Shown one piece after another: positions 1 to 64,000 of a stretch of 64,000 bases of DNA; the stretch's first letter is position 1, and the number at the start of each line of letters is the position of its first letter. Origin of the DNA: a virus (Duplodnaviria; Caudoviricetes); the IMG/VR virus record IMGVR_UViG_3300021431_000102, positions 1 to 64,000 of that record, one strand, 5' to 3'. A program made the translations under genes and the position numbers. A model generated the notes under the pieces. The model saw only the letters and a list, made by a program, of their open reading frames with translations, was not told the DNA's origin and made no database searches.

Positions 1-10
1 AAATTAGATA

Positions 11-39
11 TTGACAAAGGTTATAAAGTGTGCTATAAT
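11..39 (+). promoter_or_regulatory. sigmaA/sigma70 early promoter
   Basis: TTGACA-17-TATAAT with TGn extended -10. Confidence 0.85.
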
Positions 40-67
40 AAAGGCGTAGAAAGGCAAGGTGGCAAGT

Positions 68-454
68 ATGGAAATTAAGAAGTATACAGTTGGTGAAGAT
101 GAATTTGAATTTGTATGTGAATATTGGGAAACTAGTAGAGCATGGGGTCACAGAGTTACATTATTTATGAATGGTGTTGAAATTACTGAACATAAGGTTA
201 GATATTATAACAGAACTTGGGAAAACTTTAGATATCAGTCATGTATGGTTGGTGCAATAAGTACTGAGATGGATGATATTATTGCTAGACATTTAGAAAG
301 ATATAAGAGACAGAATGATATTAAGCGTTTTAAAGCAGGCGAAAAGCAGAGCGTCATTGAAGAAATTAAAAAGAATGAACGCTATGTAACATTTAAAAAG
401 TTATATGACTATGTAGGTAGCAGAGATGGAGACCGAGAGGGTATTATTGAATAG
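68..454 (+). CDS. hypothetical early protein
   Basis: ORF directly behind promoter; ATG 68 chosen over track start 59. Confidence 0.75.
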   Translation: MEIKKYTVGEDEFEFVCEYWETSRAWGHRVTLFMNGVEITEHKVRYYNRTWENFRYQSCMVGAISTEMDDIIARHLERYKRQNDIKRFKAGEKQSVIEEIKKNERYVTFKKLYDYVGSRDGDREGIIE

Positions 455-463
455 GTGATAACT

Positions 464-697
464 ATGGTAAAGAAGACTGATATTATTAAAGCAATTGAAG
501 ACGGCAGATTATATGACTTTGTAGCATGTGAATATTATCAGATGGACAAAAGTACTTTAGTAGACTTATGTAAAGAACTTGCTTATGCTATTTACAGTGT
601 AAACAATAGTGATATTGACGCTGAATTATTAGAGAACTTAAGTGATGTTTGGGAAGATGAGCTTACTGAGGAGTCAGAAGAAGAAAATGAAAATTAG
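464..697 (+). CDS. acidic hypothetical early protein
   Basis: ORF with AGGTG SD; Glu-rich C-terminus. Confidence 0.7.
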   Translation: MVKKTDIIKAIEDGRLYDFVACEYYQMDKSTLVDLCKELAYAIYSVNNSDIDAELLENLSDVWEDELTEESEEENEN

Positions 698-700
698 GTA

Positions 701-729
701 TTGACTTTTAGATTTGGATATGCTATAAT
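701..729 (+). promoter_or_regulatory. sigmaA early promoter
   Basis: TTGACT-17-TATAAT, TGn. Confidence 0.85.
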
Positions 730-751
730 GAAAACATGAAAGGAGATTTGT

Positions 752-1120
752 ATGAATTATAATAAAATTTATAAAGTAACTATGGTAAGCAGAGACAGTA
801 ATTTTAAATTAAATAAATATGTTAATCAGTATATTCTTACATGCGATAATTGTGACGCTGATATGGAAATTAATTTAACGGGTAACTTATGTTTTAATAC
901 GGACTATATGGTTACGAAAAGAGTGCCAGTAACTGAAGTACACGACATTAATGATATATTGAGTTTTATTGATAGAAATAAAATTAATATATCTGACGAT
1001 AGTATTGATGTTGATAATAATATATTTTGGGTTGGTGGCGAGTGTGATTATGGATTATCTTTTGAAAATTTAGAACGGCTAGGTTGGAAAGAAGATTTAA
1101 AATTAGGTATTGACTTTTAG
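752..1120 (+). CDS. hypothetical early protein
   Basis: AAAGGAG SD, ORF between two promoters. Confidence 0.75.
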   Translation: MNYNKIYKVTMVSRDSNFKLNKYVNQYILTCDNCDADMEINLTGNLCFNTDYMVTKRVPVTEVHDINDILSFIDRNKINISDDSIDVDNNIFWVGGECDYGLSFENLERLGWKEDLKLGIDF

Positions 1121-1138
1121 AAATCAATATGTTATAAT
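1110..1138 (+). promoter_or_regulatory. sigmaA early promoter
   Basis: TTGACT-17-TATAAT, TGn. Confidence 0.85.
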
Positions 1139-1169
1139 GGAAATGTGAAAAGGAAAGTGAGGTATTGAA

Positions 1170-1430
1170 ATGGAAAAGAAGATTTATAGAAATGGACAGG
1201 ATGATATTGGATTTGAATTTAAGTATGAAGATGAGCACGATTTAAGAGTTACACTTGAGGGTTTAGCGTTTGAGTTATTATCTTTCATTGCTGAGTATGG
1301 AATGGAAGAAGAACTCATAGACCATTTAGAAAGTCCGACATATTATATTGGAGATGATTTTAAAGCAGAAATTGTTGAAGATATGGATGAGTATTTAGGT
1401 AGTGATTGGTATGAACATTTAGGAAAATAA
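1170..1430 (+). CDS. acidic hypothetical early protein
   Basis: GAGGT SD; D/E-rich 86 aa. Confidence 0.75.
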   Translation: MEKKIYRNGQDDIGFEFKYEDEHDLRVTLEGLAFELLSFIAEYGMEEELIDHLESPTYYIGDDFKAEIVEDMDEYLGSDWYEHLGK

Positions 1431-1433
1431 GTG

Positions 1434-1462
1434 TTGACAATCAAAAGAAATTGTGTTATAAT
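1434..1462 (+). promoter_or_regulatory. sigmaA early promoter
   Basis: TTGACA-17-TATAAT, TGn. Confidence 0.85.
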
Positions 1463-1493
1463 GTAGACGTAAAGTTAAGAAAGGTTAAATAGG

Positions 1494-2072
1494 GTGATTA
1501 GAATGACAAATATAGAAATTAAGATTAAGAATTTAGAAAACGAAATTGCTAGACTGAAAAGCGAAAGCGAATTACAGAACAGACTAGAACATATTAAGCA
1601 GATGGCAAACAAGAGAGACTTAAGCCGTGAAGAAGAAGTCAATAATCTTATTCATGAATATGCAGATTTAAAAATGGATATTGACGATTTATTACCGAGA
1701 ATTGTAAACATGATTACAGTATCACAGTGTTTAAAAGACAATGGATATAGTGCGAGTGAATTCCATTATTATGGTTTAAGTTTGTATAACAACAATAGTC
1801 GTGGAATAAGCATGGATTGTGTTATGGATTGTGGCAATCTGTATGACGGATTTGTGAAAGTAAAGCCATTTATGAACGATGAAATTGAAGATTGGGATTT
1901 AAAAGTTGAGAATTGGTTTTATGAAATGTTAAATAAAGATGGTTATGGGCATGATTGGAGAGTAAAATATGCGAACCACATGTTACTTGCTATGAGGAAA
2001 TTTATAGATAACTTTGAAAAGTTTGAAAATAAATTCTATGCATATGCTGAAAATCCTATATCAGTAAATTAG
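1494..2072 (+). CDS. hypothetical protein, N-terminal coiled coil
   Basis: 192-aa ORF behind promoter. Confidence 0.75.
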   Translation: MIRMTNIEIKIKNLENEIARLKSESELQNRLEHIKQMANKRDLSREEEVNNLIHEYADLKMDIDDLLPRIVNMITVSQCLKDNGYSASEFHYYGLSLYNNNSRGISMDCVMDCGNLYDGFVKVKPFMNDEIEDWDLKVENWFYEMLNKDGYGHDWRVKYANHMLLAMRKFIDNFEKFENKFYAYAENPISVN

Positions 2073-2095
2073 AAATATAAAAAGGAGATTTGAAA

Positions 2096-2338
2096 ATGAA
2101 AACAGTAGAAACAAAATACAATTTGGAATTTACAAAAGAAGAAATTGAATTATTAGTTAAAGCATTAAATGGTGAATGTAAGTGCCGTGGTGAACGGATT
2201 ACTGATTTAAAAGACAGTACAAGACAAGACGATTGTATTAGAAGATGTAAACTTATTGAAGAGTATAAACCTTATAGGAAACTATTAGGAGAACTTGGAG
2301 ATATTATTGGCATGCATTTTATGGGAAATGATTATTAA
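2096..2338 (+). CDS. hypothetical protein
   Basis: AAGGAG SD, ATG 2096. Confidence 0.7.
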   Translation: MKTVETKYNLEFTKEEIELLVKALNGECKCRGERITDLKDSTRQDDCIRRCKLIEEYKPYRKLLGELGDIIGMHFMGNDY

Positions 2339-2353
2339 AAAGGAGATTTGAAA

Positions 2354-2590
2354 ATGGAAATTAGAAGAGAAGAAGTTGAAAAGGTAATTAAGGAATTAGA
2401 TAATCTATCCTTTATGGTTAATAATTATCACACCATGCAATTAGGTATGTTTATTTGGCAGAGATATGGTAGTCTTCGGGGAATTACTGAGGAGAATTTA
2501 AAAGAGATTGACAATGTTTTAAGCAATCACGAAACATTATATGATTGGGGTCTTTTAGAAGACGTAGAAGATATTGTCAAGCCTTATTGA
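2354..2590 (+). CDS. hypothetical protein
   Basis: AAGGAG SD, same 21-nt leader as previous gene. Confidence 0.7.
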   Translation: MEIRREEVEKVIKELDNLSFMVNNYHTMQLGMFIWQRYGSLRGITEENLKEIDNVLSNHETLYDWGLLEDVEDIVKPY

Positions 2591-2604
2591 TTAAAACGCT
2601 GTAT

Positions 2605-2701
2605 AACCTCCGTATAGGCACGTAGAGAGAGATTTGAGGTTAACTTGATAAGTTATAAAGGGTAACTAAAATCTTTCTCTAACGGCTTAAAAAGTACCTT
2701 A
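2605..2701. repeat. long imperfect inverted repeat element, copy A
   Basis: 13-bp stem 2623-2635/2668-2681; flanks match the reverse complement of 18915-19010. Confidence 0.7.
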
Positions 2702-2731
2702 AAATTGATTTTAGATTTTTGAAATTAGATA

Positions 2732-2760
2732 TTGACAAATGTAAATCAATATGCTATAAT
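2732..2760 (+). promoter_or_regulatory. sigmaA early promoter
   Basis: TTGACA-17-TATAAT, TGn. Confidence 0.85.
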
Positions 2761-2787
2761 GGATTTGTAAATGAAAGGTGGGTGTTT

Positions 2788-3030
2788 ATGAACAGATTGA
2801 TTAATATTAGAGATAGTTATGATGGACAAATAATTGTAACTTTAATTGTAAGAAGAGGTTATGAAGTTGACGCTGATAAAATGCAAAAAGATATCACGAA
2901 TTTGCAAGTTGAAAGTGAAAATGGAATATCTTATGTAGACATACTAGAATATATCATAACAAAATATGATAATATTATAGAACATATTATTAATGTAAGT
3001 GCAGATGAAGTAAGGACAATTTGGATTTAG
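2788..3030 (+). CDS. hypothetical protein
   Basis: ATG 2788 downstream of promoter and AAGGTG; track start 2719 overlaps the promoter. Confidence 0.7.
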   Translation: MNRLINIRDSYDGQIIVTLIVRRGYEVDADKMQKDITNLQVESENGISYVDILEYIITKYDNIIEHIINVSADEVRTIWI

Positions 3031-3046
3031 AAAGTGAGGTACGAAA

Positions 3047-3559
3047 ATGAAAGTTGGAGAAATGATTTCTGAATTATTGAGTAAAGTAGATACAGACGAT
3101 TTAGAAAGTGAAGTATTAAGTATAGGAACGTGGTCGGGCACAGACCGTCCATGTGATTATACAATTAGAATAAGAAGTGGCAATGAAATTAAAGAAATTA
3201 ATATCGGAGAAAAGAAGACTGAAACTGTAAATGAAAACTATGATTTTGAATTAAACATAAGTAAAGAATATCAGAAGAAAGAAGTATGGGATGAATGGGG
3301 CATGGCATATATATTTGGCGATAAACTTGGAGCTGAATATAATTATTATGTTGATGTTAATTATAAGCAAGATGGTACAGAAGAAAGAATTGACGCTAGT
3401 GCTATATATTTAATGTGGGAAGAAGATAATGGATTTTGGGAAACTGATACAGATTATTTTGAACATTATGAAATTGAATGGGATAAAGAAGACTGGGCAG
3501 AAAGATTAAAGAATAAAATGATTGAGTTTGTAAAGGAGAAGAAAAATGAAAACTTATAG
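3047..3559 (+). CDS. acidic hypothetical protein
   Basis: GAGGT SD, 170 aa. Confidence 0.75.
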   Translation: MKVGEMISELLSKVDTDDLESEVLSIGTWSGTDRPCDYTIRIRSGNEIKEINIGEKKTETVNENYDFELNISKEYQKKEVWDEWGMAYIFGDKLGAEYNYYVDVNYKQDGTEERIDASAIYLMWEEDNGFWETDTDYFEHYEIEWDKEDWAERLKNKMIEFVKEKKNENL

Positions 3560-3722
3560 GATTGGTTATAGTGGAACAGATGATTTTACAGAAACAGAAT
3601 TTGACGTTGAAGATATAGCAGAATTATTTAATCTGTTTATAAATTATGCAATAGAAAATAACTTTCTAAACAATTTATTAGTAATAGAATATATAGAAGA
3701 GGTGGAAGATGATTATGAATAG
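3546..3722 (+). CDS. small acidic hypothetical protein (58 aa, not in ORF track)
   Basis: AAGGAG SD, MKTYRIGYSGTDDF...EEVEDDYE; fills the gap between neighbours. Confidence 0.65.
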   Translation: MKTYRIGYSGTDDFTETEFDVEDIAELFNLFINYAIENNFLNNLLVIEYIEEVEDDYE

Positions 3723-3969
3723 AGTAAAAGAATTAGAAGTATTTGAAGTTGCCTTTATGCTTGGATATGATTTATTGCATACGGCTTTTGAAAATAGTGG
3801 CAATGCTGAAACTGATATTGTTTATAGTAGATGTTTAGAAATTGCAGAAGACTTTGTTAATAGTGAGTATGACAGATATGACAGAGGTTTATATACATGT
3901 GTATGTGAATACTTACAGTGGAGTGATAACTTTAAAAAGTTTGAAGAAAAGTTTAACATTTTCTATTGA
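3709..3969 (+). CDS. hypothetical protein
   Basis: GAGGTGG SD. Confidence 0.7.
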   Translation: MIMNRVKELEVFEVAFMLGYDLLHTAFENSGNAETDIVYSRCLEIAEDFVNSEYDRYDRGLYTCVCEYLQWSDNFKKFEEKFNIFY

Positions 3970-3994
3970 CAAATGTATTAAGATGTGTTATAAT
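3966..3994 (+). promoter_or_regulatory. sigmaA early promoter
   Basis: TTGACA-17-TATAAT, TGn. Confidence 0.85.
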
Positions 3995-4019
3995 TAAGAC
4001 AGAAAGAGAGGTGTAAAGC

Positions 4020-4415
4020 ATGAATAGAATTCAGAAATTGATAAATGAAATTGAAAAAATAAGAACGGATTTACCAAAAGAGGTTTACGTTTGGAGTGGT
4101 AGTGGTTACGTATTAGATACTTTGGATGTGACTGAATATTTAGGTGATAGAAATGAAATCAGTATTGAAGAAGTAGCAATGTTGTGTTTAAAAAACAATG
4201 TTGGAGAAGTAATTGCTTGCGACACCTTTAGAAAGTTAGTTGATGAAAGTATGTACTATGATAAGGTAACTGAAGAAGAGGCAGAAGAAATTGTAGAACA
4301 GACATATTATTATTGTGACTTGACAGGATTTGACAATATAGAAAAGTGTTTTGAGATTTGCTATTTGAATATTGAAAATCTGAGATGTAGTGACAATATA
4401 GAAGTACACAGTTAA
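4020..4415 (+). CDS. hypothetical protein
   Basis: GAGGTG SD. Confidence 0.75.
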   Translation: MNRIQKLINEIEKIRTDLPKEVYVWSGSGYVLDTLDVTEYLGDRNEISIEEVAMLCLKNNVGEVIACDTFRKLVDESMYYDKVTEEEAEEIVEQTYYYCDLTGFDNIEKCFEICYLNIENLRCSDNIEVHS

Positions 4416-4426
4416 TAACTGAACAT

Positions 4427-4478
4427 AATAAATCGACTCTTTAAATATCACCGAACCTTTCAGTCGATTTATTTTTTC
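4427..4478 (+). terminator. intrinsic terminator-like hairpin
   Basis: AATAAATCGACT (4427-4438) / AGTCGATTTATT (4462-4473) followed by T run. Confidence 0.6.
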
Positions 4479-4489
4479 TCTCCCACAAA

Positions 4490-4695
4490 AAATACTATGT
4501 AGTAAATAATCTATATTATACATTTTTATTTTTAAAAAATATAAATATTAAATGTGAAATATTTTTAAATAAGAAATGTGAAATAATTATGTGAAAATAT
4601 GTGATGTATAATATATGGTCTATAAAACGGTTCTAGAATGCTGATTGAAAGCAGAACAGATTTAAATTATGTGAAATTATGTGAAAGTGAAAATA
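4490..4695. repeat. AT-rich intergenic region with ATGTGAAA direct repeats
   Basis: ATGTGAAA at 4552, 4576, 4589, 4669, 4679; partial copies at 4599 and 4687. Confidence 0.7.
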
Positions 4696-4699
4696 TCGC

Positions 4700-4728
4700 T
4701 TGACGGGGTAGGAAATATCTGTTATAAT
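4700..4728 (+). promoter_or_regulatory. sigmaA early promoter
   Basis: TTGACG-17-TATAAT, TGn. Confidence 0.8.
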
Positions 4729-4756
4729 GGTGGCGTAATTGGAAAGGAGAACAGAT

Positions 4757-5083
4757 ATGAATTACTATGTTAAATTAACTACAGATGAATGGAATGTTTT
4801 ACAGAAATTAATATTTAAAAGTCATTTAGAAGAGGTTGTCTCTTTAGATACTGATGTTAACAATGGAGATTATTTTTATGACTTTGATTGTCAGCAGATG
4901 TTAACTTTTACAGAACGGCTAGAAGATATTATCGTTGCAGATATTGGAAGTAAAGGATATTATTATGCAACCATGTCTAAAGAAGAAAGACAGACTATTA
5001 AAGATATTTTTGATAAATATTGTTCTAACGTCAACACAAAAAAATATGTTGAAAAAGTTAACAAAACACTTGACAATGATTAG
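4757..5083 (+). CDS. hypothetical protein
   Basis: AAAGGAG SD before ATG 4757. Confidence 0.75.
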   Translation: MNYYVKLTTDEWNVLQKLIFKSHLEEVVSLDTDVNNGDYFYDFDCQQMLTFTERLEDIIVADIGSKGYYYATMSKEERQTIKDIFDKYCSNVNTKKYVEKVNKTLDND

Positions 5084-5098
5084 AAAGTATGCTATACT
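5070..5098 (+). promoter_or_regulatory. sigmaA early promoter
   Basis: TTGACA-17-TATACT, TGn. Confidence 0.8.
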
Positions 5099-5133
5099 TA
5101 AGGTGTAATTAGAAAGGGTAAGAGTGAAAAGTT

Positions 5134-5400
5134 ATGGAGATTAAAAAAGATTATGATGTTTATCAGTTATATTGTGCAAGTTGGAGTGGTGCGACTGAAA
5201 CATTACAACGCATAATGGATGAAAATTTAGAAGATGAATTTATGGATTTGTTTGATGAGGTATTTGATACTTATTCAGGCAACGTACCAACACTTACAGA
5301 AGTTAACGATTGGTTATGGTTCGATTGGGAAAATATCTTTGAGATGTTGGGTATTAAAGATGAAGAGGATGAAGAAGAAGACGATGATGAAGAAGATTAA
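5134..5400 (+). CDS. extremely acidic small protein (DNA-mimic candidate)
   Basis: About 31 D/E versus 4 K/R in 88 aa; own promoter. Confidence 0.75.
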   Translation: MEIKKDYDVYQLYCASWSGATETLQRIMDENLEDEFMDLFDEVFDTYSGNVPTLTEVNDWLWFDWENIFEMLGIKDEEDEEEDDDEED

Positions 5401-5426
5401 TTTTATGAAAAATTAATCAAAAACAC

Positions 5427-5455
5427 TTGACAAAACAAATAAATTGTAGTACAAT
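5427..5455 (+). promoter_or_regulatory. sigmaA early promoter
   Basis: TTGACA-17-TACAAT. Confidence 0.75.
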
Positions 5456-5490
5456 GTACTCGTAGAAAGGTTAAACAAGGTGAACATATT

Positions 5491-6039
5491 ATGAAGATTA
5501 AAGATTTAAAAAATTGGAGTGGATTAGGAATTGCAAATGAATTTAGTTTATATGCAATAACTGATATGGATGGAGATACTTATCTGTTAAATGGTAATGA
5601 ACTTAATGGTATAAAAGAAGAATATAAAGATTGTTATTTTGATTTCTTTGATACAGTTTCTTATCGTGAGTTTGTTAACAATGAATTAGTTAAGCCTCAT
5701 GAACAGTATTTAGTATTTGCACTTGGCTATGGATGGAGAAGAAGAAATGCATACAGATTTAAAAACAATATTGAAGACGCTTTATCCGTAGACTATGACA
5801 ATGAATTTTACATTGAGGGTACAACACGTGGAGAGAAAAGCATTCTATTAAAAGAATATTCACATGACAATCCTATGGGGTGTCATTGGTTGGTTGTTGG
5901 ATTGACAGACAGAGAATATGACAGATTGTCTAATAGTGAGTTTGCAACAATTGAAAAGTTTGCGAAAGAACAAATGAAAAAGATTGTGACTAGCAATGCA
6001 AAAGAAAAGTATAAGGCAAGTCTGGGATTAGAAGACTAG
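5491..6039 (+). CDS. hypothetical protein
   Basis: AAGGTG SD, 182 aa. Confidence 0.75.
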   Translation: MKIKDLKNWSGLGIANEFSLYAITDMDGDTYLLNGNELNGIKEEYKDCYFDFFDTVSYREFVNNELVKPHEQYLVFALGYGWRRRNAYRFKNNIEDALSVDYDNEFYIEGTTRGEKSILLKEYSHDNPMGCHWLVVGLTDREYDRLSNSEFATIEKFAKEQMKKIVTSNAKEKYKASLGLED

Positions 6040-6055
6040 GAAGAGAGGTGCTAAA

Positions 6056-6280
6056 ATGAATAATTGGATTTATGGTATTATTGAAAATTTATTATATAAT
6101 AACAATGTTGAGGATGAAGATTTAGAAAATATTTCTGAAAAAGAACTTGACAATTTAGTTAAAAAGACTTATAATTGTATCATCAATGATGGTGATTTGG
6201 AAAATGAAATTGTTCATTTAATTGAAGAGGGTGCAGAGTGGTACTATTACCATGTTGTAAAAGACAGAAAGGAGAATTAA
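6056..6280 (+). CDS. acidic hypothetical protein
   Basis: GAGGTG SD. Confidence 0.7.
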   Translation: MNNWIYGIIENLLYNNNVEDEDLENISEKELDNLVKKTYNCIINDGDLENEIVHLIEEGAEWYYYHVVKDRKEN

Positions 6281-6281
6281 G

Positions 6282-6659
6282 ATGGGAAATAAAGTTTCAG
6301 ATTATGATACATATGAAGTGAATATGAAATGTCCTATATGTGATAATCATATGGTAGAGGGATATTTGTTTCACGGCACGTGGATTTATGTATGTGAAGA
6401 TTGTTTATTTCTTGGGCTTGAATATAAGGACAAAAAGGATTTAGAAAATTTAAAACTGTTTGAGAAAATTAGAAACACACCAGTGAAAAAAGTTTTGAAT
6501 TATGTACTAGAAGATGACGATACAGACTTTGGCGGTGTAGCTTTCTTTGGAGAAACAGTAAAGGATTTTATTGAAGACCAATATTATTCAAGCGTATGGG
6601 AATTAAATAAAGATTTAATTATATGTGGCATTAAACCGATTGAGAAATTTAAAAATTAG
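6282..6659 (+). CDS. hypothetical protein with Zn ribbon
   Basis: CPIC...CEDC. Confidence 0.7.
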   Translation: MGNKVSDYDTYEVNMKCPICDNHMVEGYLFHGTWIYVCEDCLFLGLEYKDKKDLENLKLFEKIRNTPVKKVLNYVLEDDDTDFGGVAFFGETVKDFIEDQYYSSVWELNKDLIICGIKPIEKFKN

Positions 6660-6661
6660 TA

Positions 6662-6690
6662 TTGACAAATGTAATTAAATATGTTATAAT
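6662..6690 (+). promoter_or_regulatory. sigmaA early promoter
   Basis: TTGACA-17-TATAAT, TGn. Confidence 0.85.
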
Positions 6691-6717
6691 AAAAATGTAA
6701 AGTTAGAAAGGTTAAAG

Positions 6718-7191
6718 ATGGTGACGAAAATGAAAGATGGATTTGAAAAGATTAATGCAAGAGCAGTAAGAGACTTAGTAAAAGAACATATTAATGAAAT
6801 GGAAAACGATATTAGAAAATACAATCGTAGATTTGGATTAGAGATTAGGAAAGTGTATAAGGAATTGTCAATCTTTGATTGGTGGAAAAATTCTCTGTCA
6901 TTAACTGATTTGAAAAATATGTACTCATTCTTAAACAATGCTATTGATTTAGGATTTGATGGATATGTATGTTTCAAGGTTGGTGTAACAGGATGTGCAA
7001 ATGGAATGTGGGCACATAAAGGATTATCTACTAATGGATATAGTCCAGATACAGATTTTATTTTTAGAAGTTTTACTCCCGAATATGTTGAATGGGATGG
7101 TGAAATTAATGGTGAGTTGCTTTCAAGAAAATATAATAAGGATGGCTTTAAAATTAGAGAATTGAAAAAGATATTGAAAGGAGAATATTAA
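6718..7191 (+). CDS. hypothetical phage protein
   Basis: 157-aa ORF behind promoter. Confidence 0.75.
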   Translation: MVTKMKDGFEKINARAVRDLVKEHINEMENDIRKYNRRFGLEIRKVYKELSIFDWWKNSLSLTDLKNMYSFLNNAIDLGFDGYVCFKVGVTGCANGMWAHKGLSTNGYSPDTDFIFRSFTPEYVEWDGEINGELLSRKYNKDGFKIRELKKILKGEY

Positions 7192-7192
7192 A

Positions 7193-7390
7193 ATGGAAAA
7201 ACAGAATTTAGAAATGTTAGAATTGAAAAAACAATTAGCATATGAATTGCAAAATGTTGAGAATAAGATATACACTTATACATATAACAGATTGTCTGAT
7301 TGGGATAAGGGTTATCTTCAAGGGAAAGAGTTAGGTTTGAAGTTGGCTCTTCAAGGAATTAATTATTTATCATTGAAAGGAGAATATTAA
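7193..7390 (+). CDS. hypothetical protein
   Basis: AAGGAG SD; ends LKGEY like the preceding gene. Confidence 0.7.
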   Translation: MEKQNLEMLELKKQLAYELQNVENKIYTYTYNRLSDWDKGYLQGKELGLKLALQGINYLSLKGEY

Positions 7391-7392
7391 AA

Positions 7393-7770
7393 ATGGAAAA
7401 CTATATTATGAGAACATATTGGGATTACAAGACAGTATTAGAAGTATTAGAGATAATGGAATTTGAATTAGTGGTTTCAAAAAATGAAGATGGAAAATTG
7501 GTCTTGAAATTGATTGACTGGCAAGCACATTTATCATCAATTGAAGATGAAGAATTTGTAGACTTTGACGATTTAATGAGTAGATTAAGCGGAGTATTCT
7601 GTTATGATTACTTTGAATGTTGGATAACAGAAGAGTTTGAAAATGAAATTGGTGATTGGAAAGATTACACTGACCTTTACAATCAGCTTATGGCATTACC
7701 ATATGAAAGAATTAAAGATTGGTTGTGGGACATTAATATTTTAGGACTGTTTGGTGAAGTGTATGGTTAA
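7393..7770 (+). CDS. acidic hypothetical protein
   Basis: AAGGAG SD. Confidence 0.7.
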   Translation: MENYIMRTYWDYKTVLEVLEIMEFELVVSKNEDGKLVLKLIDWQAHLSSIEDEEFVDFDDLMSRLSGVFCYDYFECWITEEFENEIGDWKDYTDLYNQLMALPYERIKDWLWDINILGLFGEVYG

Positions 7771-8137
7771 ATGGGACATTAAAAGAGGAGATATTATTTA
7801 TTGTGATTTAGGAATAAGAACGGGAAGTGTACAGTCGGGAATCAGACCTTGCATAGTGGTGTCTAATGATTATGGGAACACATATAGTAGCACCTATATC
7901 GTTATTCCCCTAACCACTAAACATAAACCTATCTTACCTACACATGTTGAGATTGAAGAAAATAGTTATGCTTTATGTGAACAAGTTACAACAGTAAGTG
8001 AGCAACAGATTTTAAGAAAGAAAAACTATTCAGTCGATATGAAGATAATGAAAAAAATTAATAATGCTTTAAGAATATCTATGAGTTTGAGTACTTGGGA
8101 AGGAGAAAGAAATGAAAAAGTTTACAATGAAAGATAG
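7763..8137 (+). CDS. mazF: PemK/MazF family endoribonuclease
   Basis: RGDIIYCDL..GSVQSGIRPCIVVSND..IVIPLTT..PTHVEI matches the EndoA/MazF pattern, with catalytic Arg and Thr present. Confidence 0.9.
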   Translation: MVKWDIKRGDIIYCDLGIRTGSVQSGIRPCIVVSNDYGNTYSSTYIVIPLTTKHKPILPTHVEIEENSYALCEQVTTVSEQQILRKKNYSVDMKIMKKINNALRISMSLSTWEGERNEKVYNER

Positions 8138-8354
8138 AATAATTAAATATTTAGAAGATTATGGTAGTATCACTAGTTGGGAAGCAATCCAAGAATTAGG
8201 TTGTACAAGATTATCTGAATATATTAGACAGTTAAGATTGGAATATGACATAGAGGATAAATGGTTATTAAGAAGAAATAGATATGGTGAACCAGTAAAA
8301 TATAAAAAATATATTTTAAGTAATCATGTTCCTAATTTGGATTTGCCATTTTGA
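8112..8354 (+). CDS. phage helix-turn-helix protein (HTH_39-like)
   Basis: RIIKYLEDYGSITSWEAIQELGCTRLSEYIRQLR pattern. Confidence 0.7.
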   Translation: MKKFTMKDRIIKYLEDYGSITSWEAIQELGCTRLSEYIRQLRLEYDIEDKWLLRRNRYGEPVKYKKYILSNHVPNLDLPF

Positions 8355-8364
8355 AAATTAGATA

Positions 8365-8393
8365 TTGACAAACGAAATGAAATGTGTTATAAT
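8365..8393 (+). promoter_or_regulatory. sigmaA early promoter
   Basis: TTGACA-17-TATAAT, TGn. Confidence 0.85.
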
Positions 8394-8421
8394 AAAAATG
8401 TAAATGAAAGGAGAAATTAGA

Positions 8422-8688
8422 ATGAAGTTTATTAAAAAGTGTAGTGTTGGCGAAATGTTTGTTGGAGTTTATGAAAAAGAAAAGGGAGTATTTGTTTGTG
8501 TGGATGGTCTTCAGTTCGATGAAACATATTCTAAGGAAGAAATTGATTTTATTACAGATGAATATAAAGGTCGTTTACTGGAAGATTATGTTGCAGATAA
8601 CAAGGAAGATGCAATCAACGAAATGCGGAATAGAATTTGTGATTTGTTAAATGAATATTTCTTTGATGAAGAGGATTTTGTAAGTTAA
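8422..8688 (+). CDS. hypothetical protein
   Basis: AAGGAG SD before ATG 8422. Confidence 0.7.
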   Translation: MKFIKKCSVGEMFVGVYEKEKGVFVCVDGLQFDETYSKEEIDFITDEYKGRLLEDYVADNKEDAINEMRNRICDLLNEYFFDEEDFVS

Positions 8689-8721
8689 ATTTTAAAAATA
8701 GAAAGGTAAAGGTGAAAGAAA

Positions 8722-9078
8722 ATGTTAGTTGTAGTAGTAGGAGTTGTACCATTAATTTGGCGTTTAGCAATGTTAGTTTTAGATAAACAGCCGTTAGAAG
8801 AACAGTATGCAATTAAAAGAGCATTCTATACAATTATTATTGGATTGTTATATTATTTATTAATATTTGGTAGTCAGTATTTATCTGCAATTGAATATCT
8901 GTTAGGTCTTCCAGCGTCATTATTAATGGCTAATATGCATGTCGAATTAATATTAAGATGGTGTGCACGTAATGAAAGAATTAAGAATGAACAGGGTTAT
9001 GGAGCTGCATTCTTAGATTGTGGTAAGTTAATTGTTATAGCAATTATATTATTAACGATAGTAGTAATTTGTAAATAG
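8722..9078 (+). CDS. small multi-pass membrane protein
   Basis: 3-4 hydrophobic segments. Confidence 0.65.
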   Translation: MLVVVVGVVPLIWRLAMLVLDKQPLEEQYAIKRAFYTIIIGLLYYLLIFGSQYLSAIEYLLGLPASLLMANMHVELILRWCARNERIKNEQGYGAAFLDCGKLIVIAIILLTIVVICK

Positions 9079-9089
9079 AAAGGGTTAGC

Positions 9090-9440
9090 GTGAAGAATGG
9101 AATGGATATTAAAGAATTAAAAGAAAAAATAAAAAACAATATACATATAATTTATAATGTCTCATTATTAAATGAAGACATGATAGAAGAAAGTGATTTA
9201 GAAGATATTAATATATCAGCATATTGTTTATATAAAGACATGAGAGATTTGGTTTCTTTATATGAAAATAAAATTCTGAATTTGGGAAAAGAAATTAAGA
9301 ATTTGAGAATTGAAAATGAAAATTTGTCTAATGAATTACTTACGGCAGAAGTTGCTTTAAATAAAGCAACGCATGGTAAAATTCACGAAGCAATGGATTG
9401 TGTAAAGATAGAGGATATATTCTTTTCAGTAGATGATTAA
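9090..9440 (+). CDS. hypothetical coiled-coil protein
   Basis: ORF, heptad-like C-terminal half. Confidence 0.65.
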   Translation: MKNGMDIKELKEKIKNNIHIIYNVSLLNEDMIEESDLEDINISAYCLYKDMRDLVSLYENKILNLGKEIKNLRIENENLSNELLTAEVALNKATHGKIHEAMDCVKIEDIFFSVDD

Positions 9441-9550
9441 ACGCATATATTATCCAATTACTATCATATACATTAAAATTTAATTTCAAAATCGTTTTGC
9501 ATTTTTTGAAAATTAAATTGTATAATATATGTAGAAAGGAGGATAGTATT

Positions 9551-9946
9551 TTGGCAAAAGAGTATTTAAAAAATCATATTCTACCTGAGGAAGTAGTAAA
9601 TGATGTATTAAATGAATGTGATAATCATTATACAGATATCAAAGGGATTTATCATTCATCATTTACTTTTCCAAGTGTATTACAATGCGAAGAAGATTAT
9701 TTAAATTCTGCAGAAGAACTAAAGACAAAACGTAGCGTAAAGGCTTTACTTGAGACTTGTGAAAATTTAATTGATTTAGTTAAGTTAGCAGAAGCAAATT
9801 ATATCTATCATCCTCGCAAGGCAAGCATTGAAGGTAAGTGTACATTAAGAGATGTATATTTAAGAAGAGGATATTCAGAAGAGTATCTTGATGATTGGGC
9901 AATGAGTTTATTAGGAAAAAGTAAAACATTATGGGTTAGTGATTAA
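9551..9946 (+). CDS. hypothetical protein
   Basis: AAGGAGG SD before TTG 9551. Confidence 0.65.
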   Translation: MAKEYLKNHILPEEVVNDVLNECDNHYTDIKGIYHSSFTFPSVLQCEEDYLNSAEELKTKRSVKALLETCENLIDLVKLAEANYIYHPRKASIEGKCTLRDVYLRRGYSEEYLDDWAMSLLGKSKTLWVSD

Positions 9947-9976
9947 TTGTAAAGAAAGGAAATTGTAAAAGAAATT

Positions 9977-11113
9977 ATGAATTTTAAAAAAGGAATTAGA
10001 AATTTTAATGTAACAGGGAAGTTAAGATTAACAAACAATACGTTTAATATTGATAAGCGTAAAGAGGGAAGTAATTATATTTATTCAAATGCAAATCTAG
10101 TTTTAGATTGTGGGCAGGGAAATGTATTTTGTAATTTAGTAGGTGGTCATTTTGTCACTGGTGAAAATACTATTTATGCCTTAGGAATCAAGGAAGAAGA
10201 TGGCAAGATTAGAACCGATTATCAGAAGCAGATTAAGGTGCCATTTGAAAACAGATTTGACGATTCAATTTTGAAAAACATTTCTCTGGATAGCTTCACC
10301 ATTTTCAATATTGAAAAAGATTCTGATGGTAAATTAATTTCAAAGAAGTTCTTGGCAAAGGAAGACGCTGTTAAATATTTACAGGCTACACTTGAAGATG
10401 GTATGGTCTTAAATATCTCTGGCGATATTTCATTCAGAGTAGATGAACAGGGTAAGACGTTATTTACTTTAAATATTAAGAGAATTTATTTAAATGAAAG
10501 AGAAAATCCTGTACTGCATGCTGACTTTACTATGACAGTAGTAACGGACAAAGATTGTTATGATTCTTTAGAAGGTGTTGATGAAAATGGAATGGTAGAA
10601 ATGAATTGTTTTGTTACCGAATACATGAAGGAATATCATGGAATCGAAAAGTCAATTTTACCTTTACCATTTAAGTTCTATATCAACACAAAAGAAAGTG
10701 ATAATTGGAAGAAGATTATTAGTGAATATTTTAGACCAATGAATAAGTATTTAGCAGAGACAACCATTGAAGGTAGCATTGTATCTGTTGGTAATACACA
10801 GACAGTTGGTCTGGAAGATGTCCCTGAAGACGTCAGAAAGCTTGTAGAGTTAGGCTTGATTTCTGAAAATGAATTAGCAAAAATTGCAACGAATAATAAT
10901 TCATTAATACAGATGATGGTATTCAATAGACCAAGAGTTATTATTCAGGATGGCAAGATGTTAATCATGAACAATAAGGAAAAGTATACAACAGATGATT
11001 TTGATTTTATGAATTCAAAATCTGAAACTGTAAAACCAAAAGTCGAAAAGGCAGCTCCAAAGTTAGAAACGCCAAAAGACGATGATGCGCTGTTTGCGGA
11101 ATTATTTGGATAG
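9977..11113 (+). CDS. putative ssDNA-binding protein (SPbeta YorF-like position)
   Basis: Beta-rich body; acidic/aromatic tail DDDALFAELFG; directly upstream of the AAA ATPase. Confidence 0.55.
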   Translation: MNFKKGIRNFNVTGKLRLTNNTFNIDKRKEGSNYIYSNANLVLDCGQGNVFCNLVGGHFVTGENTIYALGIKEEDGKIRTDYQKQIKVPFENRFDDSILKNISLDSFTIFNIEKDSDGKLISKKFLAKEDAVKYLQATLEDGMVLNISGDISFRVDEQGKTLFTLNIKRIYLNERENPVLHADFTMTVVTDKDCYDSLEGVDENGMVEMNCFVTEYMKEYHGIEKSILPLPFKFYINTKESDNWKKIISEYFRPMNKYLAETTIEGSIVSVGNTQTVGLEDVPEDVRKLVELGLISENELAKIATNNNSLIQMMVFNRPRVIIQDGKMLIMNNKEKYTTDDFDFMNSKSETVKPKVEKAAPKLETPKDDDALFAELFG

Positions 11114-11127
11114 GAGGGTAATTATTT

Positions 11128-12279
11128 ATGGCATTTAAGATGAATAAAGTTAAGGTTGATTTATGTAGTTATCCTCAGTATGTCCTTATTGGTCAGAGAG
11201 GAATCGGTAAGACAACTCTGTTTAGAGATATTGTCAAAGCAGAATATGGTTCTCCAGAATGCGGATTGTTAATCTCTTGCGGAAACGAAAGTGGCTATCA
11301 TGCATTAGATGATTTACAGGTTGAAGAAGTTCATGAATGGACAAAGGAATATGGTTATCCTGAAAGTGAAGAAGGAGTACCAGAAGAATATTGGACACGT
11401 GGTCTCGTAGAAGTAATTGATGATTTAGTAAATAATAAATCAAATTACAAAATTAAGATTGTATGTCTTGATACTTTAGATGAACTTTATCCTTTAGCAG
11501 AACAGAGAGTATTTGAAGAGCACAAGAAGAAGAAGGGTACCTACCCTGAGAGTCTTAATGCAGCACTTGGTGGTTACGGACGGGGACAGCAGCGTGCTGT
11601 AGAACTTGTAACAGAACAGATTTCTCGTTTAAGAAACGCTGGATATGGAGTATTCATTATCGGACATGTTAAGGTTAAGGATAAGATTGACCCTGTAACT
11701 GGCGATGTGTACGAACAGTATACAAACAACCTGTCAAATAAATACTTTGGAGCCGTAGCTGACACTGCACAGATGGTAGTTAATATTGTTAATGAACTTA
11801 ATGTCGTAGGTGGTAATGCTGATAAGGCAGGAAGAATTGCTGGCTCAAGTCGCATGATGTATTTTAGAGATACAGGTTTGATTGATGCTAAGAGTAGATT
11901 TGTAGGTATGCCTGAAAAGTTACCATTATCTGCAGAAAATTTCTTACAGGCTTTTAAAGAAGGAGTTAAAAATTCTCAGTCGGTTCCAATTTCAGAAAAG
12001 GAAATGAAAAAGCAGATTAAGAAAGAAGAAAAGGATTCTCAAATTCTCTCAGAGAATGCTCAGAAGAAGGAGCAGAAAGCTGATACTAGAAGAAGAGAAG
12101 AACTGGTCACTTCAATTAAGGATTCTATGAAGAATATTCTCTCAAAGAAAGAAGCAGAAAGCGTTGCAAAGTTGCAGTCTATCTTTAAGGAATATGAAAT
12201 TTCTAATGCAGATGCAATTGATAGTTTAGAATTAAACAAGTTAATTAGTTTATTATCTGCAATTGAAAAATTGAATTAA
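11128..12279 (+). CDS. AAA_24/Sak4-like P-loop ATPase (phage recombination/annealing)
   Basis: Walker A GQRGIGKTT, Walker B CLDTLDE. Confidence 0.8.
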   Translation: MAFKMNKVKVDLCSYPQYVLIGQRGIGKTTLFRDIVKAEYGSPECGLLISCGNESGYHALDDLQVEEVHEWTKEYGYPESEEGVPEEYWTRGLVEVIDDLVNNKSNYKIKIVCLDTLDELYPLAEQRVFEEHKKKKGTYPESLNAALGGYGRGQQRAVELVTEQISRLRNAGYGVFIIGHVKVKDKIDPVTGDVYEQYTNNLSNKYFGAVADTAQMVVNIVNELNVVGGNADKAGRIAGSSRMMYFRDTGLIDAKSRFVGMPEKLPLSAENFLQAFKEGVKNSQSVPISEKEMKKQIKKEEKDSQILSENAQKKEQKADTRRREELVTSIKDSMKNILSKKEAESVAKLQSIFKEYEISNADAIDSLELNKLISLLSAIEKLN

Positions 12280-12311
12280 TAATTACGCCCCTAAAAATAG
12301 GGGTGAACATA

Positions 12312-12340
12312 TTGACAAGTAATAATGTTTGTGATATAAT
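12312..12340 (+). promoter_or_regulatory. sigmaA promoter
   Basis: TTGACA-17-TATAAT, TGn; hairpin 12286-12305 just upstream. Confidence 0.85.
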
Positions 12341-12360
12341 AAAATGGAAGGAGGAAAAAT

Positions 12361-12807
12361 ATGACCAAGGAAGAGAAGAAAGAGTTAAATGATTTATTAA
12401 ACTATGTTAAAAATAATATCTTATATTATAGTGACACTCAAAAAACTCCGCCATTTTTAAAAAAGAAAATAAACGAACTTGCTTTAGGTGAAGATGGCGT
12501 ATTCAATTACACTTATAAAATGATATTATATTCATTTATGATAAATAAGAATCGGATTGAATACGCTTTTAACACCAAAACATTTAAGACAGAAAAACAT
12601 AAGATTAACTATATGATGGTGGTTGTAGCCAACAGTATGAATGATATTAAAAAGAAAGTTAATCTTAACAAGAAGATACAAGAGCAAAAGAATCGGACAC
12701 TTGACGATGCACAATATTTAGCAGAAAATAATTTGTTATATGGTAGAGATAATTATGTTAGAAAAACGATAGAATTAAGGAGCGATGAGATAGATAAATT
12801 ATGGTAG
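12361..12807 (+). CDS. hypothetical replication protein (helicase-loader position)
   Basis: AGGAGG SD; overlaps the helicase start. Confidence 0.65.
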   Translation: MTKEEKKELNDLLNYVKNNILYYSDTQKTPPFLKKKINELALGEDGVFNYTYKMILYSFMINKNRIEYAFNTKTFKTEKHKINYMMVVVANSMNDIKKKVNLNKKIQEQKNRTLDDAQYLAENNLLYGRDNYVRKTIELRSDEIDKLW

Positions 12808-14291
12808 AAGAATTAACACCTTTTGAAAAAGAACGTTATGAAACAGCGCAGATACTTTTAAATTATATGCTTCCAGCAGAAGCAAATGTTGTGGCAACTT
12901 TTTGGAAGTTCCCAGAAGTAATGTATGATTTTAGAGATATAGAATTAGAATCTTTTCATACAAATACATGGAGAGTTTATTGGCAGATAGTCCACGATAT
13001 TTTTATTGAAGAAAAAAAAGAAAGCATAGATGAGCTGACTGTAAATTTTTATTTAGAAAAACATCTTAAATTATAAGAGAAGTATGAAGAGTATGGTGGC
13101 TATGATACCATCATAAAGGCTGGTTCTTTTATAAAGAAAGAAAACATTGTTGGTTATGTATTAGAATTACAAAAGTGGAATGCTGTATTTGAAATGAATA
13201 AACAGGGGTTCCCAGTCAAAGATAAGTTAAGTGATTTTGCGGACATGTCTCTTGATGAAATTTATGCAATTCTACAGGCACAAATTAATAACACTTTTCT
13301 AAAACACAGTGACAGTTTAAATAAATCTTATGATATTAGTGATAACATTGATGGGCTAATTGAAGATTTACAAAATGGTGCAGAGGTTGGATTACCATAT
13401 TTAAATATGCCCTTATTAAATCAACAGACTGGCGGATGTATGTTGGGTAATGTTACATTGATTGGTGGTGTTACTAACGCAGGTAAATCTACTTTTGTGA
13501 GAGATGTGCACGTACCTTCTTTAATTAAACACAAAGAAAAATGTGTTATAATGATTAACGAAGAGGACTTATCAAGAGTTCAAAGAGAATTAATCGTTTG
13601 GTATGTTAACAATGAATTGAATTATGAGTTGCATAAATATGTTTTAAAAGAAGGTGTCTGGAATGATGAAGTAAAATCTTATATCATGAAAGCAGTAGAT
13701 TGGTTAAAGAAGATGAAAGAAGAACACTTAATAACTGTTATCCCTTTTAAAACATTCACTACAAGCAATGCTATTAAAGTAATCAATAAATATTCTGCTC
13801 TAGGCGTTAAGTATTTTATTCTTGATACCTTCAAGGCTGATAGTACGACAGGTGCTAATGAAAATATTCGTGTACAGATGAATCAAAATATGGTAGCTTT
13901 ATATGATACTGTAAAACCAGCGAATAAAAATGTCCATTTGTTATGTACAATGCAATTAAATAAGGCAAGTGTAAGAATGAAGAAATATGATTTAGATAGC
14001 ATTGGTGAAGCCAAGGGTATAAGTGATGTATCATCTACCGCCATCATGATGAGAAAACTATTTGATGATGAAAAAGAAAATCTTAAAGTATATCAGGATG
14101 AAGTTGATGCTTATGGTATAGTTCATCAAAAAGAAATTCCTCTAGACCCTAGGAAAAGATATCAAGTGTTCTTTGTAGTTAAATCTAGGGAAGGTTCTAC
14201 AGATAGGCAGATAGTTGCTGAAGTAGATTTCAGTAGAAATATTTATAAAGAAATTGGTTATTGTTATATTGAAAACTTGGCTACAAGTTAG
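12801..14291 (+). pseudogene. dnaB: DnaB-like replicative helicase interrupted by one in-frame TAA (13074-13076)
   Basis: ORFs 12801-13076 and 13194-14291 are in the same frame with open sequence between them (KHLKL*EKYEEYGG); Walker A GGVTNAGKST, Walker B FILDTFK, KSREG arginine finger. Confidence 0.8.
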
Positions 14292-14308
14292 AAAGGAAAT
14301 TAAATATT

Positions 14309-14638
14309 ATGTTACAAGAAAGTTGGCGTAAACGGATTTTAAAAAATATTCCTCATGGAGAGGAAGGGAGCTTAGCCTTAGATACTGAAGAAGATGTTGC
14401 CTGCCTTTGTAAAATATTATTAAATAGAGGCTATGCTATATGTCTTACAGGAGGCGATGGTGATGATGTTATTGTACATTGGTTGTATGCTGGTGATATT
14501 GGTCATTTGTCTTATAGTGATTATGAAAATGTAGTATTTACATCTACAGATTATATAGAAGAATATCCACAGGCATATTATGAGGAAACAAATACGGTAA
14601 AAACAGATGAAGATTATAGTGTGGGGTTGACAGATTAA
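14309..14638 (+). CDS. hypothetical protein
   Basis: ORF with AAAGGA SD. Confidence 0.65.
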   Translation: MLQESWRKRILKNIPHGEEGSLALDTEEDVACLCKILLNRGYAICLTGGDGDDVIVHWLYAGDIGHLSYSDYENVVFTSTDYIEEYPQAYYEETNTVKTDEDYSVGLTD

Positions 14639-15285
14639 TGATTAAAGTAGAACATTTAGAAGCATTTAACCTTGAAGGGGCGTTAAGAGGGATGAGAAAC
14701 CCTCTTAATTCTCATAATAAAAGTGATAGTTGTTGGGTTGAAACCATTGAACCTAATGGAGATTTAAAAGAAGAATATGTGATTGGTGATAATGATTTAG
14801 ATTTAATGAAACGTTTATTTAAAGCAGGCACAGAACACAGGAAATATCTTAGACAAATCTTTGTTAGTATGGACATTACAGCTCCGTTATATTGGTGGAA
14901 ACAGGCAGACAAATATCAAATAGGTGTGACTACTAATAGTTATTCCACAATGCACACCATTCACAAGAAGCCATTTGATATATCGGACTTCTCCTTCGAG
15001 GGGGTAGACGACATGATTTATGATGAGTGGATAAAAGATATTGTATTTAAGTGTGAGAACCTTAGAAAATTATATGTCGTGACAAAAGAAAAAAAGTATT
15101 GGGATGCATTAATCAAACTTTTACCTGAATCTTATAATCAAAAGAGAACTATGACTATGAATTATGAAAATGTAATTAATATTATTAAACAGAGAACAGG
15201 GCATAAGATTAAAGAGTGGGATGACTTTATAACAGAATTAAAAAAATTACCATATATAAAAGAATTAATTGAAGAAAATAGTTGA
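14638..15285 (+). CDS. thyX: ThyX-like (flavin-dependent thymidylate synthase-like) phage protein
   Basis: RGMRNP..KSDS, HRKYLRQI, APLYWWKQ, NSYSTMH, PESYNQKRT motifs of the phage ThyX-like family. Confidence 0.6.
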   Translation: MIKVEHLEAFNLEGALRGMRNPLNSHNKSDSCWVETIEPNGDLKEEYVIGDNDLDLMKRLFKAGTEHRKYLRQIFVSMDITAPLYWWKQADKYQIGVTTNSYSTMHTIHKKPFDISDFSFEGVDDMIYDEWIKDIVFKCENLRKLYVVTKEKKYWDALIKLLPESYNQKRTMTMNYENVINIIKQRTGHKIKEWDDFITELKKLPYIKELIEENS

Positions 15286-15310
15286 CGAAATAAGATAATT
15301 ATGATATAAT
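15282..15310 (+). promoter_or_regulatory. sigmaA promoter
   Basis: TTGACG-17-TATAAT, TGn. Confidence 0.8.
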
Positions 15311-15340
15311 ATTAGTAGAAAGAGAAAGGAGGATTATAAA

Positions 15341-16339
15341 TTGAACAGTATAGAATTGCAAAAATATATTATAGATAATGATTTAATACCAAAAATATTA
15401 GAAGATTTGGGATGTCATAACATAAAAGATTTTGGCAAAGAATATCGTTCAACTAGACCAGATGGGGATAATCCTTCTGCTCTTGCTACTAATAAGTCAA
15501 CGTTAAGAATTTATTGTTATACTAATAATTGGAGTGGTAATTTATATACTCTATGCATGAAGACTTTATATTTAAATTTTTATCAAACGATGAAATATCT
15601 TCATGCGTTATTAGGGTTTAAATATAAATACGAACAACCTATTTATCAAGAAAATTCAAAAGATGTTTTAAATATTTTTACAAAATATAAAAACAGGAAT
15701 CTTAATTCCGATGTAGACCAAGAAACAGTTGATATACAGGTAGCAAATTACGAACCATATCTTCATATTAATTGGGTTAAAGAAGGTATTACAGAATTAG
15801 CGAGAGAAGCATTTAATATTCAATATGATGGGACAAGAAGAAAGATTATTATCCCTCATAGACATTACGAAAGTGGGAAAGTAATCGGTGTTATGTCTAG
15901 AACTACAATTCCTAATGCTGAGTTATTAGGAATACCTAAATACTATCCTATTGTCCCTCATCAAAAAGGGGATAACCTATATGGTTTGTTTGAAAATTAT
16001 GAAAGTATAATTGAAAATGGATATGTAGTTGTATATGAAGCAGAAAAAAGCGTATTAAAAAGATACAGTTTGCATGATGGGACAGGAGTTGCTGTCTGTA
16101 CACATAGTATTACAGATAAACAAGCGGAGATATTAATTAGTTTAAACGTTGATATTATAATTGCATGGGATAAAGATGTCGAAGACAAAGATATATTTAA
16201 GGCATGCAAAAAATTTAAAGGGATTAGGAATGTTTATTACATAAAAGATACAGAAAACATTTTAAAAGAAAAAGAATCCCCTGCTGATGCGTGTAATGAA
16301 GATTTTATAAAACTATTTAAAAGTAGAATTAAATTTTAG
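15341..16339 (+). CDS. dnaG: DNA primase (TOPRIM)
   Basis: VVYEAEKS and IAWDKD TOPRIM motifs. Confidence 0.85.
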   Translation: MNSIELQKYIIDNDLIPKILEDLGCHNIKDFGKEYRSTRPDGDNPSALATNKSTLRIYCYTNNWSGNLYTLCMKTLYLNFYQTMKYLHALLGFKYKYEQPIYQENSKDVLNIFTKYKNRNLNSDVDQETVDIQVANYEPYLHINWVKEGITELAREAFNIQYDGTRRKIIIPHRHYESGKVIGVMSRTTIPNAELLGIPKYYPIVPHQKGDNLYGLFENYESIIENGYVVVYEAEKSVLKRYSLHDGTGVAVCTHSITDKQAEILISLNVDIIIAWDKDVEDKDIFKACKKFKGIRNVYYIKDTENILKEKESPADACNEDFIKLFKSRIKF

Positions 16340-16352
16340 AAAGGATATTGTT

Positions 16353-16652
16353 ATGAAAGATAGTGTAATGGATTTAAAAAAATGGATTTTATTTTTAGAA
16401 TCTGTAGTTGAGGAAGCTTTTTATAAAGTTTATGCTAAAAATGATTCTAATTGGGTGAATCTAGAAACAATTAATATTGAAAATTATTTATCTGATAATC
16501 CTTCAGATGTTCCGTTTGTAAGTTTAAAAGTGTCTTATAAGACAACTACCTCTGAAGAAATAGAGAATATTGAAATGGCATATTATTTAGATGAATCTCC
16601 AGAATATAATGTTGGAAGACTTAGTTATCAATTTGAAGTTGAGGATGATTAA
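16353..16652 (+). CDS. hypothetical protein
   Basis: ORF with SD. Confidence 0.65.
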   Translation: MKDSVMDLKKWILFLESVVEEAFYKVYAKNDSNWVNLETINIENYLSDNPSDVPFVSLKVSYKTTTSEEIENIEMAYYLDESPEYNVGRLSYQFEVEDD

Positions 16653-16655
16653 TAT

Positions 16656-17078
16656 ATGGCTACTTTATATAATAAAATTAGAGAAGTTGCATTAAATGAC
16701 AAAATGCCTGAATTTGAATTTTATGTTATTAGATATGATATCAATAAACGTGATATTGAAATGTGGAACATATTTAATAATTGGCTTTTAGCAGGTTCAG
16801 TATTCCTTAATTGTAAAAAATATTTAAGATACAAAAAAGATTATACTTTAGAAAATCTTAGGGAAGATATTAGAGAAGATATTATGTGGCAGGAATGTAG
16901 TAGAGTTGAATATGAAATATCTGCAGGAGACCCATTCCCAAGAGATGTTAGTGAATTAAAAAAGGTAGATGCTTATTGGCAAGCATTACCAAATTTAAAT
17001 ATCATCACTGACATGTGTATAGAAAGAACAAGAAAATTTTTAAAGGAGGGTAAAAAAGAAAATGGTTTTGACGTTTAA
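16656..17078 (+). CDS. hypothetical phage protein
   Basis: ORF in operon. Confidence 0.7.
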   Translation: MATLYNKIREVALNDKMPEFEFYVIRYDINKRDIEMWNIFNNWLLAGSVFLNCKKYLRYKKDYTLENLREDIREDIMWQECSRVEYEISAGDPFPRDVSELKKVDAYWQALPNLNIITDMCIERTRKFLKEGKKENGFDV

Positions 17079-17313
17079 AAATTCTATTGGTAATGAAAAA
17101 ATACTAGGAAATTTTAAGACAGAAGAAGAGGCTATGCAATGCATAGCTGATTTTCTCGAAGAACATAATTTTAAATCTTATTATACAAGAGTTGTTTATC
17201 GGGACGGATGTAGAGTTATTGACGTGGGCTCTTGGACTGAATTCTTTATTTTGTATGACGAAGGATATAAAGGAAATTTAGTAACTCAATGGGGGAAAAG
17301 AGTTGACAATTAA
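17062..17313 (+). CDS. hypothetical phage protein (DVGSxxEFF family)
   Basis: FKSYYTR...IDVGSWTEFF. Confidence 0.7.
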   Translation: MVLTFKNSIGNEKILGNFKTEEEAMQCIADFLEEHNFKSYYTRVVYRDGCRVIDVGSWTEFFILYDEGYKGNLVTQWGKRVDN

Positions 17314-17331
17314 TTAATTTTATGTTATAAT
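17303..17331 (+). promoter_or_regulatory. sigmaA promoter
   Basis: TTGACA-17-TATAAT, TGn. Confidence 0.85.
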
Positions 17332-17353
17332 AATTGTAGAAAGGAGAAAAGAA

Positions 17354-17755
17354 ATGCCTAAATTTAAAGAATTGAAAAAGACACAAAGAAAAGTTAACAA
17401 AGAAATAAGAAGCATTAATAAAAACTTAAAAGAAGATTGTTTCGCTGGAAGGTTTGAGGTAAAGATGCTTGCTCGTAAAGATGAGATGTTATGCATGATG
17501 TCTTATCCAAGTTATACTTTAGCAATCATTGACCACGAAGAACCTAAAACTTTAGTATTAGAAAACTATCATTGGAGTGATTCGTGGGGACTGTGCGATT
17601 TTGAAACACTTGTAGATGAACTTAATATGTTTATTCAGGAGTCTGATTTTTGGGACAGATGGAAAAACGAAGAAGAATACAGGAAGTCTCATTGGTATTC
17701 TGGAAAACGTTTAGCTCAGCTGAATGGGGCATTAAATAGGAGTGACAATGGCTGA
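17354..17755 (+). CDS. hypothetical protein
   Basis: AAAGGAG SD. Confidence 0.7.
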   Translation: MPKFKELKKTQRKVNKEIRSINKNLKEDCFAGRFEVKMLARKDEMLCMMSYPSYTLAIIDHEEPKTLVLENYHWSDSWGLCDFETLVDELNMFIQESDFWDRWKNEEEYRKSHWYSGKRLAQLNGALNRSDNG

Positions 17756-18917
17756 TAATTTATATACTATTACTGTAGAAGAATTAAAAAATAAATATAA
17801 GGTAAAAGATATATGGAGTTATTCTAGGGTAAACTCCTTTGACCAAGACCCATATGAATGGTTTTTAAAATATATAAAGAAAGAACCATCTGATAAAAAG
17901 TTAGGAAATGCTTATGGTATTTATGGTAATATGGTACATGATATCATGGAAGACTTCTATAATGGCAAAATTAAAAGAGAAGATTGCAAAAAAGTTTTTG
18001 ATGATGAATGGAATAAGTTATCTTTATTAGGTTTAAAATTTAATAACACTGACGAAGAAAGCGAGAAGAAATTAAAGACAAAATATAAGAATGATTTGGA
18101 TAATTTCTTTGACACCTTCAGAGTGTTCAATGGTGAATGCAGTTGTGAAATACCAACGTCTGTAATTATAAAAAAGGGCAGAGGAAAAGAAATCTTTTTT
18201 GGTTATATTGACTTCCTTGAAAGATATGATGTCGAAGGTAAGACAAAGTATCATATCATCGACTACAAAACAAGTACAATGTATAAGGGAGCAGCTATTC
18301 AAGAACATGCCAGACAATTACTCTTGTATGCAATGGGTCTTAAACAGGAGATTAATTGTGATTATGAAGACATTGATGTTGGATGGAACTTTTTGAAATA
18401 TGTAACTGTTAAAGAAGTACAAAAAAATGGTAATATAAAAGAGCGTTACATTGAAAGATGTGAACTAATTACCAAACTACAAAACTCTATTAATAAGTGG
18501 TTAAAAGAGTTTGGGTATAATCCTACTGATTTTGAAATGGTTACATCTTTAGATGAACTGCCAAAAGAAGTAAGAGGAAAATTTGTTTTAGAAGATTGTA
18601 TTGTAAGAGTGCCATTTACAGAGGAAAGCGCAACAACATTACAGAAAGATTTATATTCTAAATGTCAACAGATTAAAAAGTTGGTAAAAGAGTATAATAA
18701 AACAAAGGATGATAGTCTGTTTATGTGGGAACCTACTCAGCAGGATGAATTTTGGTTGTATAATTTATGTAGTTATACTTCAAATCTTCATAAACCATTT
18801 GCAGAATATCTCCGAAAGAAAGAATTAATTGAGCAATATCAGAATAGTACCCCGTGGCTTGATGAAGCAGAGAAAAAAGACGAAGATATTCTCGGTGATT
18901 TCTTTAAAAATATATAA
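17748..18917 (+). CDS. PD-(D/E)XK nuclease (RecB/Cas4-like exonuclease)
   Basis: SYSRV..DPY, GNMVH, GYIDFL, IIDYKTS, QLLLYA. Confidence 0.85.
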   Translation: MADNLYTITVEELKNKYKVKDIWSYSRVNSFDQDPYEWFLKYIKKEPSDKKLGNAYGIYGNMVHDIMEDFYNGKIKREDCKKVFDDEWNKLSLLGLKFNNTDEESEKKLKTKYKNDLDNFFDTFRVFNGECSCEIPTSVIIKKGRGKEIFFGYIDFLERYDVEGKTKYHIIDYKTSTMYKGAAIQEHARQLLLYAMGLKQEINCDYEDIDVGWNFLKYVTVKEVQKNGNIKERYIERCELITKLQNSINKWLKEFGYNPTDFEMVTSLDELPKEVRGKFVLEDCIVRVPFTEESATTLQKDLYSKCQQIKKLVKEYNKTKDDSLFMWEPTQQDEFWLYNLCSYTSNLHKPFAEYLRKKELIEQYQNSTPWLDEAEKKDEDILGDFFKNI

Positions 18918-19010
18918 GGCATTTTAAGGCTTGTAGACAAACGTTTTATATGGTATGATTACTTAGTCAGACTAATAATAAACGTTTGTCTACGGGCATA
19001 TACGGGGCTT
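18915..19010. repeat. long inverted repeat element, copy B
   Basis: Perfect 14-bp stem 18933-18946/18980-18993 with internal TTAGTC-A-GACTAA palindrome. Confidence 0.75.
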
Positions 19011-19027
19011 GTAGAAAGGATTGAGGT

Positions 19028-22000
19028 ATGAATAATTATACAGTTTTACATTTGCATGATGATAGAAGTTTATTAGACAGCTGCACCAAGTTTTCTGACT
19101 ATATAAAGAGAGCAAAAGAACTGGGACAGCAAGCCATTGCTTTAACTAATCATGGAGTTATTTATAATTGGGTATCTAATAAAGAATTATGCGACAAAGA
19201 AGGCATAAAATATATTCATGGTGTAGAAGTATACATGACAGAGGCATTAGAGCCACAAATACGTGATAATTATCATACTATTTTGCTTGCAAAAAACTTA
19301 GCAGGGGTTAAAGAAATCAATAAATTAGTTTCTTTAAGCAATAAGAAAGACCATTTCTATTATAAACCTCGTATAACCTTTGAAGAGTTCTTTAATATTA
19401 GTGATAATGTAATTAAGTTAAGTGCATGTCTTGCTTCTCCTTTAAATTCTAAACATATTCAGAGTAATATGGAGTTATTCTTTAAATTAGTAAGACATTA
19501 TGACTATCTTGAAGTCCAACCACATAACTGTAAGGAACAAAAAGAATATAATCAGTTATTATATAAACTTTCTACTAAGTTTAATAAGCCATTAGTTGCA
19601 ACTACAGACACTCATTCTTTAAACAATTATAAAGCTGAGTGTAGAAGTATGTTACAGTTAAGTAAAGGCATAGAATTTCAAAATGAAGATACTTTTGACC
19701 TTACATATAAGTCATATTCTGAATTAATAGGTATGTTTAAGGAACAAAATGCTCTCCCAGAGGATGTTTTTCTAGAAGCAATAGAAAATACCAATGTAAT
19801 AGCTGCTTCAATAGAGGATTTTGAATTAGATAAGGCTGCTAAATATCCTATTCTTTATGACGATGATGAAAAAGTAATAAAAGAAAAGATATTTAACAAC
19901 TTTAAAAGCAAAATTAATACGGGGGAGATAAAACCTGAAGAGATTCCTCAGTTTAAAAAGAATATTGCAGAGGAATTTGACGTATTTAAGGCAACAAATA
20001 TGTTAGGTTTCATGTTATCTATGTCTGAATTGATTGAATGGTGTCATAACAACAATATTCCTACTGGTTTTGGGCGAGGAAGTGTATGTGGTAGCAGTAT
20101 AGCATACATATTAAATATTATTGATGTAAATCCAGTTAAATTTCATACAATATTTTCTCGTTTTTGTAACAAGAACAGAATAGAATTAGGAGATATTGAT
20201 GTGGATTTCCCTCCAGAAATGAGAGAAAAGGTATATGCCCACATATTTAATCAATTTGGACAGGATAAATGTGCTTATGTATTAGCATTGGGTACAATTA
20301 GTGACAAAGGATGCATTGATGATATTGGACGAGGGTTAAAAGACGAAAATGGTAATCGTATTTATAGCCTTAGCGAAATGGAAGAAGTTAAATCTTTATA
20401 TGATTCTAATCCTGTAGAGGCAAGAAAGAAATACGAAGACATCTTTTACTATTTTGATGGCATGCTCAATACATATGTAAGTTTGTCTATGCATCCAGCA
20501 GGTGTAATTATTTCTCCAGTAGAATTAGAGAGTGAATATGGCACTTTAATTAATAACGGCTTACAAATATTACAGTTAGACATGGAAGATAGTCATGATG
20601 TTAATTTAGTTAAGTATGATATCCTTGGATTGAAATCTATTTCTGTTATTAATGATGCATGTAATCTGGCAGGAATTAAATACCCTTTGTCTTATGAAAT
20701 AAACTGGGAAGATGAGAACGTTTATAATGAGATTAAACTTAGTCCAGTTGGTATATTCCAATATGAAAGTTCATTCGCATGGGATAGTGTAAAGAGATTT
20801 GACTGTCACAGTATATTTGATTTATCTTTAGTCAATGCTTGTATTAGACCAAGTGGAGAATCTTACAGAGATAAACTGCTTAATCATGTATCTCATAAAA
20901 ATCCTTCAAAAATTATTGATGATATGTTAAAAGATAATTTAGGATGGATGATTTATCAAGAAGATACTATTAAATTTTTACAAGAAATATGTGGTTTAAG
21001 TGGTTCAGATGCAGATTCAATTCGTAGAGCAATTGGTAAAAAAGATGCAGATTATATTAATAAAATGCTTCCAGTAATTCTTGACGGTTATTGTAAACAT
21101 TCAGATAAACCACGTTCTGAAGCAGAGCAAGAAGCAAAAGAGTTCATTCAGGTTATCCAAGATAGTTCATCTTATTCATTTGGTTATAACCATTCCATTG
21201 CTTATTCTATGATAGGATATTTATGTGGATGGTTAAGGCATTATTATCCTTATGAATTTATTGTTTCTTATTTAAATAATGCACAGAATCAGGATGATTT
21301 AAATAATGGAGCGTTGTTGATAAAACAAAAAGGTATGACATTAGCACCTGCTCAGTTTAGACATTCTCAGTTTGGATATTATTTTGATAAACAGACAAAG
21401 ACTATTTATAAGGGTATGGGCTCTATCAAATTCCTTAACAAAGAATGTGCAGATGAATTGTTTGAAATAGGTAAAACATTTAATGGCTCTTTCTTAGACT
21501 TATTATGTGCTTTAACTAAAGCCAACACCAAACAGATTAAAGTATTAATAATGTTAGGTTATTTTAAAGAGTTTGGCAAGACATATAAACTTCTTAATTA
21601 CTACAATCAATACCTTGCCTTATGGGGTAAAAAACAATTTAAAAAGAATTTCTTAATTAAAAATGAAGATACATTTGTAAGTGGTTTAAGAAGTGATAAA
21701 ACAAATATAAAGATAGAATATGTTATTAATACAGAGGATTTAGCACCATATTGTAGTAAAGAAACAGATAAACAGTATTCACAATTTGATTATGAATCAT
21801 ATTTGAAAGATGTTTGGAACGATATTGAAGATAAAGATATCCCTCTTCAGAACATTCTAAAGGCTCAATTATATTTTGTAGGAACGTTATCATATATTAA
21901 TAAAAAATTAAATAGTATTTATATGGTAACAGAATATAAGACATATGGTGATGAAAATAAACCTTATCTTACTCTTTATGATTTAGGTTCTGGAGAAGAA

Positions 22001-22186
22001 ATCAAAACAAAAATTACTAATCAAACACTATGTGTAGTTAATCCTATTAATATATATTCTATTATTCGTGTAACTAGATGGAAAGAAGCATACAAAAAAA
22101 CAAAAGTGATAGAAAATGGCAAAACAAAATATGTTGAAACAGATGAAAAACAAAATATAATAGAAGATTATGAATTAATTATTTAA
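19028..22186 (+). CDS. dnaE: DNA polymerase III alpha subunit (DnaE type, family C)
   Basis: PHP domain LHLH..SLLDS, TNHG, GRGS, DIDVD, MIYQED, YSFGYNHS. Confidence 0.95.
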   Translation: MNNYTVLHLHDDRSLLDSCTKFSDYIKRAKELGQQAIALTNHGVIYNWVSNKELCDKEGIKYIHGVEVYMTEALEPQIRDNYHTILLAKNLAGVKEINKLVSLSNKKDHFYYKPRITFEEFFNISDNVIKLSACLASPLNSKHIQSNMELFFKLVRHYDYLEVQPHNCKEQKEYNQLLYKLSTKFNKPLVATTDTHSLNNYKAECRSMLQLSKGIEFQNEDTFDLTYKSYSELIGMFKEQNALPEDVFLEAIENTNVIAASIEDFELDKAAKYPILYDDDEKVIKEKIFNNFKSKINTGEIKPEEIPQFKKNIAEEFDVFKATNMLGFMLSMSELIEWCHNNNIPTGFGRGSVCGSSIAYILNIIDVNPVKFHTIFSRFCNKNRIELGDIDVDFPPEMREKVYAHIFNQFGQDKCAYVLALGTISDKGCIDDIGRGLKDENGNRIYSLSEMEEVKSLYDSNPVEARKKYEDIFYYFDGMLNTYVSLSMHPAGVIISPVELESEYGTLINNGLQILQLDMEDSHDVNLVKYDILGLKSISVINDACNLAGIKYPLSYEINWEDENVYNEIKLSPVGIFQYESSFAWDSVKRFDCHSIFDLSLVNACIRPSGESYRDKLLNHVSHKNPSKIIDDMLKDNLGWMIYQEDTIKFLQEICGLSGSDADSIRRAIGKKDADYINKMLPVILDGYCKHSDKPRSEAEQEAKEFIQVIQDSSSYSFGYNHSIAYSMIGYLCGWLRHYYPYEFIVSYLNNAQNQDDLNNGALLIKQKGMTLAPAQFRHSQFGYYFDKQTKTIYKGMGSIKFLNKECADELFEIGKTFNGSFLDLLCALTKANTKQIKVLIMLGYFKEFGKTYKLLNYYNQYLALWGKKQFKKNFLIKNEDTFVSGLRSDKTNIKIEYVINTEDLAPYCSKETDKQYSQFDYESYLKDVWNDIEDKDIPLQNILKAQLYFVGTLSYINKKLNSIYMVTEYKTYGDENKPYLTLYDLGSGEEIKTKITNQTLCVVNPINIYSIIRVTRWKEAYKKTKVIENGKTKYVETDEKQNIIEDYELII

Positions 22187-22193
22187 AAAACAC

Positions 22194-22222
22194 TTGACAA
22201 AAAATAAAAACGATGCTATAAT
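22194..22222 (+). promoter_or_regulatory. sigmaA promoter
   Basis: TTGACA-17-TATAAT, TGn. Confidence 0.85.
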
Positions 22223-22249
22223 GCAAGAGTATTAAGGAGGAAGTTAGAA

Positions 22250-22780
22250 ATGAATAGAGAAAAATTATTAGAAGAGAATATGAAATTAGTTCCACACGTT
22301 GTGCATAACGTGTTAAAAATTCCAACAACGGAATTTGATTATGAAGACATCTTACAGGAAGGATATATTGGATTGTGGAAACGGACAAAAAACTTTTCTG
22401 AAGATAATGATGCAAAATTTTCAACTTATGCTTGTACATGCATTAGAAATCGTGTTATAAATTATTTAAACAAACCTAGAAGAACTTTTTACAGAGGAAT
22501 ATATATGGGAGGTGTTTCTCTTGATAACACATTAGATGACTCAACAGAAAACACTTTCCATAATGTTATAGGTAGCGAAGAATCTGACACCGCAGGATAT
22601 GTAACATTAAAAAATGTTTTAGATTCATTAGATAAAGATGATGTAATGGTTAAAACATTAATGTTACATATGCAAGGATATAGTAATTTAGAAATATGTG
22701 ATATTATTGGATGCGCAAAGCCTACTGTAAAAATTTATCTAGACCAAATAAGGGAATACATCAAGTATCAACTTGGTTAG
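22250..22780 (+). CDS. phage-encoded sigma70-family RNA polymerase sigma factor
   Basis: Region 2 EDILQEGYIGLWK..AKFSTYA..CIRN; region 4 HTH GYSNLEICDIIGCAKPTV. Confidence 0.85.
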   Translation: MNREKLLEENMKLVPHVVHNVLKIPTTEFDYEDILQEGYIGLWKRTKNFSEDNDAKFSTYACTCIRNRVINYLNKPRRTFYRGIYMGGVSLDNTLDDSTENTFHNVIGSEESDTAGYVTLKNVLDSLDKDDVMVKTLMLHMQGYSNLEICDIIGCAKPTVKIYLDQIREYIKYQLG

Positions 22781-22790
22781 AAGGAGCAAT

Positions 22791-25022
22791 ATGAAAGATA
22801 TAAAAGTAAAAAAGCGTAATGGAAAGCTGCAAGATTTTAATTCTGAAAAAATTTATGCTGCTATTATGGGAGCTGTAAACGATGTTGGCAGACCTATTAA
22901 CGAAGACATTATAAAAAGAATTGTAAAAGATATTGTTGAATATGTAAATACCCTTGATAAAGAGTTTATTACGATTGAAGAGATTCAAGATTTAGTAGAA
23001 AATAAATTAATGAATAGTTCTCTAAAAGATATTGCTAGACAATATATTAGATACAGATATAAAAGAGAATTATTAAGGAAACAAAACACAACTGACGAAA
23101 GTATTATTGAATTATTAGCAGGTAATAATGATTATTGGAACAGAGAAAACTCTAATAAAAATGCTAAACTAACAACTACTGTTCGTGACTATGTTGCTGG
23201 TATTACTTCAACAGATATTGCTAGAAGAGTTTTATTACCAAAAGATGTTGTTGAAGCACATGATGCTGGAATAATTCATATCCATGACATGGATTATATT
23301 TTAACACCAAGAAACAATTGTTGTCTTGTTAACTTAGAGGACATGTTAAATAATGGTACAGTAATTAACGGCATTAAAATTGAATCACCTCATAGATTCA
23401 TTACAGCAAGTACTATTGCTACACAGATAATTACTGCTGTAAGTTCAAGCCAATATGGTGGTGTTACTGTAAGCATGACGCATCTTGCTCCTTTTGTAAG
23501 AAAATCTTATAATAAATATTTAAAAGAATATTTAGAAAGAGGATTAGAGCAGAAACAAGCAGAAGATTTTGCTAGATTAGACACTGTTAGAGAGGTTAAG
23601 GATGGCGTTCAGACATTTAATTATCAGGTAAATAGTATGTCAAGTACTAATGGACAGGCTCCATTTATTACCGTTAATTTAGATATTTCAGAAACAAAAG
23701 AATATAAACAAGAATTAGCAATGATTATAAAAGAATTCTTTAATCAAAGAATTGAAGGCATGAAAAATGAACAGGGCGTCCCTGTAACAATTGCTTTCCC
23801 AAAATTAGTTTATGTCCTTTCAGAAGAAAATGCTGTTGAAGGTTCTGAATATTGGTGGTTAACTAAGTTAGCAGCCAAGTGTACTGCTAAGAGAATGGTT
23901 CCAGACTATGTATCTAAGAAAAAGATGCAGGAATATAAGATTAATAGGTTTGGTAATGGTGATTGCTATCCTCCTATGGGATGTAGAAGTTTCTTAACGC
24001 CGTACAGAACGAAGGGCAATATTGCCAAAGCTTTAAACTATAAAGAAGATGAACCTAAATATTATGGCAGATTTAACAATGGTGTAGTTACTATTTCATT
24101 ACCAGATTTAGCACTTAGTTCAGGTGGAGATTTTGATAAATTCTGGGAATTATTTGAAGAAAGAACAGAATTATGTCATAAAGTATTGAAATACAGACTG
24201 GATTCTTTGAAGAATTTAAGTCCTGAAGTAGCTCCTATTCTATGGAAGTATGGAGCATTTGCAAGACTTAACTCTGATGATTCTATTGAACCATTATTAC
24301 ATGATGGGTATTCTACAATATCATTAGGTTATGCTGGTTTATATGAGTGTGTAAAATATATGACAGGCAAATCTCATACAGATGAAGCAGAAGGCGAAGC
24401 ATTTGGACTGAAAGTCATGCAGGCTTTAAATGACAAATGTGCTCAGTGGAAAGCTGCTGAAGATGTTGATTATTCTGTATATGGAACACCAATTGAAACA
24501 ACTACATATAAGTTTGCTACTTGCCTTAAGAAAAGATTTGGAAAAGATGTTTTCAAAAAGATTGACGGCACTGATACAGATAGAGACTTTATTACAAATA
24601 GTTATCATGTCTTTGTTGAAGAGCCTATTGACCCATTTGAAAAGATTAGATTAGAAGCAAAGTTCCAAAGATTAAGCCCGGGTGGTGCAATTAGTTATAT
24701 AGAAACATCAGATTTAACTAACAATGTAGATGCAGTATTAGAAGTTATTAAGTTTATATATGATAATATTGTTTATGCTGAATTAAATACTAAATCAGAT
24801 TATTGTCAAGTCTGTGGATATGACCATGAAATAAAGATTATTGAAGATGGTAAGGGTAATTTAATTTATGAATGCCCGAACTGTGGCAATAGAGACCATA
24901 ATAAAATGAATGTAGCAAGAAGAGTCTGTGGATATATCAGCACGACTATGCCAAATAATGGAAGAATGGACGAATTTCGAAACAGGTATGTGCATTTAGA
25001 CAACCATGAATTAAAGGAGTAA
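22791..25022 (+). CDS. nrdD: anaerobic ribonucleoside-triphosphate reductase with ATP cone
   Basis: VKKRNG ATP cone, MGCRSFL, CQVC/CPNC, RRVCGYI glycyl-radical motif. Confidence 0.95.
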   Translation: MKDIKVKKRNGKLQDFNSEKIYAAIMGAVNDVGRPINEDIIKRIVKDIVEYVNTLDKEFITIEEIQDLVENKLMNSSLKDIARQYIRYRYKRELLRKQNTTDESIIELLAGNNDYWNRENSNKNAKLTTTVRDYVAGITSTDIARRVLLPKDVVEAHDAGIIHIHDMDYILTPRNNCCLVNLEDMLNNGTVINGIKIESPHRFITASTIATQIITAVSSSQYGGVTVSMTHLAPFVRKSYNKYLKEYLERGLEQKQAEDFARLDTVREVKDGVQTFNYQVNSMSSTNGQAPFITVNLDISETKEYKQELAMIIKEFFNQRIEGMKNEQGVPVTIAFPKLVYVLSEENAVEGSEYWWLTKLAAKCTAKRMVPDYVSKKKMQEYKINRFGNGDCYPPMGCRSFLTPYRTKGNIAKALNYKEDEPKYYGRFNNGVVTISLPDLALSSGGDFDKFWELFEERTELCHKVLKYRLDSLKNLSPEVAPILWKYGAFARLNSDDSIEPLLHDGYSTISLGYAGLYECVKYMTGKSHTDEAEGEAFGLKVMQALNDKCAQWKAAEDVDYSVYGTPIETTTYKFATCLKKRFGKDVFKKIDGTDTDRDFITNSYHVFVEEPIDPFEKIRLEAKFQRLSPGGAISYIETSDLTNNVDAVLEVIKFIYDNIVYAELNTKSDYCQVCGYDHEIKIIEDGKGNLIYECPNCGNRDHNKMNVARRVCGYISTTMPNNGRMDEFRNRYVHLDNHELKE

Positions 25023-25025
25023 CTT

Positions 25026-25529
25026 ATGAGAATCGCAAACATTAGACGTATAGACATTACAAATGGCGAAGGTATTAGAGTATCTTTATTTACTCAAGGT
25101 TGTTCGTTACATTGTAAGGGGTGTTTCAACTATGATATTTGGGATTATAATGGCGGAGAATTGTGGACAGAAGAAACTAAACGTATGTTCTTGTCTTTAT
25201 GCGATAAGCCTGAGATAAAAGGAATATCTATCTTAGGTGGCGAACCACTGTCTAAAGAAAATTATGAAGACTTAAAAGATTTATTAATCACTTTTAAACA
25301 GGAATTTCCTAATAAAGATATCTGGTTATGGACAGGATATACAGTAGAAGAGTTAACCCCTGAACAAAAAGACATTGTTATGTTAGTTGATGTTCTAATT
25401 GATGGTAGATGGGTTCAGGAACTAGGAGATTTTAATTTAAAATTTAGAGGTTCTAGTAATCAAAGAGTAATTGATGTACAAAAATCTTTAAAAGAAAATA
25501 AAATTATTTTAAAAAATGTTGACTTTTAA
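25026..25529 (+). CDS. nrdG: anaerobic RNR activating enzyme (radical SAM)
   Basis: CSLHCKGC, LGGEP, RGSSNQR. Confidence 0.95.
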   Translation: MRIANIRRIDITNGEGIRVSLFTQGCSLHCKGCFNYDIWDYNGGELWTEETKRMFLSLCDKPEIKGISILGGEPLSKENYEDLKDLLITFKQEFPNKDIWLWTGYTVEELTPEQKDIVMLVDVLIDGRWVQELGDFNLKFRGSSNQRVIDVQKSLKENKIILKNVDF

Positions 25530-25547
25530 ACAAAAATAATGTATAAT
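25519..25547 (+). promoter_or_regulatory. sigmaA promoter driving the RNA/tRNA operon
   Basis: TTGACT-17-TATAAT. Confidence 0.8.
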
Positions 25548-25551
25548 ATAT

Positions 25552-25698
25552 ATGAAAGATGAGGAAGACGTTGTGAGGATTCTAAAACTTATCTTATCAA
25601 TAATTTCCGCTACATTATCCATTTTAAATCAAGATAGAAAGATAAAATTATATTGGTTATTGGTCGCTACATATTGGATAATTAATCGGTTCAACTAA
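25552..25698 (+). CDS. small hydrophobic peptide (41-48 aa)
   Basis: Open frame ..VRILKLILSIISATLSILNQDRKIKLYWLLVATYWIINRFN; GAGGA SD before an internal GTG. Confidence 0.45.
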   Translation: MKDEEDVVRILKLILSIISATLSILNQDRKIKLYWLLVATYWIINRFN

Positions 25699-25770
25699 GG
25701 TTACACACCGTTTCATATTAATGAGTAAATCCTTGAGGAATCTAAAAACGGTGTTTCTCTAAATCAATAA

Positions 25771-27241
25771 ATCTGCAATATGGACTATGACAGGTACCAA
25801 GTAAAAGTCATAGAGAAGTCCACTAGATTAGGAACTAGTCAGGCAACCAAGACGAAGAGCCTGAAAAAACATTACCTGAGAGTTGAGTAGCTACTTCTCC
25901 AAAGGCGACTATAAAGGATTAGACAGGCAGTCGACATAAGGGACTAAGCAGATTTAGATAATATTATTGAGGGTACAGGCATCGAGCCAACATTCAATTA
26001 GTTGCCAAGACCTTAAGAAATGTTAGAGGTCTGAAATCTCAAGATAAAACTGGTGGTGCAGCCTTGAGTAAGTAATGCGAAACGTGCCTTCTGGGGCTTG
26101 TAAAAAGCGAACCACTTACAGACTGAGGTGGTATATAAGAAGCAGTCATATCCCACCACCGCATACCTAACGCTCGTTGGGTGGATGTACTAGTTAAAGT
26201 GCGGAAACTCAAGGGATAGACTCCCTTCAAACAGAGGTTGAGCTCTGTAAAGTGTTGGTAGCCAAGCATTAAAAGGCGCTTAAGACAATAGTTGCTGCGT
26301 ACGTGGAACACTTGGAGGACGAACTCCTTGTATATCGGCTAAGCGTTGGGAAAAGGAACTGGAACGTAATCCTAGGCAAAAGGGTAGAGATATACATAAC
26401 TTGCCAATATAAATGTTGTGAAATCCACAGCAGATGCGTGTGATTGATTGATAGAAAGGAATGTAATGGCACAAATAAAAAATTATTCTGGTTATGAATT
26501 TTTTGAAGATGGACGAGTGTATTCTTATAAGGTTAAGCGTTTTTTAAAACCATCTTTAAACAAAGACGGATATTTGCAATTAGATTGCATAGATGATAAT
26601 GGAAATAGAAAAAGACACACTTTAAATAACTGGATATGTCGAGCATTTCATGGAGACCCTCCATTTGAGGGGGCAGAATCACTTCATTTAGATGAAAATC
26701 CATTAAATTGTCATAGTAATAATTTAATATGGGGTAATCATAAAGAAAATATCAATTATGGTTCAAGAACTACTAAAAATGCTATTTCTCATTATAAACA
26801 AGTCCAGCAATATGATTTAAAGAATACCTTATTAAATACATACACTTCTATTAAAGAAGCTAGCAACGCTACTAAAATTTCTTATACTGGCATTATTAAA
26901 GCCGCACAAGGGAAAATTCAAACATCAGGAAATTATATTTGGCGTTATACAAACTAATACTATTGAAACTGCACACCCAACACTAATTCGTTTGGTAGAG
27001 TACGAGAATAACTACCCAAGAAGGGTTCACGATGGTACCTTGCTTCACAACCTAGAGCAGTAAAGAAATGCAACTATAGAGCAGAGTAAAGAGACTAAAG
27101 GTAAATCGTTGTAAAAATGGTGATGTCAGTTTGAACGGGACTGGGACAAAAACGTTCCTTGCTGGGTTAGGCTAGTGATACCCAACGAAATCCTAGTATT
27201 TGGCTTATATACTTGAGAAAGTAGTGACTAGCATTGCAGAT
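25771..27241 (+). ncRNA. giant structured ncRNA, probably ROOL class, interrupted by an HNH ORF
   Basis: GC-rich, dense in hairpins; ATCTGCAAT (25771-79) pairs perfectly with ATTGCAGAT (27233-41); the 5' block GCAATATGG-CTATGA..GTAAAAGTCATAGA..TAGTCAG-CAAC..CGAAGAG-CTGAAAAAACATT resembles ROOL as I recall it; sits upstream of tRNAs in a phage. Structured RNA is well supported, the family name less so. Confidence 0.7.
26466..26957 (+). mobile_element. HNH homing endonuclease (NUMOD4-HNH-NUMOD1 type, I-HmuI-like), 163 aa
   Basis: KNYSGYEFFEDGRVYS N-terminus; AFHG..HLDENPLNCHSNNLIWGNHKEN HNH core; VQQYDL..YTSIKEA..GNYIWRY C-terminus; AGAAAGGA SD. Confidence 0.85.
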
Positions 27242-27420
27242 GAAGACTAAAATAAGCTGTCTTCACACACAGGAATAACACTGTTGTCTGCCAGTGCCTG
27301 CGATTAGTAGCAAAGCCTTACGTACAGTACGAACTGGTAACAGGCGGTTTGATGCCACCTGCCCAGCGTTGGCTAAAAGCTGTACACCCGTTTGGCAGAG
27401 TTCGAGAATAACTGCCGAAC
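27242..27420 (+). ncRNA. additional hairpin-rich RNA segment between the giant RNA and tRNA-Met
   Basis: Consecutive stems GAAGAC/GTCTTC, CAGG..CACTG/CAGTG..CCTG, CAGG/CCTG, CAGC/GCTG, GTTTGGCAG/CTGCCGAAC. Confidence 0.55.
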
Positions 27421-27424
27421 ATAT

Positions 27425-27503
27425 TGCGGGCGAGTGGCACGGATATACCATATTAGGCTCATAACCTAATGATACTAGGTTCGACTCCTAGGCACCGCAA
27501 CCA
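27425..27503 (+). tRNA. tRNA-Met(CAT), initiator-like but atypical
   Basis: TTAGG-CTCATAA-CCTAA anticodon arm, CTAGG-TTCGACT-CCTAG T arm, ends CCGCAACCA. Confidence 0.85.
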
Positions 27504-27506
27504 TAT

Positions 27507-27582
27507 TAGACTGTAGCCAAGTGGTAAGGCACCAGACTTTGACTCTGGCACTTCGCTGGTTCAAATCCAGCCAGTCTAGCCA
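27507..27582 (+). tRNA. tRNA-Gln(TTG)
   Basis: Clean cloverleaf: TAGACTG/CAGTCTA, CCAGA-CTTTGAC-TCTGG, encoded CCA. Confidence 0.95.
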
Positions 27583-27584
27583 AT

Positions 27585-27658
27585 GGGGGATTAGTTCAAA
27601 GGCAGAACAATCGGCTGTTAACCGATATATAGAAGTTCAATTCTTCTATCCCCCGCCA
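27585..27658 (+). tRNA. tRNA-Asn(GTT)
   Basis: GGGGGAT/ATCCCCC, ATCGG-CTGTTAA-CCGAT, encoded CCA. Confidence 0.95.
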
Positions 27659-27684
27659 ATAGAAAAACAGAAAGGAGGGCAACA

Positions 27685-28053
27685 ATGGATTTTAATGAAT
27701 GGCTATTGGAAGATAGATTACATGTAATTGATATTACAATTATAAAAGACCATCACAATTTTATAATTAATGTTCTTAAACCAGAAAAGAATAAAATAAA
27801 AGAAAATCAAATATCTTTTATTAGAAATTTTGTTCTCCTTGATTTATTTAAAAAAGTTACAGATAAATATAATGGAGGCACAATAAACGACGAAGAGTCA
27901 CCTATTATAATTAGCCCTGAAAAAGGTAAAGATGAAAATGATGGCTGTGCAGAATATGATAATAATCATGTATTAATTAAGTTTTCTCCATTAAAAGTAT
28001 GTAGTGATGAATGGTGCTTATGGTATTATAAAAAATTTATTGAAAGGACTTGA
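27685..28053 (+). CDS. hypothetical protein
   Basis: AAAGGAGG SD. Confidence 0.7.
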   Translation: MDFNEWLLEDRLHVIDITIIKDHHNFIINVLKPEKNKIKENQISFIRNFVLLDLFKKVTDKYNGGTINDEESPIIISPEKGKDENDGCAEYDNNHVLIKFSPLKVCSDEWCLWYYKKFIERT

Positions 28054-28054
28054 C

Positions 28055-28201
28055 ATGGGAAGAAAAAAGAAGTATAATATACTTGAAGATGCAGAAATGG
28101 TATCTTTATTAAAGGAGTATAGTTCGTTAAGAGATTGGTGGCAAGTAAGGAAAGAAAAGTTAAGCAAGAAAAAGAAAGGAGCACCAAATGATTCACATTG
28201 A
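28055..28201 (+). CDS. small basic hypothetical protein
   Basis: AAAGGA SD before ATG 28055. Confidence 0.55.
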   Translation: MGRKKKYNILEDAEMVSLLKEYSSLRDWWQVRKEKLSKKKKGAPNDSH

Positions 28202-28481
28202 AAAAGATTGGTATATTGAACCCGACAAATATTGTTACGTTTTAGGTAGATATTTAGGGAAAAGAATGGACAAAAACAACAAAGAAGTAGATGTATGGTC
28301 TGACCAAAAATACTATGCAACATTAAAAAAGGCTTTAGCTGGATATTTTAAAATTAAAACTAAAGAACTTTTGTCCCAAAAAGACTATGAAATTTGGGGC
28401 GCTGTAAAAATGTTAGAAAAAGAAATGAATACTTTAGAAGAAAAATTAAATAATATTTTAAAAGAAGAAACAGAGGAGTAA
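28188..28481 (+). CDS. hypothetical protein
   Basis: AAAGGAG SD. Confidence 0.7.
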   Translation: MIHIEKDWYIEPDKYCYVLGRYLGKRMDKNNKEVDVWSDQKYYATLKKALAGYFKIKTKELLSQKDYEIWGAVKMLEKEMNTLEEKLNNILKEETEE

Positions 28482-28485
28482 TATT

Positions 28486-28683
28486 ATGGCAGTAAAGAAA
28501 GAAAGTGGATGTGTAGATTGTGGTTTACCTTGTAGAGGTAGGTATTGTCCTTATTATGAAGAAGTTACATTTATTTGTGATGAATGCGGAGAAGAAGTTG
28601 ATACTTTATATTGGTTTGAAGGTAGACAATTATGCTCTAATTGTGTTTTAAATGAATTGCAAGAAGTAACAGAGGATGATTAG
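28486..28683 (+). CDS. Cys-rich zinc-binding phage protein
   Basis: CVDC, CPY, CDEC, CSNC. Confidence 0.7.
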   Translation: MAVKKESGCVDCGLPCRGRYCPYYEEVTFICDECGEEVDTLYWFEGRQLCSNCVLNELQEVTEDD

Positions 28684-28691
28684 GAGGCGTT

Positions 28692-28838
28692 ATGAAATTA
28701 ATAATATTCTTAATAGGTTTCTTATGCGGAGCAGTAACACTAATAGTCTGGACTTGCTTGGTAGCAGGTGCAGAAGCAGACGAGAGAGATAGGCAGATGT
28801 TTGAAAAGTACCTCAAGGAGAAAGAAAATGGCGATTAA
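28692..28838 (+). CDS. small membrane protein (48 aa)
   Basis: AGGAGG SD; hydrophobic N-terminus MKLIIFLIGFLCGAVTLIVW. Confidence 0.6.
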   Translation: MKLIIFLIGFLCGAVTLIVWTCLVAGAEADERDRQMFEKYLKEKENGD

Positions 28839-29009
28839 CATACCATATGATTATGACAGTAATGTATGCGTTCACCGATTACCATGCGGTATATGCAGAA
28901 TACTCATGACACATATGGAGTACAGATAAAACCTCTAAACACAGGAACTTATGGTAGTGTAACATTCACCGACAGTACCAAAGTAAAGTTAGATAGGGAG
29001 AAAAAATGA
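28828..29009 (+). pseudogene. frameshifted small Cys-motif protein
   Basis: Starts MAIN..CVHRLPCGIC; first frame stops at 28929; another frame runs to the ATGA overlap at 29006-29009; total span 182 nt. Confidence 0.45.
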
Positions 29010-29224
29010 GCGATTATAACGTAGACAAAGCAATTTCAGCAATAGCATTTGGTGTTTCACTAAATTTCACACCTGAAGAAATGAAAGACTTAATAAATTT
29101 TATGTGTGATTATTCTCTTAGAGATTCAATCGACAGAATAATAATTAATAAAAAACATGTAGCAAAATATGATTATGTAAAAAAATGTTGGGAGAAAGAT
29201 AATGGACAAAAAACAAGTGATTGA
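29006..29224 (+). CDS. hypothetical protein, mini-gene array
   Basis: GGAG SD; ends CWEKDNG. Confidence 0.65.
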   Translation: MSDYNVDKAISAIAFGVSLNFTPEEMKDLINFMCDYSLRDSIDRIIINKKHVAKYDYVKKCWEKDNGQKTSD

Positions 29225-29489
29225 AACCTTAGAAATGGAAAACGATTTAATTTGTTTTAATCCTTTAACAGGTGAAGAAATACCACTTGAATATGTTAAT
29301 GACTTAAATAGGAAATGCTATGATGCACATCAAGAAGCAATAAGACTTATCAATAATTCAATTCCTATTGAGTGGATAATGTGGCACTGGAGAAGAAGTC
29401 AGCCTGACGACACTCAAGAAGATGCATGGATGAGATTAGGAGTACTGAAAATGTTAAGAGATTGGAAAAAAGAAAATGAAAGAGTTTAA
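29202..29489 (+). CDS. IPxEW/WxKEN family mini-gene
   Basis: IPIEWI...RDWKKENE. Confidence 0.7.
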   Translation: MDKKQVIETLEMENDLICFNPLTGEEIPLEYVNDLNRKCYDAHQEAIRLINNSIPIEWIMWHWRRSQPDDTQEDAWMRLGVLKMLRDWKKENERV

Positions 29490-29736
29490 TACTAGAGCAG
29501 CAGAAGGTAATTACTCCATCACTTTTGAAACAGACGATAGAAAAGCGTTTGAGCAAGTGCAGACATTATGTAGAATACTTATTGATGGTAAAGATAGTGA
29601 AGTAATTCCAGTTGAGTGGATTAAGGAGCAATTAAAAAAAGAAGAATATAGAACATTTCTTGTTGACTATATTGAGTGGGGCAATTGTTTACGTTGGTTA
29701 TTGGAAAAGTGGGAGGAAGAGAATGAGACCAATTGA
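29476..29736 (+). CDS. IPxEW/WxKEN family mini-gene
   Basis: IPVEWI...KWEEENE. Confidence 0.7.
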   Translation: MKEFNTRAAEGNYSITFETDDRKAFEQVQTLCRILIDGKDSEVIPVEWIKEQLKKEEYRTFLVDYIEWGNCLRWLLEKWEEENETN

Positions 29737-29974
29737 TGGTGACGCACTTATAAGAAAGATTATTAAAGATATAAAAGCATATCCTTATTGTGAACAAATA
29801 TTATTAGACATCTTAGATGCACCTACATTAGACCTTATTCCATATGAATGGTTAAAACAATGGATGCAAGATGAAGATTTAGGTGTAGTTGGGAGAGCAG
29901 TTATTGACCGCTTAGTTTATTCTTGGAAAGACAAAGATTGGGGAACGTGGAGAAAAGAAAATGAGGCTAATTGA
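29723..29974 (+). CDS. MRxID/IPxEW family mini-gene
   Basis: MRPIDGDAL..APT..IPYEWL..WRKENE; GGAGG SD before 29723. Confidence 0.7.
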   Translation: MRPIDGDALIRKIIKDIKAYPYCEQILLDILDAPTLDLIPYEWLKQWMQDEDLGVVGRAVIDRLVYSWKDKDWGTWRKENEAN

Positions 29975-30224
29975 TAAAGATGATTTGATACTTACTATTC
30001 TTACTAATGATTTATGTGATAATGATAATGTTGATAAAGCAATTCTTAATGCACCAATAGTAAAAGCCATCACAGTAGAGTGGATAGAAAAGTATTTAGA
30101 ACCTTATAAAGAACATTTCAATAAACTTAGTGATAAGTCCAAAGAGACATCGGGCGCAGGTTGGGTAATTGATGTGTTAGAATCTACGCTCAGGGATTGG
30201 GAGAAAGAAAATGACAGTAAATGA
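29961..30224 (+). CDS. MRLID/IxxEW family mini-gene
   Basis: MRLIDKD..API..ITVEWI..RDWEKEND. Confidence 0.7.
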   Translation: MRLIDKDDLILTILTNDLCDNDNVDKAILNAPIVKAITVEWIEKYLEPYKEHFNKLSDKSKETSGAGWVIDVLESTLRDWEKENDSK

Positions 30225-30420
30225 ACTTTATTCGGTATTTGATAAGAACTTTATGGAGGTTGAATATCGCACTGAAGATAATTATTTCATCTGTAGAACA
30301 AATTATTTTAACACTCGTAAACAGTTTGGCAATTATCAGATTAAAACAGTAATGGTTTCCATGAATGGTTATTTGATTATACTCTTAAAAGATTGGGAGA
30401 AAACAAATGAGATTGATTGA
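30211..30420 (+). CDS. mini-gene of the array
   Basis: Ends KDWEKTNE. Confidence 0.65.
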   Translation: MTVNELYSVFDKNFMEVEYRTEDNYFICRTNYFNTRKQFGNYQIKTVMVSMNGYLIILLKDWEKTNEID

Positions 30421-30646
30421 TGCTGATGTATTCAAAACAGAGTATGAAAATCTAATAACTTGGGTTTCTTATAGAACAGAAAAGGCAAGATTAAGAGAAT
30501 TTGTCGATGATATTCAGAGCCAGCCAACAGTTAATGCCATTCCTGTTGAGTGGATTAGACAGTGGTATAAATCACGTGAATATTTAACAGAAGGGAAAAC
30601 AGCAATTTGTAGAATGATTTGGGATTGGGATAAAGAAAATGAGTAA
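30407..30646 (+). CDS. MRLIDAD/IPVEW family mini-gene
   Basis: MRLIDAD..QPT..IPVEWI..WDWDKENE. Confidence 0.7.
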   Translation: MRLIDADVFKTEYENLITWVSYRTEKARLREFVDDIQSQPTVNAIPVEWIRQWYKSREYLTEGKTAICRMIWDWDKENE

Positions 30647-30824
30647 AAGGGAAAAGGCCTTATTGTTGTTGCTAGAATGGGCAGAAGAATGTGGGTTTGG
30701 ATATGACAATTTCCCAGAAGAGTACGAACAATATAAAGAAGAGATTGAAGGAATGGGGTACATCGAAGGAATGATTTATATCGCAGAACGTGAAATTGAA
30801 AGATTGGAGAAAGAAAATGGGTAA
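30639..30824 (+). CDS. acidic mini-gene
   Basis: Coupled ATGA start; ends LEKENG. Confidence 0.6.
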   Translation: MSKREKALLLLLEWAEECGFGYDNFPEEYEQYKEEIEGMGYIEGMIYIAEREIERLEKENG

Positions 30825-31047
30825 AGCAATATTAATAACTAATATGCCAGATAAATGTTGGGAGTGTAATTTCTGTACCGACGATAATTATGGTGCTTAT
30901 ATTTGTGTTGCTATGAATAAATATGTTGACATGTATTATAATAAAGGTAAACATCCTGAATGCCCATTGCTGCCATTACTAGAAGAACCAAAATATGATT
31001 TCATAGAGCCAAAATTATTTAAGGAGATAATGAATCATGGACAATAA
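30817..31047 (+). CDS. Cys-motif phage protein (MPDKCxxC..C..CPL)
   Basis: GGAG SD before ATG 30817. Confidence 0.65.
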   Translation: MGKAILITNMPDKCWECNFCTDDNYGAYICVAMNKYVDMYYNKGKHPECPLLPLLEEPKYDFIEPKLFKEIMNHGQ

Positions 31048-31561
31048 TCCTATTAAATATAAATTAGACTCTTCTCAGGCAATTCGGGAAGGATTACTTT
31101 TAAAAAATCTTATTAATTCATTAAAACTAGATGGTTGTTCTGAGTATGAAAAAATATATAAAATTAATAAATGGATTAGTAAAAACATAAAATATAAACA
31201 TGGTATAAAAAAATGGAGCATTTATCATACTGCATATAGCGCTTTATTAAATCATCAAGCAGTATGCACTGGATTTGCCTATTTAATGACATTGTTAATT
31301 AATAATACTGGTGGAGAATGTTATTGTGTTACAGGATATGTAAAGAAACAATATCATTCATGGTGTATTGTAAAGTTATATGATAAATATTATTATATTG
31401 ACCCTACCTATAACGCAAGAGCTGGATGGTTTAGTTGCTTCTTAGCAGGTAAAGAACATAATTCTATTTATAAAGTGGATGAAAAATATAAAGATATTGA
31501 TTCTAAAGTAGAAAAAATCAGTTATAATAAACTTAAAATAAAAGAAAAAATAGGGAGATAA
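31037..31561 (+). CDS. transglutaminase-like (Cys-His-Asp) domain protein
   Basis: AVCTGFA, HSWC, YYIDPT triad motifs. Confidence 0.8.
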   Translation: MDNNPIKYKLDSSQAIREGLLLKNLINSLKLDGCSEYEKIYKINKWISKNIKYKHGIKKWSIYHTAYSALLNHQAVCTGFAYLMTLLINNTGGECYCVTGYVKKQYHSWCIVKLYDKYYYIDPTYNARAGWFSCFLAGKEHNSIYKVDEKYKDIDSKVEKISYNKLKIKEKIGR

Positions 31562-31567
31562 AGCATA

Positions 31568-31825
31568 ATGACAAGTGAACAATTTATTCTAAAATGTAGA
31601 AATAATTTAGCAGAGATTATTACTGCTAAATATAATCCTTCCATCTCTTATTTAGCAGGGGATTTCCATCTTATTTGGTTTAATAAAACACTTAATAATT
31701 TTAAAGCATGTTTTTGCGATTTAAGGCCAAATGAAAGATATTATGAATGCACCTATGATGGAGATTCTAAAAAAATATACATAGATATTTATGAAAAAAC
31801 AGATAATAAAACAATAAATATTTAA
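31568..31825 (+). CDS. conserved phage protein (DUF6275-like)
   Basis: WFNKTLNNFKA..YYECTYDGDSKKIYIDIYEK. Confidence 0.7.
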   Translation: MTSEQFILKCRNNLAEIITAKYNPSISYLAGDFHLIWFNKTLNNFKACFCDLRPNERYYECTYDGDSKKIYIDIYEKTDNKTINI

Positions 31826-31835
31826 GGAGGAATAT

Positions 31836-32057
31836 ATGTTTTATCAAGGTAGTGAAACTATAATGTTTTTTAAAGATGACGAGAGTGATGTGAATCAATA
31901 TAAAAGCTTAAATTTAGAATTAATGAAATCTCAGGGCTGGAAGATTGAAGAAAATAAAAACTTTTATTTACTAAAAAGAATTCTCCACTTACAACAAAAC
32001 TTGCCTATTATAGATGCTGGATGTAAAGAAATAAATAAAGAAGAAAATGCAAAATAA
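31836..32057 (+). CDS. hypothetical protein
   Basis: AAGGAGG SD. Confidence 0.6.
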   Translation: MFYQGSETIMFFKDDESDVNQYKSLNLELMKSQGWKIEENKNFYLLKRILHLQQNLPIIDAGCKEINKEENAK

Positions 32058-32658
32058 AGGTAAATTATTTGAACAAGATTTTAAAAAATCCTTAGAAGAC
32101 TCTCCTAAAGATTTATGGGTACACAGACCAAGTGATTTTGGTGGTGGTCAATCCAGTAGATTTACTAATCATTCTTTATGTGACTTTGAAGTATTTGATA
32201 AAGAGAAAGGGGTTCTGTATTTCTTTGAATTAAAATCTAAACAGAACACTAGTTTTAGCTGCCCTCCTGCACAAGCCCATTACAGGCTCGTAGAGCAACA
32301 AAAGATAATAGATGAGTTACAAGTCAAGGAAGATAAGAAAGCTGCTCAGAAGACCTATAAAGAGCTTCTCAAGGCTGCTAATCAACATGATATAAAGTAT
32401 CATCAAATACAATCTCTTTTAAACATCCAAAGAAATAATTCTCATAATAATATGTCTGCATATTTTATTTTGAATTTCAGAAAATATAACAGAACATTTG
32501 CCATAACTCCTGAAGATTTATGTATTGCTTTATTAGAAACTAAAAAGTCTTCGATTAATTTGGAAGATGTACAAAAATATAGAGGCATAGAAATACCTCA
32601 AGAACAAATAGGCAGGTCACAAAAGTTTTTATATGATATAGAAGGAATAATAAAATGA
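32047..32658 (+). CDS. recU: RecU-like Holliday junction resolvase
   Basis: NKGKLFEQDF, CDF, FFELKS, IKYHQI, FILNFR. Confidence 0.75.
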   Translation: MQNKGKLFEQDFKKSLEDSPKDLWVHRPSDFGGGQSSRFTNHSLCDFEVFDKEKGVLYFFELKSKQNTSFSCPPAQAHYRLVEQQKIIDELQVKEDKKAAQKTYKELLKAANQHDIKYHQIQSLLNIQRNNSHNNMSAYFILNFRKYNRTFAITPEDLCIALLETKKSSINLEDVQKYRGIEIPQEQIGRSQKFLYDIEGIIK

Positions 32659-32855
32659 TTAATAAGAAGATAACTAAAAAATATAAAACTGTTGCTCAAT
32701 TAATTGCACATAATTATTCTGAAATTATAGGCATAGAAGGTGTAGATGATAAATATTATTTGCACTTACGTAATTCTATTTATGATTTTATTAATCCTAT
32801 GTCTACTTATAAAGAAGCAAAGATGATTAATGGTGCATTATGTATTAAGTTGTAA
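32655..32855 (+). CDS. hypothetical protein
   Basis: Coupled ORF, last plus-strand gene. Confidence 0.6.
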   Translation: MINKKITKKYKTVAQLIAHNYSEIIGIEGVDDKYYLHLRNSIYDFINPMSTYKEAKMINGALCIKL

Positions 32856-32894
32856 AAAAATAGGTTAGAGAATAAACTCTCTAACCTATTTTTT
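32854..32894. terminator. bidirectional intrinsic terminator between convergent genome arms
   Basis: A7-TAGGTTAGAGA-ataaac-TCTCTAACCTA-T6. Confidence 0.9.
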
Positions 32895-33435
32895 AACCTT
32901 TTAACGAGCTTTCTTTCCATCCAGTACTCGTTTTTACGTAAACTTTTTTGCCTTCCTTCCAACCACTAGAAGTTTTTACGTAAACTTTTCCTTTTTTCCA
33001 TCCTGAAGATATCTTAACAAAAGCTAATTCATTACGAGGAATTTGGTCTAAAGTAAACGATTTACTTCCAGTAGCATTAAAATAATCTTCTTGAGAATAA
33101 CCAACATTAACTTTAACTTCTATAGTAAATGTTTTTGTCCCATCATCATTATGACTAATTGTTCTAGTGCCACTAGCAACTTGAGTACCATTATACGCCT
33201 GAAACATACTGTCATAAGGATAAACTGCAGTATACGCATTTGAACCATCTATATTGACAACAACTTTTCTAAGACCTCTATGATTACCAGAAGGAGAAAC
33301 CGTAGAAACTAACCTCCATGATATAGTAGAAGTATTATTATCTGTGTTTTGAGTGGCTGTCCATGATAATGTTAGATATAGAGTAGTACTACTATATGTT
33401 ACTGAATTTGTAGTAAGGCTTCCACTTAATGCCAT
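32893..33435 (-). CDS. tail-tip/fibre accessory protein (DUF859-like) with YVK-GWK repeats
   Basis: LSWTATQN..NTSTI..HNDDGTK..TLDQIPR; three VKxSxGWK repeats. Confidence 0.65.
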   Translation of the reverse strand: MALSGSLTTNSVTYSSTTLYLTLSWTATQNTDNNTSTISWRLVSTVSPSGNHRGLRKVVVNIDGSNAYTAVYPYDSMFQAYNGTQVASGTRTISHNDDGTKTFTIEVKVNVGYSQEDYFNATGSKSFTLDQIPRNELAFVKISSGWKKGKVYVKTSSGWKEGKKVYVKTSTGWKESSLKG

Positions 33436-33450
33436 ATAAAGTCACCGACC

Positions 33451-34716
33451 TTAATATTGAATATAAATATCTCCAACCTTGCCTAAAGTAGAAGCTGGCG
33501 CATCAGAACCAGAACGTGCAATAGCATAAGTTGTTGATATAGTATTGCCATTACTATCTTTGGTTGCAGAAGTTGCAGAGGTTGCAGAAGTTGCAGTACT
33601 AGCATTACCGTTTAAGGTTGCAGTAATAGTGCCAGCACTAAAATTACCGTTGGCATCTCTTTGTACCAATGTATTTGCTGTATTAGCATTTGTTTTTGCT
33701 ATAGTTGTAATTGCATTACTTCCTGCTCCAACTAATACATTCCCAGAAGTAAAAGATGTTGCACCTGTGCCGCCTCTACCGACACTTAAAGTACCAGTAG
33801 TACTACCAATAGCAATAGAACCCCGTAAATCAGAAGCGTTCATCCATGTAGGGGCATTGCTTCCATTGCTTTTTAAAACTTGTCCACTAGTGCCGCCAGA
33901 TGTAGGAGCATAAAAACTTGCCGTGCCAGCTGCTTTAGAAGAATTATTTAAAGTAACCGCAGTACCACCAGCATAAGTAGAACATTCAGTTGCTGTACCA
34001 TTATTTAAATATATTGGTTTAGTTGCACTACCAAGAGTAGTAGAACCAAGCTTAGATGCTGTTGTAGCATTGGTAGCATTAGTTGCTGAGCCTACAGATA
34101 AATTACTCATTGTACATACTTGTGGTACACCATTAGCATTAAAATAAACTGGAGTTGAAGAATTACCTACAGCTGCAGAAAGATTTAATTTATCTGCTGA
34201 GCCTACATTCGCCTGAGCATACGCAGTACATGCAACTGGTGTTCCACTTGCTCCAAAGTATACAGGAGTAGTTGAATTCCCTTCATTAGAAGTACTCAGT
34301 CTTGAAGCTGTAGTAGCATTAACAGCATTGGTTGCATTTGGCACAACAGTTGTCCCACTGTCAAGACTTGAGATATAACTTTGAGCAGCTTGTAAAGCAG
34401 CGATTACATCATTATAATTATCTGCAGTAAGAATAAAACTATTACCAGAAGCCCGATTATTACCATATTGATAAATTAATAAATTATATAATCCTGTTTC
34501 ACCTTTATCCTGAACATTAGGGACAGATGCCCATGTACTATCTGCGGTATTATATTCTAAATCACTAGTATTACTTGTCCAAGATATATTTCCTGAATTG
34601 CTTCTGTCTGTCTTTAAAGCAAGTTCCATTATTTTTTGAATTTCACCAGAATAGTTATTATAAGTTGTACCTACTGGAGTACTTAATGGGACATTTGTTT
34701 TATTGAATAATGCCAC
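33451..34716 (-). CDS. tail fibre protein
   Basis: ATNATxAxKL and TPVYF repeats, GTLSVGRGGTGAT, C-terminal GKVGDIYIQY. Confidence 0.7.
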   Translation of the reverse strand: MALFNKTNVPLSTPVGTTYNNYSGEIQKIMELALKTDRSNSGNISWTSNTSDLEYNTADSTWASVPNVQDKGETGLYNLLIYQYGNNRASGNSFILTADNYNDVIAALQAAQSYISSLDSGTTVVPNATNAVNATTASRLSTSNEGNSTTPVYFGASGTPVACTAYAQANVGSADKLNLSAAVGNSSTPVYFNANGVPQVCTMSNLSVGSATNATNATTASKLGSTTLGSATKPIYLNNGTATECSTYAGGTAVTLNNSSKAAGTASFYAPTSGGTSGQVLKSNGSNAPTWMNASDLRGSIAIGSTTGTLSVGRGGTGATSFTSGNVLVGAGSNAITTIAKTNANTANTLVQRDANGNFSAGTITATLNGNASTATSATSATSATKDSNGNTISTTYAIARSGSDAPASTLGKVGDIYIQY

Positions 34717-34749
34717 AAAGCATCACTCCTTTCTTTTATGAAACATAAT

Positions 34750-35058
34750 CTAATTATGTCTACTGTATTCATTATATGCATCTAGGCAACGTTTCATATT
34801 GCCTGTATTATTGTCTGTTGCCATGTGGTCTAACATCTGATAAATCATATCACCGTGATTTGTTACTTCTTTCTGAATGCTGCGAAAATCATCTCTTAGA
34901 CCATCTATCTCTTTCTTATTATCTTCGTTTTGCTTTTTTATTTCTTTTAATGATTTATCAATTTCATTAAAAGGTTTTTTAATAACATTATAAAAAGATA
35001 TTGCTGCGGTGATAGCACTTATCAACCACAGCAAATCCTTTACGGTTAAATTATCCAT
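34750..35058 (-). CDS. small membrane/coiled-coil protein (holin/XhlA-like)
   Basis: N-terminal TM segment then coiled coil. Confidence 0.5.
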   Translation of the reverse strand: MDNLTVKDLLWLISAITAAISFYNVIKKPFNEIDKSLKEIKKQNEDNKKEIDGLRDDFRSIQKEVTNHGDMIYQMLDHMATDNNTGNMKRCLDAYNEYSRHN

Positions 35059-35133
35059 AATAAAATACTCCTTTCTTGCTTTAGTTAATTAAAAATAACT
35101 TATACAAGAATTTAAAATAAATTTTAACCTATA

Positions 35134-35715
35134 TTAACCAATTGTTACAGTAGTACCATATGTGTTAGCAGTTTCCGTATAAGGAATTGCATTAACAATT
35201 ACCTGAGACAGATAGTTATATCCTGTTTCAGGAGTAACTGTCTGCTGAGCGACAGTTGGTGTTACAGTTCTAGACTGAGCAACTACGCCCTCTTCTCCAG
35301 ACATAGTACCAGTAACGCCCAACACAACAACCCCCTGTCGAATATTCTCTGGAATCAATTTTGACTGGTCGGTTGCGCTAATAGAAACCTTGCCCGAACC
35401 ATCATGATATCCAAGAGGAATTGTATATTCACCATCTACTGTTGTAATAGAACCAGTTACAGCACCATTATTAGGCATTGTACCTGTTCTTTTTGTTCCA
35501 TTTACATAGGCAGTTTTATTAAGTAAAATTTCACTTGCCTGTGCGTTTGCATCACTAGTGTCTGAATCATATGTACAAGTACCTGTAATAATAGCGCCAG
35601 ACTTGTCATGAGCAGTAATATCTTTTAATAGGTGACTAGCATCTACTGTATCAGCAGTAAGGTCAATCAGCGTCCTACCGCCAAATATAATTTTATTATA
35701 AAGTGTATCAGCCAT
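35134..35715 (-). CDS. virion fibre-associated protein
   Basis: NKIIFGGRTLIDLTADTV, DANA..ILLNKTAYVNG, IPxGYHDGSG motifs. Confidence 0.65.
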   Translation of the reverse strand: MADTLYNKIIFGGRTLIDLTADTVDASHLLKDITAHDKSGAIITGTCTYDSDTSDANAQASEILLNKTAYVNGTKRTGTMPNNGAVTGSITTVDGEYTIPLGYHDGSGKVSISATDQSKLIPENIRQGVVVLGVTGTMSGEEGVVAQSRTVTPTVAQQTVTPETGYNYLSQVIVNAIPYTETANTYGTTVTIG

Positions 35716-35716
35716 T

Positions 35717-38059
35717 TTAATCTCCCTTTCTATAATTTGCTGCAGTATTAAATACTGAACTTATGTCTGGTTGTTCTACCCAGACACCATTGATTTTTTT
35801 ATATGCCTTAGAATAGGCTACCCATGAACCGTTTTCCTTGACATATAATTGAATAGTAGCTCCTCCAATTATTACATTTAATGTATGAGCTGCTTGAATA
35901 TTTATTAATTTATATAAATAACTTACTACTGGATTGCCAGATTTATCTGTCCCTTCTTTTTTCTCAAGTTCGCTGGTTTTATTAACACCATTATCAGTAA
36001 TGTTAACTACATCACTAACATTATTTGGAACAATGTTTATTTTATATTCATCTCCAGCAAGTTTTACTTGTTGACCATCTGGGAATATTCTTCCGCCTGA
36101 ACCAACAGATGAAGTTATGTAATAAAAAGTAACATCACCAAAAACAAATATTAAACTGTGTTTTTGATTTATATTAGTTAAAGTATATGTATAGTCACTG
36201 CTACCTGAAGTAGGTTGAATACTTGACACTTTCCATTGTAAATTATCATTTCCACTGGCACCACTATCATCTTTACCATATTTAATATCAATATAATGGC
36301 TACCTGTTGGTACAGTATAAGTAATAGTTTGTGCAGATGCGCTATTAGAACACATAGCCAATTGATAATTACTAGTACTATCACTAGGTGAACTGCTACC
36401 ACTACTTGCAGTGAGTCCATCTGTTGCTACAGTTGTATCTAACTTACCAAATAAACCATAGTCATAATTCGCCTCTGCATAATTTATATATTCAATAGTG
36501 ACTAAACATTCGGTTGTAGCTGTTAAGTTTAATCTTGCTACAGAAGCCGATTTATTAACACCTGTATTTGTAGATACATAATATCCAGTTGAATCATTTA
36601 ATTCAAATCCATAACTAGCCCCAGAAACTTTTTCGGTAATCGTATAAGTAGCTCCAGCGCCACCTTGTAACTGACTTGTAATATCTACGCCATTATCTAA
36701 TGCCAAGGTTAATTTTGGCTCAGTTGGTGAAATAGTTACGGTTTGAGTAGTTCCTGCTTCTACTCTTTCTGTACCATTTGCAGGGTCAGTCGCAGCATTA
36801 ATACTAGATACAGTTAAAGAATAATATGTTTTAGTTGGGTCTTCCTCAGGTGGGATATATGGAGTTTCTGCTCCAATAGTAACTTCTAATACAGTATTAT
36901 TTACAACAGTAAAGGTATATGTATAATGGTCTACACCCGTTCCTGTTGAATATGTTACTTCAAAAGAAATACCTAATACCAAACCACCATAATATCCAAC
37001 ATAATGCCTTAAAGTAATATTATCTAACTCACTTCTGGTCGGCAAGTCTGTTGGAGTAAGAGTAATCATACTATTACTTGTTGATGGAAAATCTACTTCT
37101 TCACTTATGGCTGTACTTCCTTGATAAAGAACACATTGTGAAACATAAGTAGAACTTATAGTAGCACTTTCTCTATGACCATATGCCCTAACTTCAACAT
37201 TTTCTATAGTAGCGTTGCTAGGTATATCACTAAAATCAAATGAATATGCAGCATAACCAGTTGAACTTTGTGATGCATACATATTATTTGAGCTAGAATA
37301 TGGGTCTTCTGCTGTATGACCTACAGCATATTGAGCATAGCTACTACCACTTTGAATGCCACTGGTTGTAACATTGTTTGCAGTTAAGGTTACAGTATTT
37401 CCTGTACCATGAGCAACTAATTCACTTGAAACATCTACTCCATCCTGAGTAATTAAAACTTCATCACTCTTATTTGTAGGAGTTATTGTTAAAGTGAATT
37501 CTTCATCTTTATAAGTATTTACTGTCCCTGAAGGAGAAATTGTACCATCGCCAGAAACTAATACTGATGTAACAGTCCTTGGGTCTGGCATAGTATAGTT
37601 TACTTCAATCTCTGCGCCATAAATATAGAAGTATGCTGCAGTATTTCTTGAACTTCTTCTACAGTTAATTCTAATACCAAAGTTAGAACCATAACTTACT
37701 AAGTCTTCCCAAGAAGCACTACAAGTAAAGGTATGAGTTGTAACTGTAGTACTTAATGAATCAGCATTACCTACAGAAGTAGATGTACCATCATATAGGT
37801 ACATATTTTGAGAGTAACCACCTTGGTAGTTACCTTTTAATTTAATAGTAAAAGAACTTACAATAGCATTAGAAGGAACATCACTAAAGTTAAATCCTCT
37901 CAAATAAATATAATAAGAAGTTGTTGAAGTTCTAGAGTTATAAATTTGGGAATGAGTAGTACTATCTGTATCATCATACATATTCTCTGCATTTGTTACT
38001 TGCAAATATTGTGTACTTGTAGAATAATATGTACTAGGAGTTAATCTTATTGTTGGCAT
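35717..38059 (-). CDS. large adhesin/receptor-binding-like protein, Ser/Thr-rich, Ig-like repeats
   Basis: Duplicated FxFSDVPSNAI module; C-terminal YVKENGSW..YKKINGVW. Confidence 0.6.
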   Translation of the reverse strand: MPTIRLTPSTYYSTSTQYLQVTNAENMYDDTDSTTHSQIYNSRTSTTSYYIYLRGFNFSDVPSNAIVSSFTIKLKGNYQGGYSQNMYLYDGTSTSVGNADSLSTTVTTHTFTCSASWEDLVSYGSNFGIRINCRRSSRNTAAYFYIYGAEIEVNYTMPDPRTVTSVLVSGDGTISPSGTVNTYKDEEFTLTITPTNKSDEVLITQDGVDVSSELVAHGTGNTVTLTANNVTTSGIQSGSSYAQYAVGHTAEDPYSSSNNMYASQSSTGYAAYSFDFSDIPSNATIENVEVRAYGHRESATISSTYVSQCVLYQGSTAISEEVDFPSTSNSMITLTPTDLPTRSELDNITLRHYVGYYGGLVLGISFEVTYSTGTGVDHYTYTFTVVNNTVLEVTIGAETPYIPPEEDPTKTYYSLTVSSINAATDPANGTERVEAGTTQTVTISPTEPKLTLALDNGVDITSQLQGGAGATYTITEKVSGASYGFELNDSTGYYVSTNTGVNKSASVARLNLTATTECLVTIEYINYAEANYDYGLFGKLDTTVATDGLTASSGSSSPSDSTSNYQLAMCSNSASAQTITYTVPTGSHYIDIKYGKDDSGASGNDNLQWKVSSIQPTSGSSDYTYTLTNINQKHSLIFVFGDVTFYYITSSVGSGGRIFPDGQQVKLAGDEYKINIVPNNVSDVVNITDNGVNKTSELEKKEGTDKSGNPVVSYLYKLINIQAAHTLNVIIGGATIQLYVKENGSWVAYSKAYKKINGVWVEQPDISSVFNTAANYRKGD

Positions 38060-38071
38060 TAGTTACCACCT

Positions 38072-38971
38072 CTAACTTTGCAGATATATGTCCCCATCAT
38101 TCCCTAAAGAACTAGATGGTGCACTTGAACCAGTATAATACTTATTTATAATTAAAGTTCCTTCAACTTCTCTACCGTTAACATAAGCGGTTTCACCACT
38201 AACAATGTCTTCGGCTGTAGCAGTAGCATCACTAGTAAACGTACCTGCTACATTAAAAATATTTACACCAGCTTTAATATTACTGGCTACCAAATCAGCA
38301 TCACCTGCTATGGTTTGTGTCCCTGTTAAATAGGTTCCAGATGCTATTGTCTGATTACTAGTTGATGGAGTAATCGTAGCAGCCGCTTTTGTAGTTACGT
38401 TTGCAGTTAACGAGACTGATGAATTACCAGCCGTACCTGAACTAACATACCCTGCAGAAACTACAGGTGTTACAGAAACAGATTTCGTTAACGTTAAAGT
38501 ATTCGTGCCTGTTGATACAGAAGCAGCTGTACCACTTATTGATGATGGGGCTGTAGCAGAACCAGACCGCACAGCCTTACTTCCCTGCGAGGCATAATAC
38601 CCTGCAGGGACGGTTACTGTGGCTCCTGATGCTGTTAAATCAGAACTAGTTCTTCGTGTTATTCCACTACCGACATAGGTCGAACTAACGGCTTCTACAG
38701 TTACTTGAGATAAACCATCATAATTAGCATCGGGTTTAATAACCTGTTGAGACTCAGATGGTGTAGCAGTTTTAGCTTGTAATTCTGGGGCGTCGCCTGA
38801 TACCTGAACATTAACAGATGCATATTGAGATACATCTTTAGTACCATTTGTCGTTATGGATAATGTACCTTCAGGCTTATAATAAGTCTGAACTACTCCA
38901 CTTGTATTTGTTACTTTAATACCCGTAACATCAAGATAGGTAGAACCAAATATAGTTAAATCTTCTGGCAT
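38072..38971 (-). CDS. tail fibre stem protein
   Basis: VPAGYY, SAGYVSSGTAG, IASGTYLTGTQTI modules; C-terminal GNDGDIYLQS. Confidence 0.65.
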   Translation of the reverse strand: MPEDLTIFGSTYLDVTGIKVTNTSGVVQTYYKPEGTLSITTNGTKDVSQYASVNVQVSGDAPELQAKTATPSESQQVIKPDANYDGLSQVTVEAVSSTYVGSGITRRTSSDLTASGATVTVPAGYYASQGSKAVRSGSATAPSSISGTAASVSTGTNTLTLTKSVSVTPVVSAGYVSSGTAGNSSVSLTANVTTKAAATITPSTSNQTIASGTYLTGTQTIAGDADLVASNIKAGVNIFNVAGTFTSDATATAEDIVSGETAYVNGREVEGTLIINKYYTGSSAPSSSLGNDGDIYLQS

Positions 38972-39094
38972 ATTACATCACCCCATTCCTTATACCATTT
39001 CTCAACTTTTTCTTCAAACTCTTTTAATGTTTGATTCATAGGGAAATCTTCATTAGTATGAAGCATAATATATAATAATTCTTTTTCATTCATA

Positions 39095-40078
39095 CTAATA
39101 AGCCTCCATGACATGTTTAATCCAATTATCAAAAGTAATACTTTCCATTAATAGTCCTTCTTGGAAGAACCTATTTTTAATACCCATGATAATCTGAGCT
39201 TTTTGTTGTTGGTCAATGGTTTCAAAATATTCTTTAAATGTTATATAATATTGTTTGAATCTTCTTTCTGTCGCTTCCCTGTATTGTTTGTTCTCTTGAT
39301 TAATCCATTCATCTTTATTCATAGTAAAATAAGCGTCATAAATCATAGAAGTAACATAAAACTGAGCATCAATAAATCTTCTTCTTTTAATAAATTCCTT
39401 TACTAACTCAGTATTACTTTCAATCATATTGTTATATGTTTTTAAGATATACTTTGGGTCATGCCTACAGACAGAATCGTCACGCCATCTCCATAAATAA
39501 AAAGGCGTAGGACAAAGTTTAGCATTAGGCGTCATCCTTTGTGCCAAACAATTAAAGAAACTATCCTCATGAATAGTTAGTTTTGGATTAAATCGTATAT
39601 TATTATCTAAAAGATATTTTCTACGATAAAATTTCCCATGGACAAATGTACTATCAATTTCATGTGGAACATAAAGAACTTCTTTAGTTAATGGGTTTCT
39701 AGTTTCCTCAACAAATGAAGAAACTAGAGCGTCAAAACCACCATTAACATCTATTTCATGAAATACAATATACAATCCACATGCATTGAAAAACATATCA
39801 TCTGCATCGCAGAACATTACATAGTCTGCCGTCGCATGGTCTAAACAGGCATTTCTCGTTGCCGAAACACCTTCGTGTTTATTTTTATAATACTCTATTT
39901 TAAAAGTATAACTATTAATTAATTTGTCAGATAAATATACATCTGAACCATCATTTACAATAATGACACCTACGTCATTTTTTAAATCTACATTTTGTTG
40001 AATCTCAATACTATCTAATAGAGGTTTAATTACCTCGTCAGTTTCTTTATATTGAGGAATCAATATCTGTAACTTCAT
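39095..40078 (-). CDS. glycosyltransferase family 2 (GT-A)
   Basis: ILIPQYKE, IIVNDGS, GVSATRNACL, FCDADD (DxD). Confidence 0.9.
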   Translation of the reverse strand: MKLQILIPQYKETDEVIKPLLDSIEIQQNVDLKNDVGVIIVNDGSDVYLSDKLINSYTFKIEYYKNKHEGVSATRNACLDHATADYVMFCDADDMFFNACGLYIVFHEIDVNGGFDALVSSFVEETRNPLTKEVLYVPHEIDSTFVHGKFYRRKYLLDNNIRFNPKLTIHEDSFFNCLAQRMTPNAKLCPTPFYLWRWRDDSVCRHDPKYILKTYNNMIESNTELVKEFIKRRRFIDAQFYVTSMIYDAYFTMNKDEWINQENKQYREATERRFKQYYITFKEYFETIDQQQKAQIIMGIKNRFFQEGLLMESITFDNWIKHVMEAY

Positions 40079-40094
40079 AATAACACTCCTTCTA

Positions 40095-43055
40095 CTAAGA
40101 ATTTAATATTGCTGAGACCTCTGCCTCAGTTAATGATACAAAACGGGAAGAATATGTATTCCAAGGCCATTGAGTAATATATGCATTATATAAAGAAACT
40201 GGAACAAATATTGAACCATATACACCACCCGTTGAAGTTGTATAATTTGATATTGGAGTTGAATAAAAAGCATTCGTTCCTTGCAATGAACAATAACTAC
40301 TACCAAGTAAATAAAGAGATAATAGATTATAACAACCAGAAAAGGCAGCATTACCTATATTCGTACAAGCTGGCAAAATTACTGTAGTTAACGACCAACA
40401 ACTACGAAATGCGCTAGAACCAACAATTGTACAAGATGGTAAGTTTATTGAGGTTAACATAGAACAATTCAAAAAAGCATTGTTATTTATGCTTGTACAA
40501 TTTGAGATATTTACTGAGGATAATTTATAACAACCCTGAAAAGCATTTCCCCCAACATATGTACAATTTGGAAAGCTTATTGATTCTAGTTGAGAACAAC
40601 TATAAAATGCATAAGAACCAATACTTGTACAATTTGGAAAATTTACTGTAGCTAAACTAGAACAGTTTGAAAATAGACCAGAACCTATACTCGTACAAAT
40701 TGGAAAACTTACTATAGATAATTTATAACAATTCGTAAAAGCACCATTACCAACAGTTGTACAATTTGAGAGGTTTATTGAAATCAATGCAGAACAACTA
40801 AGAAACGCATAGCTACCAATACTTACACAATTAGGGATATTTACTGAAGATAATTGAGAACAACCCCAAAACGCACTATTACCTATACTTGTACAGGCTG
40901 GAAAACTTGCTATAGATAATTTAGAACACATATTAAAAGCTCCAGTACCAATATTCGTGCAAGATGGGAAATTTACTGAGGGTAATATAAATTCTGTATC
41001 AAACGCAGAACTACCAATACTTACACAATTAGGAAAATCCACAGTCTTTAGCGTTCTGCAATCAGAAAATGCATAAGGATATATTTGTGTAACATTTTGC
41101 CCGCTAATATATGTTATCCCAAAGTTTTTACAAAATGCTGAGCTCCCAATAGTAGAAGCATTTGGCACATATAAAGAGAAAGACCCTATCGTTCCAACGT
41201 TATAAAGAAATGCTCTTCCAAAAGCTCCAGCACCAACAGTATTTGCGTTTGTAAAGGTAAATGTCCCACTGAAATCCCTTCCTTCAAATTGTCGTGTATT
41301 TATTGTTGAAAAACTATTACACCATTCGCTTACACCCTCAGTTGTATCAGATAAGGCATTATTAGCAAGCGCCTTATACACCTCATAATATTCATTTTTT
41401 ACATTAACATCAGCTAAATCGTAATTTCTTACATCATATTTACCATTTTGTGTAATATTTATAAGTGCATCTGTCTGAGAAGTCGTAATTCTGATTATGT
41501 CTGTATCTTCACCAGATTCATGCTCATGAAATATATTTATGGTTAAATCGGTGCACGGAGGAATTGTATATGTATACCCACCTTTTCCAGAAACTCTAAC
41601 ATTATCAATATATATACTTCCATAATTGGTAGTATCAGAAACATGTATATATAATTCCTGACCTCCTTCTATCTCAAATTTATCACCATTTGCGCTATAT
41701 TGAGTTCCTGTTGAACTAGGATACCGAACATAATTATACAGTCCTCCGCCAGTACCAGTTATAGTAGCATAATACTTTTTACTTGTGTCAATGTTTACTG
41801 TAGCACTAGCATACTGAGTAACATCTACAGTAGTATTATTCTCAGTGATTGTAGTAGTTCCAGAAGGGATAATATACTCAGATGGAATTGGGTTAATGGT
41901 CTGAGTTCCTGTCAAATACGTACCGCTTGCAATAGTTTGAGTGGTTGTGGATGGAGTATATGTTGTAGCGCCTTTAGTAGTTAACTGTTGTGTTTTACTT
42001 CCTGATACACTAACTGTACCAGCAGTTCCACTTGACACATAACCAGCACTAACTGTTGGTGTTATGTTTTGAGAAGCAGATGTTGTTGCTGTAATTAAAC
42101 CACTGCTATTTACACTAATAGTAGGATTAGCAGTGATTGTTGTTGATGGTGTTGTAGCCGAACCATTAGGAGTAGCACTGATAGTATATCTCCGTGCAGA
42201 TGAATTATAACCTGTAGGGATATTAATATACTGAGTAGAAGTACTTCTACCAATAGTAGCTTTATTTGTACCTGAACCCGTAGTTGAAGCGGATGTAGGT
42301 AACGTCATCGATGCTACACTCTTACTAGCAGCACTAGAGTAATATCCAGCAGGAGCAGTAACAGTAGCGCCAGATACGGTTAAGTCTGAGCTTGATTTAG
42401 TAGCAATTGTACCTGTTTGACGACCAGTTGAATTATAAAAAGATTTACCACTTAAAACATCTGACGGAGTTGCGGTTGAGTCTACTGTTTGATAATATTT
42501 AGTATAAAAACTTGGTTCAACACCTTCCGCAGACCACTTATATTGATAAGAGTCAACGTTCGACCCTACTATGTTTACAATATACATAAAAGCATCATAC
42601 TCTTCATTATAAGCAATATTAGTAATGTATTCGATGCCAGCATATGACATAATATTTTTACCTGCAACATACGCTGCTTTCGCTTCTTCAAAAGTACAAT
42701 CAGGCTCCCACTCATCATTTGAATTCTTTGTGAGAGTTACTATAAAATCTGGGGATGGTACATTAACAGTAACAGGATTATAAGCATTTCCTGTGGCTGC
42801 TCTATAAGTACCATTTTCAGTAACAGATAATGGATTAACAGCAATCTGATTACCTTCATCATCATCTAATATAACAAAACCTTCTTGGTCTTGGGTTACA
42901 CTCTCCATGCCAGTGTTTTGTTTAGCAATACCATCAATCCACACACCATCTTTACCATAAGCACCATATCCTTGTAATATGGTATTAGAAGTAGCAGTAG
43001 TGCCTGTGAGGTCTATTAAAGTAGTTTCCCCATATTTAACTTTGTTGATTGCCAT
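40095..43055 (-). CDS. fibre/receptor-binding protein with BspA-type leucine-rich repeats
   Basis: About 11 tandem 22-aa units FPxCTxIGxxAFxxCxxLxxVN at ~40312-41037; N-terminal fibre modules shared with 38072-38971. Confidence 0.85.
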   Translation of the reverse strand: MAINKVKYGETTLIDLTGTTATSNTILQGYGAYGKDGVWIDGIAKQNTGMESVTQDQEGFVILDDDEGNQIAVNPLSVTENGTYRAATGNAYNPVTVNVPSPDFIVTLTKNSNDEWEPDCTFEEAKAAYVAGKNIMSYAGIEYITNIAYNEEYDAFMYIVNIVGSNVDSYQYKWSAEGVEPSFYTKYYQTVDSTATPSDVLSGKSFYNSTGRQTGTIATKSSSDLTVSGATVTAPAGYYSSAASKSVASMTLPTSASTTGSGTNKATIGRSTSTQYINIPTGYNSSARRYTISATPNGSATTPSTTITANPTISVNSSGLITATTSASQNITPTVSAGYVSSGTAGTVSVSGSKTQQLTTKGATTYTPSTTTQTIASGTYLTGTQTINPIPSEYIIPSGTTTITENNTTVDVTQYASATVNIDTSKKYYATITGTGGGLYNYVRYPSSTGTQYSANGDKFEIEGGQELYIHVSDTTNYGSIYIDNVRVSGKGGYTYTIPPCTDLTINIFHEHESGEDTDIIRITTSQTDALINITQNGKYDVRNYDLADVNVKNEYYEVYKALANNALSDTTEGVSEWCNSFSTINTRQFEGRDFSGTFTFTNANTVGAGAFGRAFLYNVGTIGSFSLYVPNASTIGSSAFCKNFGITYISGQNVTQIYPYAFSDCRTLKTVDFPNCVSIGSSAFDTEFILPSVNFPSCTNIGTGAFNMCSKLSIASFPACTSIGNSAFWGCSQLSSVNIPNCVSIGSYAFLSCSALISINLSNCTTVGNGAFTNCYKLSIVSFPICTSIGSGLFSNCSSLATVNFPNCTSIGSYAFYSCSQLESISFPNCTYVGGNAFQGCYKLSSVNISNCTSINNNAFLNCSMLTSINLPSCTIVGSSAFRSCWSLTTVILPACTNIGNAAFSGCYNLLSLYLLGSSYCSLQGTNAFYSTPISNYTTSTGGVYGSIFVPVSLYNAYITQWPWNTYSSRFVSLTEAEVSAILNS

Positions 43056-43058
43056 AAA

Positions 43059-43379
43059 CTACACACCTCCAGTCGCAATATAAACGGTATAACCGCCTGA
43101 TAAATTGCTGGTTTCCCATTTTGGAACCTCTTTAACAACAATATTTTCTGTACAAAGTTTTTGTTTGGTTTCTAATGTTTGAGATTCATATGCCAAAGGA
43201 GTAATAATATAATCCCCTTCATATTTATCTACGTCAGTTATTTCTGCTATAACAGCTGTATCTAAAGTTAAAACAAATTCATTTACAGTTTTATCTACAG
43301 CCAATTCATAAACGTTACTATTCTCAAGAACATCCATTTGAACAACAATTGGTATTTGAATAATATCCCCGTTGTTCAT
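43059..43379 (-). CDS. virion-associated hypothetical protein
   Basis: YEGDYIITP..QTLETKQK..VVKEVP motif. Confidence 0.6.
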   Translation of the reverse strand: MNNGDIIQIPIVVQMDVLENSNVYELAVDKTVNEFVLTLDTAVIAEITDVDKYEGDYIITPLAYESQTLETKQKLCTENIVVKEVPKWETSNLSGGYTVYIATGGV

Positions 43380-43383
43380 ATTT

Positions 43384-43692
43384 TTACTCTAAAACCTTTC
43401 CTATTAAATTAATGCCTACATCAGTACTAACAATATTACTGCAAGCTCTGGAACCGTCCTCATATGTCCAGTTTAATTGTATGTTCAATGTACTGTTACC
43501 ATTAAATCTTAGAGATTCTGCTTGAGTTAAGTAAACGTCTACTTCAAGTGGGGAGACCGTAAGGTCATCCCCACTCTTAATTATTTTAATATTACCTTGA
43601 CTAAAACTAACATATACATTGGCAGCTTTAGTTAAATCAACAGAGGCATCTTTTAATTTTAATATAAAAGTAGGAGTAGTACCTCTTATCAT
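43384..43692 (-). CDS. BppU-like/baseplate accessory protein
   Basis: MIRGTTPT..SFSQ..LTQAESLRF..QLNW..ACSNI pattern. Confidence 0.55.
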   Translation of the reverse strand: MIRGTTPTFILKLKDASVDLTKAANVYVSFSQGNIKIIKSGDDLTVSPLEVDVYLTQAESLRFNGNSTLNIQLNWTYEDGSRACSNIVSTDVGINLIGKVLE

Positions 43693-43703
43693 AATTATCC
43701 CTC

Positions 43704-44015
43704 CTAACCTTGGATTTCTTCTTCTTCTAATTTTTTAGATTCTTTTAATTCCTTAGATAATTGATTAGCTGTAATAACACTCTTAACAGTTGAATAAGCT
43801 CCAATACCAGTGAAGCCACTAGCTAATCCTCCCAAGAAAATATCATAATTCATAATGAAACCATTATCCCAAGCATTAAATAAAACACCTAAGGCAATGG
43901 CAATTGCAGGGACAAATCTATTTTTTAAGATTTCATCTTGGAAAAACATTCCTTTAATGACTTCTGTACAAATCATTACACCTGCAGCAATTTTAATAAT
44001 AGCAAATTCTTCCAT
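43704..44015 (-). CDS. holin
   Basis: 2-3 TM segments, NRFVPAIAIALG..GGLASG, charged C-terminus, next to the lysin. Confidence 0.75.
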   Translation of the reverse strand: MEEFAIIKIAAGVMICTEVIKGMFFQDEILKNRFVPAIAIALGVLFNAWDNGFIMNYDIFLGGLASGFTGIGAYSTVKSVITANQLSKELKESKKLEEEEIQG

Positions 44016-44017
44016 AA

Positions 44018-45256
44018 TTATTTACCCTCCGCAATCTCTATTATCTTTGCTAATTTAGCATTAGCATCTATTAAATCAGCCTGTACTTCAGCTAATTCTT
44101 TTTCTAACTGTGAACACTTATCTTTACAGCTAGAAAGTTCTACTTTAAGAGAATCATTTTCATCAACTAATACTTTATTCTTTTTAGTCAACTCTTCATT
44201 TTTCTTTTTCTCTTCGTTGTATAATTTTTCAAAATCCTTTTCAACAGGTGGTAAATCTTCACCTGCCATTACTGCTACCCAGAATTCATTCTCATCAATA
44301 ACAGCAATTAATGCCCAGTCATAACCATCAGCGGCTTGCCATTTAAGAACATTATAGATACCCTTCTTACAAAGTTTATCATATTCTTCTCCCTGTAAAG
44401 AAGGCTGTACTCTTAACTTTCTAGTGTCAGACTTAATCTCACACTGATAGACATTTTCATCTCTTGCTACTGGCTCAGGATATTTAATTTCTTTCTTAGG
44501 TAAATATTCCCCATCCATAATAGCAACCCAAAATTTATTGCCATCAATTTCAGCAATTAAACCCCAAGTATAATCATCTTTGACTGTCATATTAAGAACA
44601 TTATAAATGCCCTTTTTACAATAATCATCATAAATATTATTGCTCTTAATTTCTGGAGTGCTTCTTAAACGTCTCGTGTCAGATTTGATTTCAACTTGAT
44701 TAATCTTTTCATTTCTCTTAACAGGTTCTGGATATTTAATCATTTTTAATTCCTTCTTCCATGCAGTATATGCAATATAATTATAATTAAACTCTTTACT
44801 CCAATATAAATATGGATATGGGTCAATAGAATTAGCCAACATAGTGTTCCAAGTATAAGGGACTCTTTGTTCTACTTCTTTAGTTAAATAAATATGAAGA
44901 TGAACCCCATTACTATTGCCTGTATTGCCACGTCTAGCATTGCCCATCTGATGACCAAGAGTTACTTTGTCGCCTACTTTTACAGTAGGGAAAGCGTCAA
45001 GGTGAATATATCCCGTCCAACGTTTAGTATTATCACTATTATAATAATGCTCAACGACAATATAGTTGCCAACTTCAGAACCATACCCTCTGGCGACAAC
45101 TACACCATCTTGCCAAGCAAGAACTGGACAGTACATCCAGTTTGATTCTGACCATCCAATATCAAGCCCTTTATGTGATGGCCAATTAAAAACTTTTGTG
45201 ATGCCAGCAGCATCAGTTAAAGGGACAACCCCTACATTTTTTCCATAAAATGCCAT
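44018..45256 (-). CDS. endolysin: M23 peptidase + two SH3-like repeats + coiled coil
   Basis: HKGLD, GNYIVVEH, GNTGNSNGVHLH; duplicated KYPEPV.R..Q.EIKSDTR.LR..KKGIYNVL..FWVA. Confidence 0.85.
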   Translation of the reverse strand: MAFYGKNVGVVPLTDAAGITKVFNWPSHKGLDIGWSESNWMYCPVLAWQDGVVVARGYGSEVGNYIVVEHYYNSDNTKRWTGYIHLDAFPTVKVGDKVTLGHQMGNARRGNTGNSNGVHLHIYLTKEVEQRVPYTWNTMLANSIDPYPYLYWSKEFNYNYIAYTAWKKELKMIKYPEPVKRNEKINQVEIKSDTRRLRSTPEIKSNNIYDDYCKKGIYNVLNMTVKDDYTWGLIAEIDGNKFWVAIMDGEYLPKKEIKYPEPVARDENVYQCEIKSDTRKLRVQPSLQGEEYDKLCKKGIYNVLKWQAADGYDWALIAVIDENEFWVAVMAGEDLPPVEKDFEKLYNEEKKKNEELTKKNKVLVDENDSLKVELSSCKDKCSQLEKELAEVQADLIDANAKLAKIIEIAEGK

Positions 45257-45267
45257 ATAATCACTCC

Positions 45268-46965
45268 TTAATCTAAATACTCAACAATCATTGATGATGT
45301 TGCTTGATGACTTAAAGTAGCCGAACCACTATCATTTCTAATTTGATAATTGATAGCAGTATTAGCACTTACAGTAAAGATACCTTCTAAATACATTACT
45401 CCGTTTGTGAATGGTGACATTGTAGTTTGTGTATCTGTATTGTTTGTACCACTTACTCTTATCCAAGCGGTCATACCACCACCATTGACAACATTAGACC
45501 ATACGAACAGTTTACAAGTAACTCTTACAGTTCCTGCTCTACCGCAGATAACATTCCCATTGGAAATTGTAAAATCACTGCCTACTTGCTTGACCTGTAC
45601 CTTTGCAGGAATGCCTGTTGCGCTAACTGCTATTGAGTGTGAACCACTCCCTTTTGCCCATATAGCTGACCTTGTGGTATGGCCATAGAAGGTAGCCACG
45701 TTGTTTTGGTCTACCGATATAATCTCTTTATATGTATCACTCCGATTACTAACCCACAAACCACGCTTACCACTTGTTGTGCCTTCGGTATGTAAGTAAA
45801 TCTTGCCAGCTACACTATGTACACCATTATTAGCTGTCCGTGCCTTTGTGGTAGTTCCAGCATGAATATCGCCGCCATCTGCGTAAACATTACCGCCTAA
45901 ACTAACATAGCCTTCTGCTCTAATGTTACCATTTGCATCAACAGTAGCCTTACTGCCACTCAACCGAACTTTGTTATCAGAAGTACGACATATAATCCAT
46001 TTTCCGTCTGATGTCCATGTTTTTCCATCAGTTGAATAACCTGTACTATAAATACCATGTTGCGTATGGTTGTTAACGAACGTTAAACGTACTTGACCAT
46101 TATGAACTGAATCTTGTGCTACTATTCTTGAATTGGCACCACTACCGTTAGTTTGGATATATCCATTAGCATTTGTGTTACCATTTATTGTTGCATTGTT
46201 GTTTGTATCAATTACAATGGCATTTCCAGCAACACCAATACCACCTGTTCCTCGATAAATCAACCATTTTCCGTTGCTAGTCCATGATGAACCGTCTGTC
46301 GAATAGCCCGTACTATAAACACCATGGTCTGTATGGTTTACACCAAATGCCAAGTCAACTTCACCATTATGTACGGTGTCTATCGCACTTGCTCTTGCGT
46401 TCCAACCAGATGCTTTTATATGTAATACACCTGTCATGGTGTCGCCAGACTTCTTCACATAGGTATTACTAGCGTTCGTTTTCGTTTCGTATGTAGCGGC
46501 AGCATTTGTCTTTGTTTCGTATGTAGCACTGGCGTTTGCTTTCGTTTCATAGGTTGCACTGGCATTTGCTTTGGTTTCATATGTAGCAGCAGCATCGGCT
46601 TTTGTTAAATAATCTCTACTTACTTCTTTAACAATGTCTAAAGACTTATTACTTTCTAACCAACCTTGAGATATATTGTTACTCTGATATACTAAGTAAA
46701 CTTTATCTCCATATGTTTTAATTTGACCATTTTCCCAAACAGTACTTCGTAAACTAGTCATACCTGTTCTATTAGGATATTTATAATCTGTATGATTACT
46801 TAAATCTGTAGGGATAATAATACTAGCACTATTTGTATTAGGGTCAAATTCATTAACTATAACAGCCATACGGCTTACCAAATACTTTTCATTAACAACT
46901 TTATCTACAACTTTTTGACTAACTTGTTCAATTAAATTATTTAATTCTTTAGCTTCTCTTTTCAT
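45268..46965 (-). CDS. tail tip/fibre protein with 10-aa repeats
   Basis: (A/T)NASATYETK repeats, YVKKSGDTMTG, duplicated HG.YSTGYSTDG.WTS.GKW. Confidence 0.65.
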   Translation of the reverse strand: MKREAKELNNLIEQVSQKVVDKVVNEKYLVSRMAVIVNEFDPNTNSASIIIPTDLSNHTDYKYPNRTGMTSLRSTVWENGQIKTYGDKVYLVYQSNNISQGWLESNKSLDIVKEVSRDYLTKADAAATYETKANASATYETKANASATYETKTNAAATYETKTNASNTYVKKSGDTMTGVLHIKASGWNARASAIDTVHNGEVDLAFGVNHTDHGVYSTGYSTDGSSWTSNGKWLIYRGTGGIGVAGNAIVIDTNNNATINGNTNANGYIQTNGSGANSRIVAQDSVHNGQVRLTFVNNHTQHGIYSTGYSTDGKTWTSDGKWIICRTSDNKVRLSGSKATVDANGNIRAEGYVSLGGNVYADGGDIHAGTTTKARTANNGVHSVAGKIYLHTEGTTSGKRGLWVSNRSDTYKEIISVDQNNVATFYGHTTRSAIWAKGSGSHSIAVSATGIPAKVQVKQVGSDFTISNGNVICGRAGTVRVTCKLFVWSNVVNGGGMTAWIRVSGTNNTDTQTTMSPFTNGVMYLEGIFTVSANTAINYQIRNDSGSATLSHQATSSMIVEYLD

Positions 46966-46982
46966 TTAATTAACACCACCTT

Positions 46983-48134
46983 TTACAAGTATCTTGTAGT
47001 CTTAACTAAATCTAATGTAGCACTATTATCTACACCAATATTAAAATTAATACCACTTATTAAAAATCTTTCTGCATTACAACCTAAATAAGGGTCTGTA
47101 ACAGTGACTATTTCATTTTCCCTCATATGATATAAAGGAGTTGTAGTTAAACTAATTGTTGATTGCATACAAGCAACTTTCTTTAATTCATATCTTGCTC
47201 TCTCATCTGCTTGTTTCTGAGTATAAATGCCTGCAATATTATCTGTTACATTATATACTTTTCTAATAGCTCCATTGACTACACTATTAATATCAGTAAC
47301 ATCATTATTATCTAACATAGCAACTATTGGAGCATTAGAATTTTGTAAGTTGTCACTCACTACCAATACTGAATTATATATTTTACTTATTGGCAATGTT
47401 TTAGTAGCCCCAATATAATTAATATCGTTATAAGTATATTCATAAACAGGGCTTAATGTTTCATCATAATCAAAAGGTCTCATAGTAAAAATACCATTTT
47501 CATCATAATAAACATAACAAGATAAATTAGCAGCTACTTCCAGAAATACATCAGCAATAGTCTCGCCTGCACTATGTATAATATCATACGTAGTCATTGC
47601 ATTAAAAACACTAGCATCAATGTTTGGAGTAACATAATCTTTTACTATATCCAACTTCAAGCTATCATTAATAAATTTACCTACAGATGTTCCTGCTGGT
47701 ACTTGAAACGTAGCATCTAATATACCACCAACAGTACCATCTAACAATGACCACTTATCATTACCAGAAATACTTATTGTAGTGTTAGAACCCTCACTCC
47801 GTAAGGAAGGGTCTGAATATACAAACACTCCTTGAGGAAACCACATTTCTTCTCCATTTATTTTATATCCTAAACTAACCTTAAATCTTTGCCCTATACT
47901 TAAATATTTAAAATATTCTTGCCATTGATTCCTATAATTATTTAAAGTAAAGGAAGCACTTCTACGTGACCCATCCTGATTACTAATAGAAATGCTTCCA
48001 CTTCCGTCTTCAACACTACTTGTAATTTCACCAATAACAGCATCATCTTCTTTATGCAATAACTCAATTTTATAAATAGGTTCTCTAATTCTTTTAGTAG
48101 AAATATAATTAAAATATTTTTGCAAATCTTGCAT
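46983..48134 (-). CDS. baseplate hub/Tal-like tail protein
   Basis: GSISI..RRSASFTL, FPQGVF, YYDENG.F, IYNSVLV, ERFLI. Confidence 0.65.
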   Translation of the reverse strand: MQDLQKYFNYISTKRIREPIYKIELLHKEDDAVIGEITSSVEDGSGSISISNQDGSRRSASFTLNNYRNQWQEYFKYLSIGQRFKVSLGYKINGEEMWFPQGVFVYSDPSLRSEGSNTTISISGNDKWSLLDGTVGGILDATFQVPAGTSVGKFINDSLKLDIVKDYVTPNIDASVFNAMTTYDIIHSAGETIADVFLEVAANLSCYVYYDENGIFTMRPFDYDETLSPVYEYTYNDINYIGATKTLPISKIYNSVLVVSDNLQNSNAPIVAMLDNNDVTDINSVVNGAIRKVYNVTDNIAGIYTQKQADERARYELKKVACMQSTISLTTTPLYHMRENEIVTVTDPYLGCNAERFLISGINFNIGVDNSATLDLVKTTRYL

Positions 48135-48148
48135 AATATCACCGCCTA

Positions 48149-49072
48149 TTAATAAACAACATTAAAAGCAGAACTATCAATACCTGAATCTAATGTCCCT
48201 ATTTCATCAAAAGAAAAACTTGCATTTACTGGCTGAGCGCCAATGGCTTGATTCACTACACTATCATTATAGTCTTTAGTGAATACATACCATCCTTCAC
48301 CTTTTCTGGTTTTAAGTATTTTTGTTCGTGTATCATCTTTAACACAGTCTCTTAAATTTTGTAATAATTCTATAGAGTTATTAATATAATTATCACTATT
48401 AGCATATCTAACAAGAGCAGTTATTTGCCCAGACAGATATTGCAAATCACCTGTATGATATGTTTGATATTTATTATTAGTTCTAAAAGAAGAATAATCT
48501 GTATTTTGAGTTAATTCTCCTCCACTAAAATTAGTATCAAATTTGTATACTACATCATTAGTAACATCAATTAAGAAATACCCATAATAATTTAAAGAAA
48601 CAGAAGGAGTCTGCAAAGCAGAAGAAGTACCTTCTGTTCCATAAGCATATAATAAATAATAATAATCTCTGTTTAATAAAGCAGTATAATCCATATATTG
48701 AGGAACATCAGCATCAAAATTAGCTAATAATAAAGCTTCTTCTGTCTTATTGTCATATCTATATAAAGCCCATCCAGTAATATCACCTATTCCTTGAATA
48801 CTTCCGCCTTCTAAACCTTCTTGATTCATAGTTAAAAGATATGTGTATAATGTCCAATTGATATTTGAACTTACATAATTATCCAAATAATCTGTAGTCA
48901 TATCTGTCCATTGACCATCTACTTCAATTTGTTCTTGACCCCAAACATCCGTAATAATCATATCACTAGTACCACCAAAAGTAATAGAAGTAAAACCTGT
49001 TAATTGAGGGACATATTCAACTCCGCCTAATAAAACGGACGTACCTAAATTACTATTATATCCTAATATCAT
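48149..49072 (-). CDS. tail protein (Dit-like position)
   Basis: Position and size in the tail operon. Confidence 0.5.
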   Translation of the reverse strand: MILGYNSNLGTSVLLGGVEYVPQLTGFTSITFGGTSDMIITDVWGQEQIEVDGQWTDMTTDYLDNYVSSNINWTLYTYLLTMNQEGLEGGSIQGIGDITGWALYRYDNKTEEALLLANFDADVPQYMDYTALLNRDYYYLLYAYGTEGTSSALQTPSVSLNYYGYFLIDVTNDVVYKFDTNFSGGELTQNTDYSSFRTNNKYQTYHTGDLQYLSGQITALVRYANSDNYINNSIELLQNLRDCVKDDTRTKILKTRKGEGWYVFTKDYNDSVVNQAIGAQPVNASFSFDEIGTLDSGIDSSAFNVVY

Positions 49073-49090
49073 AAATTAATTACCTCCATT

Positions 49091-52000
49091 TTATTTATAA
49101 GAAGAACTCTGTACCTCTAGCATAAATGGGTTACCGCTATTGTCTTGTAATATATTGGTTACTACATCATAAGAGTAAGCATTTTCTAAAGCGTTTAACT
49201 GATTTATTAAAGGTGTGTAGGTGATTTCGGTGTTGATTGGTGTGGCTATTCTGTAAACTAATTCAGCCCCACTTATTGAACTTTGGAATGTCCGTGCGTC
49301 TGTGTATGATTCATCTTCAATGTTGATACCATTTACATACGCATAAAAGATTTGCGCAGTTTTATCTGTCTTACCGCTCCAAGTGGTAATTGGATATTTA
49401 GAGCAATACGCATCTGCTCTTACTGTGTTTGTGTGTGTTGGTGGTGCTGGATTTAGTCCTGTATAGAATACTCTTCCAGTGGTGTTGTATATCCATGTTG
49501 AACTTCCTAAATCCACCTTGTTAAACTCTTTATGAACATACCACTTATCCCCACTCTTATAAAAGTAGTCTTGATAGTCACCTATCTTGTTTAGTTCAAT
49601 AGGTGTTGTTCCGTATGGGGTATAGGTGTTAGCAACTGAGCCTTTTTCTAGTTGTAATGGTAAAATCTTTCCGCCAAAGTCACCTTGACCGCTATAAACA
49701 TATAGCCTTAACGCTATCGTGTCGGTGCTTTCTACTGTAAAGGTGTAGGCAGTTGCCGTTCTGTAATACTGAATAACTGAGCCGTTTTTATATACTAACA
49801 TTTGGTAGGTGCTTGTACTTGCTCCGCTATCCATACCAAACAAGGTATAAGTTCCACTTGGTAAAGTTCCGTTATATAAAATCGTAAACGTGCTTGACTG
49901 TGTTGAGCCAGTTAACTCAATGCCTTTAGCAGTTTCTTTAAAAGTTACACCGCCTACTGTGGTTTCACCATTAGCAACATGAAGTAAGTTCTCAACTGGT
50001 AAATTAACAGGATAACTCTGCTCTTTGTATGGCTCGTATGTTGTTTGCGTTGTGCCGTGTTCTAACTGAATATTGAAATATACGTCATACGTTTCGCCAC
50101 TTGTAATATTAAAACCTATGTAATATTCGCCACTTTCTGTGACTGTCACTGTGGTTGAGGTTGTTGTTCCTACAAAGCCAAAAGCCGTACCGATTATTGT
50201 GTGGCTTGAATTATGCAAATATCCGTATAAAGTCCCTATTGTCCCCGTTATGTTTTGAGCCGATATTGTGTAAGTTCCCCGTGTTAGAAATGTTTTCAAT
50301 AACGCTAACGTTGTTCTTCCACCACTTGCCGTTGCTGCCGTGCCGTGTATTCTAAACTTTGTAGCATTATAATCAAGTGTAACTTCACTAAAAGTTATAC
50401 TCGATAAATTATCTCTCAATGATAAATCTTGCAAGTTCTTCCCTACAACCTTAACCTCATTATCCCCTCTAACGTTCTGAATAGGTTGAGGGTTAGTTGG
50501 TGATATATGAGGTTCGTATGAGGTGGCTTCTGAGCCTTTTTCTAATTGAACATAACAACTAACATTTACTACATCACCAGTATACCCTGTATTAAAATAA
50601 ACTCTTACACCTTTAGCCGTTGAAAGCGTAAAAGTTGACTTGCCATCAACAGAGCCTCTTACAATAGTTGCAAGGATAGTTGAGCCATCATAAATTTTTA
50701 AATCAATGCCTGTCATTGTACCTTTTATACTTAAGGTATAAGTGCCTGCTTGAAGTGTAAAAGTACTTTCTTGTGCCAATATAAGGTTTGTTCCTGATGT
50801 AGTTGTCCCACTTCCCGTAATTTTACCTAAACTATCAGTTGTCCATGTGACACCTTGATATGTCCCATCTGCTTGATAATATGGACGTGGTATAAGGTTT
50901 TTCCCACTACTACCCTCTTGGGTTGTGTTGCCTTGTAGTGTAATGTCTAAAGGCTCATGATAAACAGTGCCATCAATATTAATTGTAGTACCAGAAGCAG
51001 ATGTTTCGGTTAATGCTCCAGAAGCATCTGCATATTCTCTAATATATATTTCCCCTTCAGCATATCCAATTAAATATACTTTACTATTATCTAATAAATT
51101 AACATCAGTATTAACAATTGTATTTACTGTAGAGCCTAAAGCTTTTGTGGTAATTGAAAAAGTAAATACACCATTACCAGCAATTACATCATATCTTAAT
51201 ACTGCACTTTCAGTGTCACCGTCTAATGATACAATTGTACCATTAAATCCAGCAGAAGGCTGGAATAAAAATGTTGGGAAACTATTTTCAGGAATATTAA
51301 CATCATATGTAACACTATTATTCTGATTAATTAATGCACCATAATTCCCAGCATATAAATAATCTTTAATTTGCCCAACACCACCGTCTTGAGATTCACC
51401 TTTTATTGCAACAGCATTATCCCATTGTACTGATACTGAACTATCACAATTATTAACAATAGCACTAGGAGAATAAGAAGTAAAAGCAACTTCATATCCA
51501 ACATCAAATAATAAAGAGCCTGTATATTCAAATCCTATACTGTCTACAAGATTAAATTCAACCATATATCTGCCAAAATTACTACTATCTTTTGCTCCTA
51601 AATTTGAAGCAAAACTTAAAAGTAAATGTTCAAATTCATATTTAACATTACCATTATATTGTATTCCACTTTTTTCAATAATGTTTTTACTTTTAATATT
51701 ATTAGTGTCATCAAACTTTACACTATATAAAATTGCCTCCCAACTAGTAATCATTGGGATATTATTTTCATCAGCCCAACCAACTGTAAATGTCTTATTA
51801 TTTTGTAATACTTCAGACAAATAAACATTATTATATCCTGAATCTAATAAAGTTAAATATGTAGAGTTATTACCAAGAGCAGCCTGTCTATTTGTAAATA
51901 ACGAAAGCGTATTAGGATTATTCTCCCACACTCTAATATAATATGTTTTATTATCTGTTCCATTAGTAGCAGTCAATTGTTGTCCTGTAAATAAAGTATT

Positions 52001-53026
52001 AGCAGAAGAATATGTATAGATGTTATTATCACTTAACGTTAAAGTTACTCCTCTATTTGTTCCATATACATCGTCTAAATCAAACACAACAGAGTTAGCA
52101 ATTAAAGGTGTAAACTGTACAATTTGAGAATTTTCAAATGCTTGTATAGTATATGTAGAACCATTAGTTAAAGAGACTATAGCTTCTTCTACACCTTGTA
52201 ATGATGCTTCTTTTGTAGTATATAAAGTTATTACATTACCACCAACAACCCCAACATAAAAAGTATTAGAATTTGTTACAATAACAGCGTTAACATAAAA
52301 AGTCTTATTAGCAACTGCTGTGGTAATTATACCAGTTGTACCGCCTGCCTGTGCATGAGCTAATGTATCATACACTTTTATATAATATCCAATAGGATTA
52401 GAAGCACCCTCATTAACCTTATATATATAATAAGCAGTACTTGATTTACTTTCTTGTATTTTATCACCAGTAGTAAGATTAATATATACCGCCTCAGATA
52501 CAGAGAATGTATTATTAATATCTGTTCCTTCAGCATCTGTTCCTGTATTCACAGCACCTAAAGATAATTTAGAATCATAGCTTCCAATATAATTAAAATA
52601 ATATGGTGTAGTAGTTCCAGAACCTGTATAAACAGCTACTGTATCACCACTTTCAAATCCTCTAACAGAAGGAACCATTCTATTATTAGCAGTAGCATTT
52701 TGTGTAGAAGGAATACCATATACTGTTACGCCCCAACCTAACACGCTATTAGCATTATTAACTATATTATTCTGAACGTTTGTATTACTATTACTGTTAA
52801 ACTCTATTTTCTGATTATTATAATAAGGGGCATTGCCAGAAGCAAAATCAAAACTATTCCCTAATTTAGTCCACTCACCTATATTGCTATTCTGATATAG
52901 TTGGCCAACAGCATTATTCATCTGGTAACCTTTAAATGTAAAAGAAAAATTTACGCCATTAGTTACGTCTACACTTTCATTCTTTGGAGACATATATAAG
53001 GCATTAGGTCTATATACTAAAGCCAT
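49091..53026 (-). CDS. large mosaic tail protein with C-terminal carbohydrate-binding-like repeats
   Basis: 1311 aa directly after TMP; three (G/E)xNL...YEP(Y/H)/YTPY modules. Confidence 0.7.
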   Translation of the reverse strand: MALVYRPNALYMSPKNESVDVTNGVNFSFTFKGYQMNNAVGQLYQNSNIGEWTKLGNSFDFASGNAPYYNNQKIEFNSNSNTNVQNNIVNNANSVLGWGVTVYGIPSTQNATANNRMVPSVRGFESGDTVAVYTGSGTTTPYYFNYIGSYDSKLSLGAVNTGTDAEGTDINNTFSVSEAVYINLTTGDKIQESKSSTAYYIYKVNEGASNPIGYYIKVYDTLAHAQAGGTTGIITTAVANKTFYVNAVIVTNSNTFYVGVVGGNVITLYTTKEASLQGVEEAIVSLTNGSTYTIQAFENSQIVQFTPLIANSVVFDLDDVYGTNRGVTLTLSDNNIYTYSSANTLFTGQQLTATNGTDNKTYYIRVWENNPNTLSLFTNRQAALGNNSTYLTLLDSGYNNVYLSEVLQNNKTFTVGWADENNIPMITSWEAILYSVKFDDTNNIKSKNIIEKSGIQYNGNVKYEFEHLLLSFASNLGAKDSSNFGRYMVEFNLVDSIGFEYTGSLLFDVGYEVAFTSYSPSAIVNNCDSSVSVQWDNAVAIKGESQDGGVGQIKDYLYAGNYGALINQNNSVTYDVNIPENSFPTFLFQPSAGFNGTIVSLDGDTESAVLRYDVIAGNGVFTFSITTKALGSTVNTIVNTDVNLLDNSKVYLIGYAEGEIYIREYADASGALTETSASGTTINIDGTVYHEPLDITLQGNTTQEGSSGKNLIPRPYYQADGTYQGVTWTTDSLGKITGSGTTTSGTNLILAQESTFTLQAGTYTLSIKGTMTGIDLKIYDGSTILATIVRGSVDGKSTFTLSTAKGVRVYFNTGYTGDVVNVSCYVQLEKGSEATSYEPHISPTNPQPIQNVRGDNEVKVVGKNLQDLSLRDNLSSITFSEVTLDYNATKFRIHGTAATASGGRTTLALLKTFLTRGTYTISAQNITGTIGTLYGYLHNSSHTIIGTAFGFVGTTTSTTVTVTESGEYYIGFNITSGETYDVYFNIQLEHGTTQTTYEPYKEQSYPVNLPVENLLHVANGETTVGGVTFKETAKGIELTGSTQSSTFTILYNGTLPSGTYTLFGMDSGASTSTYQMLVYKNGSVIQYYRTATAYTFTVESTDTIALRLYVYSGQGDFGGKILPLQLEKGSVANTYTPYGTTPIELNKIGDYQDYFYKSGDKWYVHKEFNKVDLGSSTWIYNTTGRVFYTGLNPAPPTHTNTVRADAYCSKYPITTWSGKTDKTAQIFYAYVNGINIEDESYTDARTFQSSISGAELVYRIATPINTEITYTPLINQLNALENAYSYDVVTNILQDNSGNPFMLEVQSSSYK

Positions 53027-53056
53027 TTTATCACCCTTTCTATTTTTCTTATATGT

Positions 53057-53082
53057 TAAGGGGAGTATTTAAACTCCCCTTA
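53057..53082. other. hairpin between TMP and the next tail gene
   Basis: TAAGGGGAGT-atttaa-ACTCCCCTTA; no U-tract on the coding strand. Confidence 0.6.
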
Positions 53083-53089
53083 TTTAATA

Positions 53090-56000
53090 TTAACCAACAA
53101 CAGCTAACTGTCTTGCCTGTAACAATAATCCTCTTAATGTATCATTACTGTCTGCCTGAATAGTTAAATTCGCTACATAAACAGAACTACTGCTTGCACC
53201 TGCATTATTATTATTTATAACACTAGGTTTTTGTTGACCTAATCTATACAACAAATTAGCCTGTTGTCTACCATTTAAAATAACTTCTGGACTACTAGGA
53301 GTGCCATGAACTTTTACTCTATTACTTAACATACCAGTATTCATTAATAATCCAGAATCTACAACACCGCCGTTAGCGTAACTATTAACAGGAGTGTTGC
53401 TCTTACCTGTACCCCAATTAGCCAACAACTGATTAGTAACATTAATAGTACCTTCTAACTTATCAATAGAAGCTTGAACCTTATCAATTTCTGCTTGCTG
53501 AGCTGTGACAAAATCTAAATATGCATCACGCATTTCTGTAATCATGTCATCTCTCTGAGTATAATCCCCACCCTTAAAGCTTTCTAACCATGCCTTAACG
53601 CCTTCAGATTCTAATACAGATTCTGTAGTCTTAAGCATGTCATTAACTTTAGTTAACAAATCTTTAAGTTGGTCAATTTGTTCTTCATTAGAGAGGACAC
53701 TCTTTCTATTAGCAGCCCATTCATTCCTCAGCTCTGCCTCCATTGCCCGACGCTCTTCTTCAGAAGCTGCTTTATAAGCCTCAACCCAAGCTAAAACATC
53801 TTCATCATTAAGATATTTATCCAACATTCTTTCAACATCATCTTCGATATTTGATAATGAATCAGATTGTTTCTCAAGTTCGTCGATTTGTTTTTCAAAG
53901 CTTTCACTTATAGCATCCTTTTGTTCTTTAAGGACGTCAATCTCTGCGTTCCAGTCTTCTTCTTGCTTGTCAGCATCTTCTTTTGTTTTGTCAAGTAATT
54001 CTTTTAAAGATTCTTTCTGTTCCTTTAAGGCGTCTATTTGTGCTTGGATAGCATCTTTTTCTGCCTGAACTTGAGCATCAGCTTGAATCTTTGCCAACTC
54101 TTCCTGAAGCTTTTCATAATTCCGTTGTGCAGATGTATATTCGCCATAAGCAGCATTAACAGCGCCTTGGTCGGCAGTATAAACCCAGCCACGCTCCGCA
54201 TCATAAGTCCTGACTGTCTTACTTCTCTTAGCAGCCTCATAAGCGTCTTTAGCTTTTTCAGCGGCAAGACGAGCCTTTTCAATATCCAACAGTCTCTGTT
54301 GCATATCTACTTCATCTTCTCTGGCCTTATTAGCTTCTTCAATAGCCTTAATTTGGTCTTCTAATGCTTGAACCTCTACATCAATACTATCTTGCTGTGC
54401 CTTATTTTGTTTTTCATATTCTTTAGTAGATTCTTTTAAAGCATCTATTTTATCCTTTAAAGCTTGTTGTTCTGCTTCATTAGCCTCTTCAGCAGCCTTT
54501 TGTTGCTCTTTTAACTTATCAATACCACTATCATAATATTCTTCAATAAGTTTTATGCGAGCATTATAATATTTAACACCTTCATCTAATGTATCGTTCT
54601 CTTCTTCCAGAGCATCAATCTCAGCCTCAATAATATCTTTCATAGCTGCCTGAACTTTTTGATAGACATCTGTAGTATCAGACATTTGTTTCTGTAAAGC
54701 TGACAATAAATTCTTTAATTTATTAAGTTCTTCATTAAGTTGCTTAGTAGCCTCAGCTGCTTTAGAAGTATTAGCAGCTGCCCTAGAAGTACTAGCAGCT
54801 GCTTTAGAAGTACTAGCAGCTGCATTGCGCATCAAAGACTCTAAATCTATTTTATCAAGAGCTTCAATTTGTCCTTTTAAATTATTAATATAACTTTCCT
54901 GATTAGCTATAGCAACTGTTAATTGGTCGATATTAGTTTGATATTTCTGAATATCGCCCATATACCGTTGAGCTTCAACTATCACGCCTTTTTCAGCCAT
55001 AATTTGAGCTTGTTTAACAGCAGTATATTTTCTAGTACTTTCTATCTTTTTATTATTAGCATTAATAACAGCTTTAGCATTTGCTAAGGCTTGCTTTGTA
55101 GCAGCAAGTTCTAGCTTTTCCATAGCAACAGTTTGTTCTGTCTCTGCTATTTTTGCTTTTAAAGTAGATTTTAATGTTTCAATTTGAGCTTTTGCTTTTT
55201 GTAGAACAAGTTCTTTACTAATTTTTAATTCTCCATTTTCTACAACTAATACATCTGCATATTTATCCCAGTTATCTAATATATTCAACAACTGAGATGA
55301 AGATAATGTACCCGTTGCTTGTTCATATAAATCAGCATACTCTTGTAATCCTCTACTAACAGCATATATTTCTGTATATTGTTGTTGCCACAATTCAATA
55401 TTTTCTTTATTAAGTTGATGTATTCGGTCAACAAAACTATCAATTGGCTGGCCAAAATAATTAACCATGTCATCAACATTAACACTTCCAATACCTTCAA
55501 ATATCTTATGCCAATCTAATTCACCTGAAACAGTATCAATAGCATCTTCAAAAACAAGTCGCAAATAATCTTCAACAGATTCTTGAGTAATACCAAGAGT
55601 AACATCTTCTTTTAAATCTCGTTCATATTCTTTTAAAGATTCTTTTAAGCTATCTAACTGAGCAATAGCCCTTTGAACATTCTCGTCTGTACTATCTCTA
55701 AGACCATCAAAGAAATTATAAACATCACCCTCAATAACATCTAAAACTTCAGCATAATTTTCCTCTGTGACTACAAATCTATTAGATACTTCGTCAAAGA
55801 ACTTCAAAATATCTTTTTCTTTATACTCAATATCTACACCGCTGGTTTTGTCCTCAAACTTTAAATATCCAGTACCATAACCAGCATATTGGAACCTAGC
55901 CTCTACCAGTTCTAAATATTTTTTCTTGGCAGCTTCTGCTCTTTTTTCTGTCCTATATAATTCTAAATTAAGTTCTTCAAGTTGTTTTGTCTGAGCAATT

Positions 56001-58234
56001 GTTTTTGCTCCACCCATACTATCAATTTCTTCATTAATAGCTTCTATTTGAGACTCTATATCTTTTAACTGAGATTTAGAATCTGTATAAGTTTTTATAA
56101 TATTTTCTCGTTCTTTTTTTAAATGACTAATAAACTTAGAAACAAGAGCAATCCCGCCAGCAACAAGTAAACTAATACCAATAGTCCTTGCAGCATTTAA
56201 AGCCTGTTCTAATGCCACCTGTTTGCCCAATAAAGCAATAGTATCAGCGTCAGCTTTTTTCTGTAAATTACTTAAAGCTATGCGTTGAGCAAGACTAAGG
56301 TTCCTTTCAGAATCATATTTTAACAATTCAACAAAAGATTCTCGTTCTTCTTTGGTTAAATCGGTAATATTTTTTACTTTATTAAGAACATCTTGATAAG
56401 AACTCGGCTTTAAGAAAGGAGTTAATATTTTTAAAACATCCTTAAGAGAATCTTTTAGGTTTGTAGTAGAAAGATTAAATAGCCCAGAAATTTTTTCAAC
56501 ACCGCTAGTAACGTTTTTAAACAAACTAGTTACTTTACCTGAAATCAATCCTAAAGAAATAGGGACGATACCTATTTTATTAACAATATCTACTAGTGCA
56601 CTGCCCATTCGTATTAAACCAGTAAGTATAGGAGACACTTGTATACTTGCATACATATTTTCAAGACTTGCTTTAAACTGATTTAAAGCTCCTGTTAAAG
56701 AATTTAAGTATGCATTTTGTTCTTTTGCAGCTGAGCCAGTAGCCTTATCAACATTTTCAACTGCCTTTTGAACACCTGCCCAGTTATTTAAAAGAGCCTG
56801 CAATACAGTTATTTGGTTTTTACCAGCCAACTGTTCTCCAATTAATTGTTGTTCGTTTTTAGTCAGCTTATCCCAAACACGGGCTAAGTCAGCTAAAATA
56901 TCATATGTTCCCCTTAACTGACCAGTTTGGATATCGGTGATATTAACAACCTCACCATATTTTTCAGTAATACCACCAATTAAACCCTGCAGTTTTGCAG
57001 AATCACCTTTAATCTGTCTTAATCTTTGAGATATAGTTTTTAAACCATTAGATGTTTTTCTAATATCTTGCAAAATTTCATTTGCACCAGTTAACATTGC
57101 ACTCAGCTGGCCAATACTTGTATCTTGACTTGCAAATACCGAACCTACTCTACTTATGCCTTCTGCCAAATCATCAAAAGAAATAGCGGCATTATTACTA
57201 ATAATATTTAACTGGTCGGTAATTGTTCTTGCTTTCTCAGCAGGGATATCATACGCCTTCATAACAGAAATTAAAACCTGAGCTGACTGAGACATATCCG
57301 TAATACCATCAGATACGTTCTTTAATACAGCAGCTTCTTCTGTTAACTTTTCAATCTGTTCAGTGCTATAACCACTTCTAGCAAAAACAGCACTGGCTTC
57401 TAGTAATTGACTAGTAGTAGTTGCTGTTCTATTTCCTATTTGCTGTACATTGCCAACAAAAGCCGTTAGTTCCTTCTCTGTTAAATTAGTAACTTTTCTA
57501 ATTTCAACTAATTCAGCATCTAACTGTTTAGTAGCTTCAAATATGTTCCTGACAAAACCCAGTGCGGCATTCCACAAACCATCAACAATTTTTGTTTTTA
57601 TTGTTGTAACATAACTAGCAACTTCTGATGCAGTAGCTAAAGCAGCAGCCTTAGCTTCTTCTCGTACTTGCTTTTGTTGTTTTTCAAAATCTTTAGATTG
57701 TTTAGTAGCATTAGAAATTTCTACACTAAGAAGCTTGAAATTTTGAGCTACTGCAGCCACATCTTCTTTAGTCTGAGCATTTGATAAAGAATCCTTTAGA
57801 GCATCTAATGCATCTTTAAGACCTGTTTCTTTCCCAAGGATAGCCTCATTCCTTTTTTCAAATACTTCTATATTATTTTCTAAAGATTCTTTAGTATGTT
57901 TAACACTATTAGCGTATTTTTCTTCTGCTACAGCTGCCTTTAATGTTGCGATTGTATTCTCATTTTTAATCTTAGTTAATTCTTTTTCTATATTGGCATT
58001 TTGTTTTTCAACATCAGCAACAGTATTTCCTCTGCCTCCCTCTGTCACTTTTTTTGCAGCATCAATACTATTTTCTAATTTTTTAATTTCAGCCTCTATC
58101 TTTTTAATATATTCAATAGAGCCGCCCCATTTTTCAAGTTCCTTTTTTTTATTCTTAAGCTCAGATAATTGTTTATCTAATTCTATTAAATTATCTTTTA
58201 GAACACGCACCGAATGATTAAAATTTTGTGCCAT
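53090..58234 (-). CDS. tail tape measure protein (TP901-type core)
   Basis: 1714 aa, coiled-coil; LDAELVEIRKVT, QVLISVMKAY, GLKTISQRL, LAGKNQ. Confidence 0.9.
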   Translation of the reverse strand: MAQNFNHSVRVLKDNLIELDKQLSELKNKKKELEKWGGSIEYIKKIEAEIKKLENSIDAAKKVTEGGRGNTVADVEKQNANIEKELTKIKNENTIATLKAAVAEEKYANSVKHTKESLENNIEVFEKRNEAILGKETGLKDALDALKDSLSNAQTKEDVAAVAQNFKLLSVEISNATKQSKDFEKQQKQVREEAKAAALATASEVASYVTTIKTKIVDGLWNAALGFVRNIFEATKQLDAELVEIRKVTNLTEKELTAFVGNVQQIGNRTATTTSQLLEASAVFARSGYSTEQIEKLTEEAAVLKNVSDGITDMSQSAQVLISVMKAYDIPAEKARTITDQLNIISNNAAISFDDLAEGISRVGSVFASQDTSIGQLSAMLTGANEILQDIRKTSNGLKTISQRLRQIKGDSAKLQGLIGGITEKYGEVVNITDIQTGQLRGTYDILADLARVWDKLTKNEQQLIGEQLAGKNQITVLQALLNNWAGVQKAVENVDKATGSAAKEQNAYLNSLTGALNQFKASLENMYASIQVSPILTGLIRMGSALVDIVNKIGIVPISLGLISGKVTSLFKNVTSGVEKISGLFNLSTTNLKDSLKDVLKILTPFLKPSSYQDVLNKVKNITDLTKEERESFVELLKYDSERNLSLAQRIALSNLQKKADADTIALLGKQVALEQALNAARTIGISLLVAGGIALVSKFISHLKKERENIIKTYTDSKSQLKDIESQIEAINEEIDSMGGAKTIAQTKQLEELNLELYRTEKRAEAAKKKYLELVEARFQYAGYGTGYLKFEDKTSGVDIEYKEKDILKFFDEVSNRFVVTEENYAEVLDVIEGDVYNFFDGLRDSTDENVQRAIAQLDSLKESLKEYERDLKEDVTLGITQESVEDYLRLVFEDAIDTVSGELDWHKIFEGIGSVNVDDMVNYFGQPIDSFVDRIHQLNKENIELWQQQYTEIYAVSRGLQEYADLYEQATGTLSSSQLLNILDNWDKYADVLVVENGELKISKELVLQKAKAQIETLKSTLKAKIAETEQTVAMEKLELAATKQALANAKAVINANNKKIESTRKYTAVKQAQIMAEKGVIVEAQRYMGDIQKYQTNIDQLTVAIANQESYINNLKGQIEALDKIDLESLMRNAAASTSKAAASTSRAAANTSKAAEATKQLNEELNKLKNLLSALQKQMSDTTDVYQKVQAAMKDIIEAEIDALEEENDTLDEGVKYYNARIKLIEEYYDSGIDKLKEQQKAAEEANEAEQQALKDKIDALKESTKEYEKQNKAQQDSIDVEVQALEDQIKAIEEANKAREDEVDMQQRLLDIEKARLAAEKAKDAYEAAKRSKTVRTYDAERGWVYTADQGAVNAAYGEYTSAQRNYEKLQEELAKIQADAQVQAEKDAIQAQIDALKEQKESLKELLDKTKEDADKQEEDWNAEIDVLKEQKDAISESFEKQIDELEKQSDSLSNIEDDVERMLDKYLNDEDVLAWVEAYKAASEEERRAMEAELRNEWAANRKSVLSNEEQIDQLKDLLTKVNDMLKTTESVLESEGVKAWLESFKGGDYTQRDDMITEMRDAYLDFVTAQQAEIDKVQASIDKLEGTINVTNQLLANWGTGKSNTPVNSYANGGVVDSGLLMNTGMLSNRVKVHGTPSSPEVILNGRQQANLLYRLGQQKPSVINNNNAGASSSSVYVANLTIQADSNDTLRGLLLQARQLAVVG

Positions 58235-58259
58235 TTATTCTCACCACCTTTAGATATGC

Positions 58260-58931
58260 TTAAAGGAATCCTTTTTCTTCACATTTTTTTAAAAAATAAT
58301 TATACATTTCAGTCCTAAACCAGTTATCAAACACTTCAAAATAACGACCTTCTCTTTTGCCAACCTTACGTTTAAATCTTCTGGTTCTGTACTTAAAACG
58401 AAGGTCATCACTATTATGATATAAAGTAACAGGAGTATTTAATATATCAGGCAAATCATCACGTTTATCAATACCATATAAACTTAAATAACGTGGTAAA
58501 GATTCTTCTCTCCTATTCCACCGTCTTATTTTTAAATCTTGATAAAAATAATGAATTTTATATACCAAACGATTATCTTTTATAAATACAAACACATTAA
58601 AAACCGTAGGAAAACGCCCATCTCTATCATAATAAAAAGAACCAGTTGAATTACCTTCATGTGTATACATGACATACCGTCTTTGCTCTACTAATTCTTT
58701 AAGTTTTCTAGTACAATTATAAGACGCCCATCGTTGAATAGCCATCAAATCATTTTTAAAATAATCTAAAAATCCTTTAGTAAACTCGAACTCTTTAAAA
58801 AATTTCCACCTTTTAATTTGTAAAAAATCTTCAGTATTTTTTTTTAAAGTTTTTTCATCTATATCCCATCGAGCACCAGCAGTTTTTTCATACCATTTTT
58901 TTCTCTTAGGATAAACTATCGGTAAAGGCAT
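58260..58931 (-). CDS. basic hypothetical protein
   Basis: 223-aa ORF upstream of TMP. Confidence 0.6.
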   Translation of the reverse strand: MPLPIVYPKRKKWYEKTAGARWDIDEKTLKKNTEDFLQIKRWKFFKEFEFTKGFLDYFKNDLMAIQRWASYNCTRKLKELVEQRRYVMYTHEGNSTGSFYYDRDGRFPTVFNVFVFIKDNRLVYKIHYFYQDLKIRRWNRREESLPRYLSLYGIDKRDDLPDILNTPVTLYHNSDDLRFKYRTRRFKRKVGKREGRYFEVFDNWFRTEMYNYFLKKCEEKGFL

Positions 58932-58936
58932 ATTGA

Positions 58937-59470
58937 TTATTCTCCAATATTTACAGAATTAGTAGCTCCAAATATTTCTAATAAACCCTTAATCTTTTCC
59001 ATATCCATAGATTCTAAATCCTTTTGAATTTGTTCAAAAGCATTTCTGGTTACTTGGTCATTAAAATATTCTTCCATTGTTTTCTTAACAATATTTTCTA
59101 TAACAAATATTTTATAATATTTCTGTATTTCATTTATTAAACGCCAATGTGCACTATCATCTCGTAACCATACTTCATATTCTATAGTATCAAATACATC
59201 TTCAACTTCTTTATCAGAAAGTGTTTCTACTAAAATATTAGTATACTTATCTAATAAAACTCTATAAACAATAATATTAGGGTCATCAAAAATATTTGTT
59301 ATATTATTCATGCATTCTTTATATAAATCATTATAATCTTCTTCTGGGATTATATTTTGTGCATAAATATCATTATTTAAATATTTGATATCTACTTTAA
59401 CTGCCTCAATCGGTTCTTTTTCTTCTTCAACAAAATTTAAAATAGCTTTTTCTTCTAATTCTTTTAACAT
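58937..59470 (-). CDS. hypothetical protein (possible tail assembly chaperone)
   Basis: AAGGAGG SD; acidic; position. Confidence 0.6.
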   Translation of the reverse strand: MLKELEEKAILNFVEEEKEPIEAVKVDIKYLNNDIYAQNIIPEEDYNDLYKECMNNITNIFDDPNIIVYRVLLDKYTNILVETLSDKEVEDVFDTIEYEVWLRDDSAHWRLINEIQKYYKIFVIENIVKKTMEEYFNDQVTRNAFEQIQKDLESMDMEKIKGLLEIFGATNSVNIGE

Positions 59471-59539
59471 ATCAGATTCCTCCTTTTATAATATATATGT
59501 TCAATTATATTATACCTTATAATATAATTGTAATAAAGT

Positions 59540-59576
59540 AAAAAAAGAGCCATTAAACTATAATGTTCAATGGCTC
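59540..59576 (-). terminator. intrinsic terminator after the major tail operon
   Basis: GAGCCATT/AATGGCTC stem followed by T7 on the minus strand. Confidence 0.7.
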
Positions 59577-59592
59577 CTCTAAACATTTCACA

Positions 59593-59853
59593 CTAATTAT
59601 CTAGTGTAGATTCTACTATTTTGGACTTTTTCTGTCTTTTCTTTTTAACTAAAGTTTCTTTTTGTGAAGATTCTAATGACAATCTATTCATCTCATTTTT
59701 GCGAACTACACATGAATTAAAATTAGCATTAGGTTTATACGTTTTTTCAGATGAACACCATCTAGCAAACTTACAAGGCATTTGAGTTATATTACATATG
59801 TAATAAATCCCGCTGCCTATATTTTTTTCTTCACCAAAATTGCAAAAATTCAT
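59593..59853 (-). CDS. small Cys-rich protein
   Basis: C..C..C..C..C pattern, basic tail. Confidence 0.6.
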   Translation of the reverse strand: MNFCNFGEEKNIGSGIYYICNITQMPCKFARWCSSEKTYKPNANFNSCVVRKNEMNRLSLESSQKETLVKKKRQKKSKIVESTLDN

Positions 59854-59861
59854 AAAGATTA

Positions 59862-60884
59862 TTATTCGACAGTTAAAATAATAGAATCTGAATAGTCGCC
59901 ATATGTGGCAGTAATAGTCATATTACCAGCAGTTGCAGTATCGGCAATAGTAATTAATCCTGTATTTTCTGCAACAGTTACACCTGTGATAGAACCAGAA
60001 GTAGTGAAAGTTACACCACTTGTTAATAAAGTACGATTATCTAAACTATTATATAAGCCGATAACATTTAACTGATAATCAGCAGCAGTTGCAGCAGCAG
60101 CCTTAATATTACCATTTGTGATGATAATACCATTAATATTCTGTTCAGATAATGCAACTGGTACCCACTTAATTGTAGCATACATATCACCAGTAGAGCA
60201 ATCTTCAGCCTTAACATTTAATGCCTTACCACTTAATGATTCATTAGATACGCCATCTGCACTTAATGATAATTCATAGTTACCAGATACTTGGAACTTA
60301 GGAATATTGTATTGTAATACATAAGCTAAATTCATATTTTCATCACGTAACTGAATGAATAAAGTTAAATCAACAACCTTTGGTGGAGTAGTTGTTTCAA
60401 TGGTTAATGTATCTACAGTTTCATAAACTTCATAAATAGCATGTACTAACTGTCCGCCCATGCTAGGAACAGAGATTACATACTGACCATTTCCGTTTTG
60501 AGTAGCAGTAGCCTGAGCTGCAGTATCTTCATCTAAGAAAACGTTAACAACACCAACAGGTACCTTACTGATTGTTCCATTACCTGAAGCATCTAAAGTT
60601 AAACATTCATCTTCAAGAATCTTTACATTACGATTAAGAATATCACTACCAACATTTAATGGTAAGAAAGCCTTTGAGAAAGTTACCTTTTCAATTGTAG
60701 CTTCAAGTGTCTTATCATGCATATAAACGCCCTGAATTACGTTATTAATACCACCACGAATTTCTTCTTCTGTCATAGATAAGCTGACAGCAGTAGAAGC
60801 ATTAGTAGTACCATAGAATAAACCAGCGCCTGTCTGAGGGTCACGACCTACTACATTAGCAACAGAAACTAAAAAATATTTCAT
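59862..60884 (-). CDS. major tail tube protein with C-terminal Ig-like domain
   Basis: EEIRGG.NN, LTLFIQ..IPKFQVSGNYELS; Ig-like C-terminus; AGGAGG SD. Confidence 0.7.
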   Translation of the reverse strand: MKYFLVSVANVVGRDPQTGAGLFYGTTNASTAVSLSMTEEEIRGGINNVIQGVYMHDKTLEATIEKVTFSKAFLPLNVGSDILNRNVKILEDECLTLDASGNGTISKVPVGVVNVFLDEDTAAQATATQNGNGQYVISVPSMGGQLVHAIYEVYETVDTLTIETTTPPKVVDLTLFIQLRDENMNLAYVLQYNIPKFQVSGNYELSLSADGVSNESLSGKALNVKAEDCSTGDMYATIKWVPVALSEQNINGIIITNGNIKAAAATAADYQLNVIGLYNSLDNRTLLTSGVTFTTSGSITGVTVAENTGLITIADTATAGNMTITATYGDYSDSIILTVE

Positions 60885-60898
60885 AATTTTCCTCCTGT

Positions 60899-61774
60899 TT
60901 ATCTATTTTTCAAGTCAGGAATTTCAAATGCACCGACCGACTTTGCTATTCCTGACTGAGCAAAATCATCTGATTTTATTAATAAATCATCATATCTTCC
61001 CTTTTCAAAATTAAGTGGCTCTAAATAATATTTAATTTTATTTTGGAATTTAACCATACCACTAGCTTGTAAAGGATATAATGTTTTATAATCTATATAC
61101 TGTTGTAAATAGCCAAAATGATATTTAAATTGATACAAAGTATAATCTTTAAAACTTTTACTGTTAACATCTATACCAGAAATTGCAATAAAAGCAAAAA
61201 TTTCATCCGAGAAAGACATTGATTTTTGTGAGTTGTATTTTTCTATTTTAATTTTTTCCATGTCAGCATTATAACCTTCAATACTTTTTAACGACACGCC
61301 ATTCTGTTTAAGAACAGTTTCTCTAACAATGTCAAAAATATCTTCATCTATTTTTAACATTTTATCACCCTTTTTAATTATAATATAAAAAGGACTATTA
61401 AAAATATCCAAAGGATTAGTCAACTGCATGTTACCAATAATAACAATATCATCACCGTTATTATTGTCTATTTTACAAGTATCTATAAAAAATTTTCTTA
61501 TCAATTCTATTATCCCGTAATAATCCCCAACACCACGGTAACTATAGCCATATAACATAGCTTTTAAATAAGAATTTTTATAAATGCCTTTTATCCCGTC
61601 AAATGGCATATTTGTTTTATCTACAAATTCCATTTTGTCTCTACCAAATAAAGTGTTTAAAATATCTGCTTTTTCTTTTTCAAATAATTTTATAGGATAA
61701 AAGGGAACCCCTTCAATACTTTGAGGTTCCCCTATGATATCCTTATACTCAGAATAAAAATCTTTTAATTCCAT
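60899..61774 (-). CDS. tail assembly/structural hypothetical protein
   Basis: Position in the head-tail cluster. Confidence 0.5.
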   Translation of the reverse strand: MELKDFYSEYKDIIGEPQSIEGVPFYPIKLFEKEKADILNTLFGRDKMEFVDKTNMPFDGIKGIYKNSYLKAMLYGYSYRGVGDYYGIIELIRKFFIDTCKIDNNNGDDIVIIGNMQLTNPLDIFNSPFYIIIKKGDKMLKIDEDIFDIVRETVLKQNGVSLKSIEGYNADMEKIKIEKYNSQKSMSFSDEIFAFIAISGIDVNSKSFKDYTLYQFKYHFGYLQQYIDYKTLYPLQASGMVKFQNKIKYYLEPLNFEKGRYDDLLIKSDDFAQSGIAKSVGAFEIPDLKNR

Positions 61775-62385
61775 TAATCAGAAATATTAGTAGACATAAT
61801 TAAAATATATCCACTATACTCCTTATTGTATGTAACAAGCTTCATATCTCCATTATAATCTTCATCATCATTAATATATAAATAATTTTTATTATCATTT
61901 AATGGTTTACCATTTAAACAATCAATAACATTTTGACACATTGCAAACGCCCTGTTATCAAATGGAGTTACTTCTGTGTTACATAACATCTTTTTATCAT
62001 TAACTATAAATTGAAAAAGAACAGACACTTTTGCTGTTGAAGGAGTTTCAGAATATCCTGATAAAACCTGAATTCTCATTTGGGCAAAAACTTTACCCTC
62101 ATCAGAAGTCATAGCCTCTTCAGAGAATTTTTGTAAAACAACATTATATCTATCTGTATTAATAGAATCTGTACATATCATTGAACGCTTTTCTTCTAAT
62201 GAAAGATTATCTTTGCCTAATGGGTTATCATATTTCATAAGCTTCCACAGCTCTTCATTATCTGTCATTAATTTATTTATAATATCATATGGTAAAGTTC
62301 TTACACTACCATATGTAGCATAATAAACATTTTTTTGCATATCTCTATTATTATAAAAATCCACTACAAAGCACCTCCCAGCCAA
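61774..62385 (-). CDS. putative tail terminator/completion protein
   Basis: Position and size. Confidence 0.5.
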   Translation of the reverse strand: MAGRCFVVDFYNNRDMQKNVYYATYGSVRTLPYDIINKLMTDNEELWKLMKYDNPLGKDNLSLEEKRSMICTDSINTDRYNVVLQKFSEEAMTSDEGKVFAQMRIQVLSGYSETPSTAKVSVLFQFIVNDKKMLCNTEVTPFDNRAFAMCQNVIDCLNGKPLNDNKNYLYINDDEDYNGDMKLVTYNKEYSGYILIMSTNISD

Positions 62386-63383
62386 ACATATACCGTTGTT
62401 ATATCTTCGGTAGTTAAGTTAGTAAAATCTATTTTTAATGGAGCCTTTGTATATTGTTTATTATTTGTAATTACAAACTCATTGCCTGTTAAATTACTAA
62501 TCGTATAATTCAACGTTGGCACTCCTGAACAGACAGCTTCAAAAATATCAGAACCTTTTAACCCATTAATATAATTATAAATATTAATATTAACATTTTC
62601 TCCCTGCCTTAAAGAAATACTATTTTCTATATTAATAATATCTCCATTAAGGGAATCATCAATTTGAATATCAGAGCCATTATAAGCTAAAGAATTATCT
62701 AAATCATCTTCTGGGAGCTCAGCTGTTAATCTCAAATAAACATACAAAAGACCTTCATCAATATTGTCATTATATTGATAAACAACATATGTACGCCCAT
62801 TCAACACAAAACGTTGATTAACATAAATGGTAGAAGTATCTGCATTCTGTTGTACAATAGCAATAATAGCACCAGATTCTACATTGAAGCCTTGACCACT
62901 ATCAAGAATATTAGTCTTAGTCATTTCTGTATTAAAATAACAAGGGTAACTATAAACTTTTTTTGTATTACTATCTTGCCATTTTAATTGTTGATTACAA
63001 GGTAGCATTCTGCCATGTACATTATACAACAATCTACAATCTAAAGATTCTAAAATCCAAAACTTATATTCAGGTGGAGTAACATTATTATGATAATAAT
63101 CAAATTGAATATAATCACCAATTTTAAATTTAACATCATTATAAGGGTAAGATAATAAATGCAAATATCCTACAGTTTTTTCTCCAGCATTACCTTCATA
63201 TATCCAAGTTTTATAGGTAATACCATAATTCATATTCCTATAAACTATACGAAAATCTACAGAATCTTCAAAGCCTTCTTTAATCGCATCACTAGTATTA
63301 TCTGCCCAATTAGAACCCGATACTCCTGCTTTTAACATTTTCATAGTACAGGTTTGTCCATAGCTCTTTGGTGTTAAAGCCAT
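62364..63383 (-). CDS. putative head-closure/head-tail joining protein
   Basis: FKIGDYI, MLPCN..LKW, RFVLNGRTY pattern of large Firmicutes siphophages. Confidence 0.55.
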   Translation of the reverse strand: MALTPKSYGQTCTMKMLKAGVSGSNWADNTSDAIKEGFEDSVDFRIVYRNMNYGITYKTWIYEGNAGEKTVGYLHLLSYPYNDVKFKIGDYIQFDYYHNNVTPPEYKFWILESLDCRLLYNVHGRMLPCNQQLKWQDSNTKKVYSYPCYFNTEMTKTNILDSGQGFNVESGAIIAIVQQNADTSTIYVNQRFVLNGRTYVVYQYNDNIDEGLLYVYLRLTAELPEDDLDNSLAYNGSDIQIDDSLNGDIINIENSISLRQGENVNINIYNYINGLKGSDIFEAVCSGVPTLNYTISNLTGNEFVITNNKQYTKAPLKIDFTNLTTEDITTVYVWLGGAL

Positions 63384-63386
63384 ATT

Positions 63387-63998
63387 TTAACCTCTTCCAG
63401 ACAAACCTTTTAAGCGGTCATGAGACCTTCTATACGAATATTTATTAATCATGCTTTCAACTCTATCTCTCCACTGAGTGATTGAAACATTACTTAATTG
63501 TTTTAACTGTTCAGCCTGACTATGAATTTTTACAGTTGTACTATATGTAACCTGATTTAATGTTTTTGCATTACCTAAATAAGATTCATAATATGCTATT
63601 TGTTCGGACTCGGCTAAGATGGCACATTCGTCATCGTCCAAATCGTCATCAAAAGAACCAATATCAAAAAAAGCAATAGTAACTTGAGCATTAGGAGCTG
63701 GGGTATCTTCTAATGTCAAAATATTAGTTTCACTATCATAAGTATATGCAATGGTTTCTTGTAATAAATCATCATCTTCCTTCTTTATCCCTACATAAAT
63801 ATTTGTTTGTAAATCTGTAGGGGCAGGAGTTAACTGAAATTCATTATCATAACCATCACCCGTAAACACATACTCACTTACAGAATACGGGGTATATTTA
63901 TTTAAATCTTTTAAACAATCATAAACAAAAGCAGCTTTACCGATAATTAATTGTTTATAACACAACTCATAATATTGATAAGATGGTAACGTGGCCAA
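63387..63998 (-). CDS. putative head-tail adaptor protein
   Basis: FDDDLDDDE..ILA, HSQAEQL; position. Confidence 0.55.
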   Translation of the reverse strand: MATLPSYQYYELCYKQLIIGKAAFVYDCLKDLNKYTPYSVSEYVFTGDGYDNEFQLTPAPTDLQTNIYVGIKKEDDDLLQETIAYTYDSETNILTLEDTPAPNAQVTIAFFDIGSFDDDLDDDECAILAESEQIAYYESYLGNAKTLNQVTYSTTVKIHSQAEQLKQLSNVSITQWRDRVESMINKYSYRRSHDRLKGLSGRG

Positions 63999-64000
63999 TG

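Follow-up and report, generated by a model that had tools for sequence, protein, structure and literature searches.

What does the DNA in front of the tRNA genes of a rumen phage encode and, if it encodes a structured RNA, is that RNA one giant molecule of a known kind? The window analysed here, a stretch of 64,000 nt from an IMG/VR viral contig (an 88-kb genome), carries at 25768-27420 of its + strand a locus that is non-coding except for an HNH gene, with tRNA-Gln and tRNA-Asn directly downstream. The preliminary description considered it to be probably a ROOL with some 300 nt of extra peripheral domains, or a new relative. We favour, with modest conviction, a structured non-coding RNA of the + strand that is a mosaic chain of independently folding modules and not one ROOL-like fold. 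The RNA family of the locus is absent from Rfam 15.

Setting and coding status of the locus

Apart from the HNH ORF, the region had been described as gene-free, and Pfam and PHROGs agree: among the ORFs of 25700-27500 on both strands, none besides this NUMOD4-HNH-NUMOD1 ORF matched PHROGs or a protein family. Relatives are separated by single-base indels within the best-conserved blocks of the locus. The GC content is 0.38-0.46 in 25700-26450 and 0.39-0.50 in 26960-27600, against 0.25-0.33 in the HNH ORF and 0.24-0.35 in the adjacent genes; the higher GC relative to coding DNA had thus been noticed correctly, but the figure of ~20% assigned to coding DNA was too low. As the minimum free energy z-scores are modest (5' part, -2.2; 3' part, -0.8), the support for structure comes from covariation and not from thermodynamics. 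Stems within modules show compensatory changes among relatives, and most stems picked out by eye are conserved or covarying (ACTAG/CTAGT, CAGGC/GCCTG, ACCAC/GTGGT, AAGGGA/TCCCTT, ACAGAG/CTCTGT, GGAG/CTCC and GAACG/CGTTC). The idea of a large ornate phage RNA adjoining tRNA genes was right in kind.

The locus recurs within tRNA islands of about ten related lineages of rumen phages, as a mosaic that measures 0.5-1.7 kb (relatives are given L numbers where they have to be told apart). As this family was gathered by motif scans, the co-occurrence of modules within it is biased. A blastn search of the region against 50,697 GenBank phages gave no match. Judged by NrdD, the closest cultured phages are those of Enterocloster bolteae (60% amino-acid identity), which carry a skipping-rope RNA (RF02924) after nrdG and not the RNA of this locus.

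Based on its sequence, the promoter-like site upstream of the locus is likely the start of a transcription unit spanning the RNA and the tRNAs (Table 1). The next strong promoter-like site is found at 28050-28078, and no terminator-like sites were found between the two. The aberrant tRNA-like element in front of tRNA-Gln scores 28.1 bits with the Rfam tRNA model, compared with a gathering score of 29, and is not called by ARAGORN. In L002, L005 and L006 the corresponding element is mismatched at 1:72.

Table 1 Features of the locus and its surroundings in the window.
Feature	Position	Strand	Description
Sigma-A-type promoter-like site	25519-25547	+	TTGACT-17-TATAAAT region, 11/12 matches
elemA	25699-25764	+	~65-nt conserved structured leader element, always 5' of D1
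Domain D1	25768-25956	+	closed by 9-bp helix 25768-76/25948-56
Self-complementary 6-mer GGUACC	25793-25798	+	in 15-nt loop of D1 hairpin
Domain B	25970-26090	+	7-bp closing helix 25970-76/26084-90
Variable hairpin region	26091-26250	+	e.g. 26112-16/26131-35, 26211-16/26224-29, 26232-37/26245-50
Module W, 5' part	26251-26447	+	P1 5' strand 26251-58; P2 26261-63/26275-77 with invariant loop AAGCAUUAAAA; junction AAGACAAUAG; P3; P4 with 118-nt expansion hairpin; P5 5' strand 26438-42, then loop half AUUGA
Homing-endonuclease cassette	26448-26966	+	519 nt, flanked by direct repeat ATTGA
Module W, 3' part	26967-26984	+	loop half AACUG; P5 3' strand 26972-76; P1 3' strand 26977-84
3' hairpin motif, copy 1	26989-27019	+	GGUAG-AGUACGAGAAUAA-CUACC
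RNA-B	27020-27420	+	optional add-on module; strongly conserved block 27024-27125
Aberrant tRNA-like element	27430-27503	+	CUCAUAA anticodon loop, canonical T arm, encoded CCA, mismatched acceptor stem
tRNA-Gln(UUG)	27507-27582	+	
tRNA-Asn(GUU)	27585-27658	+	

ROOL, GOLLD and the proposed closing helix

ROOL RNAs have a consensus of ~581 nt with six multistem junctions as well as three pseudoknots and occur in phages and prophages beside tRNA genes (PMC5737381); a cryo-EM structure has been reported (10.1101/2024.12.08.627333). GOLLD combines a variable 5' half with a conserved 3' half, carries tRNAs in its linker and forms RNA-only cages (10.1101/2024.12.08.627333). The locus shares the location of ROOL, in a phage and near tRNA genes. 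Nevertheless, the Rfam models of ROOL (RF03087, gathering score 99.1 bits) and GOLLD (RF02032, gathering score 150 bits, 416 positions, conserved 3' region) had no match at E<=10 in 25400-27700, in the 88-kb genome or in ten relatives. A positive control, which covers ROOL only, gave 130.4 bits for the known ROOL of L. salivarius pMP118 in the same search, and a model of module W had no match in this true ROOL. The resemblance of the 5' block to ROOL, assumed in the preliminary description, was not borne out by covariance models. Likewise, peripheral domains added to a ROOL do not describe the locus, which consists of locally closed mosaic modules with an autonomous W. In its architecture it differs from ROOL by a length of 0.5-1.7 kb, local helices, modules that are gained and lost, and one supported pseudoknot.

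A 9-bp helix between 25771-79 and 27233-41 had been proposed to close the whole unit. The two strands are perfectly complementary, yet the pairing is not conserved among relatives. Its 3' arm is located inside a 148-nt insert (27157-27304) that is present only in the window and in L003, and roughly four chance 9-bp matches of that kind are expected per 1.5 kb (an estimate made without a tool). Nucleotides 25768-76 (UAAAUCUGC) pair locally with 25948-56 (GCAGAUUUA) in 8/8 aligned relatives. The outer GGAC/GTCC extension is not kept either; 25819-22 pairs with 25941-44, and a compensatory change is seen in this pairing.

Modules of the locus and the HNH cassette

The modules each have a closing helix of their own and are joined by short A/U-rich linkers. 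The leader elemA contains a P1 helix (ACACCGUU/AACGGUGU), a hairpin of variable length, an invariant GGGUAAAUCC and a terminal U-run; 3 of the 17 pairs in its alignment (A4) are compensatory, and L006 and L017 carry inserts of 45-55 nt, all in one loop. Domain D1 encloses an invariant hairpin (25785-91/25807-13) and three covarying inner helices. In the D1 alignment (A2), 9 of 32 pairs show compensatory change, and 95.7% of cells are paired compared with 88.6% after shuffling, a value that 0/500 shuffles reach. In L006 the whole domain is replaced by a short hairpin, AAAUCUG-UA-CAGAUUU.

The loop of the invariant D1 hairpin contains a 6-mer that is a palindrome in every case: GGTACC in the window, L002, L003, L008 and L020, GGATCC in L004 and L017, and GCCGGC in L009, L010 and L013. 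It occurs once per RNA in L003, L004, L009, L013 and L017. This evidence consists of three haplotypes, and given change on both sides we estimate the chance of such an outcome at about 1 in 27. The palindrome is a candidate intermolecular kissing site, and its compensatory upkeep suggests pairing between two copies of the 5' RNA.

Domain B contains a pseudoknot in which 26001-05/26058-62 crosses the helix 26038-43/26063-68. All cells of its 21 pairs are paired (100%) in nine aligned sequences (A1), and five pairs are compensatory, two of them in the pseudoknot helix. The G-U pairs of this domain are compatible with the + strand only. The variable region that follows ranges in relatives from 70 to ~600 nt, with hairpins resembling tRNA T arms.

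Downstream of W, the stem of the 3' hairpin changes in a compensatory manner from GGTAG/CTACC to GGCAG/CTGCC and GATAG/CTATC, and in L004 and L013 a tRNA starts within 8 nt of it. A second copy of this motif (27389-27419) lies inside RNA-B, which also comprises the 148-nt insert mentioned above and a junction closed by GUACAG/CUGUAC. RNA-B is present in the window, L002, L005, L006 and L020 and missing from L004, L009, L013 and L017; its first block is swapped out in L003, a twin that is 99% identical to the window. When D1, domain B, the hairpin motif or RNA-B served as the scan motif, only the same small family was recovered.

Module W occurs more widely. This motif of 100-270 nt, with five helices (P1-P5), also turns up by itself in tRNA arrays, on ~30 other IMG/VR phage contigs, where it begins 4-7 nt past a complete tRNA. 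Across phages of 30-50% GC, ~45 of its nucleotides are invariant. The defining strings of W (AAGCAUUAAAA, AAGACAAUAG and GUGAUUGAAACUGCAC) and all of its helices are present in the window. Among 27 distinct sequences (alignment A5), 16/23 pairs are compensatory, with 155 compensatory cells; 96.6% of cells are paired against 75.3% after shuffling and 26-44% in slid controls. Within the locus family plus L021 (alignment A3), 7/25 pairs are compensatory. A covariance model (R1) built on 10 compact W sequences recovered 10 untrained copies at 65-97 bits and found the W of the window at 49.8 bits (E 1e-9), the 519-nt insert notwithstanding.

The outline of W resembles a tRNA, with a closing helix of 7-8 bp, 2 nt, an arm of 3 bp whose 11-nt loop is invariant, an expandable long arm, a 5-nt linker and a 5-bp arm abutting the 3' strand of the closing helix. 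The tRNA model (RF00005) and ARAGORN had no match on W at any locus. The P5 loop has 10 nt and not 7, the long arm is without an anticodon loop and no CCA is encoded; W resembles a tRNA only in outline. Similar domains are known from tmRNA and from YrlA-type Y-RNA-like RNAs. In common with these, W has a 5-bp hairpin set directly against the 3' side of its closing helix, a 'variable loop' of 5 nt, a short arm like the D arm following 2 nt and, where a tRNA has its anticodon arm, a long helix, but it has no CCA, no match to tRNA, tmRNA or Y-RNA models and a loop of 10 rather than 7 nt. Its conserved junction of 12-14 nt has no tRNA counterpart. In phage T4, the stable non-tRNA RNAs 'species 1 and 2' are co-transcribed and co-processed with the tRNA cluster. 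Like these, W is located in tRNA arrays, a few A/U-rich nucleotides apart from its neighbours and with an acceptor-like closing helix; unlike these, it is far better conserved among unrelated phages, and one of its arms can expand. We know of no sequence relation between W and T4-type stable RNAs.

Other interpretations of W were considered. A role as cis-regulator of one gene family was dismissed, since W is followed by unrelated ORFs and is located between tRNAs in most cases. Against 50,697 GenBank phages, W gave only matches at E=4; these fall within an uninterrupted T4-like nrdD coding sequence and are thus due to chance, not to the sunY/nrdD intron. Two candidates from a motif scan of genome contigs (L022 and L023) were likewise chance matches in coding DNA. 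W is an undescribed motif, though it may figure unnamed among the 8,495 candidate structured RNAs reported from IMG/VR (PMC10690425).

In the window and in its twin L003, W is split in the P5 loop by the HNH cassette. The ORF (26466-26957) encodes 163 aa from an ATG with AAGGA upstream, has the Pfam architecture NUMOD4-HNH_3-NUMOD1 and matches HNH endonuclease families in PHROGs; its best protein matches are Lactococcus phage HNH genes (~38% identity). Beyond this ORF, the cassette comprises just 18 nt on the upstream and 9 nt on the downstream side. The HNH gene had been taken for an insertion, and clean empty sites in six relatives confirm this: GTGATTGA is directly followed by AACTGCAC in L004, L006, L007/L020, L009, L013 and L017, with only the 519 nt missing, and the empty-site DNA contains GTGTGATTGAAACTGCACAC. 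The cassette invades the most conserved 20 nt of W. At the same point, natural hairpin inserts are found in L021, L028, L031, L032, L041 and L050, and because the P5 loop tolerates these extra hairpins in other phages, the W fold could still close around the cassette.

A group I intron carrying the HNH gene was rejected, as the model RF00028 had no match at E<=10 in 25400-27700, in the 88-kb genome or in ten relatives, no intron core accompanies the cassette, and W is flanked by complete tRNAs rather than exon halves. The domain architecture is that of I-HmuI-like HNH endonucleases of Firmicutes phages, which are free-standing or intron-borne; as with them, the insertion is precise and has hit the best-conserved part of a conserved gene. 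The target differs, being a non-coding RNA gene with the cassette in a hairpin loop and no intron. In such an arrangement the non-coding transcript would have to be the endonuclease mRNA.

One RNA or a chain of modules

The order of the chain would be elemA, D1, domain B, variable hairpins, W, 3' hairpin, the optional RNA-B and the tRNA-like end. The whole chain would be co-transcribed with the tRNAs from the promoter-like site at 25519-47, RNase P and RNase Z would excise W, and probably neighbouring modules too, as stable RNAs, and the 5' RNA would pair with a second copy through the D1 palindrome. A free-standing HNH cassette has invaded W at its insert-tolerant P5 loop. As a guess, the RNA could have a role in infection linked to tRNAs or translation, either as a tRNA mimic or decoy or as a self-associating scaffold like ROOL and GOLLD. 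The modularity of the locus argues for such a chain: W can stand alone beside tRNAs, the L002/L005 lineage is without W, L006 is without D1, RNA-B occurs in five lineages only, and inserts of up to 600 nt separate modules in relatives.

The same region could, with a lower but still appreciable probability, encode one covalent giant ornate RNA of a family different from ROOL and GOLLD, self-assembling and with the modules as domains of a single fold. Leaving out the HNH cassette, such an RNA would measure ~0.7-1.1 kb here; in relatives it would reach ~1.7 kb. It would share W with smaller stand-alone RNAs. In most lineages the order D1, B, W, hairpin is constant, with no tRNA or promoter in between, which suits one covalent RNA equally well. 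The D1 loop, kept self-complementary by compensatory changes and unique per RNA in five lineages, also favours a single RNA, as does a candidate contact between modules: an invariant unpaired UAAUGC in domain B (26073-78) is complementary to GCAUUA in a W loop (26266-71) and could tie B to W, and L021, a phage with W only, has UAAUGU upstream. GOLLD provides a precedent, with variable and conserved halves in RNA-only cages (10.1101/2024.12.08.627333). Against one fold, a screen for covariation between modules found no covarying long-range helix, the invariant UAAUGC/GCAUUA being the sole candidate. All supported helices are local to their own module, modules are independently lost, gained and swapped, and W stands alone in ~30 other phages. 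The absence of any functional RNA appears far less probable than either. Debris left in a tRNA island by decayed tRNA genes and by mobile elements, or an HNH-bearing group I intron, could account for the variable inserts with T-arm-like hairpins and pseudo-tRNA fragments and for the aberrant tRNA-like element that closes the region, and introns often carry HNH genes of this type. Debris does not agree with helices upheld by compensatory changes across lineages and unrelated phages of 30-50% GC, nor with the invariant nucleotides of W; an intron does not agree with the matchless group I model and the complete flanking tRNAs, nor with a cassette reduced to an ORF plus 18 and 9 nt that is missing from otherwise intact relatives. 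A divergent oversized ROOL, or a divergent GOLLD, is the least credible reading and close to refuted. It would fit the niche, that of a metagenomic phage beside tRNA genes whose nearest cultured relatives infect gut Clostridia; the locus is large and helix-rich, and both families were described in just such a context (PMC5737381; 10.1101/2024.12.08.627333). But RF03087, which works on a known ROOL, and RF02032 are both matchless, as is the W model in ROOL, and beads on a string of 0.5-1.7 kb contrast with ~581 nt, six junctions and three pseudoknots.

As a mosaic chain, the locus nevertheless resembles both families. With ROOL it shares the character of a large, helix-rich, pseudoknotted phage RNA beside tRNA genes, and the self-complementary D1 loop hints at the intermolecular pairing by which ROOL cages are held together. 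It differs by its modular chain of locally closed domains and highly variable length. As in GOLLD, a giant phage RNA by a tRNA island combines variable and conserved parts with tRNA or tRNA-like pieces inside or at its end; unlike GOLLD, its conserved unit W has a core of ~100 nt and also stands alone, and no model match was obtained. An extended version of the mosaic reading, which we regard as unlikely, is that W represents a new class of phage tRNA mimics freed by tRNA-processing enzymes and tethered in this locus to a self-dimerising or multimerising D1-B scaffold. W might then, for instance, bind tRNA partners or serve as a decoy, whether for anticodon nucleases or for other defences directed at tRNAs.

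A homing endonuclease in an intron-less non-coding RNA gene represents an unusual homing target, and the cassette points to a P5 loop that is structurally permissive, surrounded by 20 bp that are the most constrained DNA of the family. Within tRNA arrays W acts as an additional 'gene' would, and its size of 100-140 nt suits biochemistry and structure work. The relatives of 0.5-1.7 kb, with modules added and removed, provide a natural series of variants, and the self-complementary D1 loop offers a direct handle on the question of multimerisation. If the locus is only a processed spacer array, calls of 'giant RNA' beside tRNA genes need testing for modularity. Ornate phage RNAs of the ROOL and GOLLD type by tRNA genes are striking, and each further family is a point of comparison; if the reading of W as a tRNA mimic on a scaffold were true, the locus would be a third independent self-assembling RNA particle of tRNA islands beside ROOL and GOLLD.

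A structured RNA locus distinct from ROOL, GOLLD and group I introns

The stretch ahead of the tRNA genes is a structured-RNA locus of the + strand, and its family is absent from Rfam 15. The preliminary description of a GC-rich region with no credible gene besides that of the HNH endonuclease was borne out: GC reaches 0.38-0.50 across 25700-26450 and 26960-27600, compared with 0.24-0.35 in the neighbouring genes and 0.25-0.33 in the HNH ORF itself, and the only ORF of the stretch with a protein family match is this NUMOD4-HNH_3-NUMOD1 gene. No + strand ORF of at least 70 aa lies inside the RNA in any of ~10 lineages, and the G-U pairs of the supported helices are compatible with the + strand alone. 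Most of the stems originally picked by eye are also real. The 9-bp helix thought to close the whole unit (25771-79 with 27233-41) is a perfect complement, yet has to be rejected, because the insert (27157-27304) that holds its 3' arm is exclusive to the window and to L003, a twin of 99% identity, because chance alone would yield about four such matches in 1.5 kb (our rough estimate), and because 8/8 aligned relatives use the 5' arm for local pairing with 25948-56. In the related locus L006, a hairpin, AAAUCUG-UA-CAGAUUU, stands in place of the entire domain between these two strands.

The locus is not a ROOL, GOLLD or group I intron. A cmscan of 25400-27700 against all 4,227 Rfam 15 families returned only tRNAs at E<=10, and searches with the ROOL (RF03087) and GOLLD (RF02032) families found no match at E<=10 in the whole genome and likewise none in ten relatives, while the same ROOL search recovered the known ROOL of L. 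salivarius pMP118 at 130.4 bits. The proposed ROOL identity is thereby abandoned. No group I intron model matched, and the HNH cassette is devoid of an intron core.

The viral contig from IMG/VR is 87.9 kb long, and the window covers its first 64 kb. tRNA-Gln and tRNA-Asn come after an aberrant tRNA-like element (Table), and no terminator-like site was found between the locus and the next strong promoter-like site at 28050; the RNA and the tRNAs are probably co-transcribed. The small hydrophobic ORF preceding the RNA (48 aa, or 41 aa from GTG) is confined to the window/L003 lineage and has no match in Pfam or PHROG. By NrdD, the closest cultured phages are ~100-kb Enterocloster bolteae phages (60% amino-acid identity). 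The cultured Enterocloster phage CB457P2 (OP172754.1; L024 9126-9205, - strand) carries an unannotated skipping-rope RNA (RF02924, 65.5 bits vs a gathering score of 36.7) in the gap after an nrdG-like gene.

Modular architecture among relatives

Motif scans of IMG/VR and JGI metagenomes gathered ~10 non-redundant lineages, all in tRNA islands of uncultured phages, with 1.0-1.8 kb in total from module D1 to the first downstream tRNA. Their E-INS-i alignment is a mosaic, with lineage-specific inserts as long as ~600 nt between the conserved blocks, and the build of the locus is modular: module W is absent from L002 and L005, and D1 from L006. In D1, 95.7% of cells are paired compared with 88.6% after shuffling, and domain B contains a pseudoknot (26001-05 with 26058-62) crossing the helix 26038-43 / 26063-68.

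Features of the RNA locus and its surroundings (window positions unless a related locus is named)
Feature	Position	Strand	Remark
nrdD	22773-25022		upstream of RNA locus
nrdG	25026-25529		upstream of RNA locus
Sigma-A-type promoter-like site	25519-47		near-consensus
Small hydrophobic ORF	25552-25698		between promoter-like site and RNA
elemA	25699-25764	+	conserved leader element, ~65 nt
D1	25768-25956	+	32 pairs, 9 compensatory
Domain B	25970-26090	+	21 pairs, all cells paired, 5 compensatory
Variable hairpins	26091-26250	+	
Module W	26251-26447 plus 26967-26984	+	
HNH cassette	26448-26966		519 extra nt, in window and L003
3' hairpin motif	26989-27019	+	tRNA directly after in L004 and L013
RNA-B	27020-27420	+	optional; five lineages only
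tRNA-like element ending RNA-B	27430-27503		aberrant; 28.1 bits vs gathering score 29
tRNA-like element ending RNA-B	L002 3727-3803		
tRNA-like element ending RNA-B	L006 9930-10006		
UCA tRNA	L004 11832-11927	-	
UCA tRNA	L006 8368-8461		
UCA tRNA	L020 709-802		
UCA tRNA	L009 1082-1176		
UCA tRNA	L017 2502-2595	-	

Always upstream of D1, elemA has a P1 with a compensatory change, a loop tolerating inserts of 45-55 nt, an invariant GGGUAAAUCC and a U-run at its end. It has no Rfam match and could be a terminator/attenuator for the upstream tRNAs or, alternatively, the true 5' domain of the RNA.

Between the window and L003, the 136 nt of RNA-B block 1 (27017-27152) are cleanly swapped for 51 unrelated nt, and a patch in W P2 differs as well (GCC/GGC vs GAC/GUC), which indicates that recombination occurred recently at module borders. 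The L003 replacement segment (345-395, - strand) resembles part of L020. In L017 (- strand, ~950-1250 of the locus), two copies of the 5' part of W (AAAGTGTTGGT..CAAGCATTAAAAG) flank a ~300-nt insert holding pseudo-tRNA-like pieces with T-arm hairpins; the arrangement looks like a trace left by an insertion or a recombination event.

Module W and the HNH insertion

W is an autonomous and widespread motif. A looser scan of IMG/VR for two invariant W strings matched 33 contigs, of which L044 owes its match, in coding DNA, to chance. The newly found carriers, mostly 20-180-kb phages of 30-50% GC, contain neither D1 nor domain B; W usually lies within their tRNA array, and its closing helix begins 4-7 nt past a complete tRNA (Thr, Pro, Arg, Met, Gln or Val). 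The ORFs after W are unrelated to each other, so that W is not the leader of one gene family. The five-helix model comprises 23 pairs; across 27 distinct sequences, 16 of them show compensatory changes (155 cells), with 96.6% of cells paired compared with 75.3% after shuffling and 26-44% with partners slid; none of 500 shuffles reached the observed covariation score. A covariance model trained on ten compact members picks up ten untrained members at 65-97 bits and scores the split copy in the window, the only one in its genome, at 49.8 bits. No copy of W was found in a bona fide ROOL.

P1 (7-8 bp) is followed by 2 nt (U, R), P2 (3 bp, invariant loop AAGCAUUAAAA), the junction AAGACAAUAG, an expandable P3-P4 domain with at least three subtypes, a 5-nt linker (GAUGC) and P5 (5 bp, loop AUUGA^AACUG), immediately after which comes the 3' strand of P1. 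The 3' half of W is proportioned like a tRNA, with a 5-nt variable loop, a 5-bp T-like stem and a 7-8-bp acceptor-like stem, although W matches no tRNA model and encodes no CCA. Neither Rfam nor the literature covered holds a name for W, which may be among the unnamed candidate RNAs of up to 151 nt in PMC10690425.

In L021, a GC-rich phage with W only, the ~110-nt spacer from tRNA-Gln to W (8460-8570) is also GC-rich and carries a 12-nt perfect palindrome (GGCGGTACCGCC) and a UAAUGU complementary to the W loop; further downstream (9046-9080) lies a near-threshold DUF3800-XI RNA match (35.4 bits vs 37.8).

The HNH cassette has inserted cleanly into the P5 loop of W, at its midpoint. It is bounded by the repeat ATTGA and consists of 18 nt including an AAGGA ribosome-binding site, a 163-codon ORF and 9 nt, and six relatives retain the empty site (uninterrupted ...GUGAUUGA|AACUGCAC...). 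Six other phages (L021, L028, L031, L032, L041 and L050) have extra hairpins of 17-35 nt at this exact point, placing the endonuclease gene in a structurally permissive loop. The cassette also falls within the most conserved DNA of the family, as is typical of homing endonucleases, but here it sits inside an RNA gene without an intron.

Self-pairing, tRNA-like elements and possible roles

An invariant hairpin of D1 has a 15-nt loop displaying, by lineage, GGUACC, GGAUCC or GCCGGC, each of them a perfect palindrome. Double-sided changes affect two of the three self-pairs, and single-sided ones none; we put the chance of this at ~1 in 27, given that both sides changed. The 6-mer is unique within the RNA of five lineages. 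As it is unable to fold on itself, the simplest reading would be the pairing of two RNA copies, although this is suggestive only. RNA-B block 1 (27024-27125) contains a second GGUACC (27042-47). Since this copy is restricted to lineages with GGUACC in D1, a contact between the D1 and RNA-B loops is an alternative to self-pairing there.

In every RNA-B lineage, RNA-B is terminated by a tRNA-like element with a CUCAUAA (CAU) anticodon loop and encoded CCA, no copy of which is called by ARAGORN. The window copy has two acceptor-stem mismatches; those of L002, L005 and L006 have a 1:72 mismatch, an odd T loop (UGCAAGU) and a D loop without GG. In most relatives the RNA is closely preceded by a tRNA that has a long variable arm and a UCA anticodon; ARAGORN labels it 'SeC', and with the Rfam tRNA-Sec model it scores 36-43 bits, under the gathering score. 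CUA-anticodon tRNAs occur in L041 and L045. Together, the UCA and CUA anticodons suggest that these phages may carry suppressor tRNAs, possibly with stop-codon recoding.

We somewhat favour reading the locus as a chain of autonomous RNA modules. One giant RNA that self-assembles and belongs to a new family is a possibility to which we give appreciably less credence: every supported helix is local to its module, and a whole-alignment screen revealed no covarying helix linking different modules. The sole inter-module candidate of that screen joins UAAUGC in domain B to GCAUUA in the W loop, 6 nt that are complementary and invariant. A divergent ROOL or GOLLD, non-functional debris and an intron are, even taken jointly, very improbable, given the empty family searches and the compensatory changes in the helices. 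tRNA-processing enzymes would release W, and perhaps other modules too, the 5' RNA may self-associate via the D1 loop, and the role of the RNA would likely be linked to tRNA or translation.

Follow-up and report, generated by a model that had tools for sequence, protein, structure and literature searches.

A probable HNH homing endonuclease gene in the apical loop of a structured RNA module of phage tRNA arrays

In the viral DNA window analysed here (64,000 nt, the start of the 87.9-kb IMG/VR record IMGVR_UViG_3300021431_000102), a free-standing HNH homing endonuclease gene of the I-HmuI type has probably colonised the apical loop of hairpin P4 in a conserved structured RNA module; we put the probability of this reading at roughly 80%. 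The inserted cassette (26448..26966, + strand) is 519 nt long and is missing from empty alleles. Judged by its covariation, the host is a self-closing four-way-junction RNA module found in phage tRNA arrays, and the family to which it belongs appears to be undescribed.

The insertion lies in a stretch of about 1.9 kb that separates nrdD/nrdG (22773-25529) from a pair of tRNA genes, tRNA-Gln (27507-27582, + strand) and, downstream of it, tRNA-Asn (27585-27658, + strand). The only sizeable ORF in this stretch is the nuclease gene itself (26466-26957). On either side of it the GC content is 42-50%, and within it the GC content drops to the genomic 25-33%. The GC-rich region as a whole (25700..27420, + strand; background about 30%), located between nrdG and the tRNAs and free of ORFs except for the HNH gene, is a composite of predicted RNA modules; relatives have some parts of it, lack others or carry them in another order. 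A sigma-70-like promoter, TTGACT-17-TATAAT, is predicted at the end of nrdG (25519..25547, + strand; 11 of 12 consensus matches) and probably drives a transcript that includes the RNA, the HNH gene and the tRNAs; no terminator-like sites were found between this promoter and position 28200. Upstream of tRNA-Gln there is also a tRNA-like element (27430..27499, + strand) with CAU in its anticodon loop, a degenerate acceptor stem and a score of 28.1 bits against a cut-off of 29. A BLASTN search of the region against GenBank phages returned no match.

Several elements of this neighbourhood recur in relatives, which are numbered here with the prefix L. A hairpin of the form GGYAG-AGTWCGAGAATAA-CTRCC occurs twice in the window, at 26989..27019 (+ strand) and at 27389-27419 just upstream of the tRNA-like element, and the same hairpin stands directly 5' of a true tRNA-Met(CAU) in L003, L041 and L042. 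The 370 nt between the two copies are missing from L041 and L003 and partly from L002, where window positions 27017-27152 are replaced by about 51 nt. Further 5', a hairpin ACACCGTT...AACGGTGT enclosing GTAAATCC (window 25698-25757) is common to L003, L012, L030, L035 and L037, and L012 has an insertion within its equivalent. The minus strand of L003 has an extra ORF-free, GC-rich segment of about 500 nt (10641-11170) between the equivalents of window positions 26085 and 26188, possibly a further RNA module that was inserted there. Three relatives have, just 5' of the RNA region, a 98-nt tRNA with a UCA anticodon, called as tRNA-SeC by ARAGORN (L003 11829-11927, L012 8368-8465, L037 2498-2595), which could be a suppressor or an allo-tRNA-like species.

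About 40 related loci were found by pattern scans of IMG/VR and the JGI metagenomes, and among the IMG/VR matches this HNH occurs only in the window and in the 99%-identical contig L002. The module resides in the tRNA arrays of large phages with a low GC content, for the most part sampled from rumen and gut. Some of the metagenome contigs (L034, L035, L040, L038 and L043) end inside the module core or at most 72 nt past it; perhaps the assembly breaks there because filled, empty and variable-arm alleles coexist within one sample. The 16-mer GAGTWCGAGAATAACT was discarded as a finder of relatives, as its matches were mostly chance or coding and its sole true relative was L012, and matches of the P2-loop word in a Bacillus paralicheniformis contig (L060) and at window position 9112 were dismissed as chance.

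Read directly, the sequence around the insertion runs through GTGTG (26438-42), ATTGA (26443-47), TTGATAG (26448-54), the SD AAAGGA (26455-60), the ATG at 26466, the TAA (26955-57), CTATTGA (26960-66), AACTG (26967-71) and CACAC (26972-76), so that every coordinate of an earlier sequence-only reading of this DNA is correct. That reading had described an HNH gene inserted with near nucleotide precision into a stem-loop and had proposed aligning HNH-less alleles from related phages. Such an alignment bears the description out and defines the site. The empty alleles L012, L041, L030, L031 and L042 all read GTGTG-ATTGAAACTG-CACAC, and because their flanks are identical to those of the window the extra DNA can be assigned to 26448-26966, placed in the 10-nt apical loop ATTGA^AACTG of the GTGTG/CACAC hairpin (P4). 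The identical hairpin without an insert is found in about 30 related phage and metagenome contigs, i.e., the locus is polymorphic for presence and absence at one exact site in homologous DNA. Since the last five nucleotides of the cassette (ATTGA) repeat the five that precede the insert, the exact insertion point is ambiguous within ATTGA.

The cassette is made up of an 18-nt leader with the SD (26448-65), a 492-nt ORF including the stop codon and a 9-nt trailer ending in ATTGA, which leaves 27 of its 519 nt outside the ORF. This composition bears on the possibility that the flanks are exons and the insert an intron, removed by self-splicing or by enzymes. HNH genes of this type usually reside in phage group I introns, and the stem that closes the cassette does juxtapose both of its ends. 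However, 27 nt leave no space for a ribozyme core, group I and group II models find no match in the locus at E<=1-10, and two relatives with a homologous insert, L054 and L056, have a stop codon that overlaps the native loop. With only 27 nt of the insert non-coding, splicing is very unlikely, and we give the intron explanation hardly any credence. A targeted search of the whole record with the group I model (RF00028) was likewise negative, in agreement with the earlier view that the host is not an intron: what the flanks form is a different, covarying four-way junction.

In 5' to 3' order this junction consists of a closing helix P1, hairpin P2, a conserved linker, helix P3 with a variable arm, a 4-nt linker, and P4 with the insert, and the unit that hosts the HNH gene has a size of 110-250 nt. 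All parts are given for the + strand. P1 pairs AGTGTTGG (26251..26258) with CCAACACT (26977..26984); double changes occur in 8 of its 8 pairs, and relatives have GGGGAAGGA/TCCTTCCCC, ACTGG/CCAGT, GTGTCGG/CCGGCAC and other variants. P2 (26261..26277) is a GCC/GGC hairpin in which 26261-63 pairs with 26275-77 around the nearly invariant loop AAGCATTAAAA; it is paired in 100% of cases, with pair variants GC/AU and AU/CG/GC/UA. The J2/3 linker (26278..26294) contains the near-invariant TAAGACAATAG, recognised from its invariant alignment columns. The 5' strand of P3 (CTGC, GTAC, GTGG; 26295..26306) pairs with GCAG (26430-33) and CCAC (26425-28), which belong to a 3' strand, CCAC A GCAG, that is followed by the 4-nt linker ATGC (26425..26437, placed by alignment and covariation). 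All four pairs of P3a show double changes, and L046/L049 have the variant CCC/GGG. The distal arm of P3 (26307..26424), which contains a GGAGG..CTCC hairpin, is as short as about 9 nt in L012/L030 and reaches about 150 nt in L041. P4 is interrupted by the cassette, its 5' strand GTGTG and the loop half ATTGA at 26438..26447 and the loop half AACTG and 3' strand CACAC at 26967..26976, both assigned by reading and covariation.

The GTGTG/CACAC pairing that had been proposed from the single sequence is real: its second pair covaries (UA 11, CG 7, GC 1), the hairpin in a Bacillus-labelled MAG contig is GCGAG/CTCGC, and the minimum free energy fold of 26246-26988 forms it together with a 7-bp stem at the ends of the cassette and an outer helix. 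For the module as a whole, an alignment of 10 HNH-free sequences has 96.4% of cells paired and 11 double-change pairs, a result matched by 0 of 500 shuffles and compared with 31-50% pairing in slid controls. The same picture is seen with 19 more diverse sequences (95.8% paired, double changes in 18 of 24 pairs, 0 of 500 shuffles, slid controls 32-44%). The RNA strand can be assigned as + because G.U pairs are present solely in that reading, and the module is thereby co-oriented with the tRNAs. Since P1 and P4 both span the insert and covary, the two flanks are parts of one RNA. The further suggestion that TGTTG (26414-18) and CAACA (26978-82) bridge the insert picked the wrong partner. CCAACAC(T) at 26977-84 pairs instead with (A)GTGTTGG at 26251-58, the P1 strand with double changes in 8/8 pairs, and relatives without the 26307-26424 arm have no TGTTG yet keep P1. 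A contact between AUUG in the loop and CAAU in J2/3 is speculation, with both sides invariant and zero covariation.

The structured RNA detected in the sequence-only reading is thus genuine, but the description of it as one giant RNA does not hold, since the module behaves as a separable unit. It occurs alone in L029 (a 178-kb phage), L044 and L049, and in L042 it lies downstream rather than upstream of the hairpin-plus-tRNA-Met unit. Because the module can stand alone or be reordered in this way, the window's "giant RNA" is better read as what is probably a chain of modules. A long-range repeat (26223-35/27126-38) that might have closed a single giant RNA was discounted, as neither L003 nor L012 conserves it. 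Membership of the ROOL or GOLLD families, as had been envisaged, is also contradicted, as neither Rfam model matches: targeted searches of the whole record with ROOL (RF03087) and GOLLD (RF02032) gave nothing, and since the ROOL search (E<=1) was silent in 14 control genomes too, this negative rests mainly on the all-family cmscans, in which no Rfam family besides tRNA matches the region in the window or its relatives even at E<=10.

The module is itself not recognised as a tRNA, with no match to tRNA models at E<=10 and no call by ARAGORN. Its modelled shape is nevertheless cloverleaf-like, a resemblance that we infer in geometry only: a P1 of 7-8 bp runs straight into a P4 of 5 bp, the P1-P2 linker is the 2-nt UA, the P3-P4 linker has 4 nt, and in L046, L049 and L042 the module sits at tRNA-like distances from the neighbouring tRNAs. 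In a brine metagenome (L045) we observe a diverged copy with P1-P3 and a GACAATAG linker in which a canonical tRNA T-arm, GGTTCGAATC, replaces P4; this copy hints that the module is derived from, or mimics, a tRNA.

The inserted gene (26466..26957, + strand) encodes a protein of 163 aa in which the HNH motif is flanked by NUMOD modules, as in I-HmuI-like HNH homing endonucleases. The NUMOD4-HNH-NUMOD1 layout noted earlier is intact: NUMOD1 scores 31.9 bits, above its Pfam cut-off, and HNH_3 (24.3 vs 24.8) and NUMOD4 (22.2 vs 23.4) fall 0.5-1.2 bits below their curated cut-offs. PHROG HNH families match the ORF at E 1e-25, and the only relative of the protein with a solved structure is I-HmuI (1U3E, E 1.3e-5). 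From a protein database we obtained 16 relatives, of which nine, with 58-75% identity to the window protein, were aligned; His74, Asn78, Asn86 and His92 are invariant across these nine homologues, and all nine ORFs are intact. Wherever the context of a diverged homologue (59-75% identity) was readable, i.e., in L046, L049, L053, L054, L056 and L057, the gene is at the same loop position, so that this HNH lineage occupies that position in at least seven diverged RNA alleles. In the six diverged HNH-bearing modules P1, P2, P3 and P4 still pair, using different sequences, and it is from retained pairing in HNH-bearing alleles only that toleration of the insertion by the host RNA is suggested. A more distant HNH gene (L084, 30% identity) was set aside: it lies between genes in the ordinary way and has no RNA module, so residence in the loop is a trait of this HNH sub-lineage.

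In four of the carriers (L046, L053, L056 and L057) the HNH gene contains in-frame TAG codons at positions that are Gln in homologues, for example codons 4 and 63 in L046 and codons 106, 111 and 114 in L057. These carriers seem, from the aligned residues, to read TAG as Gln. As all four contigs need this reassignment inside the HNH gene, the gene would be a long-standing resident of recoded phages.

Such long residence raises the question of whether the HNH protein could be a domesticated partner of the RNA, acting as part of a ribonucleoprotein or as an RNA-guided or RNA-regulated nuclease, rather than a selfish element. The exclusive and long-lived tie to one RNA site (seven alleles, 59-99% identity), the co-evolved stem discussed below and the adaptation of some carriers' genes to TAG=Q decoding all fit that idea. 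Against it, about 30 of the roughly 40 modules lack the HNH gene, some of them with a core identical to that of a carrier, and the protein is of the minimal NUMOD-HNH DNA-binding nickase type with no additional domain. We consider domestication distinctly improbable.

The same distribution fits a mobile gene. Mapped onto a tree of module cores, HNH presence requires six changes, of which no fewer than four are forced; in its core the window matches the empty L041 exactly, and L002 likewise matches the empty L031. Between the window and L002 there is about 1% divergence over 5 kb and there are 0 differences across 26294-27016. This segment (26294..27016, + strand) is a candidate co-conversion tract: six differences cluster just 5' of it, in 26262-26293, and an indel follows 27016. 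Its significance is modest, since only about 3-7 differences would be expected in a block of this kind and RNA constraint lowers the rate, but an identical HNH block within two different RNA alleles looks like co-conversion, albeit from small numbers. The homing proposed in the sequence-only reading is in keeping with both the patchy presence and absence and this co-conversion-like block, although the patchiness could instead come from repeated precise loss rather than gain.

Stem-closed extensions of 17-32 nt without an ORF are found in the P4 loop of L036, L073, L064 and L080, exactly at the HNH insertion point. They have nothing in common in sequence with either end of the cassette. They show that an additional helix can be accommodated in the loop, and they could be, but need not be, what earlier insertions left behind.

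If they were leftovers, they would be in line with a history in which the cassette entered once, has since only been inherited and lost, and encodes a nuclease that no longer moves; the decay of the closing stem and anti-SD in the window could be read in the same way. This relic scenario is improbable in our view, given that the catalytic residues are invariant and the ORFs intact in 9/9 homologues, that one identical HNH block is found within two different RNA alleles, and that the short extensions lack sequence common to the cassette ends.

The stem at the base of the cassette in the window, TTGATAG/CTATTGA, has 7 bp, five Watson-Crick and two G.U. The SD-adjacent stem postulated in the sequence-only reading is therefore present, but by itself it does not exceed chance expectation: the leader/trailer duplex has an energy of -5.6 kcal/mol, which 50% of shuffles equal or better, and it leaves the SD uncovered. 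What makes it meaningful is that six relatives have stems of 11-23 bp at the same place. In L046, L049, L053, L054, L056 and L057 the leader is paired to the trailer together with the last part of the ORF, in stems of 23, 20, 20, 13, 11 and 22 bp with 1-4 G.U pairs each and with the SD fully inside; by locus, L046, L057, L049 and L053 have 20-23 bp and L054 and L056 have 11-13 bp. Leaders also fit their own trailers best: own pairs have a mean energy of -15.7 kcal/mol, compared with -9.4 when leaders and trailers are crossed and -5.9 when they are shuffled. The window has lost the anti-SD portion, and 7 bp persist with the SD free. The proposal that the RNA controls translation of the nuclease thus gains from the SD-burying stems in six relatives and loses from the weak stem and free SD of the window, and we would infer such control for the HNH family rather than for the window copy.

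A different role for the same stems would be that of an rRNA-type intervening sequence, for which insertion into the apical part of a helix and an extended closing stem are characteristic; both are seen here, with 11-23 bp in the relatives and 7 bp in the window. RNase III would then cut the cassette from the precursor at the closing stem with no re-ligation, leaving a two-piece module held together by P1 and P4. The stems of 20-23 bp in L046, L057, L049 and L053 are long enough for RNase III, and the excision of the Coxiella intervening sequence by this enzyme is a precedent (PMC4990558). However, the 11-13 bp of L054 and L056 and the 7 bp of the window are short for this purpose, and stems that contain the SD fit simple translational repression equally well. 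We regard such excision as possible, if on the unlikely side; it would be compatible with homing at the DNA level and would alter the biology of the RNA.

Under the preferred explanation, a homing gene in the P4 loop, the nuclease would nick or cut empty-loop DNA around GATGCGYGTGATTGAAACTGCACRC, where the RNA gene is most conserved, and repair by recombination with an HNH-bearing co-infecting phage would copy the cassette along with some flanking RNA sequence, the carrier being protected by its split target. The cassette would be transcribed within an RNA/tRNA precursor from the 25519-47 promoter, and the leader/trailer stem would extrude the ORF from the loop such that the RNA can still fold. 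In most alleles the stem would bury the SD and confine translation to the time before the trailer is transcribed, or to after the stem is opened or cut. In the window, where the stem would have decayed to 7 bp with the SD free, translation from the precursor would run without this brake. More broadly, we tentatively suggest, at odds that fall just short of even, that the HNH lineage has co-evolved with an uncatalogued, tRNA-shaped phage RNA family whose most conserved hairpin loop is the homing site, and that the insulating helix of the cassette both keeps the RNA foldable and either gates co-transcriptional translation or marks the ORF for excision by RNase III.

If true, this would be the first non-intron, non-rRNA structured RNA found to host a homing endonuclease gene, and the RNA locus would combine a functional ncRNA with an element that propagates itself. 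The niches of homing endonucleases (introns, inteins, intergenic spacers and rRNA insertions) would come to include a loop in a small structured RNA of phages, and the cost of insertion could be met by a co-evolving stem that extrudes the ORF and traps its ribosome-binding site. The nuclease target would also mark the most constrained part of the RNA, which belongs to a widespread family absent from Rfam, with at least 40 members, very strong covariation, invariant loops and a tRNA-like geometry within tRNA arrays. The natural pairs of filled and empty alleles are ready substrates for a new nicking specificity, and they bear on whether an RNA loop can take a large cargo without loss of folding.

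The nearest protein relatives, I-HmuI and I-HmuII from group I introns of the Bacillus phages SPO1 and SP82 (PDB 1U3E), are of the same NUMOD4-HNH-NUMOD1 type, and there too a structured RNA extrudes the ORF from one of its loops and the insertion splits a conserved target. Unlike those introns, which reside in protein genes, the host here is a non-intron, non-coding RNA and the insert is not removed by self-splicing. T4 SegB, located in the tRNA cluster (PMC2330249), as well as mobE and SegF (the latter a case of 'intronless homing') are likewise free-standing with no intron or intein, and as for SegB the setting is a phage tRNA region in which spread by cleavage and co-conversion of flanks is expected. 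Those genes lie between other genes, whereas this one is inside an RNA gene, at one loop nucleotide and with a co-evolving RNA stem. ROOL and GOLLD are similarly phage- or prophage-borne, tRNA-adjacent, GC-rich, ORF-free and ornate, and an HNH gene neighbours GOLLD in a mycobacterial tRNA cluster (PMC6582537). The present host differs from them in having no Rfam match and in being a self-closing module of 110-250 nt. Our literature search found no HNH gene inside ROOL, GOLLD or another small ncRNA.

Work from the Belfort and Edgell laboratories reportedly established that translation of the intron-encoded I-TevI is controlled by a hairpin that sequesters the SD. In that system also, burying the SD in RNA structure means that little enzyme is made and the folding of the host RNA is protected. 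The difference is that here a long-range leader/trailer helix encloses the entire ORF, its 3' strand taking in the final stretch of the ORF and some of the host loop.

The closest likeness is to ORF insertions in rRNA, which likewise place a stem-closed ORF near the tip of a helix in a structured RNA. Helix 45 of the Coxiella 23S rRNA carries an ORF-bearing intervening sequence that is excised by RNase III (PMC4990558), and rRNA genes of CPR bacteria have insertion sequences with LAGLIDADG genes (PMC11270868); among such ORF-bearing insertions there are some without an intron-like fold and some whose product is a homing endonuclease that cuts the very site of insertion (PMC4990558, PMC11270868). 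The insertion described here differs in that its host is a small phage RNA, its nuclease is HNH rather than LAGLIDADG, and its closing stem doubles as an SD trap.
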